Assembly: GCA_963719035.1 (NCBI GenBank)
Contig: CAVRAO010000005.1
Location: 1-35,969, forward strand
Origin: Methanobacteriota archaeon
GTDB lineage: Archaea > Halobacteriota > Bog-38 > Methanoflorentales > Methanoflorentaceae
Reading direction: 5' to 3'
Length of the DNA: 35,969 nucleotides
Of this stretch, positions 1 through 35,969 are shown piece by piece (position 1 is the stretch's first letter; each line of letters opens with the position of its first letter). The notes under the pieces were generated by a model, which was not told the origin of the DNA, did no database searches, and was given only the letters and a program-made list of their open reading frames with translations. The position numbers and the translations under genes are program-made.

Positions 1-13
1 TCAATAAGCCACT

Positions 14-454
14 ATGTTGAAACAAGTGGACGACAAGAAAAAGATACTCTTCTTATGCACCCATAATGCCGCACGCTCGCAGATCGCCGAGGCGTTTATC
101 ACTGCACGGTTGGAGGATCGATTTGTAGCACGCAGCGCGGGAAGTGAACCGACTGAGGTGCATCCATGCGCCGTCGAAGTGATGGTCGAACTTGGCATCG
201 ACTTGTCGAGACAACGTGCGAAATCATTGAACGAGTCTGATGACATACCCTTTGACTATGTTGTTACCATATGTGCTGACGCCGCGGAGAACTGCCAAAT
301 TTTTCCGGGTGGAGCGACTTACATCCACCATCCCTTCGATGATCCGGAAGTGGTTGCGGAATCAGGCGCCGAGCACGTGCGCCTTTCAGATACGTGCGTG
401 CCGAATCGGAGAGTGGATCGAGGCTACATTTTCTCAAAATCCGTAAGCCTCTAG
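14..454 (+). CDS. arsC: Arsenate reductase ArsC (thioredoxin-coupled, LMWPTP fold), copy 1; C-terminal helix frameshifted
   Basis: P-loop [15 protein letters not shown], resolving Cys pair TICADAAENC and HPFDDP are present. Alignment to copy 2 shows indels at ~375-402; the true C-terminus (RIGEWIEATFSQNP*) ends at 446 in another frame. Confidence 0.85.
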   Translation: MLKQVDDKKKILFLCTHNAARSQIAEAFITARLEDRFVARSAGSEPTEVHPCAVEVMVELGIDLSRQRAKSLNESDDIPFDYVVTICADAAENCQIFPGGATYIHHPFDDPEVVAESGAEHVRLSDTCVPNRRVDRGYIFSKSVSL

Positions 455-515
455 CAATATTAGTCGAATATGATTTAACGAAAAGAACACAGAGCTAGTT
501 TGAGTGTTGTCGTTT
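40..515 (+). repeat. Diverged direct repeat of arsC plus ~70 bp of downstream DNA (partner ~33085-33554)
   Basis: Colinear similarity through the gene and beyond the stop: tagtcgaatatgatttaacg...cagagctagtttga vs cagtcgaatacgatttaacg...cagagctagtttga. Confidence 0.9.
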
Positions 516-609
516 AGCTGCGCACGTCTCCAACAAACGCGTATTCGCGGCCGGTAGAAAAAAGAAAAAAGTGCCAATCCAAATTTATCAAACCGGCTGT
601 GCGTCTCTT

Positions 610-912
610 CTAATCTAACGCAGTCAAACCCGTTATGCGTCGCAGCTGAGCATGACTATCCGCGATAGTGGCCTCTAGCTGCTGGTGCGTCGTGTCCGCT
701 AGCTCTAAGATGTGCTTTGCCTCTCCCTGTTTCAAGCTAGCCTCGAATATGACTGCGGCGTGTTGCCCGCCGTCAAGCGATTTAATCTCATCCTTGAGCA
801 TTTTGGCCGTCCGCTCCGCGTTGCCGATTTCAGTTTTCTTGTTGGCGACATTATTCGTACTGACAGCGACGCGGCCTGCCTCGTCTTGTTCTGTTTTTGT
901 TTTTTCTTCCAT
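610..912 (-). CDS. Hypothetical helical/coiled-coil protein (~100 aa)
   Basis: Open frame from ATG at 912 with charged, helical composition; no family recognised. Confidence 0.5.
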   Translation of the reverse strand: MEEKTKTEQDEAGRVAVSTNNVANKKTEIGNAERTAKMLKDEIKSLDGGQHAAVIFEASLKQGEAKHILELADTTHQQLEATIADSHAQLRRITGLTALD

Positions 913-1188
913 CAAAGGTACAACGACGGGTGATAGCTTATAGCTGCGCAGGTTCAATACGTCGAAAAAGGAGGGAGTCCAAAACTGTCTGAGCGCATGC
1001 GCTGCGCGCTACTATATTGAGATAAAAGTCGTTCCTGTAGGCGCCTCAGTTTCGTATTTGTGGCGTGGAGAATGAGACGCCCCGCCGTTACGTGTGACAC
1101 AAAGGCACTGTCACGCTTTTCCACACAATCCCGGTCTCACGCGGCCTTATGAAACTACTCCGTGTAGTCCTGATTGGAGATGAACGTG

Positions 1189-1353
1189 ATGGCAACGAAT
1201 GCAACGACCATAAAAAACGGGGCCTGCTGGTATGGCCCCCATTTCGGCTGCTTGAACACCACAAACGATCCGAACTGCACCAAGTGCGCAGAGCGTCTCG
1301 CCCACGCCGTGGACAGCGAACGTCACCCCGGCATAGCAGCGCTAACTGAGTGA
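1189..1353 (+). CDS. Candidate 54-aa Cys-rich microprotein (C-x7-C-x8-CxxC)
   Basis: Hand translation MATNATTIKNGACWYGPHFGCLNTTNDPNCTKCAERLAHAVDSERHPGIAALTE*. GGAGA lies upstream and the TGATG end overlaps the next ORF. Below the ORF-track length cut-off. Confidence 0.35.
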   Translation: MATNATTIKNGACWYGPHFGCLNTTNDPNCTKCAERLAHAVDSERHPGIAALTE

Positions 1354-1423
1354 TGGCAAACAAGCAATCAAAAAAGGTTTTGGGCGCGGGTACAGCGCAG
1401 AGAGCTGATAGCGTTTGTGATCA
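1339..1423 (+). repeat. Dispersed ~85-bp repeat (partner 7227-7308)
   Basis: Identical 28-bp core gggtacagcgcagagagctgatagcgtt at 1388-1415 and 7273-7300, with similar flanks. Confidence 0.85.
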
Positions 1424-1667
1424 AAACAAGGCACGTCTGTGGCTGAGCGATTTCCGCAAGTTTGCAGAGCAATATGGAGACATCATAGGCTGGGATGCCA
1501 CGAACCGCAAATATGTCTTGGCGCACGGTATCACGGGAATTGATTGGGAGCACTACAAGCATCCGTTGCTGGAACACGTCTATGACGTGTATATAAAGTG
1601 CTGGAAAAAAGTAGTGTTCACACGTGAGACGAAAAAGGTCAAGCACCGGTTGTTGGCGCTTAATTAG
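1350..1667 (+). CDS. Hypothetical protein, possibly chimeric
   Basis: ORF track. Its 5' part is a degenerate copy of 7227-7308 read out of frame. Confidence 0.3.
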   Translation: MMANKQSKKVLGAGTAQRADSVCDQNKARLWLSDFRKFAEQYGDIIGWDATNRKYVLAHGITGIDWEHYKHPLLEHVYDVYIKCWKKVVFTRETKKVKHRLLALN

Positions 1668-1753
1668 ACAGTCCATCAAACAATTCGGTTGAATGAGGAT
1701 TACGTTACATCAAGCGTTTGCTTTTACACGGGACGTTCAGTGTGCAGACTAGG

Positions 1754-2125
1754 CTAGAACCGCGAAAATCCTGAGCTGAGTTCGTGCACGACGACGGTCG
1801 ACCCACCCGTCGTCTGGGAGAGTCGCATCTTTTCCAACAGACTCTGACTTGGCTTGCCGTAGATGTCGATTTGAGACAGATTGATGAGCTCTTGCGGGAA
1901 AGCGGATCCTGTCATTTCCATGTGCAACTCCACTGATGCGGAATTGGGGTGTACCTGGATGACTGTCAGTTGCGTGCCGCCTTCGTTGAGGTATGCGTTA
2001 TAGGCGCTCATCTGAGGCTCTTTTGCCTTGACTAACTCGACCAAATTGTTCATTACCGCCTTGAGCTCCTCGAGCTTTCCCTCACGGATTTCAGAGCAGC
2101 CTACGATCACTATATTCTCTGACAT
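1754..2125 (-). CDS. ABM/dimeric alpha-beta barrel (antibiotic biosynthesis monooxygenase-like) protein
   Basis: IREGKLEELK...VKAKEP...YNAY...VIQVHPNSASVELHM pattern; AAGGAG RBS upstream. Confidence 0.65.
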   Translation of the reverse strand: MSENIVIVGCSEIREGKLEELKAVMNNLVELVKAKEPQMSAYNAYLNEGGTQLTVIQVHPNSASVELHMEMTGSAFPQELINLSQIDIYGKPSQSLLEKMRLSQTTGGSTVVVHELSSGFSRF

Positions 2126-2653
2126 GTTATCACTCCTTTAACGGACATTCACGCTGGATGATGCGAAAAGCCTTCTCCTGTTTATCCAAGACCATAACAA
2201 CGTTTAGAAGTAGACTGAAGAACAGACCCGCGGATACTCCTTCTATTGCGTGCTCATCTTTCTCATCGTTCGCCTTTTTCACTATTTCAAAACCAATCGT
2301 GTCGCAGAAACGGTTATACGTGGAAGTGTCCGCTTCAACTTGTGGAGGTAGGTAAAATATGGGCGATATAGACATAGACGACTTAAAAAAGTATTGGAAG
2401 CGTTGAGTAACAGGAACGCACTGCACGATGGTGATGTTATAGAGGTAGCCAAAGAAGGCGAACAAGAACCAACCAGGGTAGCGATTTCTGTAATTGATAA
2501 TGAAGTGGAGTGTAACCAATGTGGTCCGCCGACGCCGCGCAAAAACAAGCAGCAAAGCCATTAAGCCGCTGGGTGATAAGCGCGTGTTAGCCCTATACGC
2601 ACACGCTAGTGTTTGGAATGACAAATTGCATTATTAGGACACAAGGAGAACAC

Positions 2654-3256
2654 ATGATAACAAGCGCTTTTTCACTATTATCGATTGGCGGGGTGGCTAT
2701 CGCTACTGGGGTTGTGGGTCTATTGGCGTTGGTCACCATCGTCTTGTTCTTTTCTATTGGTCAACCCTTCGGCACAATTAATGATTATTGCATTGGTCTG
2801 ACGGCAATCTTGAGCATGGTTTTAGTTTGGATGTTATATCCCGAACATCATGCGCAGTCGCCGATCTTAAGCCAGGTTTTGCTTATTGTTGCATTGATCG
2901 GCGCGATAGTTGTTGTTATTGGTGCAGCACTTACCATCTCAGGAAAAACTGGCTTTTACCTGTCAGGCATGTATATGGCTGCTGGAAACGCCTTGATTGG
3001 ATTGTGGCTATTAGGACTAAACTACTCTGCTCTGAGAGGCGATCCTTGGCCGCACAGTCTGACCATATTGGGGCTTGTTAGTGGTGTGTTCTTGGCACTC
3101 GGCCTGGTGGCCATTCTTGGGATAATCCGCGGCATTGATACAAAAGAGTACGTATTTTCTACATACAATGGTATTTGGGGGACAAGCTTTCTTGGATCAC
3201 TTGTTCTTTATCCCATCTGGTGCATTCTCTTAGGACGCTATCTCTTGCTAAGTTAA
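2654..3256 (+). CDS. Hypothetical integral membrane protein (~6 TM)
   Basis: Repeated hydrophobic segments; AAGGAG RBS before ATG 2654. Confidence 0.75.
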   Translation: MITSAFSLLSIGGVAIATGVVGLLALVTIVLFFSIGQPFGTINDYCIGLTAILSMVLVWMLYPEHHAQSPILSQVLLIVALIGAIVVVIGAALTISGKTGFYLSGMYMAAGNALIGLWLLGLNYSALRGDPWPHSLTILGLVSGVFLALGLVAILGIIRGIDTKEYVFSTYNGIWGTSFLGSLVLYPIWCILLGRYLLLS

Positions 3257-3548
3257 ATTGACGAGAGATTGTATAGCAATCAGGTGCAGGTATACAATCC
3301 TATGCTTAAGCCACAAAAAAAAGAATATTTTGAGTTATTTGGCGCCATAAAAAAGGGTTTTGAGAGTTTTGCGAGGCGATATAGTGGGATGGAATGGATC
3401 CAATCGAGCGTATATTCCGACCCACGGTGCGAGGCATCGAGTGGAGTAATTATCGGCATCCCTTGCCCGAGCACGTGTATGCTGTGTATATGCAATATTG
3501 GAGAGCCGTGCAGTTCGATCTGTGATTACATTGCGTGATGGGCAAAAC

Positions 3549-3645
3549 GTAGTCAAAGTGGGATGGAAAGCGGAACCCGGCCAGTATCCCCAGACGGATT
3601 TGCTCACGTGTGCGATCACCGCCGAGCGGGCAGGCTTCGACTACT
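3549..3645 (+). pseudogene. N-terminal fragment of an LLM-class (F420-dependent) oxidoreductase
   Basis: VKVGWKAEPGQYPQTDLLTCAITAERAGFD matches the LLM N-terminus (AExAGFD); the rest of the barrel is absent. Confidence 0.6.
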
Positions 3646-3669
3646 TTTGTCGGCTGTTCGCCGGCGAGT

Positions 3670-3921
3670 TGAAAAAAAATCGAAAACTTCTATTAGCTCT
3701 TGTTGTTTAGTTGCTGTTTGGATCTGGGGAGAACAATACGGTATTTAGTAGTTAATTCGATACTGGGCCTCATCGTACTAGCTTTGGCGAAATTCCTTGG
3801 ACTCCCAGTGCCCATAAATTGGATCACTGTACTTATTTGTGCACTGGCGGGTATCCCTGGAGCTTTGCTCGTGATACTATTATACTGGCTCGGCATCGTC
3901 ATCCCCATCATCATCCCGTAA
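3670..3921 (+). CDS. BofA-family (pro-sigmaK processing inhibitor-like) small membrane protein; 5' end frameshifted
   Basis: VVNSILGLIVL...VPINWITVLICALAGIPGALLVILL signature. The first TM helix can be recovered by restoring single T's at ~3707 and ~3724. Confidence 0.7.
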
Positions 3922-4006
3922 ATAAAAAGCAGATTTTAGGGGCAAAATGCATTCCTTGCGTTGCCAGACCCATTAGTCCCTTGCGAACTATCCGCACCTA
4001 GAATTT

Positions 4007-5035
4007 CTACTTCCCCAGTCGATAAGCGTAGTTCATGTAAGTTGATAAATCCCATGAAAGCACCAGAGAAGGCTCCACATAACAATGAAGGCTACACTCT
4101 ACGCAGTCCCGTGTTCCCTTCCAGTCAAATCCGCTGATCGCCGATTTTATACCAGTTTCTAAAACCGAAGCGCTAGCCGTGTATTCGTTGCGAACATAAC
4201 AAGGCAGCACCAATTTTCCATACGGGTCGACGTTAATTACCGCCCAGGGCTTACACCTCCATCTCTTCTCATGAGCTATCACTTTAAAATAATTAATCGA
4301 ATTAACGAGCGGGTAGCCTTTTTTCTTCATATCAACGAGTTTCCTAGCTATCTCTGCGACTTCGTGAGCGTTGAGTGCAGACGCCTCGGCGTCGGAGTAC
4401 GCATGAGCAACGGAGACGGATATTCCGGCACCCAACTCCTTTGCCAACCGCACCATGTCCTCTATCTCATTCAGGTTCTCCTCCACGATCGTCGTGTTGA
4501 TTGTCACAGGACCCCGCTGTGTGGCCGCAGCTACACCCCGTATAGCTTCTTTGAAGCACCCGTTAACGCCCCTGATCTCATTATGGGTCTTCTCCAAGCC
4601 GTCTAGCGAAACATAGACGACGCCGTTGATGTATGGTGTAATTTCATCTATCCTTGATTCGAGGAGAGTGCCATTGGTTATGAGACTCGTGTGCAGCGGC
4701 AGAGAACGAGAATAAGCAAGAATCTCGACCAAGTCTTTTCTAAGCAGCGGCTCTCCGCCTTCAAACGCTATCGCACAAACACCAGAATCATAGATCTGCC
4801 TTAGAATCGCTTTTTCTTTCTCCAGAATCAAATCTTGGCTGGATCGTTTCCAGAAGGGGCACATCTTACACCTGAGGTTGCAGTTGTACGTGAGCTTGTG
4901 TCCGCAGAACAGCGGAGCCCTTACTCCCAGCGAGTTAGAGATGAGCCCTCGATATATCCTCAGACCTAGTCGCAACGTTTCCCTGTAGGCGCTTGCGTGA
5001 TTTTCTGTGTTAGTATACTTGGTTGCCCGTCTCAT
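4007..5035 (-). CDS. Radical SAM protein with C-terminal SPASM/twitch-like Cys domain (PTO1314-like archaeal family)
   Basis: CNLRCKMC, GGEPLLRKD, TNGTLL, VSLDG, and C-terminal CKPW...LPC...CVECSLHC. Confidence 0.9.
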   Translation of the reverse strand: MRRATKYTNTENHASAYRETLRLGLRIYRGLISNSLGVRAPLFCGHKLTYNCNLRCKMCPFWKRSSQDLILEKEKAILRQIYDSGVCAIAFEGGEPLLRKDLVEILAYSRSLPLHTSLITNGTLLESRIDEITPYINGVVYVSLDGLEKTHNEIRGVNGCFKEAIRGVAAATQRGPVTINTTIVEENLNEIEDMVRLAKELGAGISVSVAHAYSDAEASALNAHEVAEIARKLVDMKKKGYPLVNSINYFKVIAHEKRWRCKPWAVINVDPYGKLVLPCYVRNEYTASASVLETGIKSAISGFDWKGTRDCVECSLHCYVEPSLVLSWDLSTYMNYAYRLGK

Positions 5036-5475
5036 TTTCTAGGTCATTTGTGTTTGTGGATCTATAGAATAAAAACAAAAGCGAACGGCGACTTAAAAAT
5101 TTCTATTCTATGCGAACGAATTTGTGCAACATCTATTGCATATATTACAGCTCATTCTTGGCCTTATTTGCGCTTAATAGTAAGTCTGTACAAACGACAT
5201 GATAGTTGAATCTTATATTTCGCGCAGAACGCGAAAGAATACAAAATCTTTTTTTGAGAAGTCGCTAAGCACGCAGCACTAACCGTTATTTTGAGGCCCA
5301 TGTACGTTAGCCGCATTAAGGTAATATCCGTTCTCAAAGTGATAATGTGTGCTTGACTATATGGGTTAAAATCCCGTCAAGCCGTTGGTTTGTCAGAAAA
5401 GTGTATGAGGGTCTAAACACTCTTTTAAATGTGGTGGCTCGTATTAACTGCAATAACATAACTGGAGGGACGAAC

Positions 5476-5628
5476 TTGATCGAAAGCGACTTTGAAGAGC
5501 TGAAAAAACGAGTTGAACAGCTTGAGGCGTGTTGTAGAGAATTGCGGGAGAAAATACGTCCTGAAAAACTAGTGCCAGATATCTACGAATTTGACGATGA
5601 GTTGGCCCGGCTCAAAGGCCGCCTTTAA
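5476..5628 (+). CDS. Small coiled-coil protein (50 aa)
   Basis: GGAGGG RBS before TTG 5476; FEELKKRVEQLEACCRELREK heptad pattern. Confidence 0.5.
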   Translation: MIESDFEELKKRVEQLEACCRELREKIRPEKLVPDIYEFDDELARLKGRL

Positions 5629-6318
5629 GGTTTATTTGACATGGCACTTTTTTGAAAGTGAGATTAGCCCGAATGATAAGAACGGTACAAGCACCGCTAT
5701 TCCACACCAGCGTACGCTTTGACAGGCGCCTAGTGAACACACCACCCTGATCAAGCACAGCGCTTCATGCTTTCTTCAAACAACGTTACCACTGAGACAT
5801 CAGTCCTTTGATAATTCCTCACAGACGAATTTGGTTTCTCATTGAAAGTGCTATACGCGAAATTGCTCAGAGGAAAGCTTCACCATATAGTCGGCAGTAG
5901 AATCCGACTACTCGCTGCTGGAAACATAATTGCCAACTAGTAATTTGTCATGCTGTCCTTATTTTTGACCAAGACTGCAAGTGGATTATGCGCGTTTCCA
6001 CGTGTTTCTTAACGCGTAGTTATAGAGCTTGGTTCGAGAGTGGCGTTAACAAAAAGGCGCTTTTTTTAACAGCGTGTTATGAATCGCACGTTTGTCTCAC
6101 CTGAAAGTAGCGAATCGAACATATGATGAGCTGAGCTGCGAGCGTAATCGGGGACAAAGGTGGACTCGGCTAAGGTAGGAATGGCGATAGTCGTTGTGCT
6201 GAGCTGCGGTTTTTCGACGATTGCCCTCGCAAGAGTTAACGGGTCGCGCCATCAAGGGAGTGCTCCCGCGTCCGTCAAGGTTTACGGTGCCCCTAACGAT
6301 AGCCGTTTGATTCGAGGG

Positions 6319-6750
6319 CTACTTCGGCATTAACACGGCGTCAATGATGTGAACGACCCCGTTAGTGCACTCAAGGTTGGCTTCTTTAACCGCAGCATCG
6401 TTTATCTTGATCCCGTGCCGCAACCAATGATGTTCGTGAACCTCGAGCATATCACCTTGGACAGTAAGAAGAGTCTGCTGCTTGGCCAAATCAGCCGCAA
6501 AGTGCTTGCCGGCCACCACGTGATACGTAAGAACGCTCGTCAGCTGTTCCTTGTCTTTGAGCAAACTGTCAAGTGTGCCAGCTGGAACATTACTGAATGC
6601 CTCATTATCAGGAGCAAAGATCGTCAAGGGGCTTTGCCCTTTGAGCGTTTCTACCAGATCAGCTGCAATCGCTGCCTTTAAAAAAGTGGATAAATCATCA
6701 GCTTGCGTTACTAAGGTCGCAATATCTACATTGAACTTCAATTTAGTCAC
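6319..6750 (-). CDS. Fasciclin (FAS1) domain protein without signal peptide
   Basis: TIFAPDNEAF, VLTYHVV and NGVVHIIDAVLMP motifs. Confidence 0.92.
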   Translation of the reverse strand: MTKLKFNVDIATLVTQADDLSTFLKAAIAADLVETLKGQSPLTIFAPDNEAFSNVPAGTLDSLLKDKEQLTSVLTYHVVAGKHFAADLAKQQTLLTVQGDMLEVHEHHWLRHGIKINDAAVKEANLECTNGVVHIIDAVLMPK

Positions 6751-7194
6751 CTGCTTTACGATTTGGCTTAAAGCCGTTTCTTTTTGGACAGTTATGATAG
6801 TTTAATTATCGCGCTGTACGCGCGAATAAGCGTAAAAGCTCAAGCTTTTAAATAGGCTCCTTATCGCGACGGAGCTCCGAGGGAAGTCCCCGTTCTGTCT
6901 GCAGCAACGTCTCTAGATTCGCGACCTTTTGCTATAAGAGTAGTTCAATTTTGTCTTGCAGGCCTATGGCGACCACGTCCCTCGAATTCTTCGCCAGCTG
7001 CGGCTTTTCTGTAAACGAACGGTTGCACTCATTTGCTCCGCAAAAAGAAAACGTATAAGATTATTCGAGCTAAAATAATCGCACTTAAGTGAAAAAGTGC
7101 GGCGTGTGGGCAAGTCAAAAAGTACTACGTTGAATGCCAACTATGCGGTGTACGGGTAACGCGCCAGAATTCCTAGAGCGGCGAGGGGGATACT

Positions 7195-7364
7195 ATGACC
7201 GACGATAAAAATAACGGCAGAGTGTTGCGCTAACCAGCGACGGAAAGCAAGCGATCAAAAAGGCGTTGGGCGGGGTACAGCGCAGAGAGCTGATAGCGTT
7301 GGCGATCATCATCGGTATGTTGATAGTCACCGCCACGCTAATCGTGGTGTATTTATTAGTTTAG
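7195..7364 (+). CDS. Small single-TM protein, one apparent frameshift near 7220
   Basis: ...ALTSDGKQAIKKALGGVQRRELIALAIIIGMLIVTATLIVVYLLV*; GAGGGGG precedes ATG 7195. Confidence 0.45.
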
Positions 7365-7397
7365 AGGCGATATCGGTCAAAGGAGGTGGTAAGGTAT

Positions 7398-7505
7398 ATG
7401 GGCGTCAGGGACTTAGTATGGCTTATTATCGTGATTATAGTCATAGTCGTCGTTTGCGTTTTTTGGGAATCCTCTAAGAGGATTAGACAAATCACTTGCT
7501 TATGA
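7398..7505 (+). CDS. Hydrophobic microprotein
   Basis: Strong AGGAGGTG RBS; MGVRDLVWLIIVIIVIVVV. Restoring one T at ~7455 gives ...LRFLGIL* with a stop at 7477. Confidence 0.55.
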   Translation: MGVRDLVWLIIVIIVIVVVCVFWESSKRIRQITCL

Positions 7506-7527
7506 CGACTGGACGAACGGAATTACC

Positions 7528-7854
7528 TTAATCATACAAAGCTCGCTTGGCGTTACACGGCGTATCGTGCTTGCAGGCCCCCAAACCGTATCCTACGACC
7601 ATGATGGGCTTGCGCCTGCCCCACTTATCCGAAAGCCAGCCGGAAAAGATTTTGAGGATGCTCGCCTTACTTTCCGCCATTCCTCGATCGCTCCCACGTA
7701 ACGTAGCTTGCACCGATGACGCTGACGAGGAACAGCGGTATCAGGGGATAGATCATCTCACTGCTGATATAGTAAAGAGGCTCACCAGCCCCAGGACGAT
7801 GATGTTTGGTCCCAGACCCGCCAGCATCCGATCCCTCACGTTTGAGCTCCTCAT
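7528..7854 (-). pseudogene. Truncated, frameshifted MFS transporter (first ~3 TM only)
   Basis: Pieces LGLVSLFT(D)ISSEMIYPLIPLFL and FSGWLSDKWGRRKPIMVVGYG (MFS motif A) lie in different frames; the remainder is missing. Confidence 0.8.
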
Positions 7855-8403
7855 CTCTTCATTCGAAGGCATATAAGGTCTCGGTCATTTCGCAAAATCA
7901 TTAACTGTCGTCGCCATATACCTTCATCCCGCGCGATTTCACCAGATGGATGCTGGCCGACGTAGCGCGACTAAAATAGCGAGTAAAAAAGCGGTAATCA
8001 CAAGCAATGGGGTCGCATCAAGATACACGGTGACTTCCTCAATCGGCTAGCGATCTTGTGGGAGTCATCAGCCTTATGCGATTACAGTGAACTCCATCAC
8101 CCGTATGTGGGACATAACCATTCTTACATAGCTATTACTACTATCTCGCTCCCGCACGAAAAGTGCTTTGGGGACATCAAGTCACTTGGAATGAGTGAAT
8201 GTATCCAACAAACAGCTGAAATCGAGGACACGAAGTGCGGGAACAGACGACACTGAAAGAGAGCGAAAATGTTAAACAGTTGGAATACCAATTTATATAT
8301 TAAGACTAAACCCCCTCCTTGCAAGTCGATATGTTGCACGTCTTGTTCTTGGGCGTGGTTTAGTCTCTCCGCAATTTATTGAATCGATAACCTTACACAA
8401 TCT

Positions 8404-8936
8404 ATGGTTTTCGGGTTCGGCACGCCAAATGTGCAAAAAATGAGCGAGAAGCTCGACATTAAAAGGCTCATCAAGGCCTTAGGGTATGAGAAGGACAGTG
8501 ACGTTCGCCGTGAGGCTGCAAAAGCCCTTGGCAAGATCGGCGATAGCAGGGCAGTGGAACCGCGATAAATGCGCGTCAGCGACTCTGACAGTGACGTTCG
8601 CCGTGAGGCTGCAAAAGCCCTTGGCAAGATTGGCGATAGCAGGTCAGTGGAACCGCTGATAAATGCGTCAACGACTATGAAAGTCGGGTCCGCTGACGGG
8701 TGCGACCCCCCTTTCTAAGATAGGTAAACCAGCCTTTGAGCCGTTGATAAAAAGCGCTCAACGACTCTAACAATGAAGTTCGATGTGCGGCTGCTAAAGC
8801 CCTTGGTGAGATCGGCGACAGCAGGGCAGTGGAGACCTTAACTAAGGCGTTAGACGATACTTGCGTGGACTTAGGCACGAGTGCAAAGGAAGCCCTTCGC
8901 AATATGAGCATCAACAGAGGATGCTGTATGGTATAG
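8404..8936 (+). pseudogene. HEAT-repeat (PBS lyase-like) protein, multiply frameshifted
   Basis: LIKALGYEKDSDVRREAAKALGKIGDSRAVEP repeats interrupted by indels. The ORF track shows only antisense shadows here. Confidence 0.8.
8494..8672 (+). repeat. Near-identical 93-bp tandem duplication (one 31-aa HEAT unit)
   Basis: gacagtgacgttcgccgtgaggctgcaaaagcccttggcaagat at 8494 and 8587; a degenerate further unit lies at ~8770-8855. Confidence 0.9.
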
Positions 8937-9307
8937 CCCTCACTGAATGCGCCGAGTTCCATAGGTGCCAGTTGGGCTCAGTAGGCCATCTACAGACGAA
9001 TACGTGACTGGATTTGGGGAAACAGCGCCTATAAGAAAGCGATCAACCGAAACTCCGACTTCTCGTAATAGTTCACTTCTGAGGAAGAATTTTCCGGCAA
9101 AATCTTACCTCTTCCAAAAGAGTAACAATAGGTGATAGACTTAAGCGTTATCGTTTTGGTTGCTAGATGTATCCTCACGATATCTTCTTGCGGCTAGACG
9201 TAAATGGAATCCGCTAAATGCTTGAAATCGAAAAAAGAAACAATAAGCTAGAAGATGAGGATTAGATTATAGGGACCCATTTCTAACTTTTTTAATCAAC
9301 AAGTCTG

Positions 9308-9835
9308 CTATGCGGTTATAGTAATCTTTGACTGTATTTGCGAAGGTTGATAACAACTATCACCCGCAAATTTTAGTATGACGTTGTACGTGCCCGGATT
9401 CAAGCTGCTTGTGTCGAGATACGCTGTATAAAAATAGTCGGACCTCCAGACTATCAGCCAATTGTCGCAGAGACCGTTCCGTGGCCACAAATCCGGATCC
9501 CTGACGCAAGAACATTGATTCCCATACTGGTTCCCTTTGCCACATTTGGATCGCTGACGAATTGTATTGAGGTCGCTATCATCGCTGAAGGTGTAGGCGT
9601 CGTTGCAGTTGGCGATGCGCTCGGTGATGGTAAACTGTGGGAGAAGTTGTGGCGGCTGTGGTGGTGGCAGCTGTGGTGGTGGGAGCTGTGGTGGTGGCCG
9701 ATATAGTAGTCGAAGAATTCGTGCTTGGCATAGCACTTGGTGTTTGATTAGTATTGCTTGTCGTGCAACCCGCTACTAAAATAGAAAGACCCACGAGCAA
9801 TAAAGAGCTATCGCAGTTATTAGTTTTAGTTGCAT
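9308..9835 (-). pseudogene. Lipoprotein with Thr-rich linker and C-terminal Ig-like domain, several frameshifts
   Basis: MQLKLITAIA...LVAGC lipobox, TTTAPTTTAATTT linker and C-terminal LNPGTYNVILKFAGDSCYQPS; segments fall in three frames. Confidence 0.7.
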
Positions 9836-9933
9836 ATGCTCATGAAGAGGCGAATGTTGGCTTAACGTTTACTGTTTAGAGAGATTAAATTAAACGCGTT
9901 ATACACTCTTATATTCCTTGAACAACCGCGTTA

Positions 9934-10302
9934 TCATCTCGTCATACGTTTCGCCTTTCTCACGATGACTTGGGGGAGAGCTTCAATCTCCTCGGAACGA
10001 CCTCTTGCATCCCGCGTTTGATGTTTCCTTCCCTTGTTGCAACAAATGTAGCACATCTGGTCTCGTTCCGATCGTATCCATTCTCTTTTTTAGACAGCAC
10101 TCCTCACACCCATCTACCGCGACGAGATTTTCCTCGTCTTGGAGTTCCTCCTCCAGCGGACGTTTCAGGGCGGGAAAATGGAGATGACGAGCAATCAGTT
10201 TCGGATGTCGGTAACGGAGCCAGGTTCCGGTCCTGGTGGTGAGCTGCCCCGTATGGGAGATCCCAGAGCACGTCAGGAGGGGACCTGCCGGTCATCCTTC
10301 AT
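9934..10302 (-). pseudogene. DGC-domain putative zinc-binding protein, frameshifted; missed by the ORF track
   Basis: Hand translation: LLTCSGISHTGQLTT...NLVAVDGCEECCLKK (DGC at 10106-10114). ATG 10302 has a GAGAGG RBS; indels lie near both ends. Confidence 0.75.
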
Positions 10303-10470
10303 GCCGTTTCCTCTCGTTGTCGAACTACTAGTAGATTCATTCGGTTCCCTGATCCGGACTATCGATTAAAAGTTTATTGGAATTCCTAACACCTTAAACG
10401 CCCATTATCGCATTTGCGACGATCTGCTTAGTTTCTCCCCTATACTGGAGACGGCAGCTAACAACGAATC

Positions 10471-11340
10471 TTAATCTGACCAGCTTTCGGCTGTCGCATC
10501 TGCGGGCTGCGGCCCGGTCCCTACCACTTTTATGCTCCGCACCGCATCCGCGACGTCACGTAGCTCCTCAGAGGTGAGCACCACACGTTGTTGGATCGCT
10601 TGCGCAGACGGGTCATTCGCCATACACTCAAGCGAAAAGGGCGTCTCATCATCGACCCGCGCACCCTCAAATCCGGCATCACGAATGGCCTGCAGATAGG
10701 CGTCTTTTAAGATCGCCCCAGATAAACATCCAACATACGCGTCAATCGACTGTTGCACGGCATCAGGCAGTTCCTTGAGTACGACGATATCGGAAACGGC
10801 AATGCGGCCGCCAGGCTTGAGTACCCTGAATGCTTCGCTAAAGACGGCCCCTTTATCGGGGGTCAGATTGATCACGCAGTTAGAGATCACAACATCAACA
10901 GAGTTGTCTGCAGCAGGCAGATGCTCAAGCTCCCCGAGCCTAAACTCGACGTTTTCGTAGCCACCAGAGCGCGCGTTCGCCCTCGCCTTGTCGATCATAG
11001 CGGGCGTCATGTCAACGCCGATAACCCTTCCCCCTTCGCCTACAATGTTGGCAGCGAGGAAACAGTCAAACCCAGCGCCCGACCCTAAGTCGAGCACGGT
11101 CTCGCCTTCTTTGAGTGTGGCTAACGCAGTTGGATTTCCACAACCAAGGCCAAGATTTGCCCCATCAGGGACCGAGCGTAGCTCTTCATCCCTGTACCGA
11201 ACGGCCTTGCTAAGCTCGTAAGCTCGATCGGCGCTGCCACAGCAGCCGCCTACTGGGATAAGCGTCAGGGGGTCGCGTTCACGCTTCGCAACCTTTGCAT
11301 ATGCGTCTCTCACGACGCGTTTAACCTTGTCTTCTTCCAT
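10471..11340 (-). CDS. arsM: Arsenite S-adenosylmethionine methyltransferase
   Basis: [34 protein letters not shown] and YVGCLSGA: the conserved ArsM cysteines are present. Confidence 0.95.
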
Positions 11341-11358
11341 GTTACATACTCCTCCTTT

Positions 11359-11622
11359 TTAGTGTAAGCCCATAAAGATGGGGCCGAGCACGTCTTTTAC
11401 CGTTCCTGAGAGCGCATCAGCTTTGATAAGCGAGATGCAACAGACCGATCCGTCACGCTCGTGGCCCACCAGAGCTAGCTTATCTCCTGCGTGGATACCA
11501 GCGCGCTCGCGCAGCTCTTTTGGCAGCACCATCTGTCCGCGCTCATCAATGCTAATGACTGCTTCGACCTTGCAGGTAGTGCTATCGCTTTCAGGCGTAC
11601 AACAAACGTCTTTATCAGTCAT
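11359..11622 (-). CDS. AbrB/SpoVT-fold regulator resembling the HgcAB-associated protein (HgcC)
   Basis: CKVEAVISIDERGQMVLPKELRERAGIHAGDKLA...VCCISLIKAD; N-terminal CC; 18 bp upstream of arsM. Confidence 0.8.
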   Translation of the reverse strand: MTDKDVCCTPESDSTTCKVEAVISIDERGQMVLPKELRERAGIHAGDKLALVGHERDGSVCCISLIKADALSGTVKDVLGPIFMGLH

Positions 11623-11893
11623 GACAACCTGAACGTACTTTGATGTTCAGCCTACTTAAATATTTCTGTAAAATCAGAATAATCGGAATAATGTGCAGAA
11701 ATATAGGATTTCGAGAACGATAGTTTATCTAGCGCTCCGACGAACCTCGTTGCCGAGTGAGCGGTATTGGGTTTTACCAACTGAGCGTATTCCACTAACC
11801 CCGCGATTACTCCACTATTTTCAAGTTACATTTCCTATGACGATTTCAAAGACGTATCGAATTGAACGACGTAAATCCACAGCTATAAATAAC

Positions 11894-11921
11894 ATCAATA
11901 TATGCAAATATGAATATATAA
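11894..11921 (+). promoter_or_regulatory. Putative ArsR operator (site A), just downstream of TATA-like ctataaata
   Basis: ATCAATATATGCAAATATGAATATATAA, 28/28 identical to 33621-33648; imperfect palindrome ATATAT-N10-ATATAT. Confidence 0.75.
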
Positions 11922-12000
11922 GGGCATTATAATGTAGGGCACATTGTCTGGAGGTAATGGGCTAGCCGATAATTGTTCACATATTTTCGAGGTAATCAGA

Positions 12001-12960
12001 ATGCCACGATCGGCCCAAAGGATGACATTGTTGCTGCTGTCTATCATTGCTGCATTGTTGCTCGTAAGTTCCACAATAATTAATACGTCGGCAACCACGA
12101 TCGTCCAACTCCAGCCTAACACGGCTAATTCGGGTGACAAGGTGTTAGTGTCAGCCAACATGGCGCGAAATGCAAGTACGGTCACGCTTTCGTATTACGC
12201 TGATTTAAACAAGAACGGCAAGGAAGACGACGGCAGCGCGTCGGTGAAAATAGCGAACGCCACTGATGGACGCGCAAACGATGCTGACAACTCTACCAAT
12301 GGTTTCATACTTTTCTCGTGGCGCACTCCACAATTCGCCCCTGGGCAGTACGTCCTCAAAGTTGAAGATCCAAATGGACCGACAAGAACCACTGTTTTGA
12401 CTGTACAGAATGCTCAGCTCAAGCTGATACCAACGATCTACGGGCCAAACATCAAGACGGACAAAGGACTGATTAAACCAGGAGACACTTTTTCTGTAAG
12501 TACGCAGGTGACTGGTAACTGCCGCCTTTGTCATACGACAGATAATCCGACGACGCAAAACCCAGGCGTAGATGAACAAAAGGTCAAAAAGGCGTTTTCT
12601 GCCGATTTAAGTCAAATTACAGGGAGTCCAAGCGATACTGCCGTTGCTCCCGATTATGTGCATCACCTTTTAATCCAATGGATGCCTCTTGCGAGCAAAA
12701 CGCTTGCCGATAATAAGACTGTCAGTATCACCGTTACTGGCACTAATCCTGCTGGCAACTTAACAACACAATCGATAGCGTTCGCCGGCGTAAACAAAGC
12801 AGTCAATATACCACCAAAGTCAACAAACGAAGACAATCAGAGCAATACTGCTTCAGCACAATCAACTGGTTCGACAAGCAGCCCACTGCCTGGATTTGAA
12901 GCAGTGTTTGTCGTGTTAGGATTGACTTTTGTAGCTTATTTGGTGAATAGAAGGCGATAG
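12001..12960 (+). CDS. Secreted PGF-CTERM surface protein with a single CxxCH motif
   Basis: Signal peptide, beta-rich domains, DLNKNGKEDDG Ca-loop-like motif, CRLCH at 12520-12534, and C-terminal LPGF-TM-RRR (archaeosortase signal). GAGGT RBS before ATG 12001. Confidence 0.85.
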   Translation: MPRSAQRMTLLLLSIIAALLLVSSTIINTSATTIVQLQPNTANSGDKVLVSANMARNASTVTLSYYADLNKNGKEDDGSASVKIANATDGRANDADNSTNGFILFSWRTPQFAPGQYVLKVEDPNGPTRTTVLTVQNAQLKLIPTIYGPNIKTDKGLIKPGDTFSVSTQVTGNCRLCHTTDNPTTQNPGVDEQKVKKAFSADLSQITGSPSDTAVAPDYVHHLLIQWMPLASKTLADNKTVSITVTGTNPAGNLTTQSIAFAGVNKAVNIPPKSTNEDNQSNTASAQSTGSTSSPLPGFEAVFVVLGLTFVAYLVNRRR

Positions 12961-12962
12961 TT

Positions 12963-13549
12963 ATGCGAAAACATATTTCCACAGTAATCGTGGTCGGACT
13001 ACTGCTTGTGGCGATGATCTTCGCTGCAGGGTGTACCTCCAGCGATAACTCACCTACTCCAAGCGTCCCTTCGGCGACAAGGGATCCAAAGTTCGTTCCA
13101 AAAAACATATCAGGATATTGTACCTACTCGGACCGCTCTGTGGGTATCTCGATACATACCCCTCTTCGTGGCAAGCGAAAAATGGTTCAGGCTACGAGAT
13201 CGTTAGTTTTAACGTGAGTGGATCCCCCAGTATGTCGTTTACGATTTATACCCAGGACTTTTCAGGGACATCGACAACGCTTAACGACTTCTCGCAGAGT
13301 GCGCTGCCAACGAATTTGACTAACTTCAAGCTGCTCAACTCCACCAATACCACGCTTTCGGGTTATCCTGCCAAGAAGCACGTATTTACATTCATGACTT
13401 TCGATAGTGCGACTGCACAAGGCATGCTTCAGCTCACTTTGGTTAACAGAACTGGTTATATGTTGCTGTATGTAGCGACGCAGGACGTTTACCCGAATTA
13501 CCTGGGAATTGTGCAAAACATGACGCAGTCGTTTAACGCAGTCAAGTGA
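12963..13549 (+). pseudogene. PsbP/Mog1-like fold lipoprotein, one frameshift near 13155
   Basis: FAAGC lipobox in 12963-13217 joins GISI-x-YPSSW...TTLSGYPAKK...GYMLLYVA...IVQNMTQSF in 13118-13549. Confidence 0.7.
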
Positions 13550-13671
13550 CTAGGCCAAGGCACCAATCCCAACACTGTTTCCAAATCCGGCGGTTGACTT
13601 TTCGCAGTCTCTGCGCTATCTGGAAAAAAAACAGAAAAACTACATTTATTCAGGAAAGAGAGGGATAACAA

Positions 13672-14202
13672 ATGTTCCTCAGTGACTATACCGTAAGGTT
13701 AGTTCTCTCAGACTGCAATCCTTCATCTCAAAAGGTGAACGCCCTCGTGGATCTATCTGAGGACATTAGCGAGGTACTTCCCTATCTCAACACCGTTCTG
13801 AAAGGATTGCAGTATGATCAGGATGAGAAGTTCTTAACCGTGAGGAAAGAAGGGCGCTTGATTACCTTCAGGTCAAAACAGATAGCAGTCGCTAAACTAG
13901 AGGATGAAAATGAAGCAAGGTCGGTCATGGAAGAATTGAAAGAGATTGTGAATGCGACTTACGCGAATAGAGATCATATCAAACCGACCTATAGTTCTAG
14001 ACCGGCCCCCCGGCCTCTTGAGATCTTTAAACTCATGCCGGGAAATAACTGTAAAGAATGTGGGGAGCCAACCTGCATGACCTTCGCTTTAAAACTGGGT
14101 AATGACGAAGTGAAACTAAGCCAGTGTCCGTTGCTCTTCAAAAAAGAATTTGAAGTAAACCGTTCTATACTAAACGAGATCTTGCCCGACTTGGAAATAT
14201 GA
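13672..14202 (+). CDS. Fe-S-binding protein with C-terminal putative 4Fe-4S domain (COG4871-like)
   Basis: DISEVLPYLN N-domain; MPGNNCKECGEPTCMTFALKL...CP four-Cys motif. Confidence 0.85.
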   Translation: MFLSDYTVRLVLSDCNPSSQKVNALVDLSEDISEVLPYLNTVLKGLQYDQDEKFLTVRKEGRLITFRSKQIAVAKLEDENEARSVMEELKEIVNATYANRDHIKPTYSSRPAPRPLEIFKLMPGNNCKECGEPTCMTFALKLGNDEVKLSQCPLLFKKEFEVNRSILNEILPDLEI

Positions 14203-14378
14203 CGTGGAAAAGAAGGAGCCTTTGTACAAAAGAAAAACAATAAAATTAGCTTTTTGGACCTTCGGACGATGCTGTTTCTTATCGGATCTTTATAACCTCA
14301 AATAGGCTGTCGATCGCAGTGGCATCTTTTCACTCTTTTCTATAGCGCAAGACAACCCAGCCTCCGATCGGTGGCCCT

Positions 14379-15176
14379 CTAAATCTCCTTCCCCTTGTTC
14401 ACCGCGCGTAACTTACCTCGTCGGCCCCACGTTACCTCGAAACCTCGCGCTGTCAACACGTCTGCAATTTTTGCACCATCTCGGGCATACTTGACGACGA
14501 TGGCTCCGATCCGATCAAAAACGTTTTGCGGGGTATGCGTAAGGATGTCGAGTTCAGCGCCTTCACAATGCATTTTAAGAAAATCGATGCGGTCGAGCCC
14601 ATTGGAACTGAAGACATCCGCGAGCGTGACAGATTCGACGTCAATGGCGCTGACAAAACCCCGGCCGTTCGACGGATAGAACGTGTGTCCGTAACTCTTT
14701 TTCTCAGAAATCCACAGCCTCTTAATGCCGCGTGAATCACTGACCGCTTGCCTGAGCGCTTTGACGTTGTTTAGCCCGTTAAGAGCTATGTTTTTCTGCA
14801 AAAGCCCAAAATTGCGAGGATCCGGTTCGTAACAGATTACAGTGTCGCTTGACGTGGTCGCTTGTACGGTAAATACTCCTATGTGTGCCCCGATATCAAC
14901 CACCGTTCGGTACACGGGCCATTGTGAGTATAGGTCGTTGCGAAGGATCTCGTTAAGGATTGACAAATCCCCCATTTTAGGACGGAGAACGTATTTTAAG
15001 CCATTTCGCGTGGTTATCAGTGTCCCACCGTCCATCGGTGCAGATGGAAAGAAACGGATGAATAGTGGTACGTACCAGTTTCTTACGAGTACGACTATTC
15101 CAATGAACGCGTTTATAAGCGCAGCTATTCCCTTGACGTAAGAGAACAAGCGTTTGACCGCCCCCACTAGCACCAC
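14379..15176 (-). CDS. FkbM-family methyltransferase
   Basis: VVDIGAHIG, YEPDPRNF, IDFLKMHCEGAE. Confidence 0.9.
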   Translation of the reverse strand: MVLVGAVKRLFSYVKGIAALINAFIGIVVLVRNWYVPLFIRFFPSAPMDGGTLITTRNGLKYVLRPKMGDLSILNEILRNDLYSQWPVYRTVVDIGAHIGVFTVQATTSSDTVICYEPDPRNFGLLQKNIALNGLNNVKALRQAVSDSRGIKRLWISEKKSYGHTFYPSNGRGFVSAIDVESVTLADVFSSNGLDRIDFLKMHCEGAELDILTHTPQNVFDRIGAIVVKYARDGAKIADVLTARGFEVTWGRRGKLRAVNKGKEI

Positions 15177-15356
15177 CTCAATTGTGCAGACACACGATTA
15201 AACTCTCTCAAAACTAAATGCCGCAGCATTATCTTTCGGTTATTTTTTCGCGGTCATTTTGTCACCTATTGGGCGCGAAAGTTAGGGTCGGATCGTTAGT
15301 ATATTAGATGGCATTTTCCAAAAATCCTCAAAAATCTAAGAGGCACGTCTGAATAT

Positions 15357-15980
15357 TCATATTACCGACTGCTTCCCTCTTAGTTTATCCAAAGCGATTA
15401 AGGCCGCCGTTTGAACAGGCAGTATGGTGTCGCTCTGCAACTCTTTTAACGGCTCCACTGCGCGTAAATCGCCAAGCTCTCCAAGTGACGTGGCCGCTGC
15501 TATTCGGACATCATAAACAGGATCACGCAATGCATCGATGAGCGGGGGAACCCCTCTAATGTCGGACAACTTGCCAAGAGCTTCAACCGCCGCTCTTCGA
15601 ACCTCCCATTCATCATCTGAGAGCACCTCGATGAGGGATGGCACAGCCTGTCGTTCTCCGACCTTACCAAGGGCAACCGCAGCTATCGTGCGGATTTCTT
15701 CGTTTTTATTTCCAAGAACGTGTATGAGTGTGTTGACTGCTTTTTGATCGGCTATCTCGCCAAGCGCTTCTGCCGCTTTGACTCGGACAAACTCTCGTTC
15801 ATCCCCCAGCGCTTTTGTAAGTGCTGGTACTGCTCGTTGCGCTCGAGCAACACCTAAAGCCCTTGCAGAAGCGGCACGCACGCGGTAATCGCGTTTGTAT
15901 TGGAGGGCTCTTATAAGCCCAGCACTGTCTCCGTTTGCAGCTAGTTTTGCTATATTTGGTTTGAATAATGCTAGGACCAT
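15357..15980 (-). CDS. HEAT-repeat (PBS lyase-like) protein
   Basis: Repeated VRxxAAxALGxxxDxxAVxxL units. Confidence 0.92.
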   Translation of the reverse strand: MVLALFKPNIAKLAANGDSAGLIRALQYKRDYRVRAASARALGVARAQRAVPALTKALGDEREFVRVKAAEALGEIADQKAVNTLIHVLGNKNEEIRTIAAVALGKVGERQAVPSLIEVLSDDEWEVRRAAVEALGKLSDIRGVPPLIDALRDPVYDVRIAAATSLGELGDLRAVEPLKELQSDTILPVQTAALIALDKLRGKQSVI

Positions 15981-16108
15981 TTTTTTTCTCAGGAACGATC
16001 CGATACGAGCCGATCGTCGAAGCGTGACAAATAATGAGGACTATAACGTCAGACGACACAATTGAAACCCGCAATATCAACGTGTCAAGAGGCTGTCAAG
16101 TCGCTCTA

Positions 16109-17479
16109 TTATCCTCTTCTCATAAGCATGTAAGTGGCTCCGGCGATCACTATTGGTACGCCGAGTCCTAACAACGAAAACTCTAGTATGGGCTGTGGTG
16201 GTGAGCTCGAAACGCTATCAGTTTGAGCTGCTCGGAAAGATAGCTCCAGCACTGAGTCGTTCCCTAGGGCATCTGACGCACTGGTTGTGCCGATTACCTG
16301 CTTAGAGGCTGTCACTTGAGTGGGCGTCGAAGTAGCCTTACTAATGGGGGCGATTTTTGTCGGTTGCGGCACTGCCTTCACCGTTGGCACTGCCTTCACC
16401 GTTGGCACTGCCTTCACCGTTGGCACTGCCTTCACCGTTGGCACTGCCTTCACCGTTGGCACTGCCTTCACCGTTGCCGTCGCCGTAGGGGTTGCCGTTG
16501 CCTTCACTGTGCTCACTGCCTTCACTGTGCTCACTGCCTTCACCGTTGGCACTGCCTTCACCGTTACCGTCGCTTTAGGCGTTACCGTCGCTTTAGGTGT
16601 CGGCGTTACTGCCTTCGATGCTGTCGTTCCAGAAGACGCTGCTGTTGTGGCAGGATACGTCTTTTGCAGCTCGTTGACGATCTGCTCAAATCCCAGTTGT
16701 TTGTATAAAGCTAGGCCGTTGGAATTTATGCTGCACCACACGTGAAAATGAGTGAAACCGACCCCATTAGAATAGGACCAGTCGAGCATTGACTTGTAAC
16801 TCGGTGATCCCCCATTCTTCGAGTTGGTTAGTATCGGGTTGTGATCGACCCCTTTAGAACTCCCCCACACCCCGGCAAGGATTCCGTTCGTCTTACCTAA
16901 CGCGGCTGATTCCTTTGCTCCCTGCTGGATGTACTGCCACTCTGACGGATAAAAGCTCTCCCAGCTGTTCATCACCGTGCCTGACTGGAGGTGCATGTTC
17001 TTCCATAAGCCGCACTGGTCACAGTTGTAGTTAACGTAGCCCTTGAAGTACCGCGCGAGATAGTTGGCGTCACCTTCACGACCGCCTTCGGACGCGACGT
17101 ATTCCCATCCCGCAGCTTTGAGTGATTGGAAATATGAGGCAAAGTTTTCGATTGGAACGCTCTTCTTCTTGCCCGCGTCCCAAATGGGGATTTCGATATC
17201 AATAATCCCCTTCATACCGAGCGATTTGATCTTTGCGAGCTCTTCCTTGTACGGCTTCTGATCACGAACGACAAGATGGACCGTGGAGAACCCGTGCGCT
17301 TTAAAGTAGTCAAGCGAGCCATCCCATATCATCGCTTGGCCACAGCCAACATGATATTCAATCGGGCGGGTTGCCGCAGCCGGTTTGGGCGCGACAGGGG
17401 CCGCTGTTGTCGGCGTCATTACAGCTGAAAAGATAAATAACGAAAGAATGCTGCAAGTTGCTAGGGTCTTCTTTTTCAT
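16109..17479 (-). CDS. Secreted, C-terminally anchored protein with an unknown N-terminal domain and Thr/Lys/Pro repeat stalk
   Basis: Signal peptide, ~240-aa aromatic-rich globular domain, (TVKAVP)n stalk, and PILEF-TM-RRG tail (PEF-CTERM-like). Confidence 0.85.
   Translation of the reverse strand: MKKKTLATCSILSLFIFSAVMTPTTAAPVAPKPAAATRPIEYHVGCGQAMIWDGSLDYFKAHGFSTVHLVVRDQKPYKEELAKIKSLGMKGIIDIEIPIWDAGKKKSVPIENFASYFQSLKAAGWEYVASEGGREGDANYLARYFKGYVNYNCDQCGLWKNMHLQSGTVMNSWESFYPSEWQYIQQGAKESAALGKTNGILAGVWGSSKGVDHNPILTNSKNGGSPSYKSMLDWSYSNGVGFTHFHVWCSINSNGLALYKQLGFEQIVNELQKTYPATTAASSGTTASKAVTPTPKATVTPKATVTVKAVPTVKAVSTVKAVSTVKATATPTATATVKAVPTVKAVPTVKAVPTVKAVPTVKAVPTVKAVPQPTKIAPISKATSTPTQVTASKQVIGTTSASDALGNDSVLELSFRAAQTDSVSSSPPQPILEFSLLGLGVPIVIAGATYMLMRRG
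16368..16475. repeat. Six perfect 18-bp tandem units, with degenerate units continuing to ~16615
   Basis: (ggcactgccttcaccgtt)x6, encoding TVKAVP on the minus strand. Confidence 0.95.
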
Positions 17480-17663
17480 TGCCTTTCAAGCCTCCGTTTG
17501 CTGTTTTGTTAGCTAAGCGTTCTTCCTATATTTTGGATCGTGCAAAAGAAAACACGGTACGCTAATCAAAACATATGAAAACATAAAAATGTATCGATGT
17601 ATAGGTATAGTACTAAAAGTCCTTCAGGAGTCGGCATTAAACATGCTTTTGTCGCGCTGCACT

Positions 17664-18929
17664 TCACTCATCTCGTCGCGGGGCCCATTTAAGAATGACG
17701 GTTATGGCTACGATTATGCCGACGATTATTACCAACGCCGGAATAGCCAGAGCACCAACTCCTCCAGCTAACGCGGATACGCTCTGCTCTGAGGCACTTA
17801 CGTTCTCATTCCCTCGTCCGACACCCGATCCCGTTGCAGATGCAAGCTGAACTTTTTCGTATTGCCCTATAGGATGAACAAGCGGGTATCCGTCCCCTGT
17901 GGCTGAAGGGGTATCACCGATGCCGTTTCCGTCGCTATCCACTCCTTTGTAGTCGGAGTAGTAATTGCCCACGTAGCTCGAATAGGTGCCGCCACTGTAC
18001 GTATACGTGTACTTCTCGGTCGAGTTCACTAAGTTTCCTTTTGGGCTTGCAATTGCAACGGGGTTATTAATGAAGTCGTTAAGGTAGAATCGATTTCCCG
18101 ACGAATAGCCACTATAAACAGCGAGTTTAGCGTTGCCTGAGAATGTATTAAAAGTAAAAGTGTTGTTATTTGAGTTATCACGGAGGCGAACGGCAAACTC
18201 CTCATTTGCATTAATGCTGTTGTTGCTTAGCACGTTATTGGACGAGCTGAGCAAGGAGATACCGTAAACGTGGTTGTTGCTGAGGACGTTTTGCACTATG
18301 GCATTTGAATTTGACTCACGCATATAAATCCCGTCACCCAGCGCGTTGCCGTTCCCGCTTTCATGCGCGGCGACGTTGCCGGAAAAGGTATTCCCCGACG
18401 ACCCATCGAGGTAAATGCCGTAGCCATTATTAGAGAGGTTGCTGGCGCTCACTTTGTTGTTGGCGGCATGCTCGATGAGCACTGCGTAGACGTTATCGTG
18501 CGCAATTATATCGGTCACACTGGACTGTGATGCACCCGAAAACTCCACGCCAGCGCGTCCGCCTGTAAGCGTGAGCCCTTCTACCAGTATGCCGCTTCCT
18601 GAGAGCAAAAATACGTCGTTTGATGGCACCGCCGCATTCACAATCGTTGTTGCCGCCCCAGCCGATGATTTAATGGTGAGTGATTTGTTTACAACTACGT
18701 TCTCGCTATACGTTCCCGGCGGAATGAGGACGGTGTCGCCTGGCTGAGCTGCATTTACTGCCGCTTGGATCGTGGTATACTGCCCCGTCCCAACGGTAAG
18801 CTCATTTGCACTTGCTTGTGTAACGAGCCCAAGGAAAAGCGAGAAAAGGAGAATGCTGGCAAGCACCCACGGGCGCGCACTCTTTTTTACGGCTGCGCGT
18901 TGCTGCGTTGAGGTGAACGTTAATTGCAT
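17664..18929 (-). CDS. NosD/CASH parallel beta-helix surface protein
   Basis: YTTIQAAVNAAQPGDTV, Asn-rich GIYL repeats, GNYYSDY...DGNGIGDTP, C-terminal TM helix. Confidence 0.9.
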   Translation of the reverse strand: MQLTFTSTQQRAAVKKSARPWVLASILLFSLFLGLVTQASANELTVGTGQYTTIQAAVNAAQPGDTVLIPPGTYSENVVVNKSLTIKSSAGAATTIVNAAVPSNDVFLLSGSGILVEGLTLTGGRAGVEFSGASQSSVTDIIAHDNVYAVLIEHAANNKVSASNLSNNGYGIYLDGSSGNTFSGNVAAHESGNGNALGDGIYMRESNSNAIVQNVLSNNHVYGISLLSSSNNVLSNNSINANEEFAVRLRDNSNNNTFTFNTFSGNAKLAVYSGYSSGNRFYLNDFINNPVAIASPKGNLVNSTEKYTYTYSGGTYSSYVGNYYSDYKGVDSDGNGIGDTPSATGDGYPLVHPIGQYEKVQLASATGSGVGRGNENVSASEQSVSALAGGVGALAIPALVIIVGIIVAITVILKWAPRRDE

Positions 18930-19205
18930 TAACGGGGGAACCTCGCTACTTGATGGATAAGATCAATATATAAAAATTTATTCATATGAATAGTCCTGCG
19001 GCATCGCAGCCTTTCTTGTACCTGATCTTATATGTAATCATAACTACATATGAACAACCATAGATATATATGTAGGAGGTATTACTGTGTACCAAGCTGA
19101 ACTCGGTGTGAAGCATGCCACGTACATCATATCGCTGCGCTGAAGCGCAGAATATAATGCATAGTACGGATACGAGCGGACCACGTGTCACAAGAGGGTA
19201 CCATA

Positions 19206-20366
19206 ATGGGCAATGCAAAGACGCCACCAGAACGTTCACAACGTCTACTAGAACTTGACATACTTCGAGCATTTGCCATTTGCTTGATCGTGTTCTCTCA
19301 TTTTCCGCCCCTCTCTACTATCTATATCGATTTATCAGCCCGGCTATGGTGTGCCACCTTTGGCTTGGCGCTTTTCCTGTTTCTCTCGGGGTTCAGTTTA
19401 CACCGCAGCAACAGCATCACGAGCGCTGCCGATGTGCTACCATTTTACAAAAAGCGCATCATAAGGATCTATCCACTCTACGTGCTGATCATTGCGGTTT
19501 ATGTGCTGCTCCAAGTCTTGCCGCTTGGTACCCCATTCCTCGAGACGACGCTGACTTCTGGAGAAATCGCCGTGAACGTGATCGGGTTGCAGGCGCTCTT
19601 GAATACTCCCTCATACAATGCGCTCTGGTTTATTGGGTTAATTCTGACCTTTTACATGATCTACCCGGTCATGACGCTCGCATCCTCAGAAAAAGCCGTC
19701 AGGATTGTCATCTTTTCGTGCGCGGCGCTTGCGCTCTTTGCGTTCTTGAGAATAGCATTTGATATCGTCAACCTTCGCCTGATCTATTATTACGTTATAT
19801 TTGTCGGCGGGATCCTTGCGAGTAAAGCGCTTTTGACCCATGCACACCGATCACACTTCTCGACTCGGCGCAGCCGCATTGTATATATCGTTGGCGCGCT
19901 TTCCCTCTTGGGCATTGCGATGGCGTTTTATCAACAAAACCTCGGAGAAACAGGGGAGCTTGTAAGCTTTTATGCCAATATGGCTAATTACGTGCCAAAG
20001 GCGCTGATCTCGTTTCTCTTTATTTCGTGCGCCCTTTGTGCTGCTCGGGTCGTGACTATGACGTTTAACAAGCGCTACTACGCCCTCTCACTCTTCATCT
20101 CGCTTCTCTCGTACAGCATCTACCTAGTTCATCCCTTGGTTCTCACCGCGTGCACACGAGCACAGCTCGTTGCTCCGCAACTGAGAGGAGCACAAACTGA
20201 TGCGATACTCATTTTTATTGGCATCCCGGCGATAGTGTTAGCTTCATACGTACTCCAGAAAGGCGTAAATATGCTCACTCTGAGCTTGTGGGTACGAAGA
20301 GTGAGTGAACACCTCCACGTGCGTGTACGAAAAATCAGTGAACACTACAACAATCCTGAGACGTGA
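19206..20366 (+). CDS. Acyltransferase family 3 (OafA-like) membrane protein
   Basis: LDILRAFAICLIVFSH, FLFLSGF, KRIIRIYP, LWFI, SYSIYLVH. Confidence 0.9.
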   Translation: MGNAKTPPERSQRLLELDILRAFAICLIVFSHFPPLSTIYIDLSARLWCATFGLALFLFLSGFSLHRSNSITSAADVLPFYKKRIIRIYPLYVLIIAVYVLLQVLPLGTPFLETTLTSGEIAVNVIGLQALLNTPSYNALWFIGLILTFYMIYPVMTLASSEKAVRIVIFSCAALALFAFLRIAFDIVNLRLIYYYVIFVGGILASKALLTHAHRSHFSTRRSRIVYIVGALSLLGIAMAFYQQNLGETGELVSFYANMANYVPKALISFLFISCALCAARVVTMTFNKRYYALSLFISLLSYSIYLVHPLVLTACTRAQLVAPQLRGAQTDAILIFIGIPAIVLASYVLQKGVNMLTLSLWVRRVSEHLHVRVRKISEHYNNPET

Positions 20367-20393
20367 GCTTAGTATGAAAAAGGTGGATTCGAG

Positions 20394-21338
20394 ATGACGG
20401 AAAACAATCTGGCGATTGATGTGACCAACCTCGCAAAGCGCTTTGGCCCCCTCGTCGCCGTTGACGGTCTCTCCTTTAGCGTCGCGAAAGGTGAACTGTT
20501 TGGATTTCTCGGCCCAAACGGCGCTGGAAAGACCACAACGATCAGGATGCTCACGGGCCTGCTCACGCCGGACGCCGGGGAGATCTCGATTGGAGAGGTT
20601 AACCTACAAAAGCGTCCAATCGCTGCAAAGATGCAGATGGGCGTCATCCCCGAGATGAGCAACGTGTACACCGATTTAACCGCCAAACAGAACGTCGCGT
20701 TGGCAGGGCGGTTTTACGGTATGTCCCGCAAAGCAGCCGAAAAACGCGCTGACGAGCTCCTCGAGCAGTTCGAGCTCTCAGAAAGAAAGAATGACAAAGT
20801 CGGAGGGTTCTCCAAGGGCATGAAACAACGCGTGCTCATCGCAAGCGCTCTCGTACACGATCCGCACGTGCTCTTCCTTGACGAACCGACCTCAGGACTC
20901 GACGTGCACAGCCAGCGCCTTATACGGGCCATCATCAGGGAGATGAACGACGCGGGCACGACGGTGTTCCTCACGACCCACAACATCGAGGAGGCTAACG
21001 CCCTCTGTGATCGGGTTGCAATAATCAACCGCGGGAGGCTTGCGGCCATCGACACGCCTGAGCGGCTTAAGCAGGCGTTCAAAGAGACACAATCCGTCGA
21101 GGTCGCGTTTGATGAACCAGTTGATGTGAGCCCAATCGAACGGAGCGGCCTCGTTATCAGGACGGAAAGAGATGGTGAGAAGTGGCGCTTTTACACCGAC
21201 GATCCCGATGCGCTCGCCAAATTCATCTTCGCCCTCGCCGAAGCACAGCACCTCATCTTCACCGCATTGAGCATCGAGGGCGCCAGCCTCGAAGACGTCT
21301 TCGTCACCTTAACGGAGGGCACAGCACGTGTTCAGTGA
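20394..21338 (+). CDS. ABC transporter ATP-binding protein (DrrA-like exporter)
   Basis: GPNGAGKT, FSKGMKQR, LFLDEPT, TTH. Confidence 0.95.
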   Translation: MTENNLAIDVTNLAKRFGPLVAVDGLSFSVAKGELFGFLGPNGAGKTTTIRMLTGLLTPDAGEISIGEVNLQKRPIAAKMQMGVIPEMSNVYTDLTAKQNVALAGRFYGMSRKAAEKRADELLEQFELSERKNDKVGGFSKGMKQRVLIASALVHDPHVLFLDEPTSGLDVHSQRLIRAIIREMNDAGTTVFLTTHNIEEANALCDRVAIINRGRLAAIDTPERLKQAFKETQSVEVAFDEPVDVSPIERSGLVIRTERDGEKWRFYTDDPDALAKFIFALAEAQHLIFTALSIEGASLEDVFVTLTEGTARVQ

Positions 21339-22089
21339 CTCCATGCGCAGCCACCTGCGCAGCATCGCGCTCGTAGCGGAAAAGGACATGCGCATCTACT
21401 ACACGAAGCCGCCCGTGTTCATCTTCGGCTTCCTGTTTCCCTTTATCATGTTCATGGCGTTCTACTTCGGCCGCAGCGCCGACATGTACACGCTCTTTCC
21501 CGGACTTGCGGCGATGTTCGTCTTTTTCATCGCCTCGTCCGTCGGTCCCTTAATCACCCCGTGGGAGAAGCGGGCAGGCACCTATGAGCGGCTGCTCTCC
21601 TTTCCCGTCACCATCAACACCCTCATTCTCGGAGACGTTGTAGCCGGCATGCTCTTCGGCATCGTCATCAATGTCATCATCATTGCTCTAGGAATAGCGG
21701 CATTTGGCTACGCTGTGAGTGTTACCGGAGTCCTGCTGATGGGCGTGAGCTTGATATTAGGCGCGTTCTGTTTCTCAGCGCTCGGCGTGCTCCTCGCGTC
21801 GCCAGCGAGTACCAACCCGTCCAACGTCATGATGCTCTCAAGCCTCGTCCGCTTTCCCCTCATCTTTATCAGCGGTATTTTTGTACCGATCGCGAGCTTG
21901 CAGGGGATCGCGAAGGTCGCGGTCTACTGCTCGCCCATCACCTACCTCGTCGCCGGGTTCGACCTCAGCTTGCTCGGCAGGACAGCGATACCTATCGTGC
22001 TCACATGGGCTGCGCTCATCGGCTTTAGCATCGTTTTCGTGGCGCTGGCAGGCGTGCTCCACCGGCGAAATCTCATGAAAGGCCTGTGA
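21328..22089 (+). CDS. ABC-2 type transporter permease
   Basis: About six TM segments, EKRAGTYERLL and FISGIFVP; overlaps the ATPase gene. Confidence 0.92.
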   Translation: MFSDSMRSHLRSIALVAEKDMRIYYTKPPVFIFGFLFPFIMFMAFYFGRSADMYTLFPGLAAMFVFFIASSVGPLITPWEKRAGTYERLLSFPVTINTLILGDVVAGMLFGIVINVIIIALGIAAFGYAVSVTGVLLMGVSLILGAFCFSALGVLLASPASTNPSNVMMLSSLVRFPLIFISGIFVPIASLQGIAKVAVYCSPITYLVAGFDLSLLGRTAIPIVLTWAALIGFSIVFVALAGVLHRRNLMKGL

Positions 22090-22361
22090 CTAACGCTGAT
22101 TGTAGGATGGACGTCTCAGTGCAGTATTTCAGGTTGTTTCGTACCTTTAACTAACCACCAAGAACGTTCCAGCAAGTGACGCCGACTCATTTTGCGTCTG
22201 ATCGAACACCAGCGAATCTGGCGCGGCTCTGTGATTGATACTTGAAACCAAACATGTGAGCCGACTTCGAGGGACCGTTGTCTAACCGTATCAGTCGCCA
22301 CAAAGGGCTGCCGTCAGCCGCACAAGTTTGTCGCTCTGTGTGTGCTTTGTGGCACACCTTG

Positions 22362-22694
22362 TCAAAAAATTCGCATCTTTTTATTCATAATATTCTTTTT
22401 GATCATATCCAGAGCGGTTTCCAGCGCTCCGCGAACTGCTTCATCTTGCTCATCGTTTAATGCGTAGATAAGAGACGCTGTTGCACTCGCATCGCCCATC
22501 ATCCCAAGGGCCAATGCAACACTTAACCGCACGTCTGCATTGCTGTCCTTCAACGCTTGTGTAAGGGGGTGCACAGCTCGCGCATCTTCCAGCTCTCCGA
22601 GCGTCTCAGCGGCGCTCCGTCGAACCTTCGGGCTTTTGTCATTCAATGCAGTGATTAACCCGTCAACATTATCTTGGGCTGCCATCGTTATCAC
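22362..22694 (-). CDS. Short HEAT-repeat protein
   Basis: VRRSAAETLGELEDARAVHPL-type repeats; start position uncertain. Confidence 0.8.
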   Translation of the reverse strand: MITMAAQDNVDGLITALNDKSPKVRRSAAETLGELEDARAVHPLTQALKDSNADVRLSVALALGMMGDASATASLIYALNDEQDEAVRGALETALDMIKKNIMNKKMRIF

Positions 22695-22803
22695 GTCGTT
22701 TGTAAGCGCGAAGCGCTAAGAGGGACTGAAGCAATGAAACGAAGTCACCCTTGCTGCGCTTTGGAGTGACTGCCATCACGGTACACCGCTTTCACATCCT
22801 CGC

Positions 22804-24962
22804 TCAAGCGTACCCATTAGAGGCATGCTCAAGCGCCGGGTGGTTTATCTTCTCCAAGTACTCCGCTAGCTCTTCAGCGTCTGTCGCGATCGTTTCATCA
22901 GCGATCTTTTCTACCAAATCGGACAATCCGACCTCTTTTGCCCGCTTCTCAAGATTTTCACGCAACGCTTCTTTCAACTCCTTGGGCATCCAGACGATTC
23001 TCGCGATGCCGCCATCCGCACGTATAAACTTCTTGCTCGTAATGAACTGCCTCCCGATACCGACGAACCCGGGCGTTTGATTTCCACACCGACCGACCCC
23101 GCAAGAGTCGAGAACTTCGCGCCGATAGGGGTCATGTCGGTGTATTCTCGGTTGACCACGATGACCCCTTGCAAGTCACTGCTGATCGCCACAATACATT
23201 CAAAACACCCACACGACGTTTGCGGGTCCTCCATCATGGTGGTACTGATTCATTCGCTCGATGCGGCCATGGGTAAGCTCTCGTACGGCTTCGTTAACGT
23301 TTGTCCACTGGCCTTTCTGCTCATCGATGGCAGCGCCCTTTTCAACCGGCTTATTCGGTCCGTTTGAATCGATGCTAAACCCCGCAGCCGCATCAAGCCA
23401 ATTCAATGCGCCACACAGCCCTAGGCGTTCAGGAGAGATGATGCACACGTGGCACGGTGCAAAGCTCTGACACAACGTACACGCGTAGAACTCGTTGACG
23501 CTTTCATCGGTCAGTCCAGCGACCCTCCTGTCCCTTTCAGCGTATGACTCGTGGGCCTCTGGTAAGTGCTTTTCCACCTCATTCTGGTCGGTGATGATTG
23601 TAACTTGTAGCCGGCTGATAATTTCCCCGAACTCTTCCTTCATTTTATGAGATAAAGGATATCACCGAAGTGCTTGAAGCGTAACCCGCTGGCCACACTA
23701 TTCTTACTTAGTCGCACCCAGAGTAAGTTTCTCTGACCCGTATGCCACGCGCCCTCTGCGTAATTGATGAACTGGTGGATGCGCCGTTCAACGACGGGTT
23801 CAAACTCCTTTTTCATGTGCTTGCCGTATACCTCAACAAATATCCCAAGTGCTGATACGCTCCCCTCGTCCATCTCATCGACGTCCTTCCCGATCAGCGC
23901 GACATGACCGTCCTTAACCGCGTCGGCGTTGCGGATCTTCACGAGCTCAAACACCTTTGTCTTGGTTGGACCTCCACACTCGACGTAGGTCTGGGGCTTG
24001 CGCACCATTTCTCCCTCGAAGGCGAGACCATACGCTGCCGGCAGCGACACTTGGCCGAATTTCACCTCCATATCCCGTATCTCTATGGCGTGCGCGACGA
24101 TCTGACTGTAGTCTTTTTCTACTTCGTACTTGCCCGGCACTTCCTCCACATCTTGATCGGTGATCGTCGGCGAATCGTTGAACATCGCTGCGAACGCAAT
24201 CGAAGCCTTGATGTCGTCCACCAGCCCCATCTGGACAACAACTACCTTCGGCCTTTTGACAAGGTAATTGTGGAGTTCTGCCCTATCCCCTGGTCGGATG
24301 TTACCAAAGGTCAATGCCGCTCTGATAGCAAAACTCAAAGCGTGAACAGCTTGTGTGGACTCGCCAACACAGAATAGTAATCTATCAATTCCTTTTTGCT
24401 CACCAATCTCGATCCCAGCTTCTTTGATCTGCTGTATCGTATCGAAGGTGGGAATTACGAGCATGCCCTTACTCTGGCAGTCCCTGATGATCTTTGCTAG
24501 TAGTTTAGGGTCCTTCGCCTTTCCTACCAACACTAAGACCCCAGGTATGGTATCATCAACGAATGAGATGCCTAACCTCCGGAGCACTTCGTCGGCAATG
24601 AACCCGGTGTATGGGGTATCCGCATACGGGTCAGGATTGTCGATGTACTTGAGGGCCTCAACGATTTCTGCAGCGACCATAGTCGCTTCTCCTGAGGCCA
24701 CAGCGTTGTCAAACGTGTACTCCTCTCTAATCTTGCCCCTCACTTCTCCAAGAAGTCGCGGCAACTGCGCGAGTTTCGTCACTCTTTCGCCTGTCCACGC
24801 GGTGATGCATGGAAGATAGTACCCGGTGCTTGGGTATCCAATCTCCTTATCACGCCCGTGTTGACGTATCGCCTTATTGAGGAGCTGATCTGCGTATCCA
24901 GTCGCGATAATGGCCCCGTCGATCGCTTTCTTGTAGAGCGCAACCTGAGAGAGTTTCAGCAT
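22804..24962 (-). pseudogene. acsB: Acetyl-CoA synthase (ACS), full-length bacterial AcsB type, ~720 aa, at least three frameshifts
   Basis: N-terminal domain GYPSTGYYLP, ERRIHQFINYAEG, and A-cluster ligands CTLCQSFAPCHVC...LCGA and SCGCFEC; WMPKELKE near the end. Frame changes at ~23645, ~23242 and ~23086. Confidence 0.92.
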
Positions 24963-25013
24963 CTCTTCTCACTCGTCCTTAGTCCTCGCTTTGCACTTTT
25001 TCTCTATCGTATT

Positions 25014-25030
25014 TATATATGATTATATAT
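25014..25030. promoter_or_regulatory. Palindromic site upstream of acsB
   Basis: tatatatgattatatat, 16/17 identical to 25368-25384. Confidence 0.45.
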
Positions 25031-25366
25031 CAATATTGTGCGCTGAAAAAAGCTAAAGCAATTGGTTTCAAGCACCAAAGCACGCCCCCAATTTATAAGT
25101 CGCAAATAAGTCCCCTTAAGACGTTTTTTGAATAGAACAGGTTGTGCTCGCAAAGAAAGAACCACCCTGTAAATTCTCCTTGCATATGGGCGTACTAGTT
25201 AAGGGCTATGGGTGGGGCTTAATTATTCTAGAGAATTCCTCAGGGTGATCCTTGGACACGATGTCCAACGCAGAAACTTGCACAACGATTCAGCTCACTT
25301 GCCCGTGGAGCGAAGCGGGCTTCAGATCGCGCTTAAAGTGTTGAGTAGCGTCAAATGGCAACGGAG

Positions 25367-25386
25367 ATATATATGATCATATATAT
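25367..25386. promoter_or_regulatory. Perfect 20-bp palindrome upstream of arsR (candidate autoregulatory site)
   Basis: ATATATATGATCATATATAT, running into ATATATGCAGAT, which resembles the operator half-site; 34 bp before the arsR ATG. Confidence 0.6.
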
Positions 25387-25420
25387 GCAGATTTAACAAA
25401 GGCATCCTAAGATAGACAGC

Positions 25421-25798
25421 ATGAAGATAAGTGACCCTATAAAATCGCTTCAGAACTTTGCAGAGGCATACGACATCAACGTCGAGGAGCGTAAAAGTAC
25501 GCTTAACGAAATTGCCGAGGAGATTGATACGCGCGACACATACAAACAGGCACGCACGCTCAAGGCAGTAGCTGATTCAACGAGGCTTAAAATTATCAAG
25601 GCTCTGAGCCAACACGAACTCTGTGTTTGTGAACTCATGTTGCTGCTCAATGCACAGCAGTCTGCTGTGTCACATCACCTGCGCATACTCAAAGACGCCA
25701 ATCTCGTGGTGGAACGACGCCAAGGCAAATGGAGCTTCCACCGACTTGCGGGCGATCGCCTTGGAACGCTTTTAAGAGCGCTTGACGAGTTGGAGTAG
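25421..25798 (+). CDS. arsR: ArsR/SmtB family metalloregulator
   Basis: KAVADSTRLKII, ELCVCEL alpha3 metal-binding motif, SAVSHHLRILK, RRQGKW. Confidence 0.95.
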   Translation: MKISDPIKSLQNFAEAYDINVEERKSTLNEIAEEIDTRDTYKQARTLKAVADSTRLKIIKALSQHELCVCELMLLLNAQQSAVSHHLRILKDANLVVERRQGKWSFHRLAGDRLGTLLRALDELE

Positions 25799-25920
25799 CG
25801 CGAATAGAGCCCATCTCAAATTGCTTTTTTTAGCACGCACGTAACCTTCGACCAGTTTTACTGCACTTCGTTTTTGCTGGGCGAGAGAATGAGCACTACG
25901 GTTAGGGGCGCTTTCAAAAC

Positions 25921-25948
25921 ATTGATATATGTTAATATATTGATATTT
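25921..25948 (+). promoter_or_regulatory. Putative ArsR operator (site E)
   Basis: ATTGATATATGTTAATATATTGATATTT, 23/28 identical to site D (32322). Confidence 0.6.
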
Positions 25949-26056
25949 AAGTAGACTGCAACGACAAGTCGTCGACGAACATAGCAGTCGTCCCGGTATT
26001 GCCTCAATCGCGCCTAGCGTAGCGGAGACAACTAACAGATATTTCAGGTGAATACT

Positions 26057-26575
26057 ATGACTCAATCGCTTGCACGATGCATCACTGTAGAGCGCTTTCA
26101 CTCAGTCAACAAACAAGACGATGCCGATGCTCAACGTGGAATGATGGAGCTCAGCTTACGCGAGGACGTGCATGAGCTTCAGGGGGTTTTAGAAGGGGTA
26201 ACGTGTATCGCATTGTGTGATGTCACAGTGGGTGAAGAAGATAGCCGTCTCGCAGTTGGCAAGAGTGAGTCGATCCGAATTACGTGCAAAGAGCTGGGAA
26301 TTGCCTCCTTGCTGCTAGATGAGATACTAAATCCAAACTTTGGAATGGGTTGCTGTGCTGCGTGCCCATATCAAGCAAACTCTGAGGCGTGCTGTAGGAC
26401 TTTTACGGATGATGAGCTTGACTCAAAATCGATGTCGATGGCGCTGGTAGTCGCGGCTATATTGAAGTTGACATTCTGTTCTGAAAGTTCTACAAAGAGC
26501 AGTAATGCCAAAGATTCGCTCAGAAAAAAGATTATGCGTAAGTCTAATATATTTAGATATATTCATATGTTCTAG
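26057..26575 (+). CDS. Cys-rich protein, DUF2703-like
   Basis: SESIRI...LDEILN...GCCAAC...CCRTF...LVVAAILK resembles the DUF2703 C-terminal half; AGGTGA RBS. The family call is tentative. Confidence 0.5.
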   Translation: MTQSLARCITVERFHSVNKQDDADAQRGMMELSLREDVHELQGVLEGVTCIALCDVTVGEEDSRLAVGKSESIRITCKELGIASLLLDEILNPNFGMGCCAACPYQANSEACCRTFTDDELDSKSMSMALVVAAILKLTFCSESSTKSSNAKDSLRKKIMRKSNIFRYIHMF

Positions 26576-26611
26576 GTAGAATTTCCAAAGTCAGACGTAG
26601 TGGCTCACGAT

Positions 26612-27024
26612 AAGGAGAACGAAAATGACAGAAGAGAAGCAAATGATTGTTGATGAAATCCTCACGATGATGGAAAAGGGGTTGGGGGAGGAGCCGAAGC
26701 CCATGGTGCTGATGTCAAAGCTTATCCCTGAGTGGATTCCGAGACAAGCCCAGGAGAAGAAGTTCGTAATGGAGCAACTAAATCATATTCCATCCAAATA
26801 CAAACATCTCATCATGATTGCTGCTTCGGCGGCCGTCGGTTGTCATCTTTGTACCGAGACGTTCATCAAGATTGCCTGTCGCGCCGGCGTAACCAAAGAG
26901 GAAATCGCGGAGGCAATCCTTGCAACCCGGTTCGCCCTGGCCTCCACCACTTTTGCTACGGCGGTTGAGGGAATGGAATTTTTAACCTCCAAGGAGTGAG
27001 GGAAATGGACGAATAACGACACTA
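26612..27024 (+). repeat. 413-bp direct repeat, copy 1 (partner 32463-32875)
   Basis: Identical from aaggagaacgaaaATG to gaataacgacacta apart from two substitutions I could see (acg/aag, tgt/tat). Confidence 0.95.
26625..26999 (+). CDS. AhpD/carboxymuconolactone decarboxylase family protein, copy 1
   Basis: IPSKYKHLIMIAASAAVGCHLC...AGVTKEEIAEAI (CxxC). Confidence 0.9.
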   Translation: MTEEKQMIVDEILTMMEKGLGEEPKPMVLMSKLIPEWIPRQAQEKKFVMEQLNHIPSKYKHLIMIAASAAVGCHLCTETFIKIACRAGVTKEEIAEAILATRFALASTTFATAVEGMEFLTSKE

Positions 27025-27051
27025 AAAATTCAAAAAATTATGAGGTAACCT

Positions 27052-28038
27052 GTGGTTCCAGATATTTTACAAGAAGCTGTTAATTACCTAACATACGTGT
27101 TGATAGGGTTAGACCCTGCATCTCCGTTAGGCAGTGCAATCAACTTCTTCATCTATGATACCATAAAAATTTTAATTTTATTAACGGTAATAATATTCGC
27201 TATAGCCTTCTTCAGAAGTTATATATCACCTCTAAAGGTTAGAAAAGCCTTAGGTAAAAGAAATGAGTATATTGGGAATGTGATAGCTGCTTTAATAGGC
27301 ATTATCACACCTTTCTGTTCTTGCTCGGCAGTGCCGCTCTTCATAGGATTCGTAGAATCAGGAGTGCCATTGGGAGTCACTTTTTCCTTTCTAATTGCTT
27401 CCCCTATGATAAATGAAATCGCCATTATCTTATTGTGGGGTTTGGTGGGATGGCAAATAACAGCCATATACATTATATCCGGTCTCTTCATTGCCATAAT
27501 AGCCGGTATAATTATTGGGAAGCTTAAATTGGAAGGTGAGGTGGAGAGCTACGTTTATGAGATGATCGAAAAAATAAAAGCGGCGGAAGCATCAGGAATG
27601 ACTCTGGAAGAGGATAAACAGACCTTAAAGGAACGTGCCCTCTCCTCAAGAGATTACACTAAAGACCTATTGAAAAGGATTACGCCTTACGTAATAATAG
27701 CAATTGGAATAGGTGCGATTATGCATGGATATATTCCCTCAGATTTCCTTGTCACCTATGCTGGTGCAAATAATCCTCTAGCGGTACCCTTAGCAGTTTT
27801 GATAGGAGTACCTCTCTATTCAAATGCTGCAGGGATCATTCCATTGGTTGCCGTCCTTATTGATAAGGGAATACCTCTTGGAACTGCTTTGGCATTTATG
27901 ATGGCAGTAACTGCATTATCCCTGCCAGAAATGATTATACTCAGAAAAGTGTTGAAACCTAAACTCCTAGGAATTTTTGTCGCCACATTGGCAGTGTCTA
28001 TAACCGCCGTAGGCTATTTATTCAACGCTATAACGTAA
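27052..28038 (+). CDS. arsP: ArsP/DUF318-type permease
   Basis: ITPFCSCSAVPLF, FLIASPMINE, GVPLYSN, LSLPEMIILRKV. Substrate is not determinable from sequence. Confidence 0.85.
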   Translation: MVPDILQEAVNYLTYVLIGLDPASPLGSAINFFIYDTIKILILLTVIIFAIAFFRSYISPLKVRKALGKRNEYIGNVIAALIGIITPFCSCSAVPLFIGFVESGVPLGVTFSFLIASPMINEIAIILLWGLVGWQITAIYIISGLFIAIIAGIIIGKLKLEGEVESYVYEMIEKIKAAEASGMTLEEDKQTLKERALSSRDYTKDLLKRITPYVIIAIGIGAIMHGYIPSDFLVTYAGANNPLAVPLAVLIGVPLYSNAAGIIPLVAVLIDKGIPLGTALAFMMAVTALSLPEMIILRKVLKPKLLGIFVATLAVSITAVGYLFNAIT

Positions 28039-28107
28039 AATAACAGGATCTGTGTAAAATTCATTATTTTGAATATTAAATGTTGATATCAAGACAGAGG
28101 TGATTAT

Positions 28108-28347
28108 ATGAAAATAGCGGTATATGGACCGGGATGCGCAAACTGCCAAAATCTAGAAAAAAATGCTAAAGAAGCTGTCAAAGAAATTGGTATAGATGCT
28201 GAAATCACGAAAATTCAGGAAATTGACAAGATACTGGAATCCGGAATAATTGCAACTCCTGCATTAGCAATAGATGGAGAAATGAAATCCATGGGAAGGG
28301 TCCCGTCTGTGGAAGAAATAAAAAAATGGATTAAAGCTAAAATGTAA
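28108..28347 (+). CDS. MTH895/ArsE-like small redox-active disulfide protein
   Basis: GPGCANC...TPALAIDGE...GRVPS. Confidence 0.92.
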   Translation: MKIAVYGPGCANCQNLEKNAKEAVKEIGIDAEITKIQEIDKILESGIIATPALAIDGEMKSMGRVPSVEEIKKWIKAKM

Positions 28348-28610
28348 AAAAAATCAAGAAAGAAATCCAAATTCTTTCAGCAGACCTTCTTTGAATCTTA
28401 TAAGGCGATTTTCCAAACGTCTTTGTGCAAATTTATTACGCTTCAAATGCATCTCGGTGACCCTGATACTCCTTCTTTTTACATTCTTGGTTTCAGTGAA
28501 AATACTCGCACGACGGTAAATTGCGCTGTAACACAGTTGGTGACAAACGCTGCGTCTTGCCACACGTCTCAACGATGCTGCAGCCCTAAAGCTTCGGAGG
28601 TGGTGACGAC

Positions 28611-28853
28611 GTGGATTTAGATGTGAATATTAAAGCTCACGACCTACTATGGCGACTTATGGATCCTGCGATTAAAAAGCGTTATACTGAAAGCTTTGGC
28701 GCAAGAAAGTCGCAGCTCGTTGACTCTGAGATGGCAAAACTTGTTAAATCCGGCCTCATCTTTGAAAAGGACAATCGATATGACCTTACCTCGAAGGGGC
28801 ACTCAATCTATAACTTATTGACTAAACAGAAAGGCTGTTGTCAACCTATGTAA
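28611..28853 (+). CDS. Small winged-helix-like protein ending in vicinal cysteines
   Basis: GGAGGTG RBS; LVKSGLIFEKDNRYDLTSKG wing motif; C-terminal KGCCQPM. Confidence 0.6.
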   Translation: MDLDVNIKAHDLLWRLMDPAIKKRYTESFGARKSQLVDSEMAKLVKSGLIFEKDNRYDLTSKGHSIYNLLTKQKGCCQPM

Positions 28854-28968
28854 TCGTTAAGACGCAATTGCGGTTGCGAGCCATGAAAGGTATCGGGTCA
28901 GTGCGTTAGCAAGACGCTGTTGTTCATATCACGGGCTATTGAAATGCGCGAAAGAAGAGGTTTCTTAC

Positions 28969-30057
28969 ATGGTTGAAAAACCCAAAGGACGGCTATCGTT
29001 CCTAAACGAATTCCTGACCCTCTGGATCTTTCTCGCGATGATTATCGGCGTGACGATTGGGTACTTTTTCCCAGGCGTCCCAGGCGCGCTTAACCAACTA
29101 TCCGTAGGCACGACCTCTATCCCCATCGCTATCGGGCTTATCGTAATGATGTACCCGCCCCTGGCGAAGGTACGCTATGAGGAGCTGGGAGCCGTCTTTC
29201 GGAACACGAAGGTCTTAGGCTTAGGGCTCGTGTTCAACTGGATCATGGGACCGCTCGTGATGTTCGCGCTCGCCGTCATCTTTATGCGCAACTATCCTGA
29301 GTACTTCGTAGGACTCATTCTCATCGGCATTTCGCCGTGTATTGCCATGGTTATCATCTGGATCCACCTCGCTCGTGGCGACGGTGAGTACGCGGCGGCC
29401 TTGGTCGCCCTGAACTCAATTATGCAAGTTCTCTTTTACTCAGCGTATGCCTTCTTCCTCATCACGATCCTGCCACAGTGGCTTGGGATCACCCAAATAG
29501 CGACCGTGGTAAACGTGTCCATTGTCGAGATCGCGAAGACCGTGGCCATTTACCTCGGCATTCCGTTCGTTGCGGGGGTGATTACCCGATACGTGGGGTT
29601 GAAACTCAAAGGGCGGGAATGGTACGAAACGCGTTTCGTCCCTAGGATCGGACCAGTTTCGCTTATAGCGCTGTTGTACACTATAATCATAATGTTTTCT
29701 TTGAAGGGGAACCTCATTATATCGCTGCCACTTGACGTCGTGCGGATTGCCATCCCCTTGCTCGGCTACTTCATAGTGATGTTCTTCGTCCCCTTCTTTA
29801 TCTGCTGGCGAGTAGGTCTCGATTATGCCAAAACGGCCACACTCGCGTTCACCGCGGGAAGCAACAACTTCGAGCTTGCCATAGCGGTAGCGGTCGGCGT
29901 CTTTGGCTTAAATTCCGGTCAAGCGTTTACTGCAGTGATCGGGCCGCTGATTGAAGTGCCCGTCTTAATCAGCCTGGTCAACGTAGCCCTATGGTTCTCC
30001 GCGAAGTATTTTACCTCTACCGGAGAGTCAACCGCGAAACGTTCTAAGCATAATTAG
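28969..30057 (+). CDS. acr3: Acr3-family arsenite efflux transporter
   Basis: [50 protein letters not shown]. Confidence 0.96.
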
Positions 30058-30102
30058 CGATTAGCAGGCAGCCGTTGATGCGAACCCGCAGCTATATATA
30101 GT

Positions 30103-30130
30103 ATTAATATATGCAAATATGTTTATATAT
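30103..30130 (+). promoter_or_regulatory. Putative ArsR operator (site C) after TATA-like ctatatata
   Basis: ATTAATATATGCAAATATGTTTATATAT, 24/28 match to sites A/B. Confidence 0.72.
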
Positions 30131-30155
30131 AAAGGGGCGGTGCAAAACGACCACA

Positions 30156-31388
30156 ATGAAGGGCGTCACTGAACTTACACATAGTAAACCAATTATCGGA
30201 CTCTCGATCGCGCTTATAATATTGTTGTGTAGCTCGGCCTTTAGCTCTGTGGTGGCGCAGACACCATCGCTTTCGAACACTACATCAAGCGCACAGAATC
30301 CTCCATGGCCAGTAAATTTATATGAGTTTTACAGAACCGACTGCCCGCATTGTCAAGCGATAGCGCCAACGATAGACGCGCTGGCACGTCAATACCCGAC
30401 CCTTCACGTCTATAAGATTGAAACGCAAAATGACGCGAATTACAGCCTTTTCGTTCAGAAGTTCCTGCCAGCATATAATTTAACGATTGATTCTGTGCCG
30501 ACCATATTCATCGGCAACAAGAAGTTCGTAGGCGGTGAGGAGTCAATGCCCGCACTGCAAGCAGAAGTTGCGAGGGCCGTTAAGGCTGGGGCAACGGGTC
30601 CAGGCGATAAGATAATGGGCAATGTCGTGCTGACCCCTGCACCTATACCACGGACGAACAATACTACTCGTAACTCAACTGCGTCTGATGACGGGACAGA
30701 CGTTCAAGGTGATTTTCCCCTCCCCCTCTTTATCACGACAGGGATAATCAGCGGGCTGAATCCGTGTGTTTTTTCTGTGCTCATCTTCTTGATGGGGACG
30801 ATCGCCCTAACTGGGTCGCGTGCGAGGGCCATCGCCATCGGGGTCGCATATATTGCGACCGTGTTTTTTGTATTCTTCCTTTCAGCACTAGCCGTCGTGC
30901 AGTTTGTCCGAATTATTGGCGCTTCGAATCTACAATTAACGAAGACTTTGATTGGCGTTTTTCTCTTAATCGTCGGGATTGTGTCTATCAAGGACTTCTT
31001 TTGGTATAATCGCTGGTTTAGTTTCAAGATCCCGACGTTTACAAAACACAGCATCAGTACTCTCGGAAAAACCAGTTCATTTATTGCGATTATTGCGCTC
31101 GGTTTTATCGCTACGATTGCTGCTTTGCCGTGCACAATCGGTCCGTTTACGTACTTTTCAACGACATTCCTAACCAGTATGACTACGATGCAAAATTACC
31201 TCTACACGGCCCTCTTCTCATTTGCGTTTGTTATTCCAATGATCATCGTCTTCGTTGCGATATTTGCGATTAAGGTGAGCACGGACAGGGCTGAAGAGTG
31301 GAGAATGAAATCAGCGCGATATATGCGGCTTATAGCCGGGCTTCTGATGGTATCATTTGGGCTCTTGCTGGTCTTCAGAGTGTTCTAA
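30156..31388 (+). CDS. Exported thioredoxin/glutaredoxin domain fused to a CcdA/DsbD-beta membrane domain
   Basis: Signal peptide, DCPHC, cis-Pro loop VPTIF, then ~6 TM segments with GLNPC and LPCT cysteines. Confidence 0.88.
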   Translation: MKGVTELTHSKPIIGLSIALIILLCSSAFSSVVAQTPSLSNTTSSAQNPPWPVNLYEFYRTDCPHCQAIAPTIDALARQYPTLHVYKIETQNDANYSLFVQKFLPAYNLTIDSVPTIFIGNKKFVGGEESMPALQAEVARAVKAGATGPGDKIMGNVVLTPAPIPRTNNTTRNSTASDDGTDVQGDFPLPLFITTGIISGLNPCVFSVLIFLMGTIALTGSRARAIAIGVAYIATVFFVFFLSALAVVQFVRIIGASNLQLTKTLIGVFLLIVGIVSIKDFFWYNRWFSFKIPTFTKHSISTLGKTSSFIAIIALGFIATIAALPCTIGPFTYFSTTFLTSMTTMQNYLYTALFSFAFVIPMIIVFVAIFAIKVSTDRAEEWRMKSARYMRLIAGLLMVSFGLLLVFRVF

Positions 31389-31909
31389 AACAACGTAGGC
31401 ATCCTTATCTGTTAAATTGCAGTTATAAAGCGTCGCTACTAACGTTATAAAAAAGCTCAGCGGAAATAACAAAAAAAGATCGTCATTTGTCGGAAGCTTA
31501 TAAAAATGGATGAACGGTGTTCTCGAAAAGCCTTCAAAACGGAAACGCACAGAAGGCCCTATTACACAACTGACCGAAGAGACGAATTGAACATAAAGAA
31601 GAGCTTGGCATCGTTAGTAATCTCTGCGCTTCAGCCATCATACGTGAGAGACTCCAAGCACCTGTTCTACGCTGCGGTGAACACTAAAGATCGTGACTAC
31701 ATGCAGGTTGAATCGTTGAAAAACTGATCTAAATGACGAACTGACAAAAGTATCGTCGACACCTGCCTAGTTTTGGGAGGATATGCCCCCATATTCAATA
31801 TAGCAAAACCCTGCGACGCCCTGTTCCGTAAGTATGTTTGCTGTCCTCCCAAGGGTTTAATAGCCTGCAAAAACGTTCAAAAGGACTTTCGCCACTATGT
31901 CACGCTCTT

Positions 31910-32269
31910 TCAGATTGTGCGGTCAAGAGCTATAGCAAGTTGTTCTGTATGTGTTCTTCCTTGTCTTAAATGAGGACAATTTCCAGACCCATCGCTCGGT
32001 TGTTCCAAATTGGGATCGTCAAGCAATACCGGCTTGAGCTTGACGCCTTTCCATTTGACCACGCGCTTTCTTTTGGTAACAGGCTTAAAACCGGCTTGTT
32101 TGCAGTGCTGATAAAAGCTCTGTGGACCTACGGTATGGCGCATTCGTTTGAGGTGCGTCCAGTCGCGGTACCTTTGCCAGAGCTCCTTATGTGACGCTTC
32201 AGAGTTAGCCTCAATTATACAATTGTCACGAAAGAAACGAACTACGTGTGAATTGTTTTTATTGGACAT
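31910..32269 (-). CDS. Stand-alone protein resembling the C-terminal DNA-binding domain of phage/plasmid P4/D5 primase-helicases
   Basis: VVRFFRDNC...KELWQRYRDW...QSFYQHCKQAGF...WKGVKLK pattern. Confidence 0.6.
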   Translation of the reverse strand: MSNKNNSHVVRFFRDNCIIEANSEASHKELWQRYRDWTHLKRMRHTVGPQSFYQHCKQAGFKPVTKRKRVVKWKGVKLKPVLLDDPNLEQPSDGSGNCPHLRQGRTHTEQLAIALDRTI

Positions 32270-32321
32270 AACCGTGTGTTGCTTTGTTCGAGAGTTTCGT
32301 CACTCCACAACTTTATTTTAT

Positions 32322-32349
32322 ATTGATATATGTAAATATGTCTATATAT
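32322..32349 (+). promoter_or_regulatory. Putative ArsR operator (site D)
   Basis: ATTGATATATGTAAATATGTCTATATAT, 22/28 match to A/B, preceded by the same tccaca + AT-rich box. Confidence 0.68.
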
Positions 32350-32462
32350 TAGTTCGGTATTGTAATGGCTGCTGAACGATATTGACCGTTGTGCTTGCAA
32401 TCGGCTGATCTTTCACTCTTAAAGGCAACCGTAAGAGGATGCTTGTAGAAAAAAAACGGAGA

Positions 32463-32875
32463 AAGGAGAACGAAAATGACAGAAGAGAAGCAAATGATTG
32501 TTGATGAAATCCTCAAGATGATGGAAAAGGGGTTGGGGGAGGAGCCGAAGCCCATGGTGCTGATGTCAAAGCTTATCCCTGAGTGGATTCCGAGACAAGC
32601 CCAGGAGAAGAAGTTCGTAATGGAGCAACTAAATCATATTCCATCCAAATACAAACATCTCATCATGATTGCTGCTTCGGCGGCCGTCGGTTGTCATCTT
32701 TGTACCGAGACGTTCATCAAGATTGCCTATCGCGCCGGCGTAACCAAAGAGGAAATCGCGGAGGCAATCCTTGCAACCCGGTTCGCCCTGGCCTCCACCA
32801 CTTTTGCTACGGCGGTTGAGGGAATGGAATTTTTAACCTCCAAGGAGTGAGGGAAATGGACGAATAACGACACTA
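32463..32875 (+). repeat. 413-bp direct repeat, copy 2
   Basis: See 26612-27024; offset 5851 bp. Confidence 0.95.
32476..32850 (+). CDS. AhpD/carboxymuconolactone decarboxylase family protein, copy 2
   Basis: 122/124 aa identical to copy 1. Confidence 0.9.
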   Translation: MTEEKQMIVDEILKMMEKGLGEEPKPMVLMSKLIPEWIPRQAQEKKFVMEQLNHIPSKYKHLIMIAASAAVGCHLCTETFIKIAYRAGVTKEEIAEAILATRFALASTTFATAVEGMEFLTSKE

Positions 32876-33068
32876 CGGCTCTCACATTACCCAAACCTAA
32901 CTTTACTCGGTCTTTATGTAGTGGTTGGCATACAAACAAAAGAGCTGCTAAATGTACACCGCAGCAAAATCTTGGCCTACCACGCAAACGCGGAGTAAAC
33001 ACCAAGTAAGTGCCACAAGGCATTTACATTTGATGTTGTTGGGGCTGTTTTCAACACGTGTTAGAAAA

Positions 33069-33487
33069 ATGAACAAGCAGACAATCCCGTTCCTGTGCAC
33101 GCACAACGCCGCACGCTCGCAGATGGCTGAGGGGTTCGTCAACGCACGCTTTGAGGATCGATATATAGCGCGCAGCGCAGGAAGCGAACCGACTGGGGTG
33201 CACCCATGCGCCATCGAAGTAATGGCCGAGCTCGGCATCGACATTTGAGACGGCATGCCAAATCATTGAGCGAGTTTGATGATGCGCCATTTGACTATGT
33301 TGCTACCATGTATACTGACGCCGCGGCGAACTGCCCAATTTTTCCTGGCGGAGCAAATTACCTCCACCATCCCTTCGACGATCCAGAAGCAGGTGGCGGA
33401 TCTGGCCTCGAGCAATGCGCGTCTTTCAGATACGTGCGCGACCGAATCGGAGAGTGGATCGAGGCCACATTTTCTGATGATCCGTGA
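33069..33487 (+). pseudogene. arsC: Arsenate reductase ArsC, copy 2; frameshift at ~33246
   Basis: [10 protein letters not shown] 1-bp deletion relative to copy 1 creates TGA, and the first resolving Cys is replaced (TMY vs TIC). Confidence 0.88.
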
Positions 33488-33620
33488 GCGTATAGCGATA
33501 TCAGTCGAATACGATTTAACGCTAAAAGTCCAGAGCTAGTTTGATGTGTCGTTTCAGTTACGAGTTTTTTCGTTACGAAGCGTGCGACTTGAACGACGCG
33601 AATCCACAAGTATATATAAA

Positions 33621-33648
33621 ATCAATATATGCAAATATGAATATATAA
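33621..33648 (+). promoter_or_regulatory. Putative ArsR operator (site B) after TATA-like tatatataa
   Basis: Identical to 11894-11921. Confidence 0.78.
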
Positions 33649-33679
33649 ACCAGCGCGTAACGTGCGAGAGGGTTACAAC

Positions 33680-33937
33680 GTGGAAGTCAAGATTCTGGGA
33701 ATGGGATGCGCAAGGTGCAACAGCCTTGAAAAGATGGTTCGCGATGTGGTCGCCGAACAAGACATTGATGCCACAGTAAATAAGGTCACGCAACAGCGGG
33801 ACATATTAGCATACCCTGTTTTGGCCGTTCCTGCTCTCATCATTAATGAAGAGGTCAAGGCGTTCGGTCGCCTGCCAAGCAAGAAAGAGGTTGCCGATTG
33901 GCTTATTCAAGCTCAGCAAACCCAAGTGAAACAATGA
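33680..33937 (+). CDS. MTH895/ArsE-like small redox-active disulfide protein
   Basis: VKILGMGCARC...VPALIINEEV...GRLPS; GAGAGGG before GTG 33680. Confidence 0.9.
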   Translation: MEVKILGMGCARCNSLEKMVRDVVAEQDIDATVNKVTQQRDILAYPVLAVPALIINEEVKAFGRLPSKKEVADWLIQAQQTQVKQ

Positions 33938-34353
33938 ATGATAGTTTAAAAACGTTAGTAGCGTTAGCTTTGCTGAGCGTGCTCATAATAAGTGTGAGCG
34001 GCTGCACTGCTGAGACCTCAGGAAACACGCTAAGCTTCGTAGGAGGCACGTCGCACCCCTCTGACATAACCACTCTCTTGAAAAAAGGCCCTGTCTTGCT
34101 GTACCTCGGCGGTAACTGCACAAGCTGTGCGGAGCAGAAAGTGATCATTTCAAACCTCGAGAAACAGTAGAACGGGACTGAAGTAACGATACTGCGGATT
34201 GACCCATTAAAGGATACAACGCGCAAAGACGTGAATTATGGCTTGACGACCATCCCGGAAACTATTGTGGTACAGAGTGATGGCGCAGTTGCGAAAAGCG
34301 TTGGATTGACCGATGAGCAGACCCTGAAAAACACGATTGAGGCGGCACGGTAA
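33934..34353 (+). pseudogene. Lipoprotein thioredoxin (CTSC) interrupted by an in-frame TAG at 34168
   Basis: VSGC lipobox and NCTSC. The same frame continues after the TAG (NGTEVTILRID...YGLTTIPETIVV...VGLTDEQTLKNTIE) to TAA 34353. ATGA and TAATG overlaps with both neighbours. Confidence 0.85.
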
Positions 34354-35078
34354 TGGAGATAAACCCTTTAATCGCTTTTGGAGCGGGACTTGTCAACGTG
34401 AGTAAAATGCGTACCTATCGTTCTTCCAGCAGTCATGGCATCATCGATAGACCGTGGGAGATGGCGACCGCTCGCAATCGTTCTGGGGCTTAGTATGTCG
34501 TTCACCGCTATGGGGTTGTTAGCGTCCGCATTCGGCTCAGCCTTTCAGAGCGTTAAAGGTTATCTGGACGTAATTGCCATCATCATCGTGATGTTCATTG
34601 GCGTGTGGATGTTGTTCGACTTGCTGCTTCCGTGTCCAACGCTCCGCGACTGGGGTTTGTCGATGCCGTCTCGAAACGATCTTATAAGCTCCCTACTGAA
34701 GGGGTCTTCAGCGGTTTGTTATTCGGGATGTCGCTTGGGATCGTCTGGTTGCCGTGCACCGGTGCTGTATTAGGCGCGATTCTTACATGGGTCGCAGCAC
34801 GTGGAAATGTGCTCACGGGTGGCCTCCTTCTCATGGTATACTCGCTCGGATTCGCTGTCCCTATGCTAGCCGTTGCGTATTCGACGAAGGTGTCATCAAC
34901 TCTCGTTGCCAAGACTGCAAATACTATTTGGATAAAACGAGCTGCAGGATTGGTGCTTCTTATCGTTGGCGTCTACCTGATAAACCAGCGTTTTTTTCTG
35001 TTTAGGCTGAGAAGGCTTGCTCGTCATACTGACGCAAGACGTAGTGGCACATTTTCTGGAGGTACAGAGTCAGCGTGA
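34353..35078 (+). pseudogene. ccdA: CcdA-type thiol-disulfide transmembrane protein, two frameshifts
   Basis: MEINPLIAFGAGLV / CVPIVLPAV...GLSMSFTAMG / GIVWLPCTGAVLGAIL...YSLGFAVPML; frame changes at ~34405 and ~34635. Confidence 0.82.
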
Positions 35079-35923
35079 ACGCTTATGAAGCCTCCTACTA
35101 TCCGACAGATCAAGGAGAGCAATACAAGAGACAAGCTTTTCAAGCTGATCTCCTCAAGCTAACCGTCGCTGTCGTTGCAGAGTTGGTTATTTTTCTCCTC
35201 TGGTTTGATGGACCGGTGAGAGAGCGCTATGAAATCCTCGTCCACATAGCGCTGCCCATATGCATCGTCCTGCCGATCTTAAATTATCGTTACCTGATCG
35301 TGGTGCCGTTCATAGCCTTCTTGCCCGACATGGCGCGAGTGTTTGATGTCGATATCTCACATTCCCTCGTTATTTTACCGCTCGTCTTCGTAGCAGCCTT
35401 CGTGCCTTTTGTGCGTCGCCCGAAGACTGCACTGATCGCAGGTTATGCAGCCTTCGCTATCTGGGCAAGCCATCTTATTGTTGATGCACGTAAGTATGCG
35501 ATTATTGAAAATTTTAGTGGCTATCCGTGGAGCGATCTAGTGTTTTATACACTCCTTTTAACCGTACTAGGCTTTTTGCTTGTGCAGGTCTTGCGTTTCG
35601 GCGATGCCCGTTTCAAGGGGGACGGCTACGGACCTAGAGACAGCAGTTTAAGCAATCGGACTCCGCTAAGCAGTCAGCCTCCGACAGATGTTCATCGCTT
35701 GGACGATACTATGTCGAGCGCTATCTCAAGGCCGCGGTTATCTAGAACGATAGAAGTGACTGCACCTGAAGGGACCTCTGAAAGATCCAGAGGTAATAAG
35801 GCGAGGGATCCTTCGAGTTCATCTGATCATAAGCTGCAATTCGATTATGACGGGTTTGTTGTCGGGGATGTGACCTCAAAAAAGGCGCTGAGGAGCAAGA
35901 TAAGGGGTAAGAAAGGCTCATAG
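35075..35923 (+). CDS. Membrane protein, YdjM-like putative metal-dependent hydrolase
   Basis: H...FLPD...SHSL...SHLIVD motif spacing within TM segments; GTGA overlap with ccdA. Confidence 0.6.
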   Translation: MNAYEASYYPTDQGEQYKRQAFQADLLKLTVAVVAELVIFLLWFDGPVRERYEILVHIALPICIVLPILNYRYLIVVPFIAFLPDMARVFDVDISHSLVILPLVFVAAFVPFVRRPKTALIAGYAAFAIWASHLIVDARKYAIIENFSGYPWSDLVFYTLLLTVLGFLLVQVLRFGDARFKGDGYGPRDSSLSNRTPLSSQPPTDVHRLDDTMSSAISRPRLSRTIEVTAPEGTSERSRGNKARDPSSSSDHKLQFDYDGFVVGDVTSKKALRSKIRGKKGS

Positions 35924-35969
35924 ATGCTCTTTGTCGCGCAATCGCTTTTGATGCGCTACAAAATACATG

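Follow-up and report, generated by a model that had tools for sequence, protein, structure and literature searches.

The locus analysed here raises the question of what a surface protein with a lone CxxCH motif is doing on an arsenic island, under the same 28-bp site as a set of thiol-reducing genes. The answer that we favour, with a probability of roughly 0.55, is that the 319-aa product of the gene (12001-12960, forward strand) is a lipid-anchored monohaem cytochrome c composed of two Ig-like domains and a client of the thioredoxin-CcdA relay. The window, by which we mean the whole stretch of 35,969 nucleotides under analysis, comes from a 2.19-Mb genome that is 91% complete, and it is a 99.4% duplicate of another contig (C12), from which it is set apart by 48 single-base indel columns. 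The window contig is noisy and duplicated, and errors of assembly account for its frame breaks; a reading of the broken genes as pseudogenes was rejected on account of the C12 duplicate with its indel columns and because independent sequencing runs restore the frame. Comparisons were made against 24 genomes of the same class (peat MAGs: bog_38, fen and SPRUCE) and against 80 metagenome loci and 29 genome loci carrying members of the family, here termed the PGF family.

As delimited by its open reading frame, the alignment of homologues and an AlphaFold model, the protein comprises a signal/anchor helix (residues 1-30), a first (31-138) and a second (139-270) Ig-like domain, a linker rich in Ser, Thr and Asn, and a PGF-CTERM tail at about residues 295-319. 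The N-terminus is hydrophobic and forms a helix over residues 3-30 in the model (pLDDT 81.5), and the C-terminus runs from PLPGFE through a hydrophobic stretch to RRR. The stop codon (12958-12960) is separated by 2 nt from the ATG (12963) of a lipoprotein gene, so that the signal-like N-terminus, the PGF-CTERM tail and the 2-bp gap described in an initial sequence-only reading of this DNA are all present. Of 100 homologues, 97 retain the PGF motif; precomputed matches to PF18204 exist for 26 of these 100, and the window protein itself misses the E 0.01 threshold in Pfam. The genome encodes an archaeosortase A (TIGR04125, 246 bits against a cut-off of 75; C2:347216-347962) and, given both tail motif and enzyme, the protein fits the description of a PGF-CTERM substrate of archaeosortase A. 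Its hydrophobic N-terminal helix and its tail predict that it is exported and sits on the outside of the membrane.

The only two cysteines of the protein, C174 and C177, lie within the CRLCH motif, with H222, H223 and M228 downstream, in agreement with the sequence-only reading. Alignment of homologues designates the codons of C174-R-L-C177-H178 (12520-12534, forward strand) as a putative haem c attachment site. The conservation of CxxCH, proposed in that reading as a check, proved to be extensive: 98 of 100 homologues, some with as little as 32% identity, retain the motif with its histidine, as do all of the 77 metagenome and 26 genome loci compared, over a family identity range of 32-99%. 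In particular, N173, C174, C177 and H178 are invariant in 46/46 aligned sequences, defining a family motif N-C-R-[LIVM]-C-H, and H223 is nearly invariant in the alignment, which makes it a possible candidate for the distal haem ligand. The PGF family is present in every one of the 24 class genomes, and a rough census of exported CxxCH open reading frames in the source genome yields about five candidates, three of which belong to it.

Neither Pfam nor NCBIfam assigns the 319-aa protein to a family. Among the matches listed by Foldseek and by two wide VIA-align searches, with the whole model and with domain 2, only generic Ig, S-layer and adhesin domains figured, and no solved cytochrome or haem protein stood out. 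In these lists domain 2 scored no higher than Z 7.9. The whole model reached Z 9.2 with its best structural counterpart, an S-layer protein from an archaeon (8c8k_A; 194 residues aligned, rmsd 4.0), and domains I-II of MtrC match at Z 7.0-7.4, within noise.

The 28-mer ATCAATATATGCAAATATGAATATATAA occurs as exact copies at 11894-11921, in front of the PGF gene, and at 33621-33648, in front of the thioredoxin/lipoprotein-thioredoxin/ccdA operon (0 matches expected in 100 shuffles), just as initially claimed. The first copy, an operator-like site on the forward strand, closes a promoter cassette (11858-11921, forward strand) in which it is preceded by a AATCCACA box and a TATA-like TATAAATA (11884-11891). 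Likeness to the second cassette (33585-33648, forward strand) extends over 64 nt at 89%. Both belong to a repeat family (D3) with four copies in the window, the looser ones being those at 30067-30130 and 32286-32349, whose forward-strand sites head, respectively, a gene identified by Pfam as a thioredoxin-CcdA fusion (30103-30130) and a CMD (AhpD-like) gene with the second LMWP arsC (32322-32349). Five cassette copies were aligned, and a looser forward-strand site, assigned to repeat family D8, lies upstream of DUF2703-CMD-ArsP (25921-25948; PWM score 24.9 versus 40-43 for the others). A search of the whole 2.19-Mb genome restricts the core ATATATGYAAATAT to five promoters, all on one island: those of the PGF gene, the Trx-lipoTrx-CcdA operon, the Trx-CcdA fusion, the AhpD-like/ArsC unit and a second PsbP-like lipoprotein. 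The 28-mer is kept across at least four diverged promoter variants in relatives, in which the flanks vary. None of the sequencing runs containing 11600-13700 is on record as RNA.

Divergent from the PGF gene lies a gene for a Cys-rich AbrB-type DNA-binding protein of the HgcC family (11359-11622, reverse strand), identified by NF040962 (118.7 bits against a cut-off of 70) and an AbrB domain match; a literature search for HgcC returned unrelated acronyms only. It runs co-directionally with an ArsM-like arsenite methyltransferase gene (10471-11340, reverse strand; PRK11873 in NCBIfam, 344.5 bits against a cut-off of 263, and Methyltransf_31 in Pfam). Wherever upstream DNA is available at loci of the operon type, the operator precedes the thioredoxin gene Trx91 (9/9), and in five of these nine an AbrB-type gene is found divergent, about 80 nt from the operator. 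The AbrB-type protein is a candidate regulator of the promoter cassette.

The initial proposal of a new type of ars gene does not hold. The main copy of the PGF gene is a housekeeping gene in 24/24 class genomes, and 53 of the 80 metagenome loci, together with most of the 29 genome loci, show it in a housekeeping, non-ars context away from CcdA. Sequence comparison shows the window gene to be an accessory duplicate of this class-wide gene, with its promoter swapped for the island-specific promoter/operator cassette. BLASTN identity with a housekeeping paralogue (C8:244872-245868) begins at 11965, and the segment from there to 12000 (forward strand) is the 5' leader inherited from that paralogue; it includes the Shine-Dalgarno sequence GAGGT (11989-11993), which stands 7 nt before the ATG, and the same leader precedes the housekeeping PGF copies of relatives. 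The expected co-occurrence with ars genes and ccdA was borne out in part: an ars-type gene lies near the PGF gene at 10 of the 80 metagenome loci, one of the matches (ArsM at 32%) being weak, and the gene lies behind CcdA at 11, against the 53 housekeeping loci. Linkage to ars genes is thus not conserved across the PGF family, and the PGF protein does not constitute an ars-specific family.

The immediate downstream neighbour, a PsbP-like lipoprotein gene (12963-13549, forward strand; 587 nt), carries the lipobox LVAMIFAAGC; in the window its reading frame is interrupted, as a G is missing behind 13156. The extra G is present in the contigs of all four independent runs and in the genome's second copy, and hence the natural gene is intact (195 aa) and the break reflects an error of the consensus. 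The PsbP-like lead was provided by an atlas match of its paralogue (score 0.95), with which it shares 32% identity. A lipobox gene does follow after 2 bp, as the sequence-only reading had it, but as a fixed partner it was rejected, since it lies directly behind the PGF gene in only 1/80 loci. Further downstream, a gene for a 176-aa cytoplasmic protein with a C-terminal Fe-S motif (PF04060 in Pfam; 13672-14202, forward strand) is a kept neighbour behind island-type PGF copies, at 10 of the 80 metagenome loci and at locus L010.

The relay operon of the window (33662-35010, end approximate, forward strand) encodes Trx91, a thioredoxin of the MTH895/ArsE type, a lipoprotein thioredoxin and CcdA. 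It is frame-broken in the window and intact on C12, where the products measure 91, 151 and 218 aa. Its last gene in the window (35075-35923, forward strand) codes for a 282-aa membrane protein of no known family, a relative of which precedes most housekeeping PGF copies at a distance of about 3.3 kb. At 11/80 metagenome loci and 1/29 genome loci, representing at least four sequence variants, the PGF gene lies directly behind Trx91-lipoTrx-CcdA as fourth gene of the operon. Two architectures join the PGF gene and CcdA, either as a single operon or as separate units with the same operator. This recurrent gene order and the shared exact operator make it likely that the PGF protein is a client of the CcdA/thioredoxin relay, and the early suggestion to that effect gains further support from the invariant CxxCH and the island-only core. 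The logic by which CcdA and ResA reduce the apocytochrome is well established for System II. In Methanosarcina acetivorans, according to a published study (PMC9084895), ccmG and ccdA are adjacent, and cytochromes still mature without either product when conditions are reducing; the presence of a dedicated relay therefore does not prove a cytochrome client.

As to maturation, the absence of a haem lyase noted by the sequence-only reading is correct for the window, but the genome encodes an intact System II synthase (C2:324339-326477) made up of CcsB (335 aa) and CcsA (354 aa, with a WWD-type motif), the latter passing the System II equivalog TIGR03144 with 254 bits against a cut-off of 187.6. 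ResB is found in 24/24 class genomes and CcsA in 23/24, and CcmE (System I) was not found in the 91%-complete source genome. With regard to haem supply, AhbA/B gave no matches in this 91%-complete genome and were likewise not found in one closed genome of the same genus; they are found in 11/24 class genomes, and an ahbC-D-A-B cluster is present in a closed same-genus genome. Ferrochelatase was found in none of the 24 class genomes. Candidates for AhbD/AhbC in the source genome were rejected as sub-threshold radical-SAM matches, the best of which (C13:23397-24917, 262 bits against a cut-off of 500) lies outside any ahb cluster. As neither AhbA/B nor ferrochelatase was found, the strain may not make haem.

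These elements can be assembled into a tentative mechanism. The invariant N-C-R-[LIVM]-C-H would be the attachment site for one covalent haem. The apoprotein would be exported and its cysteine pair kept reduced by electrons passing from Trx91 in the cytoplasm through CcdA in the membrane to the lipoprotein thioredoxin outside; CcsB/CcsA would then attach the haem, and archaeosortase A would anchor the product. The window copy arose when the housekeeping gene was duplicated, retained its leader and captured the island promoter cassette. The 28-mer would lie between the TATA-like box and the presumed transcript start, a placement characteristic of archaeal repressor sites and, as five promoters share it, all five units would switch together. 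The likely repressor would be the divergent Cys-rich AbrB-type protein or the island ArsR (25421-25798) and, to judge by the neighbouring genes, the inducing signal would probably be a thiol-reactive stress such as arsenite.

Other readings of the protein do without a haem. The reduced CxxC, together with His178 and His223, might form a cell-surface binding site for As(III), Sb(III) or a soft metal, the protein acting as a sponge or sensor that the CcdA relay keeps reduced. The island, with its ArsM, ArsR, ArsP, Acr3 and two LMWP ArsC genes, the operator common to the PGF gene and the AhpD-like/ArsC unit, the ars-type genes at 10/80 related loci (with the weak ArsM) and the haem-synthesis genes not found in the source genome all speak for such a metalloid binder, as the sequence-only reading had offered alongside a cytochrome. 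Nonetheless, we consider both the binding site and the sponge or sensor role improbable: in all 24 genomes the family's main copy serves as a housekeeping gene, without ars linkage in 53/80 loci, the invariant histidine right after the second cysteine is the signature of haem c and is unnecessary for an As(III) dithiol site, and the conserved System II synthase would be left almost without a substrate. Of the two alternatives initially put forward, the cytochrome is thus favoured, on the grounds that the CcsB/CcsA synthase is intact and conserved across the class.

A similarly low probability attaches to the notion of a thiol relay. The Ig-like domain and its cysteine pair would then act as the alpha part of a DsbD split into three, in which the lipoprotein thioredoxin stands for gamma and CcdA for beta, and electrons would flow on to other surface proteins. 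Domain 2 is an Ig-like sandwich, a fold shared by the N-terminal domain of DsbD, and the Trx-lipoTrx-CcdA-PGF operon matches the three-module make-up of DsbD. The 50 matches listed by either wide fold search do not include this DsbD domain, though a likeness of fold may still exist. Yet neither Pfam nor NCBIfam reveals a match to any DsbD N-terminal family, the CxxC with its invariant histidine is unlike the cysteine spacing of DsbD-alpha, most PGF copies do not lie beside CcdA, and the conserved CcsBA synthase would go unexplained. Least probable among the readings weighed here is that of an ordinary structural protein of S-layer type, with CxxCH as a lineage quirk (a structural disulfide or metal site) and the 28-mer as part of a duplicated strong promoter entailing no common regulation. 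The best structural match is indeed to an S-layer protein (8c8k_A), and the cassette has clearly arisen by duplication of a promoter block, over 64 to about 140 nt. Such a reading sits poorly, however, with a 28-mer that persists in at least four diverged promoter variants despite changing flanks and is confined to one functionally coherent island, with the two architectures that tie the gene to CcdA, and with a CxxCH motif that is invariant over 32-99% identity.

The host peat methanogen lineage is commonly classed with the cytochrome-free methanogens. A recent preprint (10.1101/2025.08.21.671631) describes these hydrogenotrophic methanogens as obligate hydrogenotrophs. A broader proposition, to which we grant somewhat less than an even chance, is that all members of the lineage produce a lipid-anchored monohaem cytochrome c with an Ig fold by means of an archaeal System II synthase, and that some populations keep a second copy that either lies within a stress-inducible Trx-CcdA relay on the arsenic island or is co-regulated with it. 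A universal exported CxxCH protein and a complete System II would change models of the cell surface and electron flow in these organisms. If the proposition is true, the protein would represent a new structural class of c-type cytochrome, with a new fold, and System II would have a role in Archaea that has not been described before; the protein might allow these dominant methanogens to pass electrons to and from their environment, or to perceive redox or metalloid stress at the surface of the cell. There would also be a testable regulon, in which five promoters with one 28-bp site connect arsenic resistance in an archaeon with thiol-reducing relays and a surface haem protein. A literature search of limited reach found no published description of such a cytochrome or System II in these methanogens.

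Compared with ArsR-controlled ars operons that include thioredoxin-type genes, the island shares ArsR, ArsP, Acr3, ArsC and ArsM, its Trx91 is of the ArsE type according to NCBIfam, and its units likewise have a cis element in common. This 28-bp element, however, differs from the palindrome before arsR (ATATATGATCATATAT at 25369), the kept divergent neighbour of the cassette is the Cys-rich AbrB-type protein rather than ArsR, and the surface protein stems from outside the ars-specific families. The thiol branch of Bacillus subtilis System II runs from TrxA through CcdA and ResA to ResB/ResC. CcdA, an exported lipoprotein thioredoxin, ResB/CcsB and CcsA are all present here too, and in relatives the candidate apoprotein shares an operon with CcdA and thioredoxin. 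The differences are that the host is an archaeon, that the synthase genes are unlinked to the relay and that the client is a beta-sandwich protein instead of a helical class I cytochrome.

Among archaea, Kletzin et al. 2015 (PMC4429474) predict beta-sandwich monohaem cytochromes c in Ignicoccus hospitalis and list the Methanocella 'cluster 47' candidates, whose genomes contain a single recognised maturation gene. These are likewise exported, non-helical cytochrome candidates with a single CxxCH, although their sequences are unrelated to ours and none is known to be tied to a CcdA operon or an operator; in cluster 47, unlike in the 319-aa protein, the motif lies right behind the N-terminal helix and a PGF-CTERM is lacking. 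ANME archaea, as described by Chadwick et al. 2022 (PMC9012536), possess small cytochromes that are anchored through PGF-CTERM. What they have in common with the protein described here is an exported c-type haem motif combined with the archaeosortase-dependent lipid anchor, but theirs are multihaem proteins matured by Ccm (System I), whereas here, in hydrogenotrophic methanogens, a single CxxCH is set in an Ig-like fold.

The open reading frame at 12001-12960, preceded by GAGGT 7 nt 5' of its ATG, encodes a protein with a hydrophobic N-terminus, and its translation upholds both the motif and the PGF-CTERM tail proposed by the sequence-only reading. Its sole two cysteines lie within CRLCH (nt 12520-12534), with H222, H223 and M228 on the C-terminal side, and at the C-terminus PLPGFE is followed by a hydrophobic stretch and RRR; an archaeosortase A gene is present in the host genome. 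A search of 5.8 billion proteins returned 100 matches, nearly all of about 320 aa, in which C-x-x-C-H is kept in 98 (mostly as CR[LIVM]CH) and PGF near the C-terminus in 97, so that the proposed check on conservation of the motif comes out in its favor. The family is narrow, because a search across all representatives at 50% identity yielded only 17 proteins, among them one full-length cluster and a 425-aa relative that also has CALCH. In a 46-sequence alignment there is no variation at N173, C174, C177, H178, T184, W227 and K233 and next to none at H223; the methionine is not conserved. In the AlphaFold model (pLDDT 81.5) two Ig-like sandwiches stand in tandem, followed by a disordered Ser/Thr/Asn linker and then a terminal helix; domain 2 modeled alone reaches 87.5 and is least confident just behind the CxxCH loop. 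Generic Ig-like domains were the sole kind of match in fold searches, the whole model aligning with the N. maritimus S-layer structure 8c8k_A (Z 9.2, rmsd 4.0, 194 residues), and the search with domain 2 gave no match at Z >= 8.

The related loci come from peat metagenome-assembled genomes (bog_38, fen_, SPRUCE), and Bog-38 corresponds, in published papers, to Ca. Methanoflorentaceae (Rice Cluster II), which they describe as an obligate hydrogenotroph that dominates among the methanogens of northern peat. The PGF-CTERM CxxCH family occurs in 24/24 genomes of the class (2 genera), and most copies share a single conserved housekeeping context in which promoter and leader are conserved too. The gene immediately 3' encodes a methyltransferase in 53/80 metagenome loci, and most of the 29 genome loci have in common a conserved gene for a membrane protein some 3.3 kb 5'. 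Three paralogues occur in the host genome: besides the window copy, there is a housekeeping copy that keeps CRLCH (C8:244872-245830, 82% DNA identity to the window copy) and a 422-aa relative with CALCH on contig C6. The proposal of an ars-specific gene hence fails for a family of this distribution, and arsenic control of the window copy is unproven.

The lipoprotein gene said to follow after a 2-bp gap does open at 12963, two bases past the stop codon, though its 587 nt are frame-broken in the window. An extra G behind 13156 is found in contigs of all four independent runs and on contig C12, the copy on the latter having a separate 1-nt defect at 13126; since these contigs carry the missing G, the natural gene is read as intact. 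The host assembly (2.19 Mb, 13 contigs, 91% complete) holds the window as the entire contig C5, and within-assembly comparison reveals a 99.4%-identical duplicate at C12:42447-78425, the two copies being separated by 164 substitutions and 48 single-base indel columns. Caution is therefore due in reading any frame break of the window. Genes split there include cdhC (23200-24962), arsC (33073-33544) and lipoTrx plus ccdA (33898-35078), and such splits probably stem from strain noise or errors in the consensus rather than from pseudogenization. The next gene, at 13672-14202, encodes a 176-aa protein whose C-terminal Fe-S motif resembles the N-terminus of ACDS gamma or RnfB and whose N-terminal domain gave no family match; it stands 3' of island-type PGF copies in 10/80 related loci. 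Elsewhere in the window, twelve 18-nt tandem repeats (16329-16634) lie within a 456-aa minus-strand frame (16109-17479) with a 97%-identical partial paralogue on C8.

The 28-bp site in the PGF promoter (11894-11921) recurs exactly, as had been claimed, at 33621-33648, where shuffled sequence gives an expectation of 0 matches. The second copy heads the genes of the thioredoxin Trx91, the lipoprotein thioredoxin lipoTrx and CcdA, which are broken in C5 and intact on C12 (91, 151 and 218 aa). Both sites form the core of a larger repeated block (64 nt, 89% identity) that has two less exact copies, at 30067 and 32286. Five promoters, each on the arsenic-resistance island, account for every occurrence of the core ATATATGYAAATAT in the genome: those of the PGF gene (11894-11921), a Trx-CcdA fusion (30103), AhpD-like plus ArsC (32322), Trx91-lipoTrx-CcdA (33621) and, just past the window's end, a second PsbP-like lipoprotein (C12:78685); a looser copy at 25921 heads DUF2703-CMD-ArsP. 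Trx91-lipoTrx-CcdA is immediately followed by a PGF copy in 11/80 metagenome loci and 1/29 genome loci, and the 176-aa Fe-S protein usually comes next; at one of these loci (L122) the PGF copy is the housekeeping one. The 28-mer (PWM score 39.7-44.2) stands 45-46 nt 5' of Trx91 in all nine operon-type loci with upstream DNA, in at least four diverged promoter variants with differing flanks, and in 5/9 a Cys-rich AbrB-type gene diverges about 80 nt from the site, the layout seen in the window (11359-11622). Because operator and divergent gene are shared, the window is a rearranged form of this module, in which the PGF gene has retained the housekeeping leader from 11965 onward and gained its own cassette copy. 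On a metagenome contig of 2 kb that has 99% identity to the window, the site is followed by the PGF gene, an intact lipoprotein gene and the Fe-S gene, confirming this arrangement, and contigs from three more runs extend across the site into its flanks.

The second PsbP-like lipoprotein (C12:78685-79332, equivalent to L039:2686-3333; 207 aa) shares 32% identity over 79 residues with its paralogue at 12963-13549, and a cassette copy, with three mismatches in the 28-mer, abuts its ATG. Given this arrangement, the TATA box must be the TATAWAT just 5' of the 28-mer, which would thus span the inferred transcript start, a position expected of a repressor. On C8, the gene for yet another PsbP-like lipoprotein is three genes away from the housekeeping Trx-CcdA fusion. 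Between 37 and 52 nt 5' of the arsR start (25421) there is a perfect 16-bp palindrome, ATATATGATCATATAT (25369-25384); it differs from the 28-mer, with which it has the half-site ATATATG in common, and is found genome-wide at the arsR locus only (C5 and its C12 duplicate), with a near-copy at 25015. ArsR itself probably uses this palindrome as its operator. The AbrB-type protein, which NCBIfam assigns to HgcAB-associated HgcC, has an ArsM-like methyltransferase as its partner in two gene pairs of this genome (11359-11622 with 10471-11340; C12:38340-39517). It may be a regulator, of a type so far unstudied, that senses metalloids or thiols.

The window itself contains no heme lyase, as the sequence-only reading had stated, and the genome search it proposed locates System II genes for CcsB/ResB (335 aa) and CcsA (354 aa) adjoining at C2:324339-326477, the latter passing the NCBI System II equivalog model; CcmE was not found in this 91%-complete genome. 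Within the class, ResB is present in 24/24 genomes and CcsA (PF01578) in 23/24, the one without being 88% complete. Of 301 sampled genomes of the phylum, 23 pass the System II model, 21 of them from the host's family, and a second family has full-length matches just below cut-off in 13/15 genomes; Pfam ResB also matches in the M. acetivorans control. In a rough census of the host genome, the exported frames with CxxCH are those of the three PGF paralogues, one short frame and an Ig-repeat protein of 786 aa, to which CxxCK variants add a few.

Heme supply is the weak point of a heme c reading. The siroheme decarboxylase AhbA/B was found neither in the host genome (91% complete) nor in one closed genome of its genus; another closed genome of that genus has an ahbC-ahbD-ahbA-ahbB cluster, with AhbA and AhbB above cut-off and AhbC and AhbD best matches below it. 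AhbA/AhbB occur in 11/24 genomes of the class and ferrochelatase in 0/24. Inside one genus the cluster is patchy (6/17 genomes) while CcsBA and the CxxCH protein are retained in all, which suggests heme scavenging or a relaxed need in some strains. Directly after the second PsbP-like lipoprotein lies a gene for a SOUL heme-binding family protein (C12:79696-80286, equivalent to L039:3697-4287; Pfam E 3e-48), followed by a fasciclin-domain protein gene; the SOUL protein could be relevant to heme handling in a strain in which ahbAB was not found.

These data are most economically explained by a System II pathway split into separate pieces, with the PGF protein as a candidate c-type cytochrome, new in both fold and context. 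In this account the CxxCH of the exported apoprotein would be kept reduced by Trx91, CcdA and an exported thioredoxin, CcsBA would attach heme to it, and the apoprotein would be lipid-anchored after export. The cysteine pair might instead bind As(III) as a dithiol, or the protein might be a DsbD-alpha-like relay domain or plainly structural, but none of these accounts for the invariant histidine and for a conserved synthase with almost no other substrate. What stands of the earlier proposal is a likely client of the CcdA/thioredoxin relays with a conserved CxxCH, not an ars-specific gene. The island holds second copies of the apoprotein and Trx-CcdA fusion genes, whose housekeeping twins are on C8 (82% and 80% DNA identity), and these copies would come under one switch with the arsenic-resistance genes. 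Arsenite attacks vicinal thiols, so an inducible spare relay with a spare client is a plausible arsenite response; oxidant stress fits equally well.

The literature searched yielded no account of the family, nor of a System II pathway for this lineage. The Methanocella 'cluster 47' cytochrome candidates (PMC4429474) belong to an unrelated family, and PGF-CTERM cytochromes are known from ANME archaea (PMC9012536), these being multiheme and Ccm-matured, in contrast to the single CxxCH and the proposed System II maturation here.
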